A stretch of DNA of 64,000 nucleotides, from the NCBI GenBank assembly GCA_019828565.1, contig JAHDYR010000016.1:1-64000 (forward strand), given 5' to 3'. Shown here one piece after another: positions 1-64,000 of the stretch. The translations under genes were made by a program, and so were the position numbers. The DNA is from Carpediemonas membranifera BICM (taxonomy: Eukaryota; Protista; Fornicata). The notes below the pieces were generated by a model that made no database searches, was not told where the DNA came from, and saw nothing but the letters and a program-made list of their open reading frames with translations. Numbering within the stretch: the stretch's first letter is position 1; each line of letters starts with the position of its first letter.

Positions 1-2253
1 ATGTGCTCGTGGCCGATGCACTCGCGGATCTCGATGTTGGCGCCGTCCATAGTGCCGATGATGAGAGCGCCGTTGACGGCGAACTTCATGTTGCCAGTGC
101 CGCTGGGTAAGATTGGGATAAAAGGGTACTAACGAGGCTTCCATACCGGCTGTAGAGATCTGCTCGGAGACATCGCAGCCCGGGATAATGGTCTCAGCGC
201 TGGACACGTTGTACGAGGGGATGAATACGACCTTGAGCTTGTCCTCGATGGACTCGTCGGCATTGATCACCTCGGCGACGGAGTTGATCAGCTTGATGAT
301 GAGCTTGGCCTTCTCATAGCCGGGGGCCGCCTTGCCGCCAAAGATGGAGACGCGGGGCATGACATGCTCGATCGACTCGCCACGGTGGACCATCGTCTTC
401 AGCTCCTTGTACTTGTGGATCACTGCCAGGACGTTGAGCAGCTGGCGCTTGTACTCATGGATGCGCTTGACCTGGATGTCGAAGATGGCCTCGGTGCTCA
501 CCTCGATGCCCGTCTTCTTCAGGATGAGAGCGGCGAGGCGCTCCTTGTTGGCACGCTTAATGTCAGCGATTTGGGCGATGAAGTCGTCTTCGTCGGCGTG
601 GTCGAGCAGGCGGGGCATGTATTTCTCGGGCTCCATGACCCACTGGGCCTCGCTGGTGACGACACCGTCGTTGACGAGGGTCTCCGTGATGAGGCTGGTC
701 AGCTCAGGGTTTGCCTGACGCAGCCAGCGGCGGAACGTAACGCCGTTAGTCTTGTTCTGGAACTTCTCGGGCCACAGCTTGGCGAACGAGGCGAAGGTCT
801 GCTTGCGGATGATCTCAGAGTGGATTGCGGCGACACCGTTGACGGCGAAGGAGCCGACAATGGCGAGGTTGGCCATGTGGATGTTGCCGTCCTTGACGAT
901 ACGCATGGCGTGAACGTCGTCGTTGTTGTGCAGCTTCTCGTAGGCCATCTCGCAGAACCTGCGGTCGATCTCGCAGATGATGTCGTGGTGGCGGGGCAGC
1001 ATGTGCTGGATCATGTGGACGGGCCACTTCTCGAGAGCCTCCGGCAGCACAGTGTGGTTGGTGTAGGCGAACGTCTTGATAACCACGCTCCAGGCGTCTT
1101 CCCACTCGAAGCCGTGCTCGTCGATGAGCAGGCGCATGAGCTCGGCGACGGCGAGAGTCGGATGAGTGTCGTTGAGCTGGATCGTGTAGTACTCATGGAA
1201 GCGGGACAGCGGCGCCTTGGTCGACCGGAAGCGGTTGATCATGTCCTGGAGGGAGGCCGACGTGAAGAAGTACTGCTGCTTCAGGCGGAGGCGGCGGCCG
1301 ACATCAGTGCCGTCGTTGGGGTAAAGCACGGACGTGATATTCTCGGTCTCCAGCTTGTCACGGACGGCGTTGAGGTAGTCGCCGTGGTTGTGCGAGAAGA
1401 AGTCGAACTCGGTGCAGGGCCGGGCGGCCCACAGGCGGATGTTGAGGACGTTCTTCGTGCTGTAGCCGGGGCATAGCGTGTCGTAGGCGACGGCGCGGAC
1501 GGGCATGTAATTCTCCCACTTGTAGACAGTGCGGGCAAGCTTCGAGTCGTAGTACGCTGTGGAGTTGCCGAACAGCTTGACCTCCCACTGGACATCATTG
1601 CGTTCGAGCTCGTGGGGGTTGCCGCGGGTCAGCCAGTATTCGGGCGTCTCAACCTGGTAGCCGTCCTTGATGTCCTGCTTGAACATGCCGTATTGGTAGC
1701 GGAGACCGTACCCCCAGACAGGCAGTGACAGCGACGCGCAGGAGTCGACATAGCAGGCAGCGAGGCGGCCAAGACCACCGTTGCCAAGGGCAGCATCCAT
1801 CTCCTCCTCCTCGAGATCCTCGAGTTCGCCACCGAGACCCTGAACGGCGTTAGCGTAGGCTCCACGCTGATCGTCCGATAGCATGCCGTTGGTCAGGGCA
1901 CGACCCATGAGCCACTCCAGAGAGAGGTAGGACACCTGCTTGGTGCCGCGAGCGATGAACTCCTCCTGCGTGCGGTTCCAGCGATTAAGCAGGGAGGAAC
2001 GGAGGGTCAGGGCAGTTGCCTGATAGAGACCGAAGTTGTCCACGGTGGTCTTGGTACGGCCAAGGGAGTATTTGACGTGGTTCACAATCTCCGCCTGGAG
2101 CTCAGCGGGGCTCTTGTCCTTCTTGTCGTTGAATAGCGTGTGAACGTGGGGATCAAAGGACGCGTAGTCCTTCACAGACGCCTCCAGGTCGCGGGAAATG
2201 AGGGTAGGCGACATATCCTGGACATCTTCGTTAGCAATGTGATAATTCAGCAT
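1..2253 (-). CDS. Glycogen/starch phosphorylase (3' end runs off the window; 31-nt intron at 103-133)
   Basis: Minus-strand translation gives [82 protein letters not shown] and FGGKAAPGY. The PLP-site motif EAS|GTGNMKF is restored by removing a GTTAGT...CCCAG intron. Alternative in-frame ATG at 2214. Confidence 0.95.
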
Positions 2254-2525
2254 ATTGGAGGGCCTCTTCGATCACTCGCTGATGATACGGAGAAAATCAG
2301 CAGCCAAAAATTGGATGACCCGACTCAATTTCGGTCATCTTGCCGAATCCATTGCCCAACCAGCGCCATCGTTGCCTTTCTCAATCACATCGCAATCGAC
2401 CAGGTACAAACACACTGAAGTTGTTTACAGTTCATGGCTGTCAGTGGCTTCGTCTCTGCGACAACGGGAATTTTCTCACGATCTCGATGATCGCCCCTTC
2501 CCTGACCACTGATTGCGTGTCATCT

Positions 2526-2931
2526 TTATGCAGTGAAAGTGGAAACGAACTCGGTGAGGCTAAGTTCAGTGCCCGAAAGCTGCAGTAATGCAAATACATT
2601 GCTGCCTGCTGCCGGTGTGAGTGCCTACTTGGCTGGAGCCCTTCTCCAGAGCTGGTCATGGGGCGGTGAAGTGCTTCACGTACGCTGGTCAAACAACGAT
2701 ACAATATCGTCTGTTCTCGCATCAGCGCAACTAAGTCTGGTGAAACTCACTGTGAACTCCACCTGAGAAGCCTTCAAATGCTTCTTCCGGGATTTCTCGC
2801 CTGATATTCACAGTAGGAGCACCGGGGCAGCTCTCTGGAAGCTGGGAGCCAGCCGGCGTGATAAAACCGTCAGCAAAAGTGTCGGAAACCTGCATTTCGG
2901 ACAAGCCATCAATTTGCAGTGTCGGAATCAT
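2526..2931 (-). CDS. Putative 4-exon small hypothetical protein (~94 aa)
   Basis: Three GT..AG introns (2711-2750, 2652-2683, 2580-2628) join in phase into MIPTLQIDG...VHNDIVSLFDQPLEKGSSQLSGTELSLTEFVSTFTA*. No recognisable domain. Confidence 0.4.
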
Positions 2932-2971
2932 GTTGGGAAACTTTTTTCGCAGTTTAGTCGAAAAAATGTGC

Positions 2972-3146
2972 GTGCCATTAAAGGGTCGAACAATGTGTTT
3001 TATACTGCGCAACACTGCCCTGTCTCCATCCTACTCTCGCCTTAAGTCGGTAGCGAGATCGTCTTCTCCAGAGCCTCAACAAAACTGTCTTCTTTGTGGA
3101 CCTCAGCACAGCTGCAAACATCACAATCGCTCACACGTCGTCTCAT
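2972..3146 (+). repeat. Orphan copy of the 5' (left) end of the Fanzor element at 26312-28102
   Basis: About 175 bp aligns with few mismatches to the reverse complement of 27911-28083, including GTGCYATTRAAGGG and AACAATGTGTTT(T)ATACTGCGCAACA blocks. Confidence 0.9.
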
Positions 3147-3277
3147 CATCAGTCAAGTGCAGTCTTGCAGATTTAGAGGCTGGGCTTGGACCCGTCCGGC
3201 AAGAGTTACAAACACACCAACTGGCGAGTACAGCATTGAGTGCCCTCGAAACCACTCCCGATGTCGTGTGATACGGC

Positions 3278-4588
3278 CTAGAACCCCTGGTGGTAGTGGG
3301 TGATACTCTGCTGCAGCCGCTGCTCGCCCATCTCGCACAGCACTTCGCTGAGTTCGAACTGCAGTTGCTGGATCTGGTACATCGCAAGTTCCTCGACCTC
3401 CAAGGACTTGAGGAATGCTGCAAACCACTCGATGTCGCAGCTGAGCTCGGCGATTGGGACAATCTCCTCGTGCCGCAGGTGGCCGACGACCTTTTTGATG
3501 ACGTCGTCGACCGTGACCTGGGCCCCCTGGGCAACCGACATCAGCTCCTTCAGCTGCCGGCGCTGCTGGTGCTTCAACCTGTCCTTCTTCTTCCCGAACC
3601 GGGCCTGCTTCTTGAGGTAATCCTTGGCCTTAGCCTCGAGTGTCGCTTCATCTAGATTCTGCAGGACCACACCAATAAAAAGATTCGACAAAATAAAATG
3701 TCCAACGAATACGATGAGGACAGCAAAGAGCCTGGGGAGCCACAGCTTGGGGACGGAGTTGATGTCCTCGAGAGGCTCAATGATGATGTGCCACGACTCT
3801 GCCGTGATGAAACAGAAGATCACTACAAATGCGCTGGCCAGACTGGTAAAGTGGTTGGTCTCGTCTCCCGTGTCTATTGACTCAAAGATATAGTAACCTG
3901 CGATGGCGAACACGTAGTCAATGAGCAGGATGAGGAACGCAAGGTTGAGGACGGCGAAGAGGGTGTGCAGGACGGCCTTGACCAGGGTCTGGAGGGATGG
4001 GATGAACGAGACCGTGCGGAGGGCCCTGAACGCCCTGGCTGCCCGGAAGAGTCGGATGTATGTGACGTTCGAGAGGGGCCCGGCGTACAGCTCTTCGATG
4101 GCGAACTGGACGTATGACATCAGCAGGATGAAGAAGTCGAATAGGTTAAACCCGTTCTTCCAGTATGCGATGGGGGTCGCCCCGATCTTGAGAAGGAACT
4201 CGACAGTATATATCGATAGGTAGACCGCGTCCAGCAGGTCGAACCAGGGCCCATACTTCTTGGTCAGCCACGCGGACGTCTCGAGGCTAATAGTGATGAT
4301 GTTGAGGAGTACTGTCGCGAGTACGAACAGCTGGAATGGGCGGCAGTACGCCGCGAGGTGAAGAGCCCGATGCATTGGGCCGTGGAACTTGTAGGTAACC
4401 TCTTCATCGTCCTCAAGCGTCTCCATCAGGTGCTGTACCATTGATTCGGTGAAATCGTTCGCGAGCTCACTGGGAAGCATCGATGCACGGCCACTAGTGG
4501 ACCGAAAGCCCTTTAGCGCGCTACCAGCATGTGAGAACTCGGCAAAACCGAATGATCCACCACTTGAAGCAGTAGATCCCCAGGACAT
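3278..4588 (-). CDS. Single-domain 6TM voltage-gated cation channel, CatSper3-like
   Basis: Ion_trans features: YWKNGFNLFDF, S4 IRLFRAARAFRALR, pore FITAESWH, S6 NLFIGVVLQN. The C-terminal LRHEEIVP...LQFELSEVL resembles the CatSper3 tail (from memory). Confidence 0.85.
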   Translation of the reverse strand: MSWGSTASSGGSFGFAEFSHAGSALKGFRSTSGRASMLPSELANDFTESMVQHLMETLEDDEEVTYKFHGPMHRALHLAAYCRPFQLFVLATVLLNIITISLETSAWLTKKYGPWFDLLDAVYLSIYTVEFLLKIGATPIAYWKNGFNLFDFFILLMSYVQFAIEELYAGPLSNVTYIRLFRAARAFRALRTVSFIPSLQTLVKAVLHTLFAVLNLAFLILLIDYVFAIAGYYIFESIDTGDETNHFTSLASAFVVIFCFITAESWHIIIEPLEDINSVPKLWLPRLFAVLIVFVGHFILSNLFIGVVLQNLDEATLEAKAKDYLKKQARFGKKKDRLKHQQRRQLKELMSVAQGAQVTVDDVIKKVVGHLRHEEIVPIAELSCDIEWFAAFLKSLEVEELAMYQIQQLQFELSEVLCEMGEQRLQQSITHYHQGF

Positions 4589-4873
4589 ACCAGATCAATA
4601 CCGGTCTGGTGCTCTTCTCGCGATCGCATCAATCTCGGGCTCCGATTGACCTCAAGATTAGCACAATTATGGGACTCCCCATGGTGTAATGGTGTGGAAT
4701 CCGACGGCGAGACTCTCTCTCTCGTTGATCGTGCGCTCAAACACTCGGTCGCAAAAGCTCATTCGATGCCAAAAAGATTTGACGACGCCGATTCTGACTG
4801 ATTCGGACTCAACCTTTACGCCCAATTCTTCCAGCAATGTTATTGCTCTATTAAACAGTCTGCCCTTCAACCC

Positions 4874-5821
4874 TCAGCCAAACTGCTGGACGAGCGACAC
4901 GAGTCCCCAGGCGGACAGCGGGAGCCCCAGGATGAGGGCGGCGATGCCAGCGAGCAAAACGGCGAGGCATATACAGATAATGAGATATATCGTCTTGCGG
5001 CCGGTCTTCTGATGCTTGCTGGCCTTATCCAGGTGGCGCTGGCCCTTCTCGACATGGTCCTTGGCCCCGGAGATGTTGTTGGCGACGAGGTTGAGCGCCT
5101 CACTCTGCTGGGCAACGAGGAAGAGGAACTGCTTGTGCATGTCGTGGAGCTCCTTGATCGACTGTGTTAGCGCCAGGATGTCCGAGTGTCGCTCCCGCGC
5201 CTCCTTGTACGCTGTTACTACCTCACCCGCGTTGCCGAACTCAGCCTCGAGCACGGACTCAAACTCGGGGTCGTTATCCATCACTCCGTCTGCAATGCGA
5301 TCAAGTGTCTCGTCCGGGAGAGACATGTCCGCGATTCTGATCTGTCGCTTCAGCTGGTTCCTGAAGGCGTCCCTGTTGTGAGCCTGCAGCTGCTGGAATC
5401 GTGTTGCCGTCTTGATCATCTCTCGGGAAATGTAGTCGTAGATGTTGCGGCGGGACCTGAGCTCGACAACTGAGACCTCCTCGTCTTCTGTGGACAGTAT
5501 CGTGTTCATCCTCTTCAGCAGTGCTGTGAGCTCGTTGATGTCCTCGCGGCAGGCCAGTGTGAGTGCCTTGATGGCGGACTCGGAGCCCTGGGTGATGAGC
5601 TCGACGATACGGACGGAGAGGCCGTCCTTCTTCTGCTCGTGGGTAATTGATTCGATTCTCTTGTTCACCTTCCGAAGCAGCTTCTTCGCGCTGTCCGCCA
5701 ATTTGCTAAACTCGTCTTCGTACTGCTCATCCTCCTCCTCAATCATGATCTCGGGTATTCCAAGCTCACTATCCGCATCTTCAAGGCCAGTTTGCGCCCG
5801 TAGCTCCGCTAGACGATTCAT
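4874..5821 (-). CDS. Syntaxin (Qa-SNARE, plasma-membrane syntaxin-1-like)
   Basis: N-peptide MNRLAEL, Habc helices, SNARE motif ERHSDILALTQSIKELHDMH..LVAQQSE, C-terminal TM anchor. Confidence 0.9.
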   Translation of the reverse strand: MNRLAELRAQTGLEDADSELGIPEIMIEEEDEQYEDEFSKLADSAKKLLRKVNKRIESITHEQKKDGLSVRIVELITQGSESAIKALTLACREDINELTALLKRMNTILSTEDEEVSVVELRSRRNIYDYISREMIKTATRFQQLQAHNRDAFRNQLKRQIRIADMSLPDETLDRIADGVMDNDPEFESVLEAEFGNAGEVVTAYKEARERHSDILALTQSIKELHDMHKQFLFLVAQQSEALNLVANNISGAKDHVEKGQRHLDKASKHQKTGRKTIYLIICICLAVLLAGIAALILGLPLSAWGLVSLVQQFG

Positions 5822-5879
5822 TCCGAGCTCGCGTTTTCATGACAAAAACTGCTCTTGCCTTCGCAACTCATGCTATCAT

Positions 5880-6788
5880 TTAGTTCTCCACCACAGCTTC
5901 CTCCGCGGGTGCGCGGAGGACGAGGAGCAAGAGGACGAGGATGAAGAACGTCACGAGCACCTCAGTCGGGAGGGCCAGCAGGTTCGCCAAGAACTTCTTG
6001 GCTTCCCTCTTAATATCCTCCTTGTCGGTGTTCTGCACCGTCACCATCGCCTTGTTGACTACAGCAGTCGCAGTCTCAGTGGCCCACCGCTGGACAAGCC
6101 CGACAAACGGGGACTTCTCGCCCTTGGGCTGCTCGGTCTTCTCAACGGGCTGGGCGGGCTCCTCCTCGGCCTCCTGCTCATGCTCCTCAGCAACCTCGGG
6201 CTCGGGCTCGGGTTCAACGGCGGGAGTGCGCTCGCGGCGCTCGGGCTCCTTCTCGGCGGGGGCTTCGAGCTCGTCGCGGTAGATCTCGGTCTCCTCCTTG
6301 TTGATGCTCTTCTGCTGGACGTCGCGCTGGATGTCCTGGATCTTGGGGGCGTCCTCGTTTGTCTCGCCGATCTTCTCGAACAGGGCGAAGAGCGCGTCGA
6401 TGACGGCGCGGGGGTTGGCCTGCTCAGCAAGATCATTGACCTCAAAGAGTGTGTTCTTGTCCATATCCGCGGTATCAATGCACGCGTCGAGGAAGTTCTC
6501 GATATTCTGGCGGTAATACATGCGGTGGGCGGAGATGATCTCCTTGTTCTCGTGTATGCCCTCGATCTGAGCATCAATGAAGTATTTGTTCCAAAGATTG
6601 CACAGGGCAGCGCCAGTGGTAAGCTGAGAAACCACAGTCTTGCTGGTATCGAGCTGGAAGCCAATGTCGCTCTGCATGATGAATTCACCGACAGCCTTGG
6701 ATTTGTTGGCATATACCATGATCTGGAAATCGCCGCGCTTGAAGGTGATGGATTCGTCGGATTCTGTAAGCTTGAGACCGTTCTGCAT
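5880..6788 (-). CDS. Calponin-homology-domain protein with acidic linker and C-terminal hydrophobic helix
   Basis: CH signature L..GAALCNL..., NIENFLDAC, LFEVNDLAEQ.NPRAVIDALFAL; hydrophobic VLVTFFILVLLLLVL near the C-terminus. ATG at 6788 chosen. Confidence 0.7.
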   Translation of the reverse strand: MQNGLKLTESDESITFKRGDFQIMVYANKSKAVGEFIMQSDIGFQLDTSKTVVSQLTTGAALCNLWNKYFIDAQIEGIHENKEIISAHRMYYRQNIENFLDACIDTADMDKNTLFEVNDLAEQANPRAVIDALFALFEKIGETNEDAPKIQDIQRDVQQKSINKEETEIYRDELEAPAEKEPERRERTPAVEPEPEPEVAEEHEQEAEEEPAQPVEKTEQPKGEKSPFVGLVQRWATETATAVVNKAMVTVQNTDKEDIKREAKKFLANLLALPTEVLVTFFILVLLLLVLRAPAEEAVVEN

Positions 6789-7103
6789 TGTTCGCTTCTT
6801 GGTTGCGAGAATTTTTTCTCGCTGGAAAAAACGGTCGAAAAATCGCGCGTATACGCCCTTCAACCAGTCTGCCCAAGCTTCGGGTGAAGGACAACAGAGC
6901 ATAACAGGCCATACCTGACAAAATTAGATGAACTTGCAAGGTCAACAAGTTGATGGCAGTGATGGGAGAGGAGCAGGCGATCTACCCTTCATCGATTCCT
7001 ACCACTAGCTCTTGGCAGTAGGGTAAAGGATTGTATGATGTGTCGCGTTGCAGTTGCAGGCAGACCACCGAGATGCCGACCCAGTAAACATTTATAGCTA
7101 CAT

Positions 7104-10100
7104 CTAGTACGCCTCGAGGACGTAGCGCTGCTCCTTCTCGCGCTGCTCGAACAGGGCCTCGGCCTCCTCGCGGTCGACGCCGTTCTCGACGAACGTGCCG
7201 ATGATGGACTCCTTGAGGCTCTTGGCGCCGACGATGGTGCCGCAGTAGTAAACGTTGCCGCCGTTCTTGTAGAGCATCTCAAAGACCTCCTTGGCGTACT
7301 GCTGGATGCGGTGGTGGACGTAGACCTTCTTGGCTGACTCGCGGGAGAAGGCAGTGATCTCCTCGTAGATGCCGTCGTCGCGCCACTGGAGCTCGGTCGG
7401 GGTCAGAAGGTAGTCCTCATCGCGGCGTCTGCAGCCGTAGTAGAGGGTGGCCTTGTTCTGGGGGATGCCCTCGTCGTGGAGCATCTTGCGGTACTGGATG
7501 AAGCCCTGGAAGGGCGCGATACCCGTGCCGAGGGCGACCATCATGTAGGGCGTGTCGGGGTTCTCGGGAGGGACGAGAGGCGAGGACTTGACGTAGGCAG
7601 CGCAGCGGTCGCCGACGTTGATGTCCTTGAGCCAGGTGGTGGTGAGGCCGCCGCACTTCTTGCCCTTGGGGGTGACCCAGTCGACGATGCCGACGGTGAG
7701 CTGGATGGCGTGGGGCACCATCTTGTCCGAGGAGGCGATGGAGTAGAGGCGGGGCTTGATGGCGGGGATGAGGTCGACCAGATACTCCAGGGCGGGGCGG
7801 GCCGACGTGAACTCCTCAAGGAACTCGCCGTAGGTGACGTACTCGTTCATGTACTCCATGTAGTCCTCCTTGCCGTCCTTCGACACGAGGTACTGCAGGC
7901 GCTCGCGCTGCTTGAGGTCCTGGGCGAAGGGGATCATGGCGCGCATGAAGGGCTTGGTGACACGGCCGGCAATGTCGAGGTGCTGGGTGAAGATCTCGCG
8001 GATCGTCAGGGAGCGGTCGAGGCCGGCGGGGGCCATGTTGTTGCCAGTGCCGCGGACGGTGACGCACATGTCGCCGTTGAGCTTGTTGATGTGGAGCCAA
8101 TTGTCGACGGTGTTGTCGAGGTTGCGGGGGACGATGGCCATGTGGTAGCCGGTCGAGTAGCTCAGGCTGGTGTTGTCGAGTGAGAACTCGAAGTGGTGCG
8201 AGGCGCGGTCCATCTTGGGGTCCGTGAGCAGCTTGTTGGCGTTGACGGTGGTCCACTGACAGTCGGGCGGCGGGGGAGGGGGGTTCTGCATGGAGGCGGT
8301 GACGAGCACGGCGTACTTGGGCTCGGGGATGGTGGGCACAGCGCCGGCGTCCTGGGCGCCGAGGCCCTCCCAGAGAGCCTCAGTCCAGTTGCCGTAGCCG
8401 TCCTCGTACTTCTCGGGGTGGGACTCGTCACCCTTGCCGAAGGGGCAGAGGGCGACACCGCCGAGCTCGGCCATGCGGTCGTGAACCTCCTCGGCGGCCT
8501 TGCAGAAGAGGGGGTACGCCTTGGAGCCGAGGCCCATGACGGCGAACTGGGTGCCGGTGAAGGTGTCGTCGGCGAGGCTCGAGTCGGAGAGCCACTCCCA
8601 GAAGGCGGCGGCGGAGTCGGGGTGCTCGCCGTTGCCGAAGGTCGAGGTGATGTAGACCACGAGCTCGGACTTGGCGATCTCGTTGGGCTTGATCTTGTCG
8701 ACAGCGACGACGCGGGGGGCGAACTCGATGTCCTTGGTCTTGGCCTCGTTGGCCAGGCGGTAGGCGACCTCCTTGGAGGTGCCGGTCTGGGTGGCGAACA
8801 CGATGAGCATCGGCACGGCGTCGGCAGAGCAGACGTCGCCGGCGTCGGGGGCCTCGACGATCTCGCCGTCGGGACCGCGCACGAGCTTGGAGCGGTCGGA
8901 GTAGGTGGTGTGGAGCAGCTCGTGGGCCTTGTGGGAGTTGGGCTCGCCGAAGAACTCCTTGTAGATCGCCATGATCTCTGGGTTCTCGTGGGACTTGCGC
9001 TGCGTGGCACGCTCGTCATCGGAGTAGATGGCAGACTGGCGCTTCTCGATGATCTTGGGGTCGAGGGATTTGGGCTGGCCGCCGCCGCCGATGCACCCGC
9101 CCTGGCACGCCATGACCTCGACAAAGTCGTAGCTGCGCTTGCCAGCCTGGATGTCGCACATCATGACGTTGGCGTTGGCAATGCCAGACGCGATGGCGAT
9201 GCGGAGGGTCTTGGTGGGGCCGTCCTTGAGGGGGATCTCGACCGAGGCCTCCTTGATGCCGGCGAGGCCTCTGACGGGGGTGTAAGAGAGGGTGCTGATG
9301 CCCTTGCCAGCGAGGACCTCGTAGGCGGTGCGGAGGGCAGCCTCCATCACGCCGCCGGTGGTGCCGAACAGTCTGCCCGCGCCCGTGGAGGCACCAATAG
9401 GGGAGTCGAACTCTTGGTTGGGCAGAGCGGGGAAGTCGATGTGGTGCTTGCGGATGAGCTTGCCGAGCTCGCGGGTGGTGAGGACGGCATCGACGACCTT
9501 CATGCCACCGGTGACCATCTGCATGCGGTCGATCTCGCCCTTCTTGGCGGTGCAAGGCATGACGGCGAAGTGGAAGATGTCGGCCGGGTTAATGCCCATC
9601 TTCTTGGCGAAGTAGGTCTTGACGACGGAGCCCATCATCATCATAGGGCTTCGGGCGGTCGAGAGGTTGTCGAGATACTCGGGGAAGCGGATCTCGATGT
9701 TGTTGATCCAGGCAGGGCAGCAGGACGTGAACATGGGGCCCATCTTCTCGGCCTGCTCGGGGGTGGCGGCCCACTTCTTCTGCATGCGACCGATGAGCTC
9801 GGTGCCCTCCTCCATGATGGTCAGGTCGGCCGCGAAGTCGGTATCAACGACGTAGTTGCAGCCGAGAGCCTTGAGGGCGGCGACCATCTTGCCGGTGGAA
9901 ACCTCACCAGCGGCGACGCCGCACTCCTCGCCGATGGCGACGCGGACGGCGGGGGCGGTCTGGGCAACGATAGTCTTGCCCTCAGCGATGGCGGCGTAGA
10001 GGCGCTCGATGTGAGAGACCTCGGAGATGGCTCCAACAGGGCAGAAGCTGGAGCACTGGCCGCAACCGATGCAGCGGGTCTCGTCGAGGCGGAGGCCGCC

Positions 10101-10616
10101 GTGGGGGCGGACGCCCGAGCCGGTCGACTCGAGAATGCCCATCTCCTGCATCTTGGAGCAGGCAGCCTCGCAGCGGCCGCAGTCAACGCACATAGAGGGA
10201 TCGATGGTGATCATGCCGTTTGTGTCGACGTCGCAGGCAGTGACAGCGTCGAAAGTGTTCTCGAACTCGCTACGATCGAGTCTTCTAACGGGAGGAGCGG
10301 GCATAGTCTTGGCCTTGAGCTCGCGGAAGACAGCAGCGGCCTTGGCCTTCACTCTTGGAGTGTCGGTGCGGAGCGACATGCCGTCAGCGACCTTCGTGGA
10401 GCAAGCCATCGCCAGGTTGCCGTCCTCCATGTCTACGACGCATGCTTTGCAGCGTCCGATGGGCTTCAAGCGAGGATGGGCGCAGAGCGTCGGGATGAAG
10501 ATGTTGTTTGCTCTTGCAGCTTCAAGAATGGAGTATGCCTTCGGAACGGCGAAAGATCTGCCGTTAATAGTTACCTGAACTTCATCGTTGTTCATTCTTG
10601 CTTCAGGAGCGTTCAT
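7104..10616 (-). CDS. [FeFe]-hydrogenase fused to flavodoxin + FAD/NAD(P)-binding reductase (CysJ/P450-reductase-like)
   Basis: N-terminal 2Fe-2S (IPTLC..GRCKAC..C); two CxxCxxCxxxC 4Fe-4S motifs; H-cluster motifs TSCCPAW, MPCTAKKGE, EVMACQGGCIGGGGQP; SSU domain RKSHENPE..LLHT; flavodoxin FATQTGT, STFGNGE; RLYSIAS, GTGIAPF, YYCG. Confidence 0.96.
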   Translation of the reverse strand: MNAPEARMNNDEVQVTINGRSFAVPKAYSILEAARANNIFIPTLCAHPRLKPIGRCKACVVDMEDGNLAMACSTKVADGMSLRTDTPRVKAKAAAVFRELKAKTMPAPPVRRLDRSEFENTFDAVTACDVDTNGMITIDPSMCVDCGRCEAACSKMQEMGILESTGSGVRPHGGLRLDETRCIGCGQCSSFCPVGAISEVSHIERLYAAIAEGKTIVAQTAPAVRVAIGEECGVAAGEVSTGKMVAALKALGCNYVVDTDFAADLTIMEEGTELIGRMQKKWAATPEQAEKMGPMFTSCCPAWINNIEIRFPEYLDNLSTARSPMMMMGSVVKTYFAKKMGINPADIFHFAVMPCTAKKGEIDRMQMVTGGMKVVDAVLTTRELGKLIRKHHIDFPALPNQEFDSPIGASTGAGRLFGTTGGVMEAALRTAYEVLAGKGISTLSYTPVRGLAGIKEASVEIPLKDGPTKTLRIAIASGIANANVMMCDIQAGKRSYDFVEVMACQGGCIGGGGQPKSLDPKIIEKRQSAIYSDDERATQRKSHENPEIMAIYKEFFGEPNSHKAHELLHTTYSDRSKLVRGPDGEIVEAPDAGDVCSADAVPMLIVFATQTGTSKEVAYRLANEAKTKDIEFAPRVVAVDKIKPNEIAKSELVVYITSTFGNGEHPDSAAAFWEWLSDSSLADDTFTGTQFAVMGLGSKAYPLFCKAAEEVHDRMAELGGVALCPFGKGDESHPEKYEDGYGNWTEALWEGLGAQDAGAVPTIPEPKYAVLVTASMQNPPPPPPDCQWTTVNANKLLTDPKMDRASHHFEFSLDNTSLSYSTGYHMAIVPRNLDNTVDNWLHINKLNGDMCVTVRGTGNNMAPAGLDRSLTIREIFTQHLDIAGRVTKPFMRAMIPFAQDLKQRERLQYLVSKDGKEDYMEYMNEYVTYGEFLEEFTSARPALEYLVDLIPAIKPRLYSIASSDKMVPHAIQLTVGIVDWVTPKGKKCGGLTTTWLKDINVGDRCAAYVKSSPLVPPENPDTPYMMVALGTGIAPFQGFIQYRKMLHDEGIPQNKATLYYGCRRRDEDYLLTPTELQWRDDGIYEEITAFSRESAKKVYVHHRIQQYAKEVFEMLYKNGGNVYYCGTIVGAKSLKESIIGTFVENGVDREEAEALFEQREKEQRYVLEAY

Positions 10617-11663
10617 TAGGCAATGTTGAGTTATCAGGCAAAGCAGCGGATACGAATCTGCCCCGAATCAGGTCAAATCTCATGGATCCCCATTGATGGG
10701 CGATCCCATGAAATGGAAAAATTGGGCCCGATGGGGTCGGCTCAGCATATAGGATCTGGAGACCCGCTATGTCGATTTTGGAGATTGATAGAAGCTCCAA
10801 AAATATGATGAGAGATACCCAGCCCGGGGCACATGGCCAATGGGGCCTGGTCCTGGGTTATTCCCGCTATATTGGGGGGTCTAGAAAAATCCACGTCGTC
10901 AGGAGGATCGGATTCGAATCCAAAGCAAATCGTCAGGCAAAGCAATGAGATTAGCAATGTTCTGTGCTTTGTAGAACTTGCGGCGTGAAAAATCGGATCT
11001 TTCGGCCAAAAGGGCCCATGATTGAGCCATTGGGAGCCAAGGGAACGTCTGCCATCGTCGTCGTTTGGTGATCATAATTGCAAGGTGCTATACGCTTGCC
11101 AGGCACTATCAAAACGTCCCAGTGCAAGCCCGTGACATCGATCAGAAGGCTTGTGCGATCATGACAATCAGATCCGGATCTGATTGGTCTGGTCATGAAA
11201 CAGCAGAGGCCGAGCAAATGGTGAACAGTGGAAAGATGGAGCATCATCGTGCCATGGCCAGTCAATGTAGCCTTGGTTATCGTGCACAGGTATCCTCGGA
11301 GGTCACGTCTGCCCTGGCTGGCATGGTGACGGAGACGGAGCCCACTGATGACTATCCTCGTTTACTGCGCCATAGAAATTGCACAGATTGGTGCGTGTCG
11401 TGCCGCCAGATACTGAGTCTGCAGCTGGACCCAAGTGTTGATGGGATCAGCTGCCAATGGTGCGTCGTGGATGACTATGATATCCCGGGCAGAACGGCAT
11501 AAGATGAAAATGACAGCAAACATCTTTTAAGACACATTGCTGTCATCTTCAGGATACAAACTCAGAAATGCGTTCTCAGAGAGTGGTAAACCTGCGAAAT
11601 CCGCTGTGGGGCAGCATGCAGGCAGATTGCCATAAGTATTTACTACACTGGGGCGGGTCCTCA

Positions 11664-12488
11664 TCAGGGTGTGGGGCTGACCGGGGTCATGCTCCCCAAG
11701 GCGGCGGGTGAGATCGCGGGGAAAGTGGCCATGACAGAGCGGTTGGCAGCATCAGCCTCGGCCTGGCCCTCCTTGGACAGCATGGCGTGTTCCCTGCTGA
11801 AGCGCTGCTCGGCGACCTTTCTGAACTTGTCGAACGAGCTGGCCAGCCGCTGGGCTATCGACCCGACCAGCCACAGTGGCGTCTTGCCCCTGAAGTCGAG
11901 ATACTCCACCTGGGTCGCCTGGCACATGGTGGTCTGCAGGGTGGGTGAGGGGGAGCCGTGGACGTCGAGCGGCGTGATGATCGCCCCGCTGCCGGGCATG
12001 ACGGCAGCCCGGATCATGCGTGGATCCGGGGGGCATGAGGGGTGGTCGACTGAGTGGTACTCAATGACGTACCGACCGGCGGCAGGGCTGTAGTTCGTCG
12101 TCATTCGGACCACGGCGTCGCGCGGCTTCATCAGACTGATTGGCGACTTGAAGACAAGGCGCCAGACGACAGTGTCATCGTCTATCTCCTCTACGATCGT
12201 CGAGTAGTCAAAGGCGGCGTCCCATTGGGAACGGAAGAGGGGATCGAGGAAATACGTCAGCACGAAGGGGGCGGGCACAGCAAAGTTGCACGTCGTCCTC
12301 ACACCGTCGTAGTTCTTTCCCTTGATGCGATCAACGTGGATGACACTGTGCTGAGTCTCTCTCACGCAACTCCATCGCGGTGAGCTGCTCTTCGAGTTGT
12401 GTTCAATGTGCTTGACCAGGTCTCGATGGCTCATGGATGCTGGGAAGCGATGAAACGGTTCCTCAAATGGTTTGTTGCGCTGCTCCAT
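11664..12488 (-). CDS. START/SRPBCC lipid-binding domain protein
   Basis: R.QWD, IVEEIDD, KPRDAVV, SVDHPSCPP..IRA, D.RG..PLWLV motifs. Confidence 0.85.
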   Translation of the reverse strand: MEQRNKPFEEPFHRFPASMSHRDLVKHIEHNSKSSSPRWSCVRETQHSVIHVDRIKGKNYDGVRTTCNFAVPAPFVLTYFLDPLFRSQWDAAFDYSTIVEEIDDDTVVWRLVFKSPISLMKPRDAVVRMTTNYSPAAGRYVIEYHSVDHPSCPPDPRMIRAAVMPGSGAIITPLDVHGSPSPTLQTTMCQATQVEYLDFRGKTPLWLVGSIAQRLASSFDKFRKVAEQRFSREHAMLSKEGQAEADAANRSVMATFPAISPAALGSMTPVSPTP

Positions 12489-12979
12489 GCGTAGCTTTTT
12501 GTGGCCTCCATCTTCTTCGCAACGAGCAAAATCACTGGCTATTCTGCGAAAAAGGAACTAACCCTGCATGTATTGCATCTGCTGCTGTGGCGTCATTTGT
12601 TGCGGATTCATGGCCGTTCTAGACTGCTAAGCTCTTTTGGCATAAAGTGCACCATTTTTGTGTTTGTTTATTTTCATCAATCAGTGCTTCTCCAGTCCTC
12701 TCGCCAAGCAACTAGCTTCCCACCTATCGTCTACCCCATCTTACTTCCATCCGCTCTCTTCTGCTTGTCGGATTTCGGGGTCTTGATCATGACGTCTTTG
12801 CAATCATCACCATGGCCTTCCATCGCACAGCGGGCTCTTCTATGCCGCTGCCTGAAGATAAAACACTTCAGTTCTTCTAATTCTCGCCATTATCACTGCG
12901 TAGTCTCGTTCATCAAACGTCTTTGATGTGTGTTGTTAACAAGTGATCGGTTCATTCACCGCAAAACGCAGAGCTTCGC

Positions 12980-14986
12980 ATGACCAGCATCTATACGGTC
13001 AAGGTCTCCATATCTGTTGTCTTAGCTATAACGACGAAAAGAAAGAACAGAAGCATTTTAGGGTAAAGATCAATTGATGCGGCCACAACAATATCCTCTC
13101 CGCATAACCGAAGAAACGTGATTCCTTTCATCGCGGACTTCTACGCCGGATTGGAGAACAGGCTCTGCTCGTTCACGAAGGCCAAGTACTTTCACACTTG
13201 CCTTCTGTCATACATCGCCGCGTGCTGCCACCACGCCAATCTCTCCTTGCCCGTGCATGACCAGGCTCTGCACCAGGCCATCGTTATCGTCGCCTACCGA
13301 CGAAGTGGAGAGTACCGAAACCTCGCCGCCGACTCACTCGTCGACCGCTTCCTGGGCGCGAAAAATACGCCGCAGTTCGGCAGGTTGTCACCTCAATAGC
13401 CGAGATGCCACTGTGGCATGACGAGTTCATCATTCGCCTCTGCACCGCCCTCAGGGCAGCTCGTCAACAGTGCCCTCGCGAGTTCGACGTGTGGCTGGGC
13501 GAATATGCCACGAGCACCAAGCTGTGGCTCGTCAATGCCCTTGAAGGTTACTGCTGGCGCCTGGCGAAGATCATCACTCGGGTCGACACTGCCCTGACTC
13601 AGCGTGATCCAGACGTGCCCCGGGACGACATCACCCGGTTGCGCACCGAACAACGCGCTGTCAAGGCGATCGTTGATGAGCACCTTGCACCTTGCAAAGA
13701 TCTCAACTCCGGGACGAGTCGACGAGGGCGTTCTACTCACGCTGCCCTGCGTCTGGCGGATCTCCGCGGCTCTGGGAGAGCTCACGGATATGGTTGCGGC
13801 ATTCAACACCGCCCATCCACCTCTTCCGGGTGACAAGCCGCTGGCTGGCCCCAAGCTTGTTCCGCTTGTCCCGATGGCTCCGGTCCGCCCCAGGTTCATG
13901 CACGTTCCCTGTTCTCTCAACGTGCTGAACCCGGCTTGGCTTGCCCAACTTGGGGTCGACCCGGAGCATCACGCCACTGAGCGCATGACGCGAGAGCAGC
14001 TGGAGGCTCTTCCTCCGAACATCCGTCGGGTGCTGTCTGTCAAGACAGATGGGGTCGCCGTGGACCTCACGGTCCAAGTTGGTGCTCTGCCATACGTCAG
14101 CAGACGTGCCAGTGGCAACCCGACGATGAAGCGAAAGGCTCGGGAGCGTCTGGGTGTGGATGACGCAGATGCTCGCCCCGCGCCAGACCCCGATGCCCAC
14201 CTCATGGGTTTCGACCCGGGTGCTCGGGCTCTGGGTGGATTCTTCATCCGCCACCCAGATGGCACTACCAGCTCCGGTGTGGTCCCGAAGTGTGGGTACA
14301 CCAAGACCCCCAGCTTCGCGTTCGATATGACTCCTGCGTCATTCAAAAGTACAAATCTAAATAGTCTACAAAACTCGATTAGGTTTGTGCTCCTCCACGA
14401 GCAGGAAATATTCGACGCTGGGATGGTCAAGAGCTTCCGCAGAGTGCGCCTGACGAACCACATCTTGCGTCAAAAGCACTTCCACAGAGCTGGGGAGCAG
14501 CTCGCACCCTAGGATGGACTCCTCGGCGACTCCCTCGCGGTATTGCCCCTCCCCGGGCAGCCCCCACCAGGCTGCGCTAGATTCAAGACGCCCCGTCGGG
14601 TGCATCCATGCGCGCCGTATGGTCGCTTTGCAAAATCACTACCACACATCATGAGAGCTTTCAACATCACTGCTGAAGTGCGGATGACTAACGAGTTCCG
14701 AACCTCACTCGTCTGCCCCCTCTGCCGCGCGAGGTTCCGTAGAACTCGCTACACGAGGCGCACGATGCAATGCCACAACCCGAATTGTCAAGGTGCTCCA
14801 TGGTACAGACAGCAACGCCTCAATTCCGATCCTACCACCACTTGGCTCAATCTCTCCCACAGAGACAAGACTGCTGCACAGAACATCTTGGATTGCGGCC
14901 TCATGACGGATGCACAGTATCAAGCCAGTGCTTTCAGAAATCCAAGACCTCCAGCCCGTCTTCCCAACTATAACCATCAACTATAA
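12980..14986 (+). pseudogene. Fanzor1 (TnpB-like RNA-guided RuvC endonuclease), disrupted; copy 1
   Basis: ORF pieces 12980-13399, 13405-~13700, ~13700-14512 and 14513-14986 give YTVKVSI (N-terminal), LVPMAPVRPRFM, VKTDGVAV, RuvC-I LMGFDPG, FRRVRL.NHILRQK, RuvC-II TNEFRTSLVCPLC, CHNPNC and RuvC-III HRDKTAAQNI. In-frame stops at 13064, 13397 and 14510 plus frameshifts. Confidence 0.9.
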
Positions 14987-14993
14987 CCAATTA

Positions 14994-15081
14994 CGGCTAA
15001 CCAGCCGCTAGTCTTCGCCTCCGGGCAAGCTAATTGAAGTGGAGAGACGCAGTGCTTGCACTGTGCACTATGATACTTCAG
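14994..15081 (+). ncRNA. Candidate Fanzor omegaRNA scaffold (copy 1)
   Basis: Hairpins CGGCU-AACC-AGCCG; UAG.CUU.GCC-UCCG-GGCAAGCUA; UGAAGU...CAGUGC/GCACUG...ACUUCA directly 3' of the ORF. Same order as in copy 2. Confidence 0.65.
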
Positions 15082-15366
15082 AACTGTGAATTACGTAACT
15101 CCATTTATCGTATACATTCCCCTCCCCCGGCACAGCCGCGGCAGTAAACGTACCAACCTCTTGTTGCCTCAGCTCTCCCTCAGCGGGCCATTCACTCCGA
15201 GCAAATCACAGAACTAACCCAAGTCGTATTTAATCTAGTACGACATATGTATAAACCTTCATCCAACGTGGTCTGTGCCCGTAGGCCTATCCCAGCGTTG
15301 ACTTCGGGTGGTGGTGGGGTCCAACGGTCTCATGGGCTCAAGTCTCTTGGTACGGCCCAAGTCAGT

Positions 15367-17029
15367 TTACTTCTTAGCGGGGTCGACGGCCCGGGCGGGG
15401 ACGGACCATCCCTTGGGGATGTTGAAGTCGGAGATGATCTCGCGGTGGCAGGACCAGACGAGACGGATGGCCTCGACGGTGCCGATGCCAGCGCCACGTG
15501 GGTCGCCGGCAGGGCCGAACCAGTGGTTCTGGGGCGCACCGGTCGTCCGGGCTCTGGCGCCGGCATATGTGGTGCCGTTGACGGTGTGGCCGAGGACGTA
15601 CTGGACGAAGTTGATGTCGTTGGACACGACGGCCGCAGTGAGGTGGGCGTTCATTCGCTCGGTCATCTCGATGACCTTGTCGATCTCGCCCTCCTTGTAC
15701 CGGATCAGCACGCAGAACGGCCCGAATATCTCAGTCGTCACGACCGGGAAATTCTCCGGCTTCAGCGCCTGCTCGAGAGGGACCTCGACGAGGGTGGGCT
15801 GGTAGAGGCCGTACTTGGCAGGGACCGCCGTGCCATCGACAGCCTTGCCGCCGAAGACGACCTTGCCGCCCATGGCGACGAGCTTGTCCTGGTGTGCCTT
15901 GATGTCGGCGCTGGTGTGGGAGAGGACGGGGGGGATCGACAGCTCCTCGAACGAACGGGTGCCGGCGTAGTGCTCAAAGCGGGCGAGGAAGTCCGTCTTG
16001 TCGTAGGCCTCGTGCATGAAGAGGATCGACTGGGCAGAGCACTTCTGCCCGCCAAAGGCATACGCGTCGTTGTCGGCGCACCACGCCTTGTACTCGACGT
16101 CGTCCGCGTCAGGACCGAGGATCTTCCAGTCGAAGCCGGCGTCCTCGATCTTGATCTTGCCGTTGGTGATGCGGGAGAGCTCCTCGGCGACACCGGACGA
16201 GCCCGTGAACTGCAGCATGCGGGGCTGGGCCTTCTCGACGATGGCCCCCATGGTGCAACCCGAGCAGTGAATCATCTCGATGGCGTTCTTGGGGGCGCCG
16301 CAGTAGTGCATGAGCTTGATCCACTCCTGCATGATGAGTGACGTCATCGAAGCGCACTTGAGCAGCACCTTGTTGCCCATGTACAGGGCGCCCATGATCT
16401 GGAGCACGGGGATCTCCAGGGGGAAGTTGAATGGCGCGATGACCATGACGGGGCCGTAGGGCCAGCGGGTGCCCGTCGACACCTGGCCCATGTAGTCGCC
16501 CGAGACATTGAACGAGCGGGCAAGGAAACGGACCTGGTCGGCGCAGAAGTTGCGGATGAATGCACGGGTAACCATGACCTCCTTCATGGCCTGGTCGTAG
16601 TCCTTGGGCGCCACACGCTGGATGCAACGGGCGAAGAAGCGGAACACCTCGGGCTTGTCAAGCTCGACGGCGAGCTTGGAGGTGATCTCACCCCACATGT
16701 TATACTTCTCGGGGTTCTTGTACATGTTGTGGAGGCCGGACTTGGGGCAGGAATTGAGGTTGGTGATGAATTCCTCAGCCTCCTCCATGGTGGTGTTGGG
16801 CATCTTGAGGAACGCTTCGCCATTGCTGTGTGAGAAATGGAGCGCTCAGCACATCTTGACAGCATCAAGCGGTTACGGATCTTGATGATACGGTGAGATT
16901 CGATACAAACGTAGGATCAACGACGTCAATGCACTTCTCGCTACGCTTCCACTCACCGGATACGAAATTGGTCATGTGGTAGGGCTTGGCGCCGCATACG
17001 GTATCAGGATCGAAGTCAGTGAACTGCAT
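15367..17029 (-). CDS. ALDH12: Delta-1-pyrroline-5-carboxylate dehydrogenase, ALDH12 family (intron 16826-16910)
   Basis: WPYGPV..IAPFNFPLEIP, EDAGFDWKILGPD, GQKCSAQS, GTTYAG.RARTTGAPQNHWFGPAGDPRGAGIGT. Exon 1 MQFTDFDPD...VDPT joins NGEAF after removing a GTTTGT..ACAG intron. Confidence 0.93.
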
Positions 17030-17298
17030 GGCGATGTTTGTTCGAATGTTGTTGTTCTGTCAGCTTGTTGACGGATGACGACCGCACGAAATTGACTAAG
17101 CTGGCTGCCAAGAGGCAAAGGGACGGCGATGAAAACGGGCGAGGCCTGATACAGCGCTGGGCCTTGCTGCGGCCATGCCAGACTCCGAAGCCCAGAGGCG
17201 GCCCCTCCAGACTGCAAGAGCGTCCAACGCGCGTTTAACATCACATAAAAAGCCGCTCAACAGGGACGCAGAGGTTACTAGAAGTTGATCCGATTGGC

Positions 17299-17841
17299 TC
17301 ACACCTGGCGCTCCTTGTACGTCTGGAGGTTCGTGATGATCTTGCCAGGCTTCGTGCCGATGATGAGCTGCGACATGGCCCTGCGAGCCACTGCGTTGTT
17401 CGCGGGGGTCCCGAGGATGTGGATCTTCTTGCCTGCGACGACGATACGGGTGCGGGTGCAGTCCATGATCTGGTTCTTGATGTCGCCGTTCACACCGCAG
17501 ATACGGCCAATGGCGCGAGACTGGTTGGCGCCCTTAAGCACAGCCTTGGCGTCGTTAACGTTGAACGACTCGACGATGATGTTATCCAGGCGGAGGAAAG
17601 CAACGCAATCGACAAGGCGGAAGCCCTGCATGTAGGCATCGATGTAGTTGCGTGACTTTTGCATAGCATTAGTCTCCTCTGTCTCCTCGTTTGTTCTGAA
17701 ATGAATCTTGTGCTCCTTGGTGTTGTACATGCAATCCAAAGAGAGCCGATTCACAAGATACGAGCAGATTTCGTCCCAATCACGCTTAAGAGCAGTTCTC
17801 CTGGAAAGAGGGACGATCACGGAGTCCTCAGAGACCATCAT
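17299..17841 (-). CDS. PNO1: Pre-rRNA processing KH-domain protein PNO1/DIM2
   Basis: VP..R..ALKRDW..I, GF...D..AFLRLD, SRAIGRI.G..G, TRTRIVVAG.KIHILG, LI.G..PGK. Start at the MMVSED ATG is inferred. Confidence 0.9.
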   Translation of the reverse strand: MMVSEDSVIVPLSRRTALKRDWDEICSYLVNRLSLDCMYNTKEHKIHFRTNEETEETNAMQKSRNYIDAYMQGFRLVDCVAFLRLDNIIVESFNVNDAKAVLKGANQSRAIGRICGVNGDIKNQIMDCTRTRIVVAGKKIHILGTPANNAVARRAMSQLIIGTKPGKIITNLQTYKERQV

Positions 17842-18058
17842 GCTCTCGCGACTCAAAATCGACTGCGGTGACTGTATCACAAACGCAGAGCAAGCTCGGT
17901 AGAGATGGGAGCCCTCCGGGTCAGCAATGTCCCAGCAATGCCATTTTGACATTGAATGAGTCAGGTCGAACACGGACGTATCCGCCGACGATGGGTCGAC
18001 GTCAAATGAACTCCATTTACTGATACTGACTGTAATGTACTTTACTGACTGTATCCAC

Positions 18059-18495
18059 TCACTGCAGCTTCGCCTTGATGCTGGCAGCGAGCTCCTGTCC
18101 GGCCTCAGCCTCGAGCTTGGTCTGGTTGAAGATGAGCTCCACGCCAGACTCGTCTGTCTTGGGGATGAAGTGCATGTGGGCGTGGGGGACCATCTGACCG
18201 GCCTTAGAGCCGTTGTTCATGGCGACATTGTACTCCTGGAGGTTGAGGGCGTTGACAATCTTGTGGCCGGCGCCCATCATATCCGCAAGCAAGTCCGTAG
18301 GAACGTTGTGGAACTTCTCGTGGTGCTCTTTTGGGATGACAAGGAAGTGTCCCTTGGAAACAGGGAAAGCGTCCAAGAAGGCAAGAATGCGGTCGGTTTC
18401 AAAGATCTTGAAGCTGGGGATGGTCCCATTGACGATCTGTGTGATAAAAATCCTGGTGTAGTGCTCACCTTGCAGAAGATGCAGTTATCAGACAT
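18059..18495 (-). CDS. Histidine triad (HINT-like) nucleotide-binding protein (intron 18437-18468)
   Basis: MSDNCIFCK|IVNGTIPSFKIFETD, GHFLVIPK, NNG..AGQMVPHAHMHFIP. Confidence 0.93.
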
Positions 18496-18654
18496 GATAA
18501 CCGTCTCGAATGACCGTAAAATGCGACATCCTGGTGAGCGGTAGCAGCATGCATGCGCTCGACGCTGAGTACGGCACAGCCAACCGAAAGGCCTTTCTCA
18601 TTCCTTCTTTCCCCAGTCAACCGAACAACCTTCGAAAACCTAAAGCCGTATCAT

Positions 18655-19015
18655 TTAGTGCTGGGGCATGAAGCCGTTCTCGCGCATGACCTCGTTGATC
18701 TTGCTGTCGCCGTTGCCGCTAGCGCGGACGTGGCCGGAGAAGGCGAAGGTGGAAGCCTTGCCGGTCATGATGCCGCTCTCGTTCAGGTGAGCGAGGGTGA
18801 GCTGAACGGAGGCGTGGTCCTTAGGGCCAATGATGCGGTTGGAAGCAGCGCTGTGTCAAAATACTCAGAAATAGTGCTCGTAATGAAGGAATGGCGCCAA
18901 AATCTGCAAACCTCGTCAGAAATCAGCAAAAACAACGACAATACGTGCACTGAAATAGTACAAACCACTTGCGGGGGATATAGACGTCAACAATCTGGCC
19001 AGCGGCGTTCTGCAT
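18655..19015 (-). CDS. RPS21: 40S ribosomal protein S21 (intron 18851-18965)
   Basis: MQNAAGQIVDVYIPRKC|AASNRIIGPKDHASVQL...FAFSGHVRASGNGDS. Confidence 0.95.
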
Positions 19016-19074
19016 TGCGATCACTACTCTCAGCTGCTTAAACCCGCCTTAAATCAATCAATTGATTGCGCATT

Positions 19075-19726
19075 TTATCTCTGCCCACCAAGCTTGTCCA
19101 TCCGGGCAGCAAGGTCGTCCTGCTGCGCGACAGCCTGGGGAGCAACACCCATGCCAGCAGCCGTGAGGCCCTCCGTCGAGGAGATGCCGAGCTCTGCGAG
19201 AACAGAGGAGAGAACGTTCGCGCTTTCCACTTCCTCGTCGCTGGCCTCGAAGATATCATCGATCGTGTCACCGACAAACTCGTCGGCGTTCTCCATCTTG
19301 GCGTTGTTCTTCTCGAACTCGCGCATGACCTTCTGGAGCTCGGGAAGGTTCATCTGCTGGTTCATGCGGCCCATGGCTGCGGCTACACGGCCCATTGTGC
19401 TAGTGAGCGCCTCGGAGGACTTCAGGGTCTGGATCCTGAGGCCTACGGTCTGCAGGTTGGCGCGCATCTTCATCATTCGCACCTGGAAGGAGCGCGTGCG
19501 GACCAGATCCTTGGCAAGGATCTCACATGCCTTGAGCTGATCCTTCTTAGCGAGGTCTCTGATCTCTGCCATAATCTTCTGCTCCTGCATGCGGAACTTA
19601 TTTCTTTCGCGTTCGATTTCGCGACAAGCGCGGTCGATAGAGCGCTTATGTTGCTTCAATCTGTGTAAATGACATGACTATAACGTACTGATCGGCTACG
19701 GGGACCTTCTTTCCGAATAGAGACAT
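19075..19726 (-). CDS. VPS2: ESCRT-III subunit Vps2/CHMP2 (intron 19661-19688)
   Basis: MSLFGKK..Q|LKQHKRSIDRACREIERER, LAKDLVRTR, MNLPELQKVMREFEK, VLAELGI, DDLAARMDKL. Confidence 0.92.
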
Positions 19727-20000
19727 TTCTATGGTTTGCGTTGTGACTGGGCTTGGGTGCAAATCTCATCCAAAATAACCGCCGTATCGGGCTGGTATTC
19801 GTGCTGCCTGCTCTGTCCCGGCATAAGAGTGTGGGGTCATCTGCAGGGCCGTTTTCGGCGTTCTTCGCGCGATTGCAGTAGAGTCCGCATCAAAGGAGCG
19901 AGGGTGTCACAGTTTTTCTGGCGGCATTGCTGTTTACAATCATCTAAAGCGCATCATAGGATACATCGCACGACTATCTAGTGCCTGTGAGCCGCGCTGC

Positions 20001-20417
20001 TCACAGCATGTCCCGGTCGAGATCAGTCGGACGGAACTGGACGCTGAACACCAGCTGGAAGTCCTTACGCATCAGCGTCACACGGTTTCCGTGCACTGCT
20101 GCCCGGTTGCCACATTCCATCAGCATTGTCAGGAATGTCTCGCTGGCAACTTGAAGCGCTTCCAGCGCGGTGCTGGAAAAACGAAGATTCGCCCCGCCTA
20201 GTGACGCTGCAATCTCACGTACTAGCCTTTGGAATGGGAGTCTTGGTATCAATAGATCTGAATTAGCCTGCAACCGCCTGATTTCTCTCATGGCCGCTTG
20301 TCCTGGCGCAGCTCTCTTCAGATGCTTCCTTCTATGCCGCTTATTCACGCGTTTCTGACCAGCATTGGGATTTCTGGCGGGTTTCTTCCCTGATAGAGAA
20401 ATCCCACGGCTATCCAT
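20001..20417 (-). CDS. Divergent histone H3 variant (candidate CenH3/CENP-A)
   Basis: Histone fold PG..AMREIRRLQ..DLLIPRLPFQRLVREIA..LRF...ALEALQ..SE..L..L.E..N..AVH.NRVTLM.KDFQL; non-canonical N-tail; loop 1 one residue longer than canonical H3. Confidence 0.85.
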   Translation of the reverse strand: MDSRGISLSGKKPARNPNAGQKRVNKRHRRKHLKRAAPGQAAMREIRRLQANSDLLIPRLPFQRLVREIAASLGGANLRFSSTALEALQVASETFLTMLMECGNRAAVHGNRVTLMRKDFQLVFSVQFRPTDLDRDML

Positions 20418-20488
20418 GATGCAAAGAAATTTCTCGCTAAACTGCGAAATAGACGCGATTTTGTCGAAACGACCTTTGTCCACCGCCC

Positions 20489-21229
20489 CCATCGCCTCCT
20501 CGGACAAGATGGTGCCCCACGCCATCCAGCTCACCGTCGGCATCGTCGACTGGGTCACCCCCAAGGGCAAGAAGTGCGGCGGCCTCACCACCACCTGGCT
20601 CAAGGACATCAACGTCGGCGACCGCTGCGCTGCCTACGTCAAGTCCTCGCCTCTCGTCCCTCCCGAGAACCCCGACACGCCCTACATGATGGTCGCCCTC
20701 GGCACGGGTATCGCGCCCTTCCAGGGCTTCATCCAGTACCGCAAGATGCTCCACGACGAGGGCATCCCCCAGAACAAGGCCACCCTCTACTACGGCTGCA
20801 GACGCCGCGATGAGGACTACCTTCTGACCCCGACCGAGCTCCAGTGGCGCGACGACGGCATCTACGAGGAGATCACTGCCTTCTCCCGCGAGTCAGCCAA
20901 GAAGGTCTACGTCCACCACCGCATCCAGCAGTACGCCAAGGAGGTCTTTGAGATGCTCTACAAGAACGGCGGCAACGTTTACTACTGCGGCACCATCGTC
21001 GGCGCCAAGAGCCTCAAGGAGTCCATCATCGGCACGTTCGTCGAGAACGGCGTCGACCGAGAGGAGGCCGAGGCCCTGTTCGAGCAGCGCGAGAAGGAGC
21101 AGCGCTACGTCCTCGAGGCGTACTAGATGTAGCTATAAATGTTTACTGGGTCGGCATCTCGGTGGTCTGCCTGCAACTGCAACGCGACACATCTTACAAT
21201 CCTTTACCCTACTGCCAAGAGCTAGTGGT
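20489..21229 (+). repeat. 741-bp inverted duplicate of the hydrogenase 3' end and 3'UTR (7001-7741)
   Basis: Reverse complement of 7001-7741; I saw only two substitutions (near 21060 and 21194). Encodes IASSDK...YVLEAY*. Confidence 0.95.
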
Positions 21230-24200
21230 GGCCGCCATCTTGGCCACGAGCTCCCCGAGCTGGCTCTTCAGCGTACCCGCCCGCTGCATGAGCTGGGCCA
21301 TGTCGTTGTCGAGCAGGCTACGCTCACTGCTGGCCTTGCTTCCGGACGTCACAATGTTGACCACAGCCGTCTTGTAGTCTGTAGTCTCCAAGGCAGTCAG
21401 CGCCGCGTCGCCCTTCGCCACGATGTCGTCAAGCGGGGCCACACCAACGTCGTCCCGCAGCTCGCTCTTGAGGCCCTCGATCCTGGCCCGGAGCCCGTTA
21501 ACGGTGCTCTCGGCCCGGCCCTTCTCGGCAGACGAGTCGGCGACAAGCTTGTCGAGCTGAGTCAGACGCGCCTGCAGCTCCTCGATAGCCGCGGCCGTCT
21601 TCTCCCTCGCGCTGACGAGGCTGTCGTGCTTCTTGGCGACACTAACCGCCTGCTCGATCGCCTTGTCCTGCCGGGCGAGGGCGTCCTCATACCTGCTCCG
21701 GACCGTGACGAATTTGACCGCCGTTGACTGGGGGAACTCGCCCATGCTCGTGGAGGGCGATCCAGCGGGCAGCATGTCCCGGATCTCGCGCAGCTTCGTC
21801 AGCAGAGTCTCGGTGGCGTCTATCTTGCGGGTGAGTGCGGCCCACTGGGCGATCACCATCGAGCGGCCCTCCACCGGCTGACCCTTGCGGGCTGCGTCGG
21901 TGATGGTCTCCTCGAGCTTCCCCCGCTGCTGGCTGTCCACGTCCGTCGTCACGCCGAAGGGGGCGTTACGCTGCTCCACGATGGCGTCGACCACGTCATG
22001 GTCCCTGAGGGCGTCCGCATCCTTTCCGGGCTCCAGCGGCTCTACAGGCTCGGGGGCGGCCATGCCCATGTCGACGTCCTCCTCCTCGACGTTGGACCGC
22101 TTCATGGGCAGCTCCAGCGCCGCCCGGATCCCGATATTCTGACCGTCGAGGGTTGTGACGTGGGAGAGCGTGTCAGCGATCCGTTCAACGTCGGCGCGGG
22201 TCTTGACGACGCGGCGGAGTGCGGCGATGACGTCGTCGACAGACGAGGGCATGGTGGCATGCCTCATCTCGGACGGCAGGTCGAACGCCCCACCGAGCAC
22301 GTGCCGCAGGTCTGCCCTGAGCGTCGGCCACGGGTCAGCCACCTGGTGCGCCATGGCGGTCGTGGTCATGTGCCCCACGCCGTGCATCTGGCCCAGCTCA
22401 GCGACAACACGGCTATGGCGGGGCGCCTCGTCGATCTCGCTGTTGTCGCCAGAGAGGAATGTCCGGGGCTGGGGCCGCTGGCCGGCGGGCTCGTCCATGA
22501 AGTACAGTTCGAGGCCCTTGGTGTGCTCAGGTGCGAGCCTGTCGAGCGGCAGGGCCCTGATGTTAACCTCGCCCGGCTCCATAGTCAGCTCGGGTGAGTG
22601 TGTGGCGACCATGCGGAGGAGGACGGAGTTGCCCTGGGCCATGTGGGTCGGGTCCGGCTCGACTCTGAAGTCTGCGGCCCACAGCAGCTCGGTGAACAGC
22701 GCCTGGTGCATCAGACGGTCGACTGCAAAGCGACGACGGCCGCCGGGGGTCGACTCGACCTCCACGGGCGTGATGTGCATGTTAGCGCAGGTCTTGAACA
22801 CCTGTGTGTGAGTCGTGGCGATGCGGGCGGCGACATTGAGACACTCGGGGCAGCGGTAGTTGATGCAGTGGGCGGCCTGGTGGGCAGGGTGCGACGTGCA
22901 GTTGGCGTGGTGCGGCTGGAGGCAGGAGGTGCAGAAGACGACGTCGGCATGGGCCCGGTGGTAGAGCGCGTTGATGCACAGCACGATGCGCTTAGCGACG
23001 GCGGCGTCGGTCTTCTCTGAGAGGAGGTGGCTGCCGACGTTGGGGATGCTGCCGATGGCCCTGAAGTATCTCGTCAGCGAGGGGGGGAACTCAACGTTGG
23101 TGGGGGGGATACCCGTGCCGCAGGTGGTGCAGGACGTGTCGAACGTCGGCTGCATCATCCCGGACGACCAGGAGTCGAACTCCCGGGTGCCGGTCTCCTC
23201 AAAGTGCTGCAGCCACTGGTGTACGGCCGTGAAGAGGGGCGTGGCGCGGACCTTGTTGACGTGCTCGGCGTACGACTGGGTGGGAGGCCCGCCGCTGGTG
23301 TAGCTGCCCCTCTCTGTGCCGTCCACTGGGTGCCCGACCTCTGCCATGGGCGGGATCCCGCCCTGGTTGGGGTGCTGCGCCAGGTCGACACGGATCGGGG
23401 GAGGGATGGGCTCGGCCAGCTGGGCTCCCCTGGTCGGGACCAGTAGGGGGCCGTAGCCGAGGACGTCGGCGGCGAGGGTGGACTTGGAGCGGGGGATGAA
23501 GGGGCGGATGTCGGCGACAAGCTCGACGTCAGAGGCGGGGATCTCGACAAAGAGGTCCGTGTCAACAATGGTGTCGCCCGCCTGACCGGGGAAGCAGAGG
23601 CGCAGCATGATGTTGTAGGCGAGGGAGAAGGACGTCGCCTCGTCCACGGACACGCCGATGAGGTCCGTGACAGTGCCGATGAGGCAAACCGGGTGGGCTG
23701 AGCTCAGCCGCAGCCGGACCACGATCATGTCGTCGATGGAGATGGTGCTGGCCTTCAGCATGGCGCGTTGGCTCTTGCCGCCCTCGGGCCAGGGCACGTT
23801 CGTCTCTGACAGGGGCGCGTCAACGCCCTCCTCGAGTGTCACCAGGGCCTGGAAGCTGTAGTGCATCGCGTTGCCCTGCTTCGTCTGAGAGATGGCGATG
23901 GAGCCGGCGGTGATGGGGACGGCGGGGAAGAACGATTCGCGGGCAGCCTCCTCGCAAATGATGGGCAGGTTGTCTCTGCAGAACTTGCGGACGTCGTCGG
24001 GCAATGACTCGTCTCTGAAGTTGAAGCGGGACAGCTGGGCGAAGGGGGAGAGGCGGGATGCGTCCACAATGTTGATCCCGTTGGGCAGGTCCTCTGGGAT
24101 GTTGTTGCACAGCTCAACGGCGTAACTAAAGCACTTCTTCCCATTTGAATCAAGGGGAACCATTCCCAGGACACCGTTGGCGGGATCCCGGATAGCCTCG

Positions 24201-24361
24201 GCGATCCCCGTGTTCGGTGGGACGCTGTCTACGATCTATGTAAATGGCGCACAGATGACAAAGTGGGCACATACTTTTCCGGGCCAGAAGCTATATGGCG
24301 AGTTCTCGAACGAAACTAACACATATTCACCTGGCAAATAGGCCACGTTGCCGGCGTTCAT
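21209..24361 (-). CDS. Chromatin-associated-type protein: PWWP-like N-terminus, PHD-like zinc finger, C-terminal coiled coil (intron 24236-24274)
   Basis: Exon 1 MNAGNVAYLPGEYVLVSF..YSFWPGK|IV joins in frame with the 984-aa ORF; CTTC...VVFCTSCLQPHHANC...YRCPEC; heptad-rich tail. Confidence 0.65.
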
Positions 24362-24563
24362 CGTGAATTACGTTGCTAGCTTTTTTCATGCAACGTTAAC
24401 ATGCGCATGAGATGATGGCGCGCAGACCATGGATCGCGCACCTAGACATTGCCAAGGAGTAGAAAAGACCTAACACGCTATGTTTACTGATGTAGCTGAA
24501 AGCTGCTGATCAATTATGAGCATACCACTAGTACGCCAGCTGCTGTATGAACGAGAACATGGC

Positions 24564-25841
24564 TCACACCCAGCCCCAAAACCTGAGGTAGACCGCAATG
24601 CCGACTGATAGCAGCCCAGCAACGATGCTAGTGATCTGGTGAATGGTCACGAGCAACGAGAGATAGAATGGCCGGGGCACCGCCTCCTTGGTCAGACTGG
24701 GGGCGTACACAAACGCCGTCGTCGTGACCAGAGGCAGGGTCACCGGGAGTCCGGGAGTCAGCAGGAGGAATACGCCGTTGGCCGCCAGCATCATGGTGGC
24801 CGGGATGGTGTCCCCCTTGGCCCGTTTGATGGACTTGAAGCAGGCGACGAGGACATAAGCACCAGCATGAGCACACGCCACTAGACCGAGCTGGACGAGG
24901 CGGGACGAGTAGAAGATCGCCCAGAAAGGCCCCGTCCCGGCCCCCACGGCCATTACCGGACTTCCGGCGACTGCGGTCCATGTGGCCACTGAGCCTAGCA
25001 GCAGGCCGAGGGCGAGTATGGGGCTGAGACGGACGCCCCGGAGTCGGTGGGCGGCGGCGGTGGCGGGGGCGAGAAGCAGGCCGACTGTAGCTAGGCCTGC
25101 GATAAGGTTGGCTGGGTGTATGGTGGGCTTGGGGGCGACGGCGATGACCACCAGAGTTGAGAGGATCGCGATCGGGTAGAGACTCAAGCTGGAGGCCGTC
25201 GAGCTGCGGGTTGGCATCTGGTGGGCCCTCAGGGCGATGAAGGGCGCAACTACGAGGTACACCGCGGTCTGGTGCCAGATGGTCGCTGCGAAGAAACCAA
25301 AGAGCGCGGCGAAGAAGTGGTGGTGCTGTACCTCGAAGTAGAACTGAAGCGAGACGCATAGGATGGCTACGTTGATGCGAGTGAACGTCATGGAGTCGAG
25401 GAAGGCGGGCGGGATGAAGGCGATGGAGGCCGCGGCAGCCCAGGCTATCACCCGCCATCCGAAAGCGCGGAAGGCGATGCGGTGCTTGATGTTCTTGCGA
25501 ATGACGATGAGACCGAATATGGCCAAGCCGATGTTGCACAAGCGCATGAAGGCGATGGGGGGAACGCGTCGGAGGAAGGGGGTTAGCGACAGCACGCCGA
25601 TGACGGCAGACAGGATGGGCGCGCTTAAGAAGCAGAAGATTACATTTTCACTCCTTGGTGCTGCTAAATAGTCCGTTCGAGCGTAGAATACGGCCTGTGT
25701 GTATGTTTCACGCTCGATGGCCAGTTCATCGACGCAGAGAAAGAGAGCGCCGCAACCGAACAGCAGGACGATGTATGGCAGGAGATATATGACAAAGAGA
25801 GCCACGCGAGCGGGCCTGATACTGCCGATGAGCAAAACCAT
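24564..25841 (-). CDS. Multi-pass membrane protein, possibly a divergent GT-C (ALG6/ALG8-like) glucosyltransferase
   Basis: Many hydrophobic helices; weak resemblance of DY..P, P..LD...F..N and FF...WHQ.A.Y to ALG6/8 motifs. Family assignment uncertain. Confidence 0.45.
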   Translation of the reverse strand: MVLLIGSIRPARVALFVIYLLPYIVLLFGCGALFLCVDELAIERETYTQAVFYARTDYLAAPRSENVIFCFLSAPILSAVIGVLSLTPFLRRVPPIAFMRLCNIGLAIFGLIVIRKNIKHRIAFRAFGWRVIAWAAAASIAFIPPAFLDSMTFTRINVAILCVSLQFYFEVQHHHFFAALFGFFAATIWHQTAVYLVVAPFIALRAHQMPTRSSTASSLSLYPIAILSTLVVIAVAPKPTIHPANLIAGLATVGLLLAPATAAAHRLRGVRLSPILALGLLLGSVATWTAVAGSPVMAVGAGTGPFWAIFYSSRLVQLGLVACAHAGAYVLVACFKSIKRAKGDTIPATMMLAANGVFLLLTPGLPVTLPLVTTTAFVYAPSLTKEAVPRPFYLSLLVTIHQITSIVAGLLSVGIAVYLRFWGWV

Positions 25842-25937
25842 CGTGCAGCACGTCTGACTTTGTTTCCGACTCAGCGAACGATTGGCTGACTGGACGAGCC
25901 CACAGCCGGCATACATGGTGGGATGGTTCAGTGACCT

Positions 25938-26107
25938 TCACTGTGCAAGTGAGTTGGCAATGCTGACGATCTGCTTGAGGACCTCCTCGTCGAACAGGTT
26001 GACCGTCCTCGGTGGGGTCAACGCGTGCGCAGATGCAGAGACGCACGCAAGCAGGCAAGTGAATGTGTACTTAGCCTGCGTGAAAGAACGCACGCCGGGT
26101 TCAAAAT
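25938..26107 (-). pseudogene. N-terminal fragment of another, divergent Fanzor
   Basis: NFEPGVRSFTQAKYTFTCLLACVSA...FDEEVLKQIV aligns with copy 1 GLENRLCSFTKAKYFHTCLLSYIAA...HDQALHQAIV and copy 2 DYAAAKYLYSCLL. Confidence 0.7.
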
Positions 26108-26311
26108 TTCCTCGCCGCGGCGCGGCGCGTTGTTATCGCCGGTTGCTCTGACGGCGTCGTTCGAATGTGGGACATGAACTCGCTCGAGCCCATCGGCCTA
26201 GCACGCGTAGGAACTCAGCCTGTGGCCCATCTGGCACTATTCGGCGCCCACCGTGACCGAATATTTGCTGTTAGTGGTTCGACCGCAACAGTCCTTTCCT
26301 TAATCTCGTGG
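26084..26311 (+). pseudogene. Orphan WD40-repeat gene fragment
   Basis: VIAGCSDGVVRMWDMNSLEP...PVAHL is a typical WD40 end. In-frame stop at 26081 upstream with no ATG before the motif; the frame runs into the Fanzor terminal repeat. Confidence 0.5.
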
Positions 26312-26331
26312 CCCTTCAATAGCACAAATCC

Positions 26332-26356
26332 TGTTGCGCAGTATAAACACATTGTT
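26332..26356. repeat. 25-bp direct repeat TGTTGCGCAGTATAAACACATTGTT (also 28042-28066; inverted, +1 T, at 2989-3014)
   Basis: Exact match read directly from the sequence. Confidence 0.95.
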
Positions 26357-26360
26357 CGAA

Positions 26361-26446
26361 CCTCCAGACATGGCCTGAAAGGAACGATCAAAGTGCCAAA
26401 CTGCACAACATCATCCGTCCGTAGACGAATGTTGGCGGTTAGCCAA
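26361..26446 (-). ncRNA. Candidate Fanzor omegaRNA scaffold (copy 2), overlapping the ORF 3' end
   Basis: Minus strand: UUGGC-UAACC-GCCAA; CAUUCGUC-UACG-GACGGAUG; GUGC-AGUUUG-GCAC; CUUUCAGGC-CAU-GUCUGGAGG. Confidence 0.65.
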
Positions 26447-27860
26447 TTGATGATACTGGAATGATGTTGGAAGGCGCGGGATCAATGTGCGACTGAACGG
26501 AGAGCCACTGAGCTCATCTTCCGTGGCAAGAGAACGCCACAGGATGTTCTCTGCAGCACTCTTGTCCCGATGATCAACATTCAGAGCATCAGGAACTGTT
26601 GCGCGCCACTGAGCACCACGGCACTGTGGATTTTCGCAGAGCATCACACGATGTGGGTGAACGTGCTGGTCATCACGCGGACGAACTCGCTTGTAGGGGG
26701 CGTGGCAGTGAGGGCAGACGACGGTGGTGCGATCCTCGTTAACCATGTTAAGATCGACGACAATGTTATACCCCTTGAGAAGGGAAACTATCTCTCTCGC
26801 GAACTTTCGATATGGCGCGCAAGGAATGAACATACCAGCAGGCGTGGTGAATCCCGAGCTCCCGTAGAAGACTTTCAGGCGAATGGGGGTGGCGATGGGA
26901 TGGTGGCGAAGCCAACCGAACTCCCGAGCCAACTGTTGGCCGCAGCGGGCGAAGTGCTTCTGGCGAAGGATGTGGTTCGCAAAGCGCACTCGGCGGAAAG
27001 ACTTACGCATTCCAGCCTCGAAAATGTCGTTCGCGTTGTCCAGCACAAACCTAATAGAGTTGTTGATACTCACTAGTCTTGTGCTCTTGAACGACGCGGC
27101 CGTCATATCAAAGCCGAAACTTGGCGTCTTAGTGTATCCGCACTTTGGAAGGACGCCGGAGCTGGTGGTGCCATCGGGGTGCCTGATGTAATACCCTCCG
27201 ATGGACCTCGCGCCCGGGTCGAACCCCATGAGGTGGGCATCAGGATCCGGCGCGGGCGGAGCCTCGGCATTATTGGTCCCGAGTCGGGGGCGCTCTTTCT
27301 CCCGCCCTTTCGCTCGCTTTCGAACAGGCATGCTCGCATCATGTTGTGGCCGATAGCGGCCGAAGCCTCTCTTAATAGTCACCGCCACACAGACCCCATC
27401 GGTGCTCAGGCTGAGCAGACGGCCCATTGACCTGGGGTTGTTCTGGTATGGTTCCTCCTGCTCTTCTGTCAACGGGGTGGGTGGCGTGTGGGAGTGCGTG
27501 ATTAATTCCCACACGATGACAGAAATTATCATTCAGTAGGCCCATCGTGTCACCGTAGGCCATGAAGCCCGGTCGGACGGGGGCCATGGGCACGATCGGA
27601 ACGAGGCGAGGCTGGCGGAGCGACATCGAGTACTCCCCGTTGAAGTGGCTGATGAGGCCACTCAACGTCTCCACTCCGTCAGCAATTGCCCAGACGCAAG
27701 AGAGAATGCGTGGGGCAGCCTGGGAGACTGGGAGCCCGTCGTTCTCACCCATGTGAGTCGCGCGAGCCGGGCCAGCAGGCATGAGTAGAGATATTTTGCT
27801 GCGGCGTAATCCCCCACTCTCCTGTTGCCGATGACATATAAGAGCCGACGATGAACACCA
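26411..27860 (-). pseudogene. Fanzor1 (TnpB-like RuvC endonuclease), copy 2; RuvC half intact in ORF 26411-27532, N-terminal half frameshifted and internally deleted
   Basis: LSTDGVCVAV, LMGFDPGAR, FRRVRFANHILRQK, VFYG, VNEDRTTVVCPHC, CENPQC, HRDKSAAENI. Upstream frames carry AKYLYSCLL and PRLVPIVPMAPVRPGFM, as in copy 1. 5' limit approximate. Confidence 0.9.
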
Positions 27861-28134
27861 TTACCAGCATATACAAGTGTAGAAGTGAATTTAATGTGGA
27901 ATAGAAGACAATGAGACGACGTGTGAGCGATTGTGATGTTTGCAGCTGTGCTGAGGTCCACGAAGAAGACGCTTTGTGGAGGCTCTGGAGAAGACGATCT
28001 CGCTACCGACTTAAGGCGAGAGTAGGAGGGAGACAGGGCAGTGTTGCGCAGTATAAACACATTGTTGGTCCCTTCAATAGCACACTGTACTGCACAAATC
28101 CTCTCGACATAACCTGCACCCATCCGTTTCCTTG

Positions 28135-29424
28135 ATGGCAACTGCATCGTGGGGAAGCACTGCTGACACAAATACATCATTTGGAGGGACATATACTGGA
28201 ACATATGGCGGTTCTATGGGCTCACTGAGCATGGCATCGACCGCTACTTCCGCTGACGAAGATTTCATGGAGGACGAGAAGGAGCTCTTCGACGCGGACG
28301 AGATTATCCGCTGGCCGCAATACAGAAAGTTCATCTTCAACATAGCGACGTCCTCATGGTTCAACATGACGATCCTCGGAGTGATTTTCTTGAACACGGT
28401 CATGATGACGCTTCAGACCATCTCCTACATCCAGATCAACTTCGGATGGTACATGACCATCCTCGACAACGTATTCCTTGCCATCTACGTCTTTGAGCTT
28501 CTTCTGAAGTTTGCTGCGTTCCGCCTGCGCTTCTTCAAATCTGGGTGGAACCTCTTTGATCTTTTCATCGTCCTCACATCCTTCTTAGTCTGGGTCGAGT
28601 ACCTCAGCAGCACCCTGGCCGCCTTCGACACCCGCATCATCCGTATGGTCCGGGTGTTCAGGGCCGTCCGGGCACTGAGGGCGCTGAGGGTTCTCCGGAC
28701 AATCTCATTCCTCAAGCAGCTTCAGGACATCGTCTCGACCATCTTCAAGTCGATCCCGGCGCTCATGTCCATCATGATGCTGATTATGATTGTGATCTTC
28801 ATCTTTAGTGTGATTGCACGTGAACTCTTCTCCACGGCCTACCCCGAACGATTCGGGTCCATACAGCTGTGTCTGTTCTCTCTATTCCAGCTGATCACGA
28901 TGGATGACTGGTCTACGTACCGCGAGTATCTCATGAACAAGGGCTATAACGTCCAGATCACCATATTCTGCGTCGTGTTCATCGTCGTCGGTACGTTCAT
29001 CCTCTCGAACCTATTCACCGCCGTCATCGTCAACAACCTCGAGCACACGGTCGCTACGAAGAAGAAGCACCGCGGGTTCGGGATCAGGCGGTTGAGGCGG
29101 AGGCGTCGGGCGACCTCGTCTGCGGGCTCCTCCGTCTCGGCGTCCAGCATCGGGGACCCCAACGACATTGCCGACACGCACCGCGACAACGAGGGGCCCG
29201 ACGACCAGGCCAGCCAGGTGGATAGGAACGTCCGGGACGCCGACTACTACTACGGCAAGACGGCGATGGCCATGAGGGACAGACAGATGCTCGGGACGTA
29301 TTTCACATTGCTCAGCAGCCTGGAGAGCCACCTTGACAGCTATCAGAACAAGCAGAAGCTGCTGGACGACCTCGTGGACCTTGCGATGCCCGAGAGCCGC
29401 GTGACCGAGGACGGCCGGGTCTGA
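28135..29424 (+). CDS. Single-domain 6TM cation channel, CatSper1-like
   Basis: FFKSGWNLFD, S4 with 8 Arg, pore YPERFGSI..LFQLITMDDW, NLFTAVIVNN; C-terminal YFTLLSSLE..LDDLVD resembles CatSper1 (from memory). Confidence 0.85.
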   Translation: MATASWGSTADTNTSFGGTYTGTYGGSMGSLSMASTATSADEDFMEDEKELFDADEIIRWPQYRKFIFNIATSSWFNMTILGVIFLNTVMMTLQTISYIQINFGWYMTILDNVFLAIYVFELLLKFAAFRLRFFKSGWNLFDLFIVLTSFLVWVEYLSSTLAAFDTRIIRMVRVFRAVRALRALRVLRTISFLKQLQDIVSTIFKSIPALMSIMMLIMIVIFIFSVIARELFSTAYPERFGSIQLCLFSLFQLITMDDWSTYREYLMNKGYNVQITIFCVVFIVVGTFILSNLFTAVIVNNLEHTVATKKKHRGFGIRRLRRRRRATSSAGSSVSASSIGDPNDIADTHRDNEGPDDQASQVDRNVRDADYYYGKTAMAMRDRQMLGTYFTLLSSLESHLDSYQNKQKLLDDLVDLAMPESRVTEDGRV

Positions 29425-29541
29425 GGGCTGACGTCGAGCAACAACGCATGGCACGGTGGTCAAATCATGCAGGGCCGGGCCGTGCATAGGCATAAACTAC
29501 TCTTACTGCTGTTCAGGACCCATTGATCGGCCGCGCAGGCT

Positions 29542-30132
29542 ATGGTAGATCGTGCCAACAACGGGCTAAATATGGCCATTCTAGACAATCCAGACATTCT
29601 TGGGGATGAATTCTCTGTTCCCAGTACAGTTCTGCACCGCTCATACATCTCCCCCGGTGATCCGAAGCCAAACCCCTCCACGGAGACGCCGAACAACAAG
29701 CCCTGGGCCACACCGATCCTCTCTGGACATCTACTGAACGCATTCTTCGTTAGCTTGCTTATTCCAGGCATCGGTCATCTCTTCATTGGGCAACATCAGA
29801 AGGCGACCGTGTACCTCCTCCTCTTCTGGCTCACAGCCAGCCTCGGTCTCGTCACCGTTCAAATCTTCGTTGGTATCGCCTTCTTCGTCATTGCCGCGCT
29901 GCTCTACGTCATGATCCAGCTAGACTGCTTCCTCCTCGTCCGCCGACTCAGACGCGGCCTACCAGTGTGTGAGGGCGAGTGCGCCTTCCTTATAGCCACC
30001 CTCGGCACGGGGTTCATCTTGCCGTATATCCCGTGGTTCAGCGACTTCCCCATCTTTGTGTCCGACTCCGTCCGTGCCCCCCAGGCTTACCTCCGGGTCA
30101 TGCGGAACTACAAGGCTGAGCTCGGGCTGTGA
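29542..30132 (+). CDS. Membrane protein with TM2-like motif
   Basis: AFFVSLLIPGIGHLFIGQ..KA followed by hydrophobic helices. Confidence 0.6.
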   Translation: MVDRANNGLNMAILDNPDILGDEFSVPSTVLHRSYISPGDPKPNPSTETPNNKPWATPILSGHLLNAFFVSLLIPGIGHLFIGQHQKATVYLLLFWLTASLGLVTVQIFVGIAFFVIAALLYVMIQLDCFLLVRRLRRGLPVCEGECAFLIATLGTGFILPYIPWFSDFPIFVSDSVRAPQAYLRVMRNYKAELGL

Positions 30133-30379
30133 GTGGTTGGGTGGCATGACTGTGTTGCCGTTCTTCTTTTGCCTGCTTTTGTTGGGACCTGTGGCAAGGT
30201 TGCGAGATCGTCGGAACGTCCCGCGGTTTAAATTGTTTTGAGAGTCGTGTGATGATTATTGTACGCCCTGACATGGTTTAAGCCTCCCTGAACGACATCA
30301 GGCACCGATCTTGGGATACCGCAGGCTAAGCCCCACATCATTTCGCCAGCCCTGCAGCGGCTCAAACTGCTCCAATTCA

Positions 30380-31747
30380 ATGGATAATGAAGAAAATAGT
30401 GCTAGTAACTTAGCGGACACGGTCATTGACACCGATAGCTCAAATCATCCCATGAAGCTTTCGATTGCCACCCAAGAGGCCTCGATCAGTGACAACTCGG
30501 GCGCCAACTCACCAGACGGCGATGTTAGTAATAGAACAGACTCATCTTCCTCTCTAGACAGCACTAGAAGCAGCACGGAGCAGATTGTCAGGAATGCCAC
30601 GTACCACATGCTCCCTTCGTCGCCCCTCGGCATCAACAAGGGCTACCGCATGGCCGTGACCAAGTGCATTGAGCACGAGATCCTCAAGAAGGAGACCCAG
30701 CGCGAGGCCGCGGCCTTTGACCTCTCACTCGCCTCTCCCCTGGCCACAGTCGCCGCCCTGGCCCTCGGGACCGGGTTCAACGCCGCCCAGGCGATGGTGA
30801 CTGACGATTTCAACTCATGCTTCATGACGCGGACCCCGCAGCAGTGGAACTGGAACCTGTATCTGATGCCGCTGTGGCTGTGCGGCATGGTCATCCGCAT
30901 GTTTCTATGGGTCATACGATTGAGCGTGTTCCTCTTCAGCGCTGCGATATTTGTGCCGTCCTTTATGGCGGTCGGTCTTTTCCCATTGAAAGTAGCAGCC
31001 AAGCACGTGATACAGAGGAAAATGATCCAGATGGAGGCCCGTGTCATCAACCTGACCTGGTTTGCGGTCATCAAGTACCACGGAGTCATCCCCCGCCGCC
31101 GGCCCAATCAGATCTTCGTGTGCAACCACACGACGCTCATCGACTTCGTTCTCTTAGAGTCACTCATGCCGTTCGCCACCGTCGGGCAGAAGCAGGGCGG
31201 CTGGATCGGATTCATCCAGAACAGGATCCTAGCATGCATGGAGCCTCTGTGGTTTGACCGGCTCGTGGCCAAGCAGCGCGCCCTGTTGACGACGCAGCTC
31301 AAGGAGAGGGTCAGCGACGACACCAAGATCCCCATACTCGTCTTCCCAGAAGGCGTCTGCACCAATAATACAAGCACTGTGCAGTTTAAGCGCGGGGCAT
31401 TTGATGTACCCGACGTTGAAATCTGCCCGATTGCCATTAAGTACAACAACCTCTTCTGTGACGCCTATTGGCACGTTGGCGAGACCTTCTGGTCCTACTG
31501 CTGCCGCATCTGGTACTGCTGGTGCGTGGTCGTCGAGATCTCCTTCCTCCCGCCCCAAACGAGACAAGAGGGCGAGGCTGTCGAGGAGTTCGCCAGCAGG
31601 GTACAGCGGCTCATCAGTGACAAGGCCGGGCTTAAGTTCACGACACACAACGGGTATATGAAGTACTTCAGACCCAATCAGAGGTTCGTCGAGGCCCGGC
31701 AGGCCACACTGAGCAGGGTCCTCGCCGAGCTGTCTGACTTGAATTGA
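30380..31747 (+). CDS. Glycerol-3-phosphate acyltransferase (GPAT3/4/GPAT9 family)
   Basis: DDF..CF...WNWNLYL, NHTT.ID, VGQK, WFDR, FPEGVC.NN...QFKRGAF, PIAIKY. Confidence 0.92.
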   Translation: MDNEENSASNLADTVIDTDSSNHPMKLSIATQEASISDNSGANSPDGDVSNRTDSSSSLDSTRSSTEQIVRNATYHMLPSSPLGINKGYRMAVTKCIEHEILKKETQREAAAFDLSLASPLATVAALALGTGFNAAQAMVTDDFNSCFMTRTPQQWNWNLYLMPLWLCGMVIRMFLWVIRLSVFLFSAAIFVPSFMAVGLFPLKVAAKHVIQRKMIQMEARVINLTWFAVIKYHGVIPRRRPNQIFVCNHTTLIDFVLLESLMPFATVGQKQGGWIGFIQNRILACMEPLWFDRLVAKQRALLTTQLKERVSDDTKIPILVFPEGVCTNNTSTVQFKRGAFDVPDVEICPIAIKYNNLFCDAYWHVGETFWSYCCRIWYCWCVVVEISFLPPQTRQEGEAVEEFASRVQRLISDKAGLKFTTHNGYMKYFRPNQRFVEARQATLSRVLAELSDLN

Positions 31748-32135
31748 TTGGGGTGGGCGTCAATGATCGGTGTTTAAACTAGGTTCTCTGATGTCTCGGC
31801 GGTGTTCCGATGCCAGTGCACGGCCTGGATGTGGTGCGGGGTGAGGGTGCAAGCCCTGCTGTCTGGTGCCGTTTGTCTCAGCACAGCAGTGCTTGGCTTG
31901 GATGGCTGACCCCCCTTGACTGCACAACAACCGGCTAGGAATCTGATCCGACCATCGTACCAGGGATCCGCACATTTAACCAACCTTGGCACACGGGCGG
32001 AAGTGATGGAACGGCAATGGGCGGTGAACGTTGAGAGAAAGAGGCCGCCCCTCGGGTTCTTCGACGGAATCACAGATTTTACGATTTTTTAGCTGGGTCC
32101 CAGAGATCTAGTGATTTCCACCAGGTGCCTCGGGA

Positions 32136-35100
32136 ATGTTTGCTGAAGTGTCTCGACGGCGAAGAAGTACTATAGGGAGTATGAAATCGCCAGGAATGGC
32201 AAGTCTCAGTCTTGGAAGCGAGGTGACCTCGTCCTCGAGCCAAGTGGCGCTGATTAACGCTGGGTCCTTCTCCAATTCACGTTTGTGTTGATTTGTGCGG
32301 TGATCCATCCACACTACGCCATTCCCCCGCTTATACAGTCTACGAGCTTCTCTTCCTCTTCAATCCCACACACTTCAACCGCTACACGCAGCTCGCACTC
32401 TTCTTTCTCGAGCTGGCGCAGCTCATCTCGCTCTCCTGCGCCATCCTCGCATGGCCTAGCTCTCTTAGTTCGCTGCAGACCATCGTTGCCGCCGTCCGGG
32501 TGTCGCCGCTGCTTTCGGACACCATGGCCCTGGCCCTCGCAGCCCTCATCGTGGTGTCCGCCGCAAGCTTCCTAGCGCTGTGCTACACCGCCAATAGGTC
32601 GGCTCTCATCGGCCAGACACCCAGTCTCTCCGTTATCAGGGCCGGCAGCCTCCTTATGCTACTGCTGGATGCCGCGTTCATCCCGTCTCTCAATACTATG
32701 CTCACAATAGTCCAGAAGTATGCCGTGGACGGACTCAGCATCCTAGATTTTACCATGGTCGCCACGGCACTCGTCGTTGTCGCCGGCATGACGTGTCTTC
32801 GGACCCTGACGTCGCTGACCCAGATCCCTCGGGGGTGCCACACGGACAACTACCTCGCCAAGGTCCACGGCAGGGTCGACGCCATTGCAGTGCTCTGCGT
32901 GGCTCTGATGGTCGGGGCCGTGGTGCTCTGGGGCCGCCTCCCTGCCATGCTGACGGTCGTGCTCTCCGAGGCCCTGCTGCTTGTACTCTACAGCATATTC
33001 ATCCCATTCTCGCAGATGTTCGCAAACATCGCCAAGGCCGGTACACTGGCCTTCTCTATGGCTGTTGCCCTCGTGTACCTCACGCCATTCGCACTCATCG
33101 CAACGTTCCCCGCCGCATGCTTGTTGACGTTCACGCCTCTGATCGTCTATCACATTTACGTGATCTGTTTACATAACTTTAACGAGTCCATTAACATGGA
33201 CCCCTCAATCACTCCGCACAAGCCGCCCCTTATCTTATTCCCCTTTCAAGTAGAGATCGCGCTCAGACAATCGCGCCACGTCATCGCCAAGGCCCAGCAA
33301 GCTATCCGCAAAATCGACCGCCAGATACCGCTGACCATCTTCGAGTTCACCGGCCGCCGGACCGACGGAGACCAGTCGATGACGAAGTACACGCCCACGG
33401 AGCAGGCTGCTATCCTCGACTCTGAGCAGCGGAGGACAAAGGAGGTGTCGCGTGGCATGCGGCTGTTCCAGTACGCCAAGGCGCGGTGGTCAAGGAGCGG
33501 CCTGGTGACAGTGGCGTTCCTCGAATTCTGCGCCTGCTTCAGGGGTGACACGCTTCAATCCGTGACGTACAGCGCCATTCGTACGCTTGAGGACCACGCC
33601 TGGTGGTGCATCGACATTCGATACTACGCGTATGTCGTCGCCAAGCACCAGAGTGGACTTTATGACGATAGCGGGTCGACCGCCATCTCCCGACTCGAGA
33701 CGCAGAGGAACCTGTCGGCATTGAACAAGGCACAGCGGAAGCTCGACGACAGCCTCTCCCAGTTCTGGGGTCAGATTGCCCGCAGCAGAGGTCGTAAGGT
33801 CACCATGGGCCAGTTCAAGATACAGACGGCGACGGTGGCCAAGGTCTCCGGGCTGCAGACCCAGGTGGAGCGGCTGTTCGCCCGGCTTCTCGCCAACCCG
33901 ACCCCCCGGGTCGTCCGCTCGTACGCCCAGTACCTCACCCTGGTCCGGCCTGACGAGGCGCCCTTCTCTGAGGCGCTGTTCGGGATCGCGGATGAGATGG
34001 AGGTGTGCCCTCGGCCCGGATTCAGCAAGGAGATGCCGCGGGTCAAGATGCTGAGCACGAAGGGCGACGTCACCACTAACCTCGTCATGCACGCCAGAGC
34101 AGTCGTTGCATCAGTCCTCATCGCGCTGTTCTTCGGCTTCACCGTGTGTGCCTGTCTCTTCGTGCTCGAGTTCTTCGACTACGTCTCGTTCCAGGCAATT
34201 GGCGTGGTCAACACCGCAGCTGCACTGCAACGGGTTGGTATTGGGCTCGCACACCTGAGAAACGGCGACACCGCGGACCTTGTCGCCTCCACCATCGTCG
34301 CGGGTCCTGCTTGGTTCGTCACCGTCCACGGGCTCCCCAAGCAGAACATACAGGCGGCCATGGCGCTCCAGGACGATCTCGAGACCTTCCTTGCTGGAGC
34401 AGATATCACCGCATATCGCCCAAATGGATACGATACTGTGCAAAACCTCTCCGTTTCGACCTTTGACGGCATCCTCGACCTCTGTAAGAGCATTATGGCC
34501 AGCGTACTCTATAGAACGCAAGATCTGATCCGATCTGAGTCGATGGAGGTGTTGGTGTTCGAATCTGGTGGATATTCTGAGACAATCACCCAGCCACTTG
34601 CCCAGTTCATCTCAGAGAGCATCCATGTCGCCGAGCTCATCTCCAACTGTCTCGTCGTGGCCGCCCAAGCAGGATCACCGACCGGCGTTGCCGACTGCAC
34701 CGCTGACTGGGCTGACAAGCTGCTTACCGTCGAGGCGACGCTGACTACGGCTCTCCTCGCGCCTCTGGACCGGGTTGGTGGTCGTATCCAGAGCTGCGCG
34801 CAAATGTTCCCCTTCTTGGAGATGCTCATCGCCTCAGCTGTCTTCATCGTCTTCATCTCGGGCGTGGCGTGGGCTGCGGTGGCGCTGTACCTGCTCCCCA
34901 TAGCCGATGACGCATCCTTTGCTGTGCAGTGCCTGACCATCTTCTCCGCACTGCCCAAGCCCGTGCTGACCAGTATCAATAACAGATTCTATGACCACAA
35001 ACGCCAGAAGTCGCAGCTGCTCGACGAGGCCCGTAGTCTAGACTCCCTCGCAATGGAGGCGACCATCGATGAGTACACCACACAGTACAACAGAGAGCCT

Positions 35101-36315
35101 GGGCGCCACGTCCGAAGGCCTCTCAGTCACGAGCCGTCGGCGTCCAGACTCAAGGTCGAGTTCGAGCTGGACGACGGGATCACTAGGACGGAGAGCCAAG
35201 ACACGGACGACTGGGAGCGGGGCGACAGTACCGCCGCGGAGACGGAGAACGGGGGGCAAAGCCTCAACGTCAGCCAGTCGGCGAGTCTGAATGATCTCAT
35301 CAAGAGCATCAGCGCGGGGGCGGATATTGTCAGCATGCCGCGCGGGATGGTCAGCAAGAGCGACCTCGACGTCGCCACGGCCCGGTCGAGCTTGTCGATA
35401 CGTATGGGGATCGTGGCGAGACGGTCACCGACCATCGGCCTCTGGTTGCTGGTATTCTCGGCAATATACGCGGTCAACTGCATCTACACCATCCCCAACA
35501 CTGCAGGCGTCGCCCAGCTGACGGCCGCCGTCTTCTACCAGACTAGGGCCGCCATCGCTCTGAGAGAGGGCGTCCTCGCCGCGGAGTCGGCCTCCTATGA
35601 CTTCGGGTCCGCCCCCCTTGCCGCCACGGACGCCGCAGCCATCATCACGGCTCAGCTCGACGACGCCTCGGGGTTCCCCTCCCATCTGACGGGTATGCAG
35701 GCCGGGCGCGAGATTCTGGTCGACGAGGCGTGGGACCAACTCCCCTACCCCTACGTGCACTGGTTCTCGGACGTATTTGCCGACCTCGTCGTGCGGGACA
35801 ACTGGTGCGACGGTGCAAGGGCCGCGGACATCGACCTGCTGCTGTTCTCGGCCGAGTGCCTCCGCATCGACGAGGCGTTCTGTGCCGCACCCTTCACTGT
35901 CGAGCTCGCCGCCCAGAATGGGCTGGCCAACCTTGTGGTCTCCACAATGACCGAGCTCCAGTCGTACGCCCGCACCCTGGCCGGCGGGGCAGTCGACTCG
36001 ACTCGGCTGGCGTGGCTCAGCTCTGTTGTCGAGATGGACCTGTCCGGCGGGGTTGACCGCCTGGCCACTGTCCTGCGGGCCCAGGCCTATGACGAGCTCC
36101 TGTCGATCGAGAATTTCGCCCCGTATCTGATGACTGCATTCATACTCTGTCTGACGGTCTTTTACGTGCTCTTCATGTTCCGTTCTGTTGTTATTACTAG
36201 TCGCACGCATCGGCACTTCGATGTTCTTTATCACATGGTCGCCAGCAGTGACATACCGGCTGCCCTCACGGATGTCTTCACAGCGCTCTTCCCGGTCGAC
36301 CATCTCAAGGATTAA
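32136..36315 (+). CDS. Large polytopic membrane protein, TmcB/TmcC-like protist family (intron 32281-32338)
   Basis: N-terminal TM bundle, helical-repeat region (DIRYY.Y, FW, R.YAQYL), further TM pairs; GTTTGT..ACAG intron joins an upstream ATG exon in frame. Family name tentative. Confidence 0.6.
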
Positions 36316-36443
36316 ATGCCCCGTGTCAGGTTGATGGCGTCCTGGGTGGTTGTCATTTCATGATGGACTGGAATTCACTGAAAAGCTATTAGCGCTGGGC
36401 AGAGCCGACTCACCCATGCAGCGGCAGAAGTGTTCCTCGTTTA

Positions 36444-37058
36444 CTATTCGGCCCACAGGTCGATGTCGACTGGGATGATCTCCACTTCTCGAGAACACGG
36501 CGCCTCGCACTCGACCATCTCATCCGCCCCATCTGACACTCTTGCCACCCTAAACCACTGGCCGGTGGGGTCGCGGGCTGAGGGAACAATTCTTGCCCCG
36601 ATGAATGTCGTGCCATTGCCAGTTGCCTCAAAGGGAATCCTGCAGAGGTTGTTGTTGTCACACAGATATGTCTGGCCCTCGGTCACCCAGACTATCTGGT
36701 CCAAGTCACAGAAGAACCCCTTGACTCGCTCTGGGAACCGGAGCGGGGTGGGTGTGAGGCACTTGTCGCTCTTGTTGTGCTCAGGTAGCAAGCCCGAAAG
36801 AGCAATACTTGAGGAAACTCGGCCGGCGAAGAGAAGCTGGCGGCCGCTGAGGAAGATGATAAAGATATCTACAGAGGTCATGATCCGGTCGACCCTGACG
36901 GGCAGGTCGACGAAGCCACTCATCTCATTATCGTGCCCGAGTCCCAGCCGGCCACGATCGTTGCGCCCGCTGATCACTTGCCAATCGCGGAAGTTACAGC
37001 CACCGCAGTCGTGAGGATGAACGCGCGGTCGTGGAGCAGCGATAGCCCAGTCACCATC
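36444..37058 (-). pseudogene. Truncated paralogue of the RCC1-like repeat gene at 57083-58716
   Basis: SGRNDRGRLGLG..GFVDLP, CLTPTPLRFP, PFEA, GQWF. A 64-bp block (36995-37058) is nearly identical to 57985-58048; a stop and deletion follow it. Confidence 0.65.
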
Positions 37059-37240
37059 ATGTCTGTCCTGCCACCAACCCGCCTGCGACTGTGAATGCCG
37101 GCCATCGCCTGGGGTAGAAAGTGTCGTGACCTCTGCCTTTGAGCTGCCCTGCGTAGCTGCATCACAAACGGAGTCGGTCCGCCCATGAGCTCGGAGTTGA
37201 AGGTGGCGAAGTAATATCTTAACCGCAATTTACAATAGGC

Positions 37241-38587
37241 CTACATCTCAATCTCCATCGGCCCCGTCTCCTTCGTGTATGCCACGAACCCCTCGTCACC
37301 GCCCCCAATCAGCGCGTCGATGTCCAGCTCGGGCAGCAGCTCTGTGATGACCTTCGCCTCCGTGTCAACACGCGTCGCCTGGGCCTGTGCGATGTGCTCG
37401 GGCAGCTCCGGGGGCGGGACGTAGTACTGGATGCGGCCCTTGAGCCAGGCGTCGACGATGTCCCTCGCAACACGGTTCATGTCGGGCAGTCCGCCGAGCT
37501 TGAACATGCCCTTCCGCTGGGCGATGTACTGGAAGAACACGTGCATCGCCTCGTCCGGCTTGTCTGTATACTGCCCGATCTGGTCGAACACGGTGGGCCC
37601 AGCCTCGGCCTCCTCGGGGGCCAGCCGGAGGGCCCGCAGCAGCTGGAGGTGGTTGCACCGCTGGAGGATGGTCTGCGCCACGTGGACGGGGTCCTTGATG
37701 AGCTCGGGCCGCACACAGTTTCGCAGGATAATGTCGACCTCGGTGTCGGCGTGACTGAAGACGACTCCGGGCGAGTCGATGACGGTGATGTGCTTGGTGA
37801 GGTTGATCCGCTTCAGGTCGGTGGTGAAGCCGGCTGCCCCGCCCACGCCGGTCTTCACCTCGCGGCATATGCTGTTGATGAGGGAGCTCTTGCCGACGTT
37901 GGGATAGCCGATGACGCCGACGGTGATCTTGACCTTAGTGTTGTCCCCAATGTTCGCCAGCTTGCCCAGGGTCGCCCTCATCTCCTCCAGGCCGAACGCG
38001 GCGTCCTTCACGGTCATCGCCTGGGCGTGGTGCATCTGTTTGATCGACGCATGCTTGCCCTGCACCTGGCCTGCCTTGAAAAGCATCGTCGGGAACTGCG
38101 TCTTGAGGTACCGCACCCAACCCCGCAGCGCCTCGTTGGGGACGAGGTCGATCTTGTTGAGAACGAGGATGATGTGCTTCTTGAACCCGTACATGGCCCG
38201 TATCCGCTGCTCAATGTCGAAGCACCGGCAGCCCATCGGGTCGCGGGCATCTAGGACCTCTAGGATGACGTCTGCCTCCTCTAGCACCCGGTGGAGCTTG
38301 TCATAGTACGCGCCGCGGTCGAGGGAACGCTCGTCGCGGGTATCATTCAGCGCAGCTTGCTCGCGCTGGTGCTCACGGCGATCGAATGCGTGCTTGAGCT
38401 CAGCTGCATGACTCGCAAGCTCCGATATGCTCTTCTGCTGCGTCTTGGCGCCCGTAATCGCCCCCTTTGTCAGTTTCATACCAAGCTTCTCGAGCTTGGG
38501 CACGCCCATGTCCCGTTTGTTCACTTGCTTCCTACCACGCTCTATGCGCTGCTGTTTAGCGCTCCCGGACTGCCTCTTCTTCGACAT
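37241..38587 (-). CDS. Nucleolar circularly permuted GTPase (Nug1/GNL3/nucleostemin-like)
   Basis: EVLDARDP.GCR, VLNKIDLVP, GVIGYPNVGKSSLINS, IDSPG, G...KLGG.PD. Confidence 0.92.
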   Translation of the reverse strand: MSKKRQSGSAKQQRIERGRKQVNKRDMGVPKLEKLGMKLTKGAITGAKTQQKSISELASHAAELKHAFDRREHQREQAALNDTRDERSLDRGAYYDKLHRVLEEADVILEVLDARDPMGCRCFDIEQRIRAMYGFKKHIILVLNKIDLVPNEALRGWVRYLKTQFPTMLFKAGQVQGKHASIKQMHHAQAMTVKDAAFGLEEMRATLGKLANIGDNTKVKITVGVIGYPNVGKSSLINSICREVKTGVGGAAGFTTDLKRINLTKHITVIDSPGVVFSHADTEVDIILRNCVRPELIKDPVHVAQTILQRCNHLQLLRALRLAPEEAEAGPTVFDQIGQYTDKPDEAMHVFFQYIAQRKGMFKLGGLPDMNRVARDIVDAWLKGRIQYYVPPPELPEHIAQAQATRVDTEAKVITELLPELDIDALIGGGDEGFVAYTKETGPMEIEM

Positions 38588-38717
38588 GGATCGGAAGCTG
38601 CGTGAGCAAAGTTATCCCAGTAGAGTGCGAGTCGAGCCCAACCGGCGATGGCATGGGACCAGTGGTCTACACACCAGCCAGCACCACTCACAATCACTGC
38701 AGCGTGCACTAATCACT

Positions 38718-39411
38718 TTACATCTCCACCGACCAGATGGCGTCGTCGGCATCGGCGAAGAGCTCAATTACCTTGGGGGTCTCCTCGGGAGCGATCTTAG
38801 TCCACTCCACCTTCTCATCGCGGCTCATGAGGCCGGCGACACGGTTCTCAAGGCAGGCCTCGAGGCCGAGAGCGACACGGCTCCTGTCGAGCTCCTGGGT
38901 GGTGGCAACATGGTACTTGCCCTTGTCGGCCTTGGCCATGTGCTGGATCATCTGGTAGGGCTCAACAGTCTTGCTGCCCTTGCGGAGGAAGAAACGGAAC
39001 ATGGCGGTGGCGGCGACGTTCTTGCCGACAAGGATCTCCTGGCGGAAGAAGAATGTCTTCTCGTCAATGTGGATGATGCGAGTGCGGATGGTGTACTTGG
39101 CCATGAACTGGACGGAGCGGCGGTAGCGGATCTGGCCGCCACCGCAGATGGGGATCGTGTTCTTGGAAAGGAAGAACTTGAGGAGGCCAGCGCGGACCAT
39201 GGCATCATGGCGGCCGAGCTCAAGAACGCTGAAGTAGGCAGCATTGTTCATGTGCATGTTATAGTCAATATCGAGGAGAGTGCACCGTCTCTTGAGAGTG
39301 AACGTCGACATCAAGTTCTTCTTCGACTTGAGGAGCGCAGCAATAGTACACCAGATGATTCTAGATGAGAAAGAAAGGAAAGGATGCGTACCGGATGAGA
39401 TAGGTCAGCAT
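38718..39411 (-). CDS. Hot-dog-fold thioesterase (THEM6-like) (intron 39361-39391)
   Basis: C...DIDYNMHMNNAAY...ELGR, IRYRRS, DEK.FFFRQ. Confidence 0.85.
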
Positions 39412-39627
39412 CGTCGCGTCGCGACTGCGCGAGGAGTCGAAGCGATCTCGGCCCGATCGGCTAAATCGACTCTCAGAGGCCGACACGGCTAGTAGTCTGT
39501 GGGGCCGCGTCTTGTTGGCTTAATGCAGCAGACTCGACCACCACACGACCAAGGGCAATTGAGACGCAGTTCAGTTTATCTCAGAGAAACAAGCGCCCGC
39601 AGCAATAGATCACACGCCCCATGTCCC

Positions 39628-40068
39628 CTAGAGGTCGAGCAGGTCCTCCTCGCTGACCATGTTCCTCGTCTGCAGAGGGATGTCGACGCGTGCTCCACTC
39701 AGCTCGGGAGTCACCTCGATCTGGCACGCAAGCCTGGAGGTCACGTCAGGCTCGAACGCGAAGTCGATCATGTCGTCCTCGCGCTCTGAAGCCTCGGGTA
39801 GCTTATCGAAGTGCTCCTGGTCGACGTAGACGTGGCAGGTGGAGCAAGCGCAGGATCCCTCGCATGCACCGCCGAGATTGATCCCATTACGCTGGGCCTC
39901 GCGCATCAGATTGGAGCCAAGGTCGACGGGAACGTCTTTCCAGACCTGATCGCCCTTCTGGAAGGTTACAGGGACCGTAGAGGCGAAACGAGGGAAGCTA
40001 GAGATAGCAACAGCCGATGAAAGCACATTGGTGATGTTCAGGTGACTGGAGAAGAATGTTGAGAGCAT
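39628..40068 (-). CDS. Adrenodoxin-type [2Fe-2S] ferredoxin with N-terminal targeting peptide
   Basis: GACEGSCACSTCHVY, EDDMID.A, SRLACQI; N-terminal MLSTFFSS...PRFAS presequence without acidic residues. Confidence 0.93.
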   Translation of the reverse strand: MLSTFFSSHLNITNVLSSAVAISSFPRFASTVPVTFQKGDQVWKDVPVDLGSNLMREAQRNGINLGGACEGSCACSTCHVYVDQEHFDKLPEASEREDDMIDFAFEPDVTSRLACQIEVTPELSGARVDIPLQTRNMVSEEDLLDL

Positions 40069-40395
40069 TTCTTCGGCGTTGCCTTTGTCATGGGTCCGAC
40101 AGCCGCGACGTAAATCACGTAAATATCGGCGGATGGCGGTGATTACTCCTCTGGATGGATCATTCGCACATTGGTACCCACCAAAGCTCAAGTTCAGGTC
40201 GTCTCTTCATCAGCGGCAGCACCGTGACCCCTGCTTCCAACTTTAGCTACGGGGGAAAACGACAGGCTCAACTCGCAGATGAGCTCTGTCAGATAAGAAG
40301 AGACACACACAGAGCAGTAATACGACACTTGAGCTGTGGGGAAGCCAACGGGTTAAGCTGCACCGTCACACCAAACCTCGAGGTCGTTTCGAGCG

Positions 40396-43300
40396 ATGTC
40401 TGTTGAACAGCTCAAAGAAGGACTTCGAGGACGCGTCGAAAAGCAACGTCGCGCCCAAGCTGTTAAGATTAGAACCTATGTTTGTGCACTTTCCCGAGTT
40501 TTACGCAGGCGGAAGCCCAACTGAAGAACAACATGCTTCCCGAGTCCAGATCTCGCTTTCTAGCTGAGATAGAGAGCGTTCTCTCCTCCCTCTTCGAAGA
40601 AAATGACCCATGCGCAAACCTAGGGGCTCTCGCGCTCGCCGAGGAACTCATTCACCTCGCCATCCGCGACGCCAACTTCCCCATCCCGTCCATCGCCCTC
40701 ATAGTGGTCTCCCAGCTCCCAACCTCGAACGAGGCGATCCTTCATCGCGTCTGCCATTGCGTGGCGCTGCTGTCCAAGGTTGATACAGTGACCCAGACCG
40801 AGTTCTTCGACAGCCAGACCAAGCGTGCCCTGGAGTGGCTCAAGATCGACATGTCGAACAAGGACGACGTGTCCCGGCAGAAGAGGTACTGTGCGGTCGT
40901 CCTCCTCTCGACCATCGCGGCCAAGATCCCTGGGACTTTCACGGCCCATGCACCCGACTTCATCAACCTCATCTGGGGCAGCGTGTACGATACCAGGAAG
41001 CTCAGCTCCTACTCCCACTCTCAGAGTGCAGTGGCTGTCGCATGCCTGCAGAAGTCGATTGCCACTGCCACGGAGCTCCAGAAGACCGCTCAGACCTGGG
41101 CAGTCTTTGGCCAGTGCCGCAAGGCGCTGAGGAGCGACAGTATCACGCCCGAGGTAATCACAAACTTCCTGACGATCCTCGGCTCCCTGCTGGACAACGC
41201 AGGCAGCCTCATCGAGTCGCCTTTCGCCGACATCGCCGACCTAGTGCTGCAGCACCGGCAGCATAAGAGCGCCTCCGTCCGCACTGGCGTGTGCTCGCTC
41301 TTCGCCAAGATTGCCCGGCTAAACCCGGCTGCCTTTACGGACCAGTACCTCGACACGATCGCCAACCACCTCCTCACCGTCCTTAGGGGCAACGAGGTCA
41401 AGGAGCGACCCAGCGCCCTCGCCGCCCTGGCCGCCATTGCAGAGGTGACGGGCCCCACGGCCATGGAGCCCTTCATGGGGGGCATCATCCAGGCGATCAA
41501 GGATGTCCTCGTCACACGGTCCAAGGACAAGGATAAGGAGCGCAGGAACCTCACGGCGACCATTGACGCCGTTGCCAAGCTGGCCGGTGTGACACCTGAC
41601 ACGATGAAGCCGCACATTGACGAGATCCTCGACCTGCTGTTTTCACGCGGACTGTGTGACACGCTCATCGGCGCCCTCAAGGTCGTGGCCCAGCATATTC
41701 CCAGCATACAGGGCTCTGTGCGGGCCAAGCTGCTCAACCACGTGTCGTTCGTCCTAACCGGCTATCAGTTTGCCCATCTTCCCGCCAGCAAGCGTGCTCT
41801 GACCAAGACCCGCACCATCCCCGCCTACATCCACGACGGCAGCTCCATTACAGACCCTGCCACAGTCGAGCTGGCCATCCGAACTCTGGCGAACTTCGAC
41901 CTCGGGCCCGAGCCCCTTACAGACTTCGTGGCCGACTGTGTGGTCAACTATCTCGACCACTCGATCGCCAACATCAGACTCGCTGCAGCAGTGACGGCCG
42001 CGCGGGTCCTGGTCCCCCCTGGCCGCACGGCAGCAGCCCACGGCAAGGATGCCGTCGTCGTCGGTGATGTTCTCTACAAGCTTCTCGTCACTGCATTCTC
42101 TGACGAAGTCGTCGGGGTCCGCCGGGCAGTGCTAGCCGAGATGGACTCAAGATACGACCGTTTCTTGGCTGAGGCCGAGGCACTACAGTCGCTGTTCTGC
42201 CTGGCCAACGACGAGGACATCCAAGTGAGAGAGGCCTCGCTCACGATTATTGGCCGACTCGCGGAGTTCAATCCTGCGTACGTCGTTCCCGCCACGAGGA
42301 ACCACGTCATCGAGCTGCTCAACGCCCTCGATCTCTCCCACGAGCCCCGGCAACGCGAGGACACTGCCCGCCTGCTCGGCCATCTCACAGTCGCTTGCCC
42401 GACGCTCGTCCGCCCGTACGTTGTCCCCATCATGCACGGCCTGCTGGCTAAGATCCACGACCCGTCGCCGCCCACGGCCACCGCCGCCCTAGTCGCCCTG
42501 GGCAACTTGGCCAAGGTCGGGGCCCGGGACCTTCAGCCATTCATCCCGGAGCTCGTACCGCACGTGTTGGACCTGCTGACGGATCAGAGCAGCACGACCA
42601 AGCGGGTGTCCGCCTTCAGGACGCTCGGCCAGCTCGCGCAGAGCACGGGGTACGCTATCGAGGCGTACAAGAAGCACCCGCAGTTGATGCCGACGATCCT
42701 GGCCGCCATCCGGGAGGAGAACAGCGTCAGCATCCGGGCCGAAGTTACCAAGGTGCTCGGCATCTTCGGGGCCCTCGACCCGTTCGCCCTCAAGGTCATA
42801 GATGCGTCGGACACCCTCGACACGAAGGGCGGGCCTCCTACCATCTTCCCGACCGAGCACGGGGAGACCGGCCTCGACGCCACCGCACAGAGCCCCATCA
42901 CGGAGGTCTACTACTCCTCTGTGGCGCTCAAGGCGCTGCTGAGGGTTGCAAGGGATCCGTCGCTGCGACACTGCCACCCCCACGCCTTCCGTTCTGTCGC
43001 GTACATCCAGTCGCTGCTGGGCTCCAAGTGCGTGGCATTCCTCGGCGACGTCGTCCCCGCCATCGTAGCGGCAGTAAGAGACCCGCAGGCCACTACGTTC
43101 CAGCGTAAGACCAACTGCTTCCAGCTAGCGATGATTGTTACCCTCGCCCAGACCGCCATCCAGCCCTATTCCGACGCTATCGTCGAGGTGGTCCAGGAAT
43201 ACTGGTCCGACTGCGGCGACGTCCAGGTCGCCCTCATCGTCCTCCTGCAGGTCCTGTCGATAGAGCTGGGGGATGCCTTCATGCCCTACCTCCCCAAGGT

Positions 43301-46300
43301 CCTCCCCAAGTTCATCCGGCTGTTTGAACGGTGCTGCCACAACCCCGACGACGTTCCTAAGGAGGCCGCGCTCCAGTGTCTGGCCGCCCTCGAGGGCCTG
43401 GGGCCGACGCTTGACCCGTTCAGCGCCCAATTCATCACCCAGATCACCCGCCTCTTCGACGTATCATCGGACGCCGAGCCGTCACACGACCTCGCCGCGG
43501 CCATCCCCGCGGAGATCCGCCTGGCCGCTCTTGAGACGCTATCCCGCCTGACCAAGTCCGTCAACTTCACAGCCCACGTGTGCCGCGTGATCCCACCGCT
43601 GCGGAGGGCCATTCAGTACGGCGAGGCCAGCACCGTCGACACCGCGGTGAACGCGCTGTGTGCCGTCGTGTACCAGCTCGACCGGCAGTTTTACGCGTTC
43701 TACATTCCCCAGATGCACAAGGTCATGGCCGCCCGCAAGGTGAAGCACGCGGTGTACCAGTCACTGGTCAACCAGATCCTCGACCCGCAAGGCAAGTCCC
43801 TCGACCCCAGCACCCTCGACCCGATTCACACGGACGCACACACCTTTGGCCCGCCCAAGATCGAGTGGGTACGCCGCATGGCTTTGTCCATGAGCCACGA
43901 GGAGACACACATGTACTCGTTCGGCACAGCAGACGCCGCGTCAACCTTTGACCCAGACGCGTCGGCCACGGTCGATGAGAGCGTTCTGAAGAGTGCGTGG
44001 GACACGTCCCAGGCCAGTACCAGGGACGATTGGATAAGCTGGATGCGGCGTCTGACGCACATCTTCATCCAGTCCTCGCCGTCGCCGTCGATCCGGTCGT
44101 GCGCCTCGGTGCCCCACATATCCGGCACCATCTCGCCAGACCTGATGAACGCGGCGTTCGTGTCCGTCTGGACCGCCCTGAGGGACGGGGCAGAGGCTGA
44201 GTTCGCGTCCCAGCTGACCAAGGTGCTGCAGTCACAGTCGCTGCCCATCGAAGTACTGCAGATTCTGCTGAGATTGGCAGAGTATCTAGAGCATCTCGAC
44301 CACTCGCTGCCCATCGACTATCGCGTGCTCGGTCACCTGGCCAGCAACTCTCATGCCTTCGCCAAGGCGCTGCGGTACCAGGAACAGGAGTTTGTCAAGG
44401 CGCCGTCCGCCTGCGTTGAGGACCTCATCTCGACGAACAGCCAGCTTCAGCTCCCCGAGGCAGCCACAGGGATCCTGATCTACTCCCAGCAGAGGTTTAG
44501 CGGTAACATCCGCATGCAGGAGAGCTGGTTCGAGAAGCTGGAGCGGTGGGACGAGGCTCTGGACCGGTACAACGCCCGGCTGGACGCCGACCCGTACCAC
44601 GGCGATGCCATGTGGGGTAAGCTGCGGTGCATGTCCGCTCTGGGGGCTTGGAGCGACATCCACAGCATCGCGGACGAGCTGTGGGACAAGAACGACCGCA
44701 GTTTCCACAGCAAGGTCAGTCCGTTCGGGGCGAGGGCGGCCCTGCACCTCAAGGACTGGAAGGCGCTCGCCCGGTATGCCCCCGAGATCCCCAAGGACGA
44801 AGTCGACGCCTGGCTGTTCTCGGCCATCGACGCTGTGCACAGCAACAGGTTCGCCGAGGCCCGGGCCGCCATAGGGGCGGGGAGAACGCTGGTCGATTCG
44901 AAGCTCGCGGCGCTGGTGTCCGAGTCCTACGACCGGGGCTACTCGACCATCGTCCTCGCCCAGCAGCTCGTCGAGCTCGAGGAGGTCATCCGATACAAGC
45001 TGGAGCCCGACGTCCGGCCCGAGATCGAGGCGCTCTGGCAGACCAGGCTCCAGGGCATGCAGCAGAAGCCCGAGGTGTGGCTCGACACCCTCGCCATCCG
45101 CTCGCTGGTCATCGAGCCCCGTCAGGACTACCGGAGTTACGTCAAGCTCGCAGCTCTGTGCAGGTCCGCGGGTAGGGCCGAACTGTCGCTGCAGACGGTC
45201 ATGTCCTTGTTCCAGACGCCATCGGAGGTCGAGACGCTGAGGGCAGCAGTTCACGTCGACCGGTTCGACCAGACAGCCCTTGAATTCATCACGGCCTCCC
45301 TGCCTCAGCCCGACGCCGTCAACTACTCCATAGCATACGCCCTGGCCAAGCACTACTTCGGTGTCGGCGAGGTTGGACCCGCTATGCGTCTGCTCGTCAG
45401 CATGTGCGACGGTAACGTTGCTGCCGTCGACCCCGGCCTTGCTGCCCACGTGGTGTGCCGCATCGGTATGAACCTGCCTGCCTCGCCCGACAAGGAGTTC
45501 ATCGCACAGCGTCTGGTCGGCGACGATGAGACCCACGGAAGCCCTGTGCTCGTCGCCCAACAGAAGTGCTACCACGATGCCACCAAGTACGACCCCGCCT
45601 GGCAAACGGCGTGGTCGCTGTGGTCTGAAAGCTGCAACCAGTTCGTCCAGCAGCTCGACACCAACCGCATGGGTGCCGAAGCCCCCGAGCCCCTCGACCC
45701 GGTTGTCCAGACCCACCTCATCCACGCCCTGAGGGGCTTCTTCAAGACGATCGCACTTGGCCAGGGACAGAGCCTGCCGCCGACCCTCCGCATCCTGACG
45801 CTCTGGTTCTCGTACGGCCAGCACTCACACGTCGAAGAGGTGCTGCTCAAGGGCTTCGCGTCCGTCCCCCTCGAGACATGGCTCGGCGTCATCCCCCAGA
45901 TCATCGCCCGGCTGCACACGGCCTCCGTCCCGGTCCGTAACCTCGTCCACCAGCTGCTCGGGACCCTTGGCCACCGTCACCCGCAGGCACTGGTCTACCC
46001 GCTGGCCGTGGCGTCCAAGGGCCACTCCTCCAACCGCCAGGCGGACGCCCTATCCATCCTTGACCGCATGCGGCGCCACTCTGCCACGCTGGTCGACCAG
46101 GCGCTCATGGTGTCACGTGAGCTGATCCGCGTCGCTATCCTGTGGCCCGAGCTGTGGCGGGCAGGGTTGGAGGAGGCCTCGCGCCAGTACTTCAACGAGA
46201 AGAACACAGAGGCGTGCCTCGAGACTCTTGCCCGGCTGCACTCGACGCTCGAGCGCGGCGCTCAGACGATGAGCGAGGTCTCCTTCATCTCAGGGCACGG

Positions 46301-47828
46301 TGGACAGTTACTGTCGGCCTTTGAGCTGTGCAAGAAGTTCTCAATGCCCGGCGAGGGAGACGTCAGCCTCATTACCACGGCGTGGGACACATACTTCGCC
46401 GTGTTCAGGGCCATCGCGAAGCACCTCAACACCATCACCAGTCTCGAGCTCAAGCGCGTCTCGCCCAACCTGCTTGCGGCCACGAACCTCGAGCTCGCTG
46501 TCCCCGGCGGCTACCACGCGGACCGTGATCCCATCCGCATCGTCTCCTTCAAGCCACAGCTGCAGGTGATCATGTCGAAGCAGCGTCCCCGCAAGCTGTC
46601 CATGGTCGGTTCCGACGGCAACACGTTCCTGTACCTCCTCAAGGGCCACGAGGACACACGCCAGGATGAGAGGATGATGCAGTTCTTCGGGCTCGTCAAC
46701 CAGCTTCTCGCCGCAGACCGGGCGACGTGCCGCAACGACCTCTACATCCAGCGATACGCTGTGATACCGCTCTCTCCGAACAGCGGTCTGCTCGGCTGGC
46801 TGCCGCACGGCGACACCCTGCACCACTTGCTCCGGGAGTACCGGGAGCGCCACAACATCTTCACCAACCTCGAGCTGCGTCAGATGTACCACGTTGCCCC
46901 TGCTTATGACCATCTCGCCCTCCTCCAGAAGGTGGAGGCGTTCGAGTACGCCCTGGACAACACTGACGGCCGTGATCTCGCTAAAGCCATGTGGGCGAAG
47001 GCGCCGTCCAGCGAGCAGTGGCTGGCCCACCGCACGCGGTACACCCGGTCCTTGGCGGTCATGTCGATGGTCGGGTATCTCCTTGGGTTGGGCGATCGGC
47101 ATCCATCAAACCTCATGCTCGACCGCAAGACGGGCAAGATCATCCACATTGATTTCGGTGACTCTTTCGAGGTCGCTGTACACCGCCTGAAGTATCCCGA
47201 GAAGATCCCTTTCAGGCTCACCCGCATGCTTGTCCTGGCAATGGAGGCGTCGGGCGTCGAGGGCTCCTTCAGGCTCACGTGCGAGGCAACGATGCGTGTG
47301 CTGCGTTCGAACCGCACGCCGCTCATGGCGCTGCTCGAGGCCTTTGTCTACGACCCGCTTTTGTCATGGAATCTTGTCAACATCTGTCAGGCCAACAATT
47401 ACCAAGTGATCTCGGCGGATGAGAGCGCGTCTATGTTTGGGAAGGCGCCGAACAAGCAGAACGACATCCCCGAGTTGCCCCCACCGCACATACAGGCACA
47501 GGGCATCGCCGAGTCCGTGGAAAAGGAGGAGGCCAACGCCGTCGACCGGGAGGGCCGGAAGCGGTTGAATATAGTGATGCACGAGCCTGATTCAAAGCCC
47601 CGCAGCGCCGCCCCAGGAATCGAGAATGACGACATCCCGGCCGAGTTGAATGAAAAGGCCGTTGCGGTCATACGTCGCGTGCAGGATAAGCTGACGGGCT
47701 TTGACTTCAGGAATGTTGCGGGAGACAAGGCGTTGGACATCGGAGAGCAGGTGCAGCGGCTGATTAGGATCGCCACGAACCACGAGAACCTGTGCCAGGC
47801 GTACGTCGGCTGGTGCGCGTGTCAGTAA
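40396..47828 (+). CDS. TOR: TOR kinase (HEAT-FAT-FRB-PI3K-FATC) (intron 40480-40508)
   Basis: GALDP, AFAKALRY.E, LIRVAILW.ELW..GLEEASR.YF, SKQRPRK, LLKGHED.RQDER, GLGDRHPSN, HIDFGD, PFRLTRM, ENLCQ.Y.GWC. Confidence 0.97.
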
Positions 47829-48097
47829 ATTATAAATACGTAAATATATGAGAAGCCGGGTTGGGGCGGCCTGTCATACGGCGTGGTGCTCAATGGGGAG
47901 GAATATTTTTTAAATGTCTAAATTAAATGTCTGACTGGCCGTCCCACGCACACCGTAAGCGTCGATGCCACATATCACAAGGCCAACCCATGATGGACAT
48001 CCTACACGGAACCGCTTCATACGTTGACTAGTTTACCCCTATTGCTAAGAAAAAGGCCCGGCCTGCAGAACCAGGCGCACCGATTAACACATCTGCT

Positions 48098-48556
48098 CTA
48101 CTCAGCCGCGACGTCAAGGCTCTCGAAGGACGCGAAATTGAACAAGACCGAATCCTCGTTCGAAACCCACTGCTTGAGGTCGGGGTTCTTATAGCCCGCG
48201 GCCTTCTCCACATACCAGCAAAATACAAGCACAGGCCGGTCCCGAAGCACGGAGTTCGCTCGCAGTGCAAGGACGTCCTTGGCGCACGTTCGATTAGTCA
48301 CCACCCGCAAGTGTGAGTCGGGATATGTGATCAAGGACTTCTCAAACTGCATTAGAACGTCTGCAAGTTCATTGCAACTTCGGCATTGGATGACGAGGAC
48401 GCCAAGCGGCATCAAGTGGGGAAGATAGTGCTGATTGGACTCGGGCTGATCCTATGTGAGATGATCAGGGGAAATGAAGCATACGTCGATCCAAAGAAGG
48501 ATTTTTGGCATCAGGGTATCCGCCTTGAACTTTGGAATGGAGATTGGAAGCACCAT
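48098..48556 (-). CDS. Hypothetical protein with response-regulator receiver-like N-terminal motif (intron 48452-48484)
   Basis: Spliced ...KILLWID|DQPESN...GVLVIQCRS..E...LRVVTN; GTATGC..ATAG intron is in phase. Ends uncertain. Confidence 0.5.
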
Positions 48557-48765
48557 CGTGTGAGTGTTTGGAGTTTTGGCGCTTAACCTGCAACTGCCTC
48601 AGCCCGGCCAGTAGCTCGGTACCTGGGCCTCGAGTGGCCACGCTGACTCTCATCCCAGCATTCCAGACAAAAGTTTACTTGGCATCGAGGCAGGTGTGCC
48701 CATGCCGCTTGGCCCGACATGCAAGCCGCTGAGGACAGCGGTCACGGCGGCACTGCACACACCCC

Positions 48766-49470
48766 TCACCTGATGCGGCGAGTGCCAACCATTTGCCGAG
48801 CCATAGCGATGCTCTCGGCACGGCCCCACGACCCCTTCTCCTTCCCCATGGCAGCAATCGTCTGCAGGAACCCGTCTGTGTCTGGTGTTGAGGCCGGCTG
48901 GGTCGAAGGGGCCTCCTGGGAGCAAGAGAGCGTGAGGATCTGGGTAGCCTCGGGGTCCACGGAGGCCAGCGGTGCCAGCAGCAGCTCGGCCCTGGCACTG
49001 GCGGCGCGAGTGTGGATGTCGTCGTCGGGCATGCTCCGAGCATTCGGCCGGATGTCATCGTCGTCGTCATCGGCAAGAAGCATTTCAGAGCGGCGCTTGA
49101 GAACGGGCTGGGTTGCTGATACAGGGCGAGAGGGTGCTAGGGCTGTGATGGAGCTGGTGCGGCTGAGACGGGGCGTGGTGCTCCGTCTGACGGAGGGCTT
49201 GGCGGACTTGGACCCGTTGGCTGCGGAGATCTCGCTGAAGAGGGCGTTCACATCGATACTGGCCGGACGGGAGCTGGATTGGTCCCTTAATGCAACTGAT
49301 GCAGTTCGCGCTGATTGTCTGATCATGTCGAGGCGCTTGAGGCGGCGCTTTTCAGCATTTGCCTTGGTCATCTTGCTGCGATCACGAGCAGACATGGCTG
49401 ATTTCCCCTCTGATGGTTCACTGGGCTTCACGGTGGAGAGTATATCTGCGAGAACGTCCTGACTGACCAT
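48766..49470 (-). CDS. Hypothetical low-complexity/disordered protein
   Basis: Long ORF with coding-like composition (MVSQDVLADIL..., basic KRRLKR patch); 3' end may be spliced. Confidence 0.5.
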   Translation of the reverse strand: MVSQDVLADILSTVKPSEPSEGKSAMSARDRSKMTKANAEKRRLKRLDMIRQSARTASVALRDQSSSRPASIDVNALFSEISAANGSKSAKPSVRRSTTPRLSRTSSITALAPSRPVSATQPVLKRRSEMLLADDDDDDIRPNARSMPDDDIHTRAASARAELLLAPLASVDPEATQILTLSCSQEAPSTQPASTPDTDGFLQTIAAMGKEKGSWGRAESIAMARQMVGTRRIR

Positions 49471-49728
49471 GTCGTTTCGTGGCGCGCAACAGTGCGCAAA
49501 AAGGGCCGTAATCTGCACCACTAAATATCATGCCGATATCAGCGTCACCCGGGTCTATGTCGACTTTCTCACCAATGCCTGCTTCAACGAATCTCTACCC
49601 AGGACCCACCGACCCGCACTTATCATGGGCCCTGGAGAGAGCAACCTCGAGATCATCAGCAATCGGCCGACGACTAAATACTGTCTCTGTTATCCCATAA
49701 ACCAGCATTCTACTCACCTCATTTACCC

Positions 49729-51870
49729 CTACTGGCCGCGCTTCCGCCTTGCCTCGACTCTTACTGAGTCATCAAACGCGACGACGACGTCCATCGAGTC
49801 GTAATTCAGGTCAGTCCCAACGACATGATCCTCCTTCGCCTTCTCGACGATGTCGTAGCACTTGTCTCCCTTGAGCACCTTAGACAAGGACCAGATGACG
49901 ACCTTGGAGTTCACACCAGCGACGATAAACCGCTCCATACCCCGCCCCGTGTTGAAACGGGCGGGTGTGAAGTTGATCTGAAGGTGGCCGCCCATCGCTG
50001 CGACGTCGGCGGGGCTGAGCGAGAGACGGTAGGGCCGCTTCTGGTCAACGGGCACGGACTTCTGGAAGCCGGTCTGGGTGGAGCCCTGAATGCTCGTGCT
50101 CAGCAGCATGACGTAGCGCTTGGTCGTGGCCAGGACCCACTTGCCGTCCTTGGTGACATCGACGCCGATGATCGCGTCGCCAGTGCCCGGGTAGTTCGTC
50201 TTCGCTCTCTTGTCGTATGCGTTGAACAACTTGACTTCGCCCTTGGCGGTGCCGATGACGAGGTTACCCTCAGCGGTGACGGCCGAGCACGACAGCTGCT
50301 GGTTCGACCGGTACTGGTAGGACTGAGCGGCAACCATCTTATTGTCTCCGGCCAAGCGCGGGTCCATTAGGAAGAACGACGTCTTGTTCAGTCCACCGAA
50401 CAGCTGCTCCTGCGAGCGCTCGTCGTCCTTGGTGTGGGCGAAGATGTTGTCGATGTTGAAGTCGACGCCGTCCTTGTTCGCCTTGTACTCCTCGACGATC
50501 TGGCCCCTCTCGACGTCCATGACGTACGCAGACCTCTTATCATCGCCCAGAACGATCATCTTGGCGTCCTGCTGCCTCAGCATCATCTGCTTCGGTGTGA
50601 TCATGCGACCCTGGCGATCGGCGACGTTCCAGCTGATCTCGTTATCCTCATCGTCGGGTGCTGCGAAGAAGCTGTCAGCGTTGGTCTTAATACGCTCGAA
50701 AGTCGACCCACGTGTGACGAACGCGACTCCGCTTGACTTGGATGCCATGACACCCGTGATGGCGTCCCTCTTGTCGCCGGGCGACGGCGAATAGACAACC
50801 TCCTTCTCGTCGTCGAAGGCGGAGTCGTACTCAAGATCAGAGTCGTGGAAGTCGCTGCCGTACTCGGTGTCCATGTCGATGTCGACGTCCTCCATCGCTC
50901 GGGCGAGGTAGTCGATCTCGGCCTGCTTCTTGTTGTCGGCTGCCTTATAGCCGGCTGCTTCGCGGGTCTTGATGACGAGGCGGCGGGTGACGAGGTCACG
51001 CAGGGCCTCGTAATCACCGAGGTTCTTGATGTCGAGGGCGACGACAAGATAGGGGTCGTCGGCGCCAGTTGGGACCTTGTTGAGGTTCACGAGGAACATA
51101 AACCGCTGTGTCTTCGACTCGAACTTCGGGTACATGGCGTCGTTGATGGGGAGAAGCGTTTGTCCCATGTCGCCCGTCTTGATGACGAGGTAGCACTCCC
51201 ACGCCTCATAGCCGGACCTGTCCTCGAGCTCGGCCACAGTAACTCTAGTGTTGGCGGTGAGAAGCTCCCAAGAGCGGCCGTGCTCGTCCTTGGCGCCCAT
51301 CAGGTCGGCCGAGCATGAGAAGAGAACCTCTGTCGGATCCAGAGTCGGGACGGGGCCCCAGGGCATGGGGAGGGTGAAGCGGGTCGGCTCATGTCCAGAG
51401 CTGATGAGCGGGGCGAGGATGCGGTCAGCCTCGGCCAGTGAGACGTCGGCGTTGGGAATTCCGTCTCGGACGGAGACAACGGCGCCGGCAATGAGCTGCT
51501 TGAGTCTGTTGTACTCGTCCTCATCGCCCTCCTCCATGCCGAACACAAAACGGCGGTTGTTGACGCTGAAGGCGACGCCAATGACGTCTCTTGCCTCGTA
51601 TGTCGAAGGCACCACTGCGGGAACCACGGCAAAGCGGATGGAATTGGTCATTTCATCCTCCTCATCGACGTATTCCTCGGCACTGCGCTCGATTGTGATG
51701 TGATAGGGGCTCGTGGGGTCCAGCTCGTCCTCGGGGGACTCCAAGCGGAGCTGGCAGTTCTGATAGAGTACCTTGGCGCTGCTGCCTTGAACCACAGCAT
51801 AAAGAGTCCCTTCAAAGCTGTTTTTGTTCCGTTTGAAGAAGGAGATGAAGCGACTGCCTCGTCCGAACAT
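49729..51870 (-). CDS. VID27: VID27 (vacuolar import and degradation 27) family protein
   Basis: MD.ERG.IVEE, F.MDPRL, G.LVIG..KGE..L, AKT.YPG.GD.IIG.DVT.DG.WVLAT, FTPARFN. Confidence 0.88.
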   Translation of the reverse strand: MFGRGSRFISFFKRNKNSFEGTLYAVVQGSSAKVLYQNCQLRLESPEDELDPTSPYHITIERSAEEYVDEEDEMTNSIRFAVVPAVVPSTYEARDVIGVAFSVNNRRFVFGMEEGDEDEYNRLKQLIAGAVVSVRDGIPNADVSLAEADRILAPLISSGHEPTRFTLPMPWGPVPTLDPTEVLFSCSADLMGAKDEHGRSWELLTANTRVTVAELEDRSGYEAWECYLVIKTGDMGQTLLPINDAMYPKFESKTQRFMFLVNLNKVPTGADDPYLVVALDIKNLGDYEALRDLVTRRLVIKTREAAGYKAADNKKQAEIDYLARAMEDVDIDMDTEYGSDFHDSDLEYDSAFDDEKEVVYSPSPGDKRDAITGVMASKSSGVAFVTRGSTFERIKTNADSFFAAPDDEDNEISWNVADRQGRMITPKQMMLRQQDAKMIVLGDDKRSAYVMDVERGQIVEEYKANKDGVDFNIDNIFAHTKDDERSQEQLFGGLNKTSFFLMDPRLAGDNKMVAAQSYQYRSNQQLSCSAVTAEGNLVIGTAKGEVKLFNAYDKRAKTNYPGTGDAIIGVDVTKDGKWVLATTKRYVMLLSTSIQGSTQTGFQKSVPVDQKRPYRLSLSPADVAAMGGHLQINFTPARFNTGRGMERFIVAGVNSKVVIWSLSKVLKGDKCYDIVEKAKEDHVVGTDLNYDSMDVVVAFDDSVRVEARRKRGQ

Positions 51871-51999
51871 CGTTTTTCAGTCTGCAGCCAGGGGTGACAA
51901 AAACGTGTCGCGTTTGTCAGCCCAGATCTGATGGGAGCCAGGACAAGTGTTCGTGAGCGCGGAATTGCTCCTCAACTCCGTTATTAACATGTGCAGTTT

Positions 52000-53038
52000 A
52001 TGTCAAATCGAAATTCACGACGCTTCTTCCAACTCTCATCCGTGATGTACAGCACGATAGATGACAACACTAATGCCGATAATATGTACTCTTCGATGTG
52101 GATAAGTTCAGTTTGTCACCGCGGCCCAAATAGTTCTAACCTAGATCAAGGAGATCATTCGCGCAAGCTTTGACAACGAACGGCAGACAGAAGGCCTATC
52201 ACTGGAGCTCCTGGACACTCTCTGCAGCTCCATAGTCTTCGATGACTACCTTGTTTCCCTGACGCTCTACTTCACGGGGTACCACCACATCGCCCTCCTC
52301 CTGCGGCCCCCGCATGCCAGCATCTATGAGCAGAACCCTCCGCCATCAGTCTATGAGCAGCATCCTTCGTTCAAGTTGACCGACGTCGACATTAGCCGCA
52401 TCACTGTGGCCCCGGGTGAGCTCACGGACTACCACTCGGCACCCAAGGACGTCGTCGCAGTGCTCGCCCGCACATTCGATATCCAGAAGGCGACCAAGTG
52501 GCTGGCCGTGGCATTACAGGGCCTCTCCCAGGACTACGCCCGCGTCCTCCTTTCCTTCCGGGCCCAGCGGACGGACCTGCTCAAGGAGAGGCACTTCGCG
52601 GACACCTTCTACTTCGCCTCGGTCGGGTTGATCCGATCGGTGTTCCCCAACAAGCTGTGGCCTCTGATGACGGCCGAGCTCCAGCGGGTGGTGGGTTCGA
52701 ATCTCTTTGGAGCGGGCCACAAGGTCGCCGAGCCAGTCATTCGGCCACTGACGAAGAGCACATGTCCCACCGCCAGCATCCGCGAGACTCCGAAGATTGC
52801 CCGGCGTCTGGCGATGAGCCTGAAGACACAGCCCCCGCCCCAGCCCCAATCGCCGACGACGGTCCTCAGGCTGTCCACGGCCCGGTCACCGTTGATCCAG
52901 AGTCTGCTGCCGACCCCGCAGGAGAGCTATGCCGTGAACCGGAAGAAGGCGACGAAGCTCACTATCGGCCTGCCCACTCTCGAGGGGATCGCCACTGCTT
53001 ATCAGGACGACGGGTCGTGGTCCAGTGATGAAGATTGA
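52000..53038 (+). CDS. PPP1R36-like (PP1 inhibitor domain) protein; 5' exon uncertain (intron 52111-52144)
   Basis: FDDYLVSL..Y, L.Q.YA.VLL, ER.F..TFY, E..R...S..F, RSPLIQSLLP resemble PPP1R36 motifs (from memory). Frame open from 52145. Confidence 0.5.
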
Positions 53039-53222
53039 TTGAGCTGTGTACAATACCCCAATTTCGTGACCGAGTCGTCGGACACACTGTAAACTACACC
53101 TGGTGACGGGGCAAATGGCCGGCCTGCGTTGCTGAACAGCGATCTTGCGCTGCTACGTGTCGTCGCAGTGGGCATGTCAAGCAGGGGCCGCGGGTTTAAG
53201 TCAACCGAGTCACGGCGCCGCG

Positions 53223-56200
53223 ATGTCCTCCCTGAGCGATTCGAGCACTGAGCTCACGCAAAGCGAGTCGGTAACAAGCGATGATGGGTTCAGTGATGAG
53301 GATTTCAAGCCAGAATCGCCAAAGAGGCTCGAGCCCGTCCGCAATGCTTCGCCGATGTATTCCTTCCTTGCTGACGACGATGGCAACGCCTCGAGCGACA
53401 ACGATGTAGATATCGGCCGTGCTGTGAACTTCAGTGGTTTTGAAACCGTTACCGACGTGGTAACACCGCCAAACGTCTCCCGCCTGCTATCGATAGACTC
53501 GATGCGCCAGGACAGGACGACCGGGTCGGCATTATCCCGCCTGGAGATGCTCATGCACACCCCCGGGGCAAGGAAAGGGACGCCAGTTGCCCTGAGGAAA
53601 AGACCGCCCGCCATTGGGAGCGTGTCGACTCCAATGTCACCTCTGTACGCTGGCCGAGGTCTCCCGTCTATACTTGGGGCACATCAGCCGGCTATGGCCC
53701 GAACCAAGTCCACAGGTAACTTCCAAGCAACCACCCGCCGCACCCGTCGCAGGAAAGCGAACGACTCCGACTTCATTGCTTCAGACGACAGCCTGGACAG
53801 CTTCGTAGTGTCGGGTGATGAGACTGTAGACGTCGAGGAGGTCGCCTCTGTGACAGAGGAGGACGTACTGCCCACCCCGCCCCCGTCCCCACCGCCACGC
53901 CGAGCACGACAGCGCCGTATGGTGCTCAACGACTCCGAGACAGAGTCGGATAGAGTCTTCACTCGTACGCAATCGATGGTCCAGAGCACGGTGTTCTTGG
54001 AGTCGGACAACGAGGTGCAGCAGGTCTCCGGGATTGAGGAGACAGACGCATCGGTGTACTCGCTGACAGAGGAGGAGAGTGAAGAGGAGCGCCCAGTGAT
54101 ACGGACGACACTCAAGGAGATCCGTGAGTTCGTCAAATCTGGAGCAATTGGGGAGGATATTGCGAAGCTGATCGTTGCCAGTGCGAAGATGACACTCAAA
54201 CTGCAAGCCAGCGCCAAGGATGTCGACACAAGTGAGATCGCAGAGCAGATCCGGGATATCATGCCGCGACCGCTCTATGGCTATCAGATTGCGGGTGTCC
54301 TATGGCTTCGACTCCTGCGTGCCCACGGGTTGGGCTGCATCCTCGCCGATGACATGGGGCTCGGCAAGTGTCTCGGCAAGGACACACCCGTGCTCATGGC
54401 CGACGGCGAGTTCAAGCCCGTGCAGGATGTTGTCGTCGGGGACATACTGATGGGCGACGACGGCACCCCCAGGACCGTGGGCAGTGTCACCACCGGCCGA
54501 CAGGAGATGGCGCGGGTCAGCCTCCAGGGTGGGGCAAAGTTCACGTGCAACATGGCCCATATCCTCACGGTAGCCCTGCCCGAGCCCCAACGCCTGGTCG
54601 AGGGCAAGGGCTGGGCTGCCGCGGCGTACAGACTCAGCCTGGGTCTGGACGGCGGGGCCACTGCCATCCAGCTCGAGTCCCGGCAGTTCGACACCAGGGC
54701 TGTCGCCGAGGGCTGGCTGGCGTCACTGGCCGGCAACCCCCTCTATGTCCCGGCGGACGGCATCTTCGACATCTCCGTCGAATCCTACTTCGCCCTCCCC
54801 GACGCCATCCGTGCCGAGCTCAAGGCCGTCATCGCCCCCGAGCTCTCCTTCCACGGCCGGGCCGACCCCGCCGTCCCCGTCCACCCATACGTCGTCGGGG
54901 CCTGGCTCGGGGCCGCCTGGGACGACGCCATGCCCGAGGACACCCCCGCCGCGGTCCTCGAGGCGATCGAGGAGCTCCTCCCCAACCGCGACCCCGTCGA
55001 GGCCATGCGTCCGTACGGCAAGCGCGTTCCCCCAGCCATCAAGTACGGGCCCGCCGAGGCCCGGCGCCAGTGTCTGGCCGGCCTGGTCGACACCAACGGC
55101 TACCAGTCCGGCTCCAGGGGTCTGGTCGACGACGCCGCCTTCATGGCCCGCTCCTTGGGTCTGGTGGTGACCAAGTCGGGCGAGATCACGGGCGACCTGA
55201 CCCGCCTTCCTCTGCGGGTTGAGTCCAGTCGCCCCCAGCCTGACCACCACCGCCAAGCCTTCACGGTCGAGCGGCTGCCGGTGGACGACTACTACGGCTT
55301 CACCATCGACGGCAACAGACGTTTCATCATCAACCACGAGATGGTCGTCACCCACAACACCATCCAGGTCCTTGCCCATCTCGCCCTGCTCGCTAGAGAC
55401 GGCGACGTCGGCGTTGACAAGCCTGTCCTCGTCGTAGCGCCCAACAGCACGCTCCGTAACTGGTGTCGCGAAGTTGAGGCCTGGACGAGCTTCAACTGGA
55501 TGCTGCTCCACGGCAAGCCCGACGACAAGACCATCCTGCTGCGGTGGTGGGGCGTCGAAGCCGGGAGGAGCGAGAGCGGTAGGAACAAGACGAAGTACCG
55601 CAATCTGGCGGCCGGTACGGGTCAGGTCATGGATACGACTCGACCGCCGACTGTAGTTGTCACATCGTACGAGCAGCTTACCCGCTCCAAGGGCGTCCGG
55701 CGGGACCTCCAGGACGTACCATGGTCATATCTGGTCGCTGACGAGGCGCAGGCCATCAAGTCGAGCTCGAGTCAGCGATACGCGGCACTGTCCTCGATCC
55801 AGGCCGACCATCGCGTGCTTCTTACTGGGACGCCGATGCAGAACAACTTCGCCGAGTTGCTCTCGCTTCTTGTGTTCATTAACCCCTCGTCACACAAGCC
55901 GCGGCAGGCCCCCAGCCGATCAGACCCTGATGTGGCGAGACTGCTCAGAGTGGTGCTCGCCCCGGTCATGCTCAGACGCCGGAAAACTGAGGTTGTCCGG
56001 CAACTGCCGGAAAAGACTGAGCGGCGAGTGACTGTAGCAATGGGGCGACATCAGAGGCGAGTTTACCAGGAGACGCTCGAGGCGTGCCGGACCAAGCTCA
56101 CTGAGGCTGGCTACAACGGGGCAGGGCCTCTGTCAGTGAAGGCCCGCAGCGTCGTCAGCAACGGCATTATGCTGCTGCGGAAGGCGGCGTGCCACCCAAA

Positions 56201-56999
56201 CCTGGTCGACCCAACCCCCACCGATGAGGACCGACGGACATTGGCCAAGGCCATCATGCTGCACAAGCACGTCCGGGAGCTGGCGGCCAAGGTGCTCAGC
56301 ATGCCGGTGCTGTTGAAGACGCATGTGGCGTCGAATGACGCCATTGAGGAGCTCGCTGAAATCCTGGACCCCCGCGCCTACAAGTCAGGCAACGGGATGT
56401 CAGTGAGGCCGCTTGATTGGACACTAGAGGGCTTATACGCCGCCGCGGGCATCGACATGCACTGGAACCGGCCGGCTGGGGCTAAGGTCGAGCGTGCAGT
56501 GGAGCTGTGCCAGACACACCTCGCGGCAGGAGAGAAGGTTCTGATTTTTAGCCAGTTCCGGATGGTCTTGGACCTCCTCGAGATCAGACTGACTGCTGCG
56601 CACATCCGGTTCATGCGAATTGACGGGCAGACAGACACCGAGGATCGCCAGCCCCTGCTCGACCAGTTCACAGCCGGCCCGCCCGCCGTGATGCTGCTGT
56701 CGACCCGAGCAGGCGGTGTGGGCATCAATGTGACAGCGGCGAACATCGCCATCTTCCACGACCACGACTACAACCCCACCAGTGACCAGCAGGCAGAGGC
56801 GAGGGTGCACCGGATCGGGCAGACAAAGCCGGTGACGGTGTACAAGCTGGTGGCGGGGGACACGATCGATGAGGCCATTCTGAGGATAGCGGCGGGTAAG
56901 GACAGGGTGAACGAGGCGTTGCTCGGGGACGGGGAGGCAGTCGATGACGATGATAACATTCAGCTGGCAGCGTGCTTCTTCAGCAACAAGAGCGGATAA
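53223..56999 (+). CDS. SNF2-family chromatin-remodelling ATPase (SMARCAD1/Fun30-like) containing an intein
   Basis: L..YQ..GV.WL, ILADDMGLGK[intein]TIQ, VVAP.S...NW..E, DEAQ.IK, LLTGTP.QN, LRR.K, KVLIFSQF, RIDG, LLSTRAGGVGIN, NP..D.QA.ARVHRIGQ. Confidence 0.95.
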   Translation: MSSLSDSSTELTQSESVTSDDGFSDEDFKPESPKRLEPVRNASPMYSFLADDDGNASSDNDVDIGRAVNFSGFETVTDVVTPPNVSRLLSIDSMRQDRTTGSALSRLEMLMHTPGARKGTPVALRKRPPAIGSVSTPMSPLYAGRGLPSILGAHQPAMARTKSTGNFQATTRRTRRRKANDSDFIASDDSLDSFVVSGDETVDVEEVASVTEEDVLPTPPPSPPPRRARQRRMVLNDSETESDRVFTRTQSMVQSTVFLESDNEVQQVSGIEETDASVYSLTEEESEEERPVIRTTLKEIREFVKSGAIGEDIAKLIVASAKMTLKLQASAKDVDTSEIAEQIRDIMPRPLYGYQIAGVLWLRLLRAHGLGCILADDMGLGKCLGKDTPVLMADGEFKPVQDVVVGDILMGDDGTPRTVGSVTTGRQEMARVSLQGGAKFTCNMAHILTVALPEPQRLVEGKGWAAAAYRLSLGLDGGATAIQLESRQFDTRAVAEGWLASLAGNPLYVPADGIFDISVESYFALPDAIRAELKAVIAPELSFHGRADPAVPVHPYVVGAWLGAAWDDAMPEDTPAAVLEAIEELLPNRDPVEAMRPYGKRVPPAIKYGPAEARRQCLAGLVDTNGYQSGSRGLVDDAAFMARSLGLVVTKSGEITGDLTRLPLRVESSRPQPDHHRQAFTVERLPVDDYYGFTIDGNRRFIINHEMVVTHNTIQVLAHLALLARDGDVGVDKPVLVVAPNSTLRNWCREVEAWTSFNWMLLHGKPDDKTILLRWWGVEAGRSESGRNKTKYRNLAAGTGQVMDTTRPPTVVVTSYEQLTRSKGVRRDLQDVPWSYLVADEAQAIKSSSSQRYAALSSIQADHRVLLTGTPMQNNFAELLSLLVFINPSSHKPRQAPSRSDPDVARLLRVVLAPVMLRRRKTEVVRQLPEKTERRVTVAMGRHQRRVYQETLEACRTKLTEAGYNGAGPLSVKARSVVSNGIMLLRKAACHPNLVDPTPTDEDRRTLAKAIMLHKHVRELAAKVLSMPVLLKTHVASNDAIEELAEILDPRAYKSGNGMSVRPLDWTLEGLYAAAGIDMHWNRPAGAKVERAVELCQTHLAAGEKVLIFSQFRMVLDLLEIRLTAAHIRFMRIDGQTDTEDRQPLLDQFTAGPPAVMLLSTRAGGVGINVTAANIAIFHDHDYNPTSDQQAEARVHRIGQTKPVTVYKLVAGDTIDEAILRIAAGKDRVNEALLGDGEAVDDDDNIQLAACFFSNKSG
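54369..55358 (+). mobile_element. Intein (330 aa, VMA1-type Hint) with degenerate LAGLIDADG endonuclease
   Basis: Block A CLGKDTPVLMADG; block B FTCNMAHIL; block F/G DDYYGFTIDGNRRFII..MVVTHN/T; decayed LAGLIDADG motifs PYVVGAWLGAA and CLAGLVDTNG. Removing it restores Walker A GLGKT. Confidence 0.96.
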
Positions 57000-57082
57000 A
57001 CATCTTACACCATTACTACACTGCTTCAGCAGTGGCATGGTCTCGGGCCGAGTGTGGTCGAGTCATGATGACCGAAGCGTGA

Positions 57083-58716
57083 ATGATGGATGAGGATGGG
57101 ACAGCCAATGCTGCGCTGATTGCTGCTTATCGTCTTTCAGTTGGTTCTACGAGTGGAATTCCTGGAGACATTCCTTCTTTAATTGCTTGTGCGTTCAGAG
57201 AACATGTTGGCGAAGAAATACCGCGGACGGCGACTAACTTGACGCTATTCAGACGCATTTTCGGTAACAAAACAATGAAACCCGGTAACACAAGTGCAAA
57301 TCAGCCCGAATCCCTGCTTGCCACGCTCTCCAAGCTCCCCCCTCTCCAACCATCCGCGCAAGCCCTCCTCGACCGCGCCTGCTCGATCCTCACCAGCGGC
57401 CCCCCGATGTCCATGAACGCCGAGCTCGCGGATGGAGAGGAGCTCCCGGCCGCGCTGCACACGCTGAACCAGGGCGCGGTGTGGGCGTGTCTGGTGGGTG
57501 GCGGGGCCAACCCCGACCTCGAGGACAGGGTGCTGAAGAACGCTCGAGAGGAGGAGCCAGACTGGAACGAGATGCAAAACAAGATCCGCAAGGCTCTCAC
57601 CCCCGAGGCCAAGTGCCTCTGGTTCCTCTGCCGCAAGTTCTTCTTCACCTGGAACGTCGCCGATAAGGATGGCGAGAGCTATCAGCTCACTTTGTACGAT
57701 AGATGCTACCACCACCGCATGTACATGGGCCGACTCTTCATGCTCGACACTTACTATCATAGCACTCTCAGTAGAGCCAGAATGCCCAGGGCCCTCGAGG
57801 TCTACATCAGCAAGTTCACCCACATCGCCAGGACACCCAAGGGCCTGTGGGGCTGGGGGGCTAGCACATATAGTCAGCTGGGATTCGTGTCATCTGGGTT
57901 CGTCGACCCGACCCGCCTCACCTTCTCCGCCTGCCCCAAGGTCGCCGAGCTCGAGGCCAGCCTGCCCCCCTGGGAGAAGCACAGGATGGTGACTGGGCTC
58001 TCGCTGCTCCACGACCGCGCGTTCATCCTCACGACTGCGGCGGCTGTAGTTCCGGAAGTCGCGCGGGTCTATTTGTCGGAAATATCCAAAACAGATACAG
58101 CTTCAACCCCGTCGCCGCGCCCACAGGCTTTATCCCAGATCACATCATGCACACGCGGGCAACAGTCATTCTCTTCATGGGCGATCGGCAACTTATTGCC
58201 GGCGATAATGGTCACGGTCAGCTGGGGCTCGGGCACCAGGATCCAGTGACCGGCTTCGTCGACCTGCCTGCCCCATGCCAGCATATCGACCAGATCGTCG
58301 TCAGCGACTACCAGCGTGTGATATATGCCAGCGGCGGGAGTCTTTTGATGTCAGGCTACGTCTCCAAGGAGATAGACCAGTCGGGTGTTGCCCCAGATCA
58401 CACCAAGGGCGACTTCTGCCTCACACCCACCCAGCTCCGGTTCCCCGCCCCAATATCAGCTCTACTCAATTCATACGCCGGTATGGGGTGGGTCAGCGTG
58501 GGCCAGACCTGCTTCAGTGATGGCAGCGGGGTGCATAGCGTGCCGTTCGAGGCTAAGGCGTTTGGGACCTCTGTGATGCATGGGGCGAGGGCAATAGGCT
58601 TCCAGGACCAGGCCGGCCAGTGGTTCATGGTGGACCAGGGTAAGGCGGGGTCGAAGAAGAGGCGGGATTCCAGGGCCATGGATGAGAGTTGGCCCGTTAT
58701 TCCCGTCGCACTTTAA
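57083..58716 (+). pseudogene. RCC1-like repeat family gene with a -1 frameshift near 58049
   Basis: LWGWG...YSQLGF in ORF 57083-58249, continuing in the 58147 frame with FNPV..PTGFIPD and IAGDNGHGQLGLG..GFVDLP. Could be a sequencing error in an intact gene. Confidence 0.65.
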
Positions 58717-59292
58717 ATGCATGCATACAAGACAATGTCAGACTCGCCCGCCTCGCGCAGATTTATCCCAGAGGATCAAGTCATCAGAATCCCCTGTCGT
58801 CAGGGCGTTTCAGCGCTTCTTTCTTTGTGAGGGTAGGGTCGCGCACACACCCGCGTCAGGGGGAGACCTGGGGTCCACTGTGGCGCGGCTGCCCTCCACC
58901 ACCTCCCGATAAATCACCCCGAGCAATCTCTGAAGTCATCAAACTTAGTTTTCAGACCGGCTGCCGTGACATGGCGGGTGGGGGTGACGATACGACTGAC
59001 CCAGATCACCGCATGATAACTAGGCGAAGGCATTGGTGGCGACGTTGGACTAGACGACCGCGATACAACGGTCTGTCAGCTCAGCCGGTAAAGTGACTTT
59101 GGAGTGAATCAAAGTGCATCAATTGATCCCCTGCCTGGGTGCCGCGAGATCGGGTCTCTCCTTGGACGAAGTGAGCTGGCGGAGGACCATCCATCACCGC
59201 TAAGTGATCCCTGTGCCATGCACTTTGACCCTGGCTCTCGTGGCCCCATTTATGGTTTACGAGGGCCATGTATCGCTAACAGTCTCCCCAAG

Positions 59293-59979
59293 ATGATAAG
59301 CAGATCCCCATACCTTGTTCAACAATACTTTAGAATCCCTCCAGTGACGCGTACTATCGTCACACTGCAGCTATTCCTCTCGCTAGCTGCGAAGCTCGGC
59401 TTTCTCGACATAACAGATGTTTTCCTGTCGTGGCCGCTCATTAGGGCCGGTGAGGTGCATCGCCTCATCACATCAGCCCTCTATCTTGGCCCGCTCTCCA
59501 TTTCAGTGCTTTTCCACATCTACCTCTCCTTTTTGAGCACGTCCTCCCAACTCGAACAATACCGCTTCTACCATGCCCCTGCCAAGTACACGTTCGCCCT
59601 CGCCACCGGCGTCGCCATGTTCATGCTCGCCAACAACCTGCCAAGCATCCACTACTACTCGCTCGTAACGCCGCTGTCGATCTTTATCTTGTACCTCAAC
59701 AGCAAATATTCCATGGGTCGCGTCATCGTGCTGGTATTCATGATTCCCTCAGCAGCAGCGCCCTGGGTCATACTCGCCCTCAACGTGCTCCAGGGCTCGC
59801 CAGTGCTGCCCTTACTGACGGCGATCCTCTGCGCCCATGTCTTTTACTGGGTAGACCAGGTGCTGCCCGCCATCACGGCACAGCGGGTTGATCCACTCGA
59901 GACTGTCCGCGCGTCGATCGGGATCAACAAGATCGACTCGCTCTACCGTCGCTGGATCGCGAGAGACCGCATTGACTGA
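59293..59979 (+). CDS. Derlin (ERAD rhomboid-like pseudoprotease)
   Basis: IPPVTR, GEVHRLITS.LY, LE, PWV.L, H.FY....LP. Confidence 0.85.
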   Translation: MISRSPYLVQQYFRIPPVTRTIVTLQLFLSLAAKLGFLDITDVFLSWPLIRAGEVHRLITSALYLGPLSISVLFHIYLSFLSTSSQLEQYRFYHAPAKYTFALATGVAMFMLANNLPSIHYYSLVTPLSIFILYLNSKYSMGRVIVLVFMIPSAAAPWVILALNVLQGSPVLPLLTAILCAHVFYWVDQVLPAITAQRVDPLETVRASIGINKIDSLYRRWIARDRID

Positions 59980-60402
59980 TGAAAGTGCCAGATTGATGCA
60001 CCTGGACCGCACTTGTTGATCTTTTAAAATGTTTCACATCAGCCACGGGAGAGTGTTTATACGGCGTGCATGCACCTTCAGGAGATCAAACGGCGATCGG
60101 CAAATCTGACACATTAGGCAGAGGTTGACCCAGCGAATCGTGTCTGGGCCAGCAGATCGACGAGAAACACGGGTCACGGATGACAAATATTCACCCGATC
60201 CCGTGATGAATCTCAGATCTAGTGTGTGAAGTGGTTGGGTCTGACACCTGAGCCGTGCTAGCCCCTGTCACACGCGATACACACGAGTATCCGTTCTGCA
60301 TTGCTTGACTGGACCAGATTGGGCGACACTCCGCTTTGGGAGCAGGATTGCCCGTTCATCGTTGGCCCGCTGAAAGCACCGCGAAGAGCATAAACGACAG
60401 AA

Positions 60403-61896
60403 ATGGTACGCCCATCAAACCATAATGCTCAGATGGTTGGTGATTACAAGCTGGAACGGACGCTAGGCAAGGGCTCGTTTGCCAAGGTGAAGCAAGCAGT
60501 CCATACAAAGACTGGAGAGCGCGTCGCCATCAAAATAATCTCCACAAAGGATGCAAATCAGCATGCGTTACGTCGTATCAAGACAGAGATCTCCGTGCTT
60601 CGCATGATCGGGCATCCCAACGTGATCCAGCTCAAGGAGGTCTTCGCCTCCGAATCTCGGATCTTCCTCGTAATGGAGCTCGTCAGTGGGGGCGAGCTGC
60701 TCGACAGGCTAGCTCTAGACCGGGTATTCCCTGTAGATGTGGCTAGGAAGTACATGATCCAGCTACTCTCCGCCATCGACCACTGCCACAAGAAGGGCAT
60801 CTGTCACCGCGACATCAAGCCCGAGAACATCCTGCTGGACGAGCACGGCAACGCCAAGGTCTCGGACTTTGGTCTGTCAGCGCTGTACGAGCAAGGCTTC
60901 AGGGCCACTGTCCTCGCCACTGCATGCGGGTCGCCCCACTACGTCGCCCCCGAGGTGGTCTCCAGAGGAAAGTACGACGGCCGTGCCGCCGACATCTGGT
61001 CCATGGGCGTGCTGCTCTTCGTGATGCTGACGGGCACGGTCCCCTTCTCGGCCCAGAACATCAAGGCCCTCTTCACGAAGATCAAGGGCGGGTCATTCGT
61101 CATTCCAGACCACGTTCCGGCCGACGCCCGGTCCCTAATCGAGCGTCTCATCGTTGTCAACCCTGCCGATCGTGCCACCATGGAGGAGGTCGCTGCCCAC
61201 CCATTCTTGCAGGGAAAACTCGGGGTCCTGCAGCCGACCGCGCCCATTGTCCCGGAGATAGGTGAGGGCGATTGCTCCCGTGTGATTGTGACAGATCATG
61301 TCATGGACGCCGTCCTGAGTTTGCTCGGGTCCGAGGATAAGGGCGCCGGCCTCCCCTCGCTCAACGCGTTCGACGTCATGGCACTGAGCGGCGTCGTGGG
61401 CGGGGCTGAGTCATCGATGCTCGACGCCGGCAAGCTTGTCATGGTCGCCCCAGGTCCCGTGGGTGAGGCCATGCCCCTAGCTGTGGAGAAGATGACGGTC
61501 ATGTTCGGCAATGACATCCGTTTTGTGCAGCTTACCCACATAGGGAAGCTGAAATGCACGGTCGACCTGCCTAACCTCATCACGGTGAGGTTCAATGTGC
61601 AGTTTTACAACACGGTGCCCTCCTTCACCATCGCCGTGTTCGTCAAGCAGCAGGGCCCTCGCGTCGAGTTTTTGAGGACAGCGTTCGAGATCATCGCCGC
61701 TGTCAAGGGTGAGAATGCTCCCGTCGAGGAGACCAACACTGACAGCGACGACAGCCAGCCGACCCTGAACGTCCCCACTAGCGACACGCCGACGGAGGGC
61801 GCCATCGTGGAACTTGACCACAGTCAGATCGCGGTGCTCAGCGAGCAGTCGTTTGCCCTACCCGATAGCTCGATCGACATCGATGATATCGACTGA
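60403..61896 (+). CDS. SNF1-related Ser/Thr kinase with NAF motif (CIPK-like)
   Basis: LGKGSFAKVK, VAIK, HRDIKPENILL, VSDFGLSAL, TACGSPHYVAPEV, YDG..ADIWS; regulatory LNAFDVMALS. Confidence 0.9.
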   Translation: MVRPSNHNAQMVGDYKLERTLGKGSFAKVKQAVHTKTGERVAIKIISTKDANQHALRRIKTEISVLRMIGHPNVIQLKEVFASESRIFLVMELVSGGELLDRLALDRVFPVDVARKYMIQLLSAIDHCHKKGICHRDIKPENILLDEHGNAKVSDFGLSALYEQGFRATVLATACGSPHYVAPEVVSRGKYDGRAADIWSMGVLLFVMLTGTVPFSAQNIKALFTKIKGGSFVIPDHVPADARSLIERLIVVNPADRATMEEVAAHPFLQGKLGVLQPTAPIVPEIGEGDCSRVIVTDHVMDAVLSLLGSEDKGAGLPSLNAFDVMALSGVVGGAESSMLDAGKLVMVAPGPVGEAMPLAVEKMTVMFGNDIRFVQLTHIGKLKCTVDLPNLITVRFNVQFYNTVPSFTIAVFVKQQGPRVEFLRTAFEIIAAVKGENAPVEETNTDSDDSQPTLNVPTSDTPTEGAIVELDHSQIAVLSEQSFALPDSSIDIDDID

Positions 61897-62000
61897 GGCG
61901 CCTGCTTCCGTTTGCTTAGCGTTTATGTTGCTTGCAATAACATTTAAACTCCATCTCATTCACCTCGTCTGTTTATAAAGGCCGGCTCGGCCAAGCCCAG

Positions 62001-62030
62001 GAATGAATGAACGAACGAACGAATGAATGA
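62001..62030. repeat. (GAAY)n microsatellite
   Basis: gaatgaatgaacgaacgaacgaatgaatga between convergent genes. Confidence 0.8.
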
Positions 62031-62050
62031 GGACTGACAAGAACTCGCCC

Positions 62051-62971
62051 TCACAGCACATGTCTGCCGCTGGTCAGACACACCAGCGCCCTCAGTCGGG
62101 CGAACAACGGATCGACCACTCCCTGCATCGCCTCCACACCGGGCACCGGGTCCTCATGCACCGCCAGGGCCCTCAGCACGGCCGCCCTGCGCTCGACCAG
62201 CGGTTGTCTGTCGGTGATCTCCATCTCCACCTCGTAGTGCGGGTCGTCCCAATGTTCAGCGACAGTCTTGTCTCGCGTCTCCGGCACCCAATCCTTGACA
62301 AGCGAGAGGTCCCACACAACGTCGCCGTCACGGTACGAATACCGCTCCTTGTGCCGCTTCTCTACCACCTTGGCCTTCTGATCCGGACTGAAGCACTCCT
62401 CTTCAATGGACGCGCTGATCCTCAGGTCGTACTTAAAGTGCGGCATGGAGACTGTGAGAGAGTCAATGCGGACCTTCCGCATTGTCTCGAAGCTGGTGGA
62501 CTGCAACTGATTCTGGTCCGGTGGCCCCAGCTCTGTGATACGGCTGACACGAATATGGTCGGTCCCGTCGGGGTCCTCGTAGAAAGAGTCGACTATCTCA
62601 CGGGGTGGGACGAGCTCAATCTTATTGGTAAAGTCGGCGAGCTTGCCGGTCTCTAGCTGGTTGGATAGCAGGAGGAGGATGCCGTTGAGCGTCTTGAAGT
62701 CGGACAAGTCGATGGAGGTGTCGAAATAGCAACGCGTGTCGCTGATGATGGATTCGTCGGAGGTAGTCTCATTCAGGAAACGAGGAAGCGGAGTCGATGG
62801 CTCAATATCATGCAGCTCCTCCCACTCGCCCTTGATTAATCCGGTCATTTCAGTTTTCTTCCAGCGGAGGATACCTAGCTTCGCCTCAATCTCACAGTCG
62901 TCTATATTGGCATATTTGTATAGGAAATTGGCTATCTCTCGGTAGATAGGGTCGAATACAAGCCGGTTCAT
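62051..62971 (-). CDS. mRNA-capping RNA triphosphatase, Cet1/CYTH type
   Basis: EIEAKLG, DLRISAS.E, RHKERYSY, WDLS, YEVEME. Confidence 0.88.
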   Translation of the reverse strand: MNRLVFDPIYREIANFLYKYANIDDCEIEAKLGILRWKKTEMTGLIKGEWEELHDIEPSTPLPRFLNETTSDESIISDTRCYFDTSIDLSDFKTLNGILLLLSNQLETGKLADFTNKIELVPPREIVDSFYEDPDGTDHIRVSRITELGPPDQNQLQSTSFETMRKVRIDSLTVSMPHFKYDLRISASIEEECFSPDQKAKVVEKRHKERYSYRDGDVVWDLSLVKDWVPETRDKTVAEHWDDPHYEVEMEITDRQPLVERRAAVLRALAVHEDPVPGVEAMQGVVDPLFARLRALVCLTSGRHVL

Positions 62972-63148
62972 GAAGAAGCGTTGGACGTGCAGTTTATGTA
63001 ATTTGTGCCCAGGCCACTCAAAATGCCAGGAAATGCACTATTAAGATGATAAATCGGGTGCCCAGTGCTCGTTATGCATCAGTTCGTCTGGATTTGACCC
63101 TCGATCTTTTTTTCGCAGAAGTGAACGCCTTTCGTCAAACAAAGAGAT

Positions 63149-64000
63149 ATGGCCAGCTCTTGCTTCGCCGGTGCGCTTGACTTGTTCACGAATGAGTATC
63201 CCCTCCGCCTTGAGGTCGAGGAGGGCGATAAGAAGCCCGTTGTGACTCTGAAGAGTTCCGACGTCTCTCGGCAGTTCGGCATGGTTCTCAAGGACAGTGG
63301 CCGCTTTGTCTTCCCCGGTTTCGAGATCTACGGCGGTTGCGCTGGTCTGTACGACCTTGGCTACGTCGGCACAATGCTGGAGACCAACATTCTTTCCCTC
63401 TGGCGCGACCACTTTGTGAAGCACGAGGGCATGTTCGAAATCAAGTCCACCAGCATCACCCCCCGCCCCGTATTTGTGGCGTCCGGCCACGCTACGAAGT
63501 TCCACGACGTCATGGCGCAGGACTCCAAGACGGAGACTTTCTATCGTATGGACCAGGAGATCGAGAAGTACTGCGATCGCGTCGTAGAGGAGTGCCAGGC
63601 CAAGCTCGATAACCCCAAGACCCCTCTTGAGGACGAGAAGCGCCAGGAGATTGAGGCCAAGGTCGCCCGGCTTGGCAAGATCCGCAACATGGTCGACGGC
63701 ATGACCTGCGCCGAGATCCAGAAGATCATGGACGAGCTCCAGCTGCTCTCCCCCGAGGGCAATGCTTTCCTCCCCGCCGAGGACCACAACCTGATGTTCG
63801 GCGTCCGTATCGGTCCCACTGCCAAGGACGTCAACGGCTACCTTAGACCCGAGCTCGCCCAGGGCATCTTCGTCAACTTCCTCAACATCAAGTCCGCTGC
63901 CAACGAGAAGCTCCCATTTGCCGGTGCGACGGTCGGTCTCGCATACCGTAACGAGATCGCCCCCCGCGGCGGCCTCCTTCGAGTCCGAGAGTTCACCCTC
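63149..64000 (+). CDS. GARS: Glycyl-tRNA synthetase (eukaryote/archaeal type), partial
   Basis: FEIYGG.AGLYD.G..G, WRDHFV, ASGH..KF.D, NLMF...IGP, GYLRPELAQGIFVNF, LPFA...G.AYRNEI.PR.GLLRVREF. Confidence 0.95.
   Translation, partial: MASSCFAGALDLFTNEYPLRLEVEEGDKKPVVTLKSSDVSRQFGMVLKDSGRFVFPGFEIYGGCAGLYDLGYVGTMLETNILSLWRDHFVKHEGMFEIKSTSITPRPVFVASGHATKFHDVMAQDSKTETFYRMDQEIEKYCDRVVEECQAKLDNPKTPLEDEKRQEIEAKVARLGKIRNMVDGMTCAEIQKIMDELQLLSPEGNAFLPAEDHNLMFGVRIGPTAKDVNGYLRPELAQGIFVNFLNIKSAANEKLPFAGATVGLAYRNEIAPRGGLLRVREFTL

Follow-up and report, generated by a model that had tools for sequence, protein, structure and literature searches.

The window analyzed here, a stretch of 64,000 nucleotides of Carpediemonas membranifera contig JAHDYR010000016.1, contains an open reading frame at positions 53145-56999 of the forward strand, for which the ORF listing and translation gave a first ATG at 53223 and 1258 encoded amino acids. 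The corresponding SNF2-family ATPase gene (53223..56999, +) comprises 1258 codons and a stop with no apparent intron, and is divided by an insert into an N-extein of 382 amino acids (53223..54368, +) ending in the first half of the Walker A motif (DDMGLGK) and a C-extein of 546 amino acids plus the stop (55359..56999, +) beginning at Thr+1, the T of GKT. The SNF2 motifs are intact in the translated C-extein, including DEAQ, TGTPMQN, and QAEARVHRIGQ. Profile searches of the host identified the Pfam domains SNF2-rel_dom (E-value 5.8e-54) and Helicase_C (7.5e-20), with the SNF2-rel_dom profile falling in two stretches on the precursor. The C-extein searched alone against the PDB had Fft3, of the Fun30/SMARCAD1 type, as its top sequence match (1.5e-61) with INO80 near (1.4e-58), and the best named full-length relatives of the host were CHR19 and SMARCAD1 (31-34% identity). 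By its closest sequence matches, the host appears to be a Fun30/SMARCAD1-like ATPase, INO80 being nearly as close. The mature remodeller after predicted splicing would be an enzyme of 928 amino acids with an ordinary Walker A loop, which is the point to be recorded in its annotation.

The insert (54369..55358, +) consists of 990 bp, or 330 codons, in frame and without a stop, and splits the GLGK/T of SNF2 motif I with the junctions reading ILADDMGLGK/CLGKDTPV...EMVVTHN/TIQVLAHL. Its first codon is TGT (Cys1) at 54369 and its last codon AAC (Asn330) ends at 55358, followed by ACC (Thr+1) at 55359. Sequence, Pfam, PDB match, alignment, and model assigned this 330-residue element, from Cys1 to His329-Asn330, to the PI-SceI/Hom_end_hint class of inteins. 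The Pfam match to Hom_end_hint (PF05203) reached 78.1 bits, well over its cut-off of 32.1, the NCBIfam search gave only a marginal match to the intein N-terminus, and PI-SceI was the top hit of the PDB sequence search (E 7e-11). PI-SceI was also the top Foldseek match (E 2e-20, TM 0.73-0.75) of the AlphaFold2 intein model (pLDDT 93.9, pTM 0.90), along with matches to the Prp8 and gp41-1 inteins. Cys1, Asn61, His64, G310, His329, and Asn330 occupied invariant columns in a 60-member family alignment. Block B reads FTCNMAHIL, containing N61 and H64, and has the same form as the FTCNATHEL of PI-SceI, the PDB alignments ending at residue 51 before this block. The splicing blocks at the C-terminal end, F and G (DDYYGFTIDG...VVTHN; 55284..55358, +), which include G310, H329, and N330, align to the PI-SceI C-terminus. 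All 250 relatives had T, S, or C as the +1 residue, with VVTHN/T at this locus. The G+C content of the insert reaches 0.74 compared to approximately 0.60 in its flanks. On C2, an SNF2 paralogue free of the intein has ADEMGLGKTVQ at this motif, the uninterrupted form that intein removal would restore. These comparisons of sequence and predicted fold confirm that a nuclear SNF2 gene has its Walker A loop interrupted by a real class-1 intein of the VMA1/PI-SceI type, and the insert looks competent to splice with every class-1 splicing residue present. The preliminary description of a 990-bp in-frame insertion between K and T of DDMGLGK/T, having Cys1, the block B His, the terminal His-Asn, and Thr+1 and resembling the yeast VMA1-type intein, was consequently borne out, as was its splicing-competent appearance.

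The DNA-cutting part of the intein looks dead, the LAGLIDADG endonuclease having the appearance of a vestige. Both LAGLIDADG motifs were recognizable at residues 175-183 and 236-244, with predicted helices at 173-181 and 229-241, respectively. The degenerate first motif (VVGAWLGAAWDD; 54891..54926, +) has Ala182 (54912-54914) at the catalytic position, while the degenerate second motif (LAGLVDTNGY; 55074..55103, +), aligning to LAGLIDSDGY of PI-SceI, has Asn243 (55095-55097). Asp was present in the A182 column of 180 and the N243 column of 182 of the 250 relatives (72-73%), in agreement with the earlier reading that both catalytic Asp residues are lost (WLGAA and VDTNG). The decay extends further, with 61 amino acids between blocks C and E (family median 93), 62 between blocks E and F (family median 90), and approximately 60 residues, or about one third of the endonuclease core, gone. 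Residues 156-294 of the AlphaFold2 model contained just two very short strand stretches and therefore no beta saddle, and segment lengths and model alike lacked complete alpha-beta-beta-alpha-beta-beta-alpha halves with DNA-binding beta sheets. Pfam Hom_end was below its cut-off for the intein (E 0.33). None of the other Carpediemonas inteins aligned retained both acidic residues, and a trans-acting active endonuclease among the genome's other inteins was rejected on this basis.

A search of the C. membranifera genome revealed four near-identical intein copies (91-97% amino acid identity) hosted by the SNF2 gene, a GTPase of the SRP54 type, and a pair of DEAD-box helicase paralogues. Both catalytic Asp residues were replaced in all four. 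The junction contexts of all copies end in the GK of a Walker A loop, constituting a GxGK/(T or S) site, and the DNA similarity between copies begins and ends exactly at the intein ends. The SNF2 copy is distinguished from the SRP54 copy by a 6-bp deletion (two codons) and approximately 28 substitutions, and no feature peculiar to the SNF2 copy was found among the copies except this two-codon deletion. The multi-copy, mosaic nature of the intein is its most informative feature and had been missed in the preliminary description.

The intein 5' segment (nt 1-192; 54369..54560, +), including blocks A and B with N61/H64, is close only to the SRP54-gene copy and anciently diverged from the DEAD-box copies, while the 3' segment (nt 193-990; 54561..55358, +) is near-identical across all four. 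Fixed differences separating the SNF2/SRP54 copies from the DEAD-box pair numbered 50 in nt 3-192 compared to one in the approximately 800 nt of nt 193-990 (Fisher p = 2e-27). Between the pairs, dS was saturated in the 5' part (>3) with dN of 0.14-0.16 and omega of approximately 0.05, indicating strong purifying selection on the N-terminal splicing region. The 3' part had a dS of 0.05-0.08, equal to that between the exteins of the two duplicated DEAD-box genes (0.063), and an omega of 0.2-0.46. This sharp contrast in fixed differences and dS points, from the pattern alone, to recent ectopic gene conversion among the intein copies, with the 3' segment as the putative conversion tract. GC3 was 0.90 in the shared 3' tract compared to 0.70-0.76 in the exteins, which fits GC-biased conversion, although a GC-rich donor could also be its source.

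The intein belongs to a very large clade living after the GK of P-loops in unrelated NTPases, as 220 of the 250 relatives follow GK (GK/T or S) across many kinds of NTPase. After the three same-genome copies, the closest relatives were inteins in eukaryote-type hosts (Dysnectes, myosins, and kinesins; 36-45% identity). A clade of Dysnectes, other Carpediemonas, and myosin- and kinesin-hosted inteins had a support of 0.91 in the tree, and the FastTree supports for family A beside Dysnectes were weak (0.56-0.68). Viral relatives were 24-30% identical, with at least 568 on viral contigs of which many are giant-virus bins. A recent viral or bacterial donor was rejected, as viral relatives reach at most 30% identity and the eukaryote-hosted inteins are closer, and the acquisition from a virus or bacterium that had been proposed for this intein does not agree with these relationships. 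Relatives at the same D-x-x-G-L-G-K/ site were identified in the metagenomic SNF2-domain proteins P0010, P0146, P0017, and P0174, and the initial suggestion of a new eukaryotic intein host also fails since inteins in SNF2, SWI2, and SMARCAL1 were published for Anaeramoeba (Gallot-Lavallee et al., 2023; PMC10710043). A literature search found no paper on Carpediemonas inteins.

The explanation we consider likely is a selfish class-1 PI-SceI (VMA1)-type P-loop intein in a Fun30/SMARCAD1-like SNF2 gene, with a dead endonuclease and copies kept alike through recombination. Translation would yield a 1258-amino acid precursor with a split ATP-binding loop. Self-excision of the intein from this precursor would rely on Cys1, the block B residues Asn61/His64, and His329-Asn330, with the Thr of the loop itself serving as +1 nucleophile. 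Excision would restore GLGK-TIQ and hence a working remodeller, with splicing probably constitutive. Since the endonuclease appears to be inactive, the copies are most likely kept alike by the host's homologous recombination, in the form of ectopic gene conversion between intein copies of different genes. The tract of the last exchange would have spanned intein nt ~193-990 across the four copies, and for the SNF2 and SRP54 copies the full length of the element. The best reading of the intein is accordingly that of a genomic parasite rather than a remodeller-specific switch.

Spread that is still driven by an endonuclease appears unlikely. In this scenario, the intein's own shrunken LAGLIDADG domain would still cut or nick despite its non-canonical residues, or P-loop sites would be broken in trans by an active relative, located in an intein not yet sampled or in an infecting giant virus, with repair from the resident copies. 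Three non-homologous genes are occupied at exactly the same codon boundary, as site-specific cutting at ...GGC AAG/AC... would give, and relatives are abundant on viral contigs, many of them giant-virus bins. The remnant also retains the nearly invariant family residues R232, A237, G238, D241, and R261-G264, and its 3' omega is below 1. Against these points, the catalytic acidic residues are replaced in four of four copies along with the loss of the core residues, no aligned Carpediemonas intein has both acidic residues, and the viral relatives are distant. In addition, of the 24 Walker A bases that precede the insertion site, the intein-free C2 paralogue shares 21, yet this near-identical empty site is uninvaded. 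A past burst of true homing, with the endonuclease since decayed or supplied in trans (e.g., by a virus), could also have left similar copies.

Co-option of the intein as a conditional switch, responding to redox, metal, or stress and gating remodeller activity in a low-oxygen organism, is improbable. The ATPase could not bind ATP before splicing, the nucleophile is Cys1, and some inteins of bacteria are known to splice conditionally (PMC6195587 and PMC7360933). However, the same element also resides in the SRP54-type GTPase and DEAD-box helicases, making a remodeller-specific role unlikely, the whole clade targets P-loops regardless of host function, and the SNF2 copy has no specific sequence feature save the deletion. 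The redox or stress switch put forward earlier thus found no support in the sequence. There is only a very slight chance that the insert is not protein-spliced but removed at the RNA level, a dead pseudogene, or an assembly chimera derived from the other copies. Four near-identical repeats could mislead an assembler, but the SNF2 copy has its own differences from the SRP54 copy. The frame is open over all 1258 codons with every SNF2 motif present, and the splicing blocks are under strong purifying selection. As the insert begins with TGT and ends with AAC there is no GT...AG at its ends, and a spliceosomal intron was rejected on this feature, the conserved coding frame, and the omega of 0.05. 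These readings are also disfavored by related inteins within the coding sequence of Dysnectes brevis proteins named after transcriptome assemblies.

The selfish P-loop intein proposed here has its nearest known counterpart in Anaeramoeba, whose cluster-1 inteins pass from one P-loop to another among proteins that share no homology (Gallot-Lavallee et al., 2023; PMC10710043). Both are nuclear metamonad inteins whose hosts are non-homologous proteins interrupted at the Walker A loop, with inferred within-genome movement and SNF2-type remodellers among the hosts. Anaeramoeba has 45-103 inteins compared to about a dozen in Carpediemonas, a fornicate, and unlike Anaeramoeba the Carpediemonas copies are 91-97% identical with a sharp recombination breakpoint and a vestigial endonuclease in all copies. 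By its description in the Fig. 4 legend of PMC10710043, the Rhizophagus SRP receptor/IF-2P intein pair is an apparent within-genome transfer between unrelated GTPases. The pair parallels the SNF2/SRP54-type pair of Carpediemonas, with one host of the SRP-receptor type, and differs in its fungal lineage and intein cluster. Insertion into an ATPase P-loop is also shared with bacterial, phage, and giant-virus inteins (DnaB site b, MCM site a, RFC, and HepA/SNF2; Novikova et al., 2016; PMC4760082), which have 24-35% identity to this intein, prokaryotic or viral hosts, and in most cases both catalytic Asp residues. Like PI-SceI (Saccharomyces VMA1 intein; PDB 1VDE and 1LWS), the intein has Cys1, the NxxH block B, the DDYYG block F, the terminal HN, and a LAGLIDADG domain separating its splicing halves, as well as a Hint-domain insertion where PI-SceI has its DNA-recognition region. 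It differs in its length of 330 compared to 454 amino acids, Ala and Asn at the positions of PI-SceI Asp218 and Asp326, an endonuclease core some 60 residues under the family median, and a P-loop GK/T site instead of the VMA1 site.

For a long time, nuclear inteins were believed to occur almost solely in VMA1, PRP8, and a handful of polymerase genes. This view was altered by Anaeramoeba in 2023 (PMC10710043), and the present locus adds a metamonad distant from Anaeramoeba in which P-loop-hopping inteins of this kind also occur. The signature of its four copies is very clean, combining matching 3' parts with a 5' part of ancient divergence and an endonuclease that looks dead, and makes the persistence and movement of inteins after endonuclease decay directly testable. 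We tentatively suggest that C. membranifera could rank as a second eukaryote rich in inteins. Its nuclear genome would harbor a dozen or more of them, nearly every one in a P-loop, and endonuclease-dead inteins might still colonize or overwrite sites in non-homologous genes via host homologous recombination alone, the SNF2/SRP54 pair being the freshest event. If true, intein mobility would outlive the homing endonuclease, and this genome would offer a natural system for measuring such mobility.

The SNF2 ATPase gene of the window (open reading frame 53145-56999, forward strand; first ATG at 53223; 1258 aa product) carried an insert within its Walker A motif, beginning with TGT at 54369 and ending with AAC at 55358, i.e., 990 bp or 330 codons that kept the frame without a stop and were followed by ACC (Thr), giving the junctions ...GCILADDMGLGK / CLGKDTPVLMADG ... 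NHEMVVTHN / TIQVLAHLALL.... The insert matched Pfam Hom_end_hint (PF05203; 78.1 bits against a cut-off of 32.1), and its nearest solved proteins by sequence were PI-SceI (E 7e-11) and the Prp8 inteins. An AlphaFold2 model based on a 60-sequence family alignment (pLDDT 93.9, pTM 0.90) had PI-SceI as its top structural match (Foldseek E 2e-20, TM 0.73-0.75), and C1, N61, H64, H329, and N330 were invariant columns in that alignment. Boundaries, Pfam match, PI-SceI likeness, model, and invariant residues bore out every detail of the 990-bp in-frame intein given in the preliminary description, and the insert is a real and probably active intein of an already known kind.

The SNF2-related domain was identified in two stretches of the host open reading frame, with Helicase_C downstream. 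Used alone as query, the C-extein had the Fun30/SMARCAD1-type protein Fft3 as its nearest match (1.5e-61), followed closely by INO80; its best named full-length relatives were plant CHR19 and SMARCAD1 (31-34% identity), and none of the 119 other C-extein relatives listed had a Hint domain. All SNF2 motifs of the exteins were intact, and the host gene would therefore be useless without removal of the insert at the protein level. Intact motifs, an intact host gene, and purifying selection point to splicing, which would be constitutive rather than a switch.

The proposal of a possibly new eukaryotic intein host did not hold, as inteins have been published in a chromodomain SNF2 protein, SWI2, and HARP/SMARCAL1 of Anaeramoeba, with 45-103 nuclear inteins per genome and a “cluster 1” whose members, in proteins that are not homologous, all interrupt the P-loop (Gallot-Lavallee et al., 2023; PMC10710043). 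Similar transfer between the SRP receptor and IF-2P was described for Rhizophagus (PMC10710043). Together with 15 listed bacterial HepA/SNF2 inteins, for which P-loop sites were stressed (Novikova et al., 2016; PMC4760082), the Anaeramoeba SNF2 and P-loop inteins make the kind a known one.

In an alignment of 250 intein relatives cut out of database matches, Asp occupied the column of A182 in the first LAGLIDADG motif (VVGAWLGAA) in 180/250 relatives and that of N243 in the second (LAGLVDTNG) in 182/250. Both catalytic positions were acidic in 170/253 inteins, and in none of the other Carpediemonas inteins aligned were the two acidic residues present together. The SNF2 intein was also short from block C to block E (61 aa vs. 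a median of 93) and from block E to block F (62 aa vs. 90), the endonuclease core was modeled as helices with just two very short strand stretches and no beta saddle, and the insertion within the Hint domain that corresponds in position to the PI-SceI DNA-recognition region was longer than usual (95 aa vs. a median of 46). Catalytic residues and part of the endonuclease core have been lost. A SNF2 paralogue at C2:356217-357677 on another contig (43% identity to the C-extein; 646-aa open frame on the minus strand within C2:355500-359500) had an empty site and almost identical Walker A DNA, namely GCC GAT GAA ATG GGC CTC GGC AAG / ACT GTC CAA compared to GCC GAT GAC ATG GGG CTC GGC AAG / ACC ATC CAG in the invaded gene (21/24 bases the same upstream of the insertion point). 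The replaced Asp residues, short core, and empty C2 site supported the earlier view that homing was probably dead more strongly than the window sequence could. The initial interpretation was partly supported: the real intein and the probable loss of homing stood, and the new host did not.

Database matches included proteins annotated from Carpediemonas membranifera with copies 97% and 92% identical to the SNF2 intein. A six-frame search of the 24.2-Mb, 69-contig assembly (the window being on contig 17) with the intein as query gave four matches at 93-100% identity: the SNF2 copy of the window on C17 (DDMGLGK/C...HN/T), C39:711573-712568 in a SRP54-type GTPase (record P0002; GVNGVGK/C...HN/S), and C14:61821-62816 and C4:170096-171091 in a DEAD-box helicase and its paralogue (both AKTGSGK/C...HN/T). 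DNA likeness extended from the common GGCAAG (Gly-Lys) codons to the final intein codon, and the flanks were unrelated except between the DEAD paralogues. The copies occupy one codon boundary in unrelated genes.

Divergence of the copies was mosaic. Fixed differences that set the SNF2 and SRP54 copies apart from the DEAD pair numbered 50 in intein nt 3-192 compared to one (nt 958) in nt 193-990, a contrast beyond chance (Fisher p = 2e-27). Between these pairs, dS was saturated (>3) over codons 1-66 with dN of 0.14-0.16 and omega of about 0.05, compared to dS of 0.05-0.08 and omega of 0.2-0.46 for all pairs over codons 67-332. The two 5′ types (72.6% DNA identity) were hardly closer to each other than to the other intein families of the genome (67-75%), and the SNF2 and SRP54 copies were similar over their full length (dS 0.04-0.08). 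The dS of the common 3′ part equaled that of the DEAD paralogue exteins (0.063), dating the last homogenization of the four copies to about the time of the DEAD gene duplication. Two codons (Ala-Glu) were missing from the SNF2 copy alone, between codons 79 and 80 of its intein at about 54600 (RLVEG vs. RLAEVEG in the other three), so that the present SNF2 copy was not their source.

Ectopic gene conversion by host recombination would keep the copies alike. GC3 was 0.90-0.92 in the 3′ part common to the four copies and 0.89 over the SNF2 intein (54369-55358). The SNF2 exteins had lower values (0.70-0.76), as did the DEAD copies over their unshared 5′ part (0.68-0.74), a difference that accounts for the G+C bump at the intein in the window. 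The high GC3 is consistent with GC-biased gene conversion and may be its trace; a GC-rich donor could be an alternative source of it.

The relatives constitute a P-loop intein clade, with 220/250 directly after Gly-Lys and T (210), S (27), or C (13) as the +1 residue, in hosts including AAA+ ATPases, kinesins, myosins, SF1 and SF2 helicases, SNF2, SMC, DnaB, and terminase-like proteins. Several metagenomic SNF2-domain proteins had a relative at the exact same site (e.g., INADDVGLGK/C and LNADSVGLGK/C). A FastTree phylogeny of 253 inteins placed the four copies in a clade (support 0.91; inner branches weak at 0.56-0.68) with two Dysnectes brevis inteins, other Carpediemonas inteins, and inteins hosted by myosin and kinesin genes in uncultured eukaryotes. 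Relatives in IMG/VR numbered at least 568, many of them from giant-virus bins, though at only 24-30% identity; viruses may well belong to the deep history of the clade, and the SNF2 copy is derived from within the Carpediemonas genome.

At least seven further inteins were found in the genome: C39:730310-731416 in an AAA ATPase (GPPGCGK/C), C13:786196-787107 in a Rad51-like protein (GEAGTGK/C), C4:191247-192443 in a 4969-aa open reading frame (GATGSGK/C), C67:385737-386939 in SMC6 (GNGAGK/C), C63:823650-824846 in a kinesin (GTTGSGK/C), C6:1530846-~1531800 in a G-alpha-like P-loop protein (GAGNSGK/C), and C15:279763-280638 at a non-P-loop site (PVAR/C). The inteins of the giant frame, SMC6, and kinesin, with unrelated hosts, formed a second family of about 400 aa (mutual identity 79-85%) whose catalytic LAGLIDADG positions were also replaced (T or A, and N or S). 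The kinesin intein recurred at about C63:831996-833191 (in C63:830000-834700), in a copy whose N-terminal part was out of frame with the C-terminal part; this copy is a pseudogene with a frameshift, or the assembly is in error there. A Ski2/Mtr4-like helicase had its P-loop interrupted by a 638-aa intein (C6:862659-864572, minus strand; SAHTSSGK/C...THN/T), which had ends like the 292-aa C15 intein and about 340 additional residues directly after the HWAC stretch, and which may be a nested element. Hint-like N-termini (CFAxGTxVL) not after a P-loop at C8:698168-698305, C8:700924-701061, and C13:571020-571904 may be Hedgehog-type Hint domains, not inteins.

The Carpediemonas set appears unreported in the literature collection searched, since a full-text literature search for “Carpediemonas” and “intein” gave no relevant paper, the organism is absent from the main text of the Anaeramoeba study, and the prior maximum was four nuclear inteins per eukaryote (PMC10710043), a figure that the Carpediemonas number well exceeds. 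The novelty is not in the host gene; what is of value is the clean evidence that intein copies with no working endonuclease have recently exchanged sequence, along with the recognition of a second intein-rich eukaryote, Carpediemonas.
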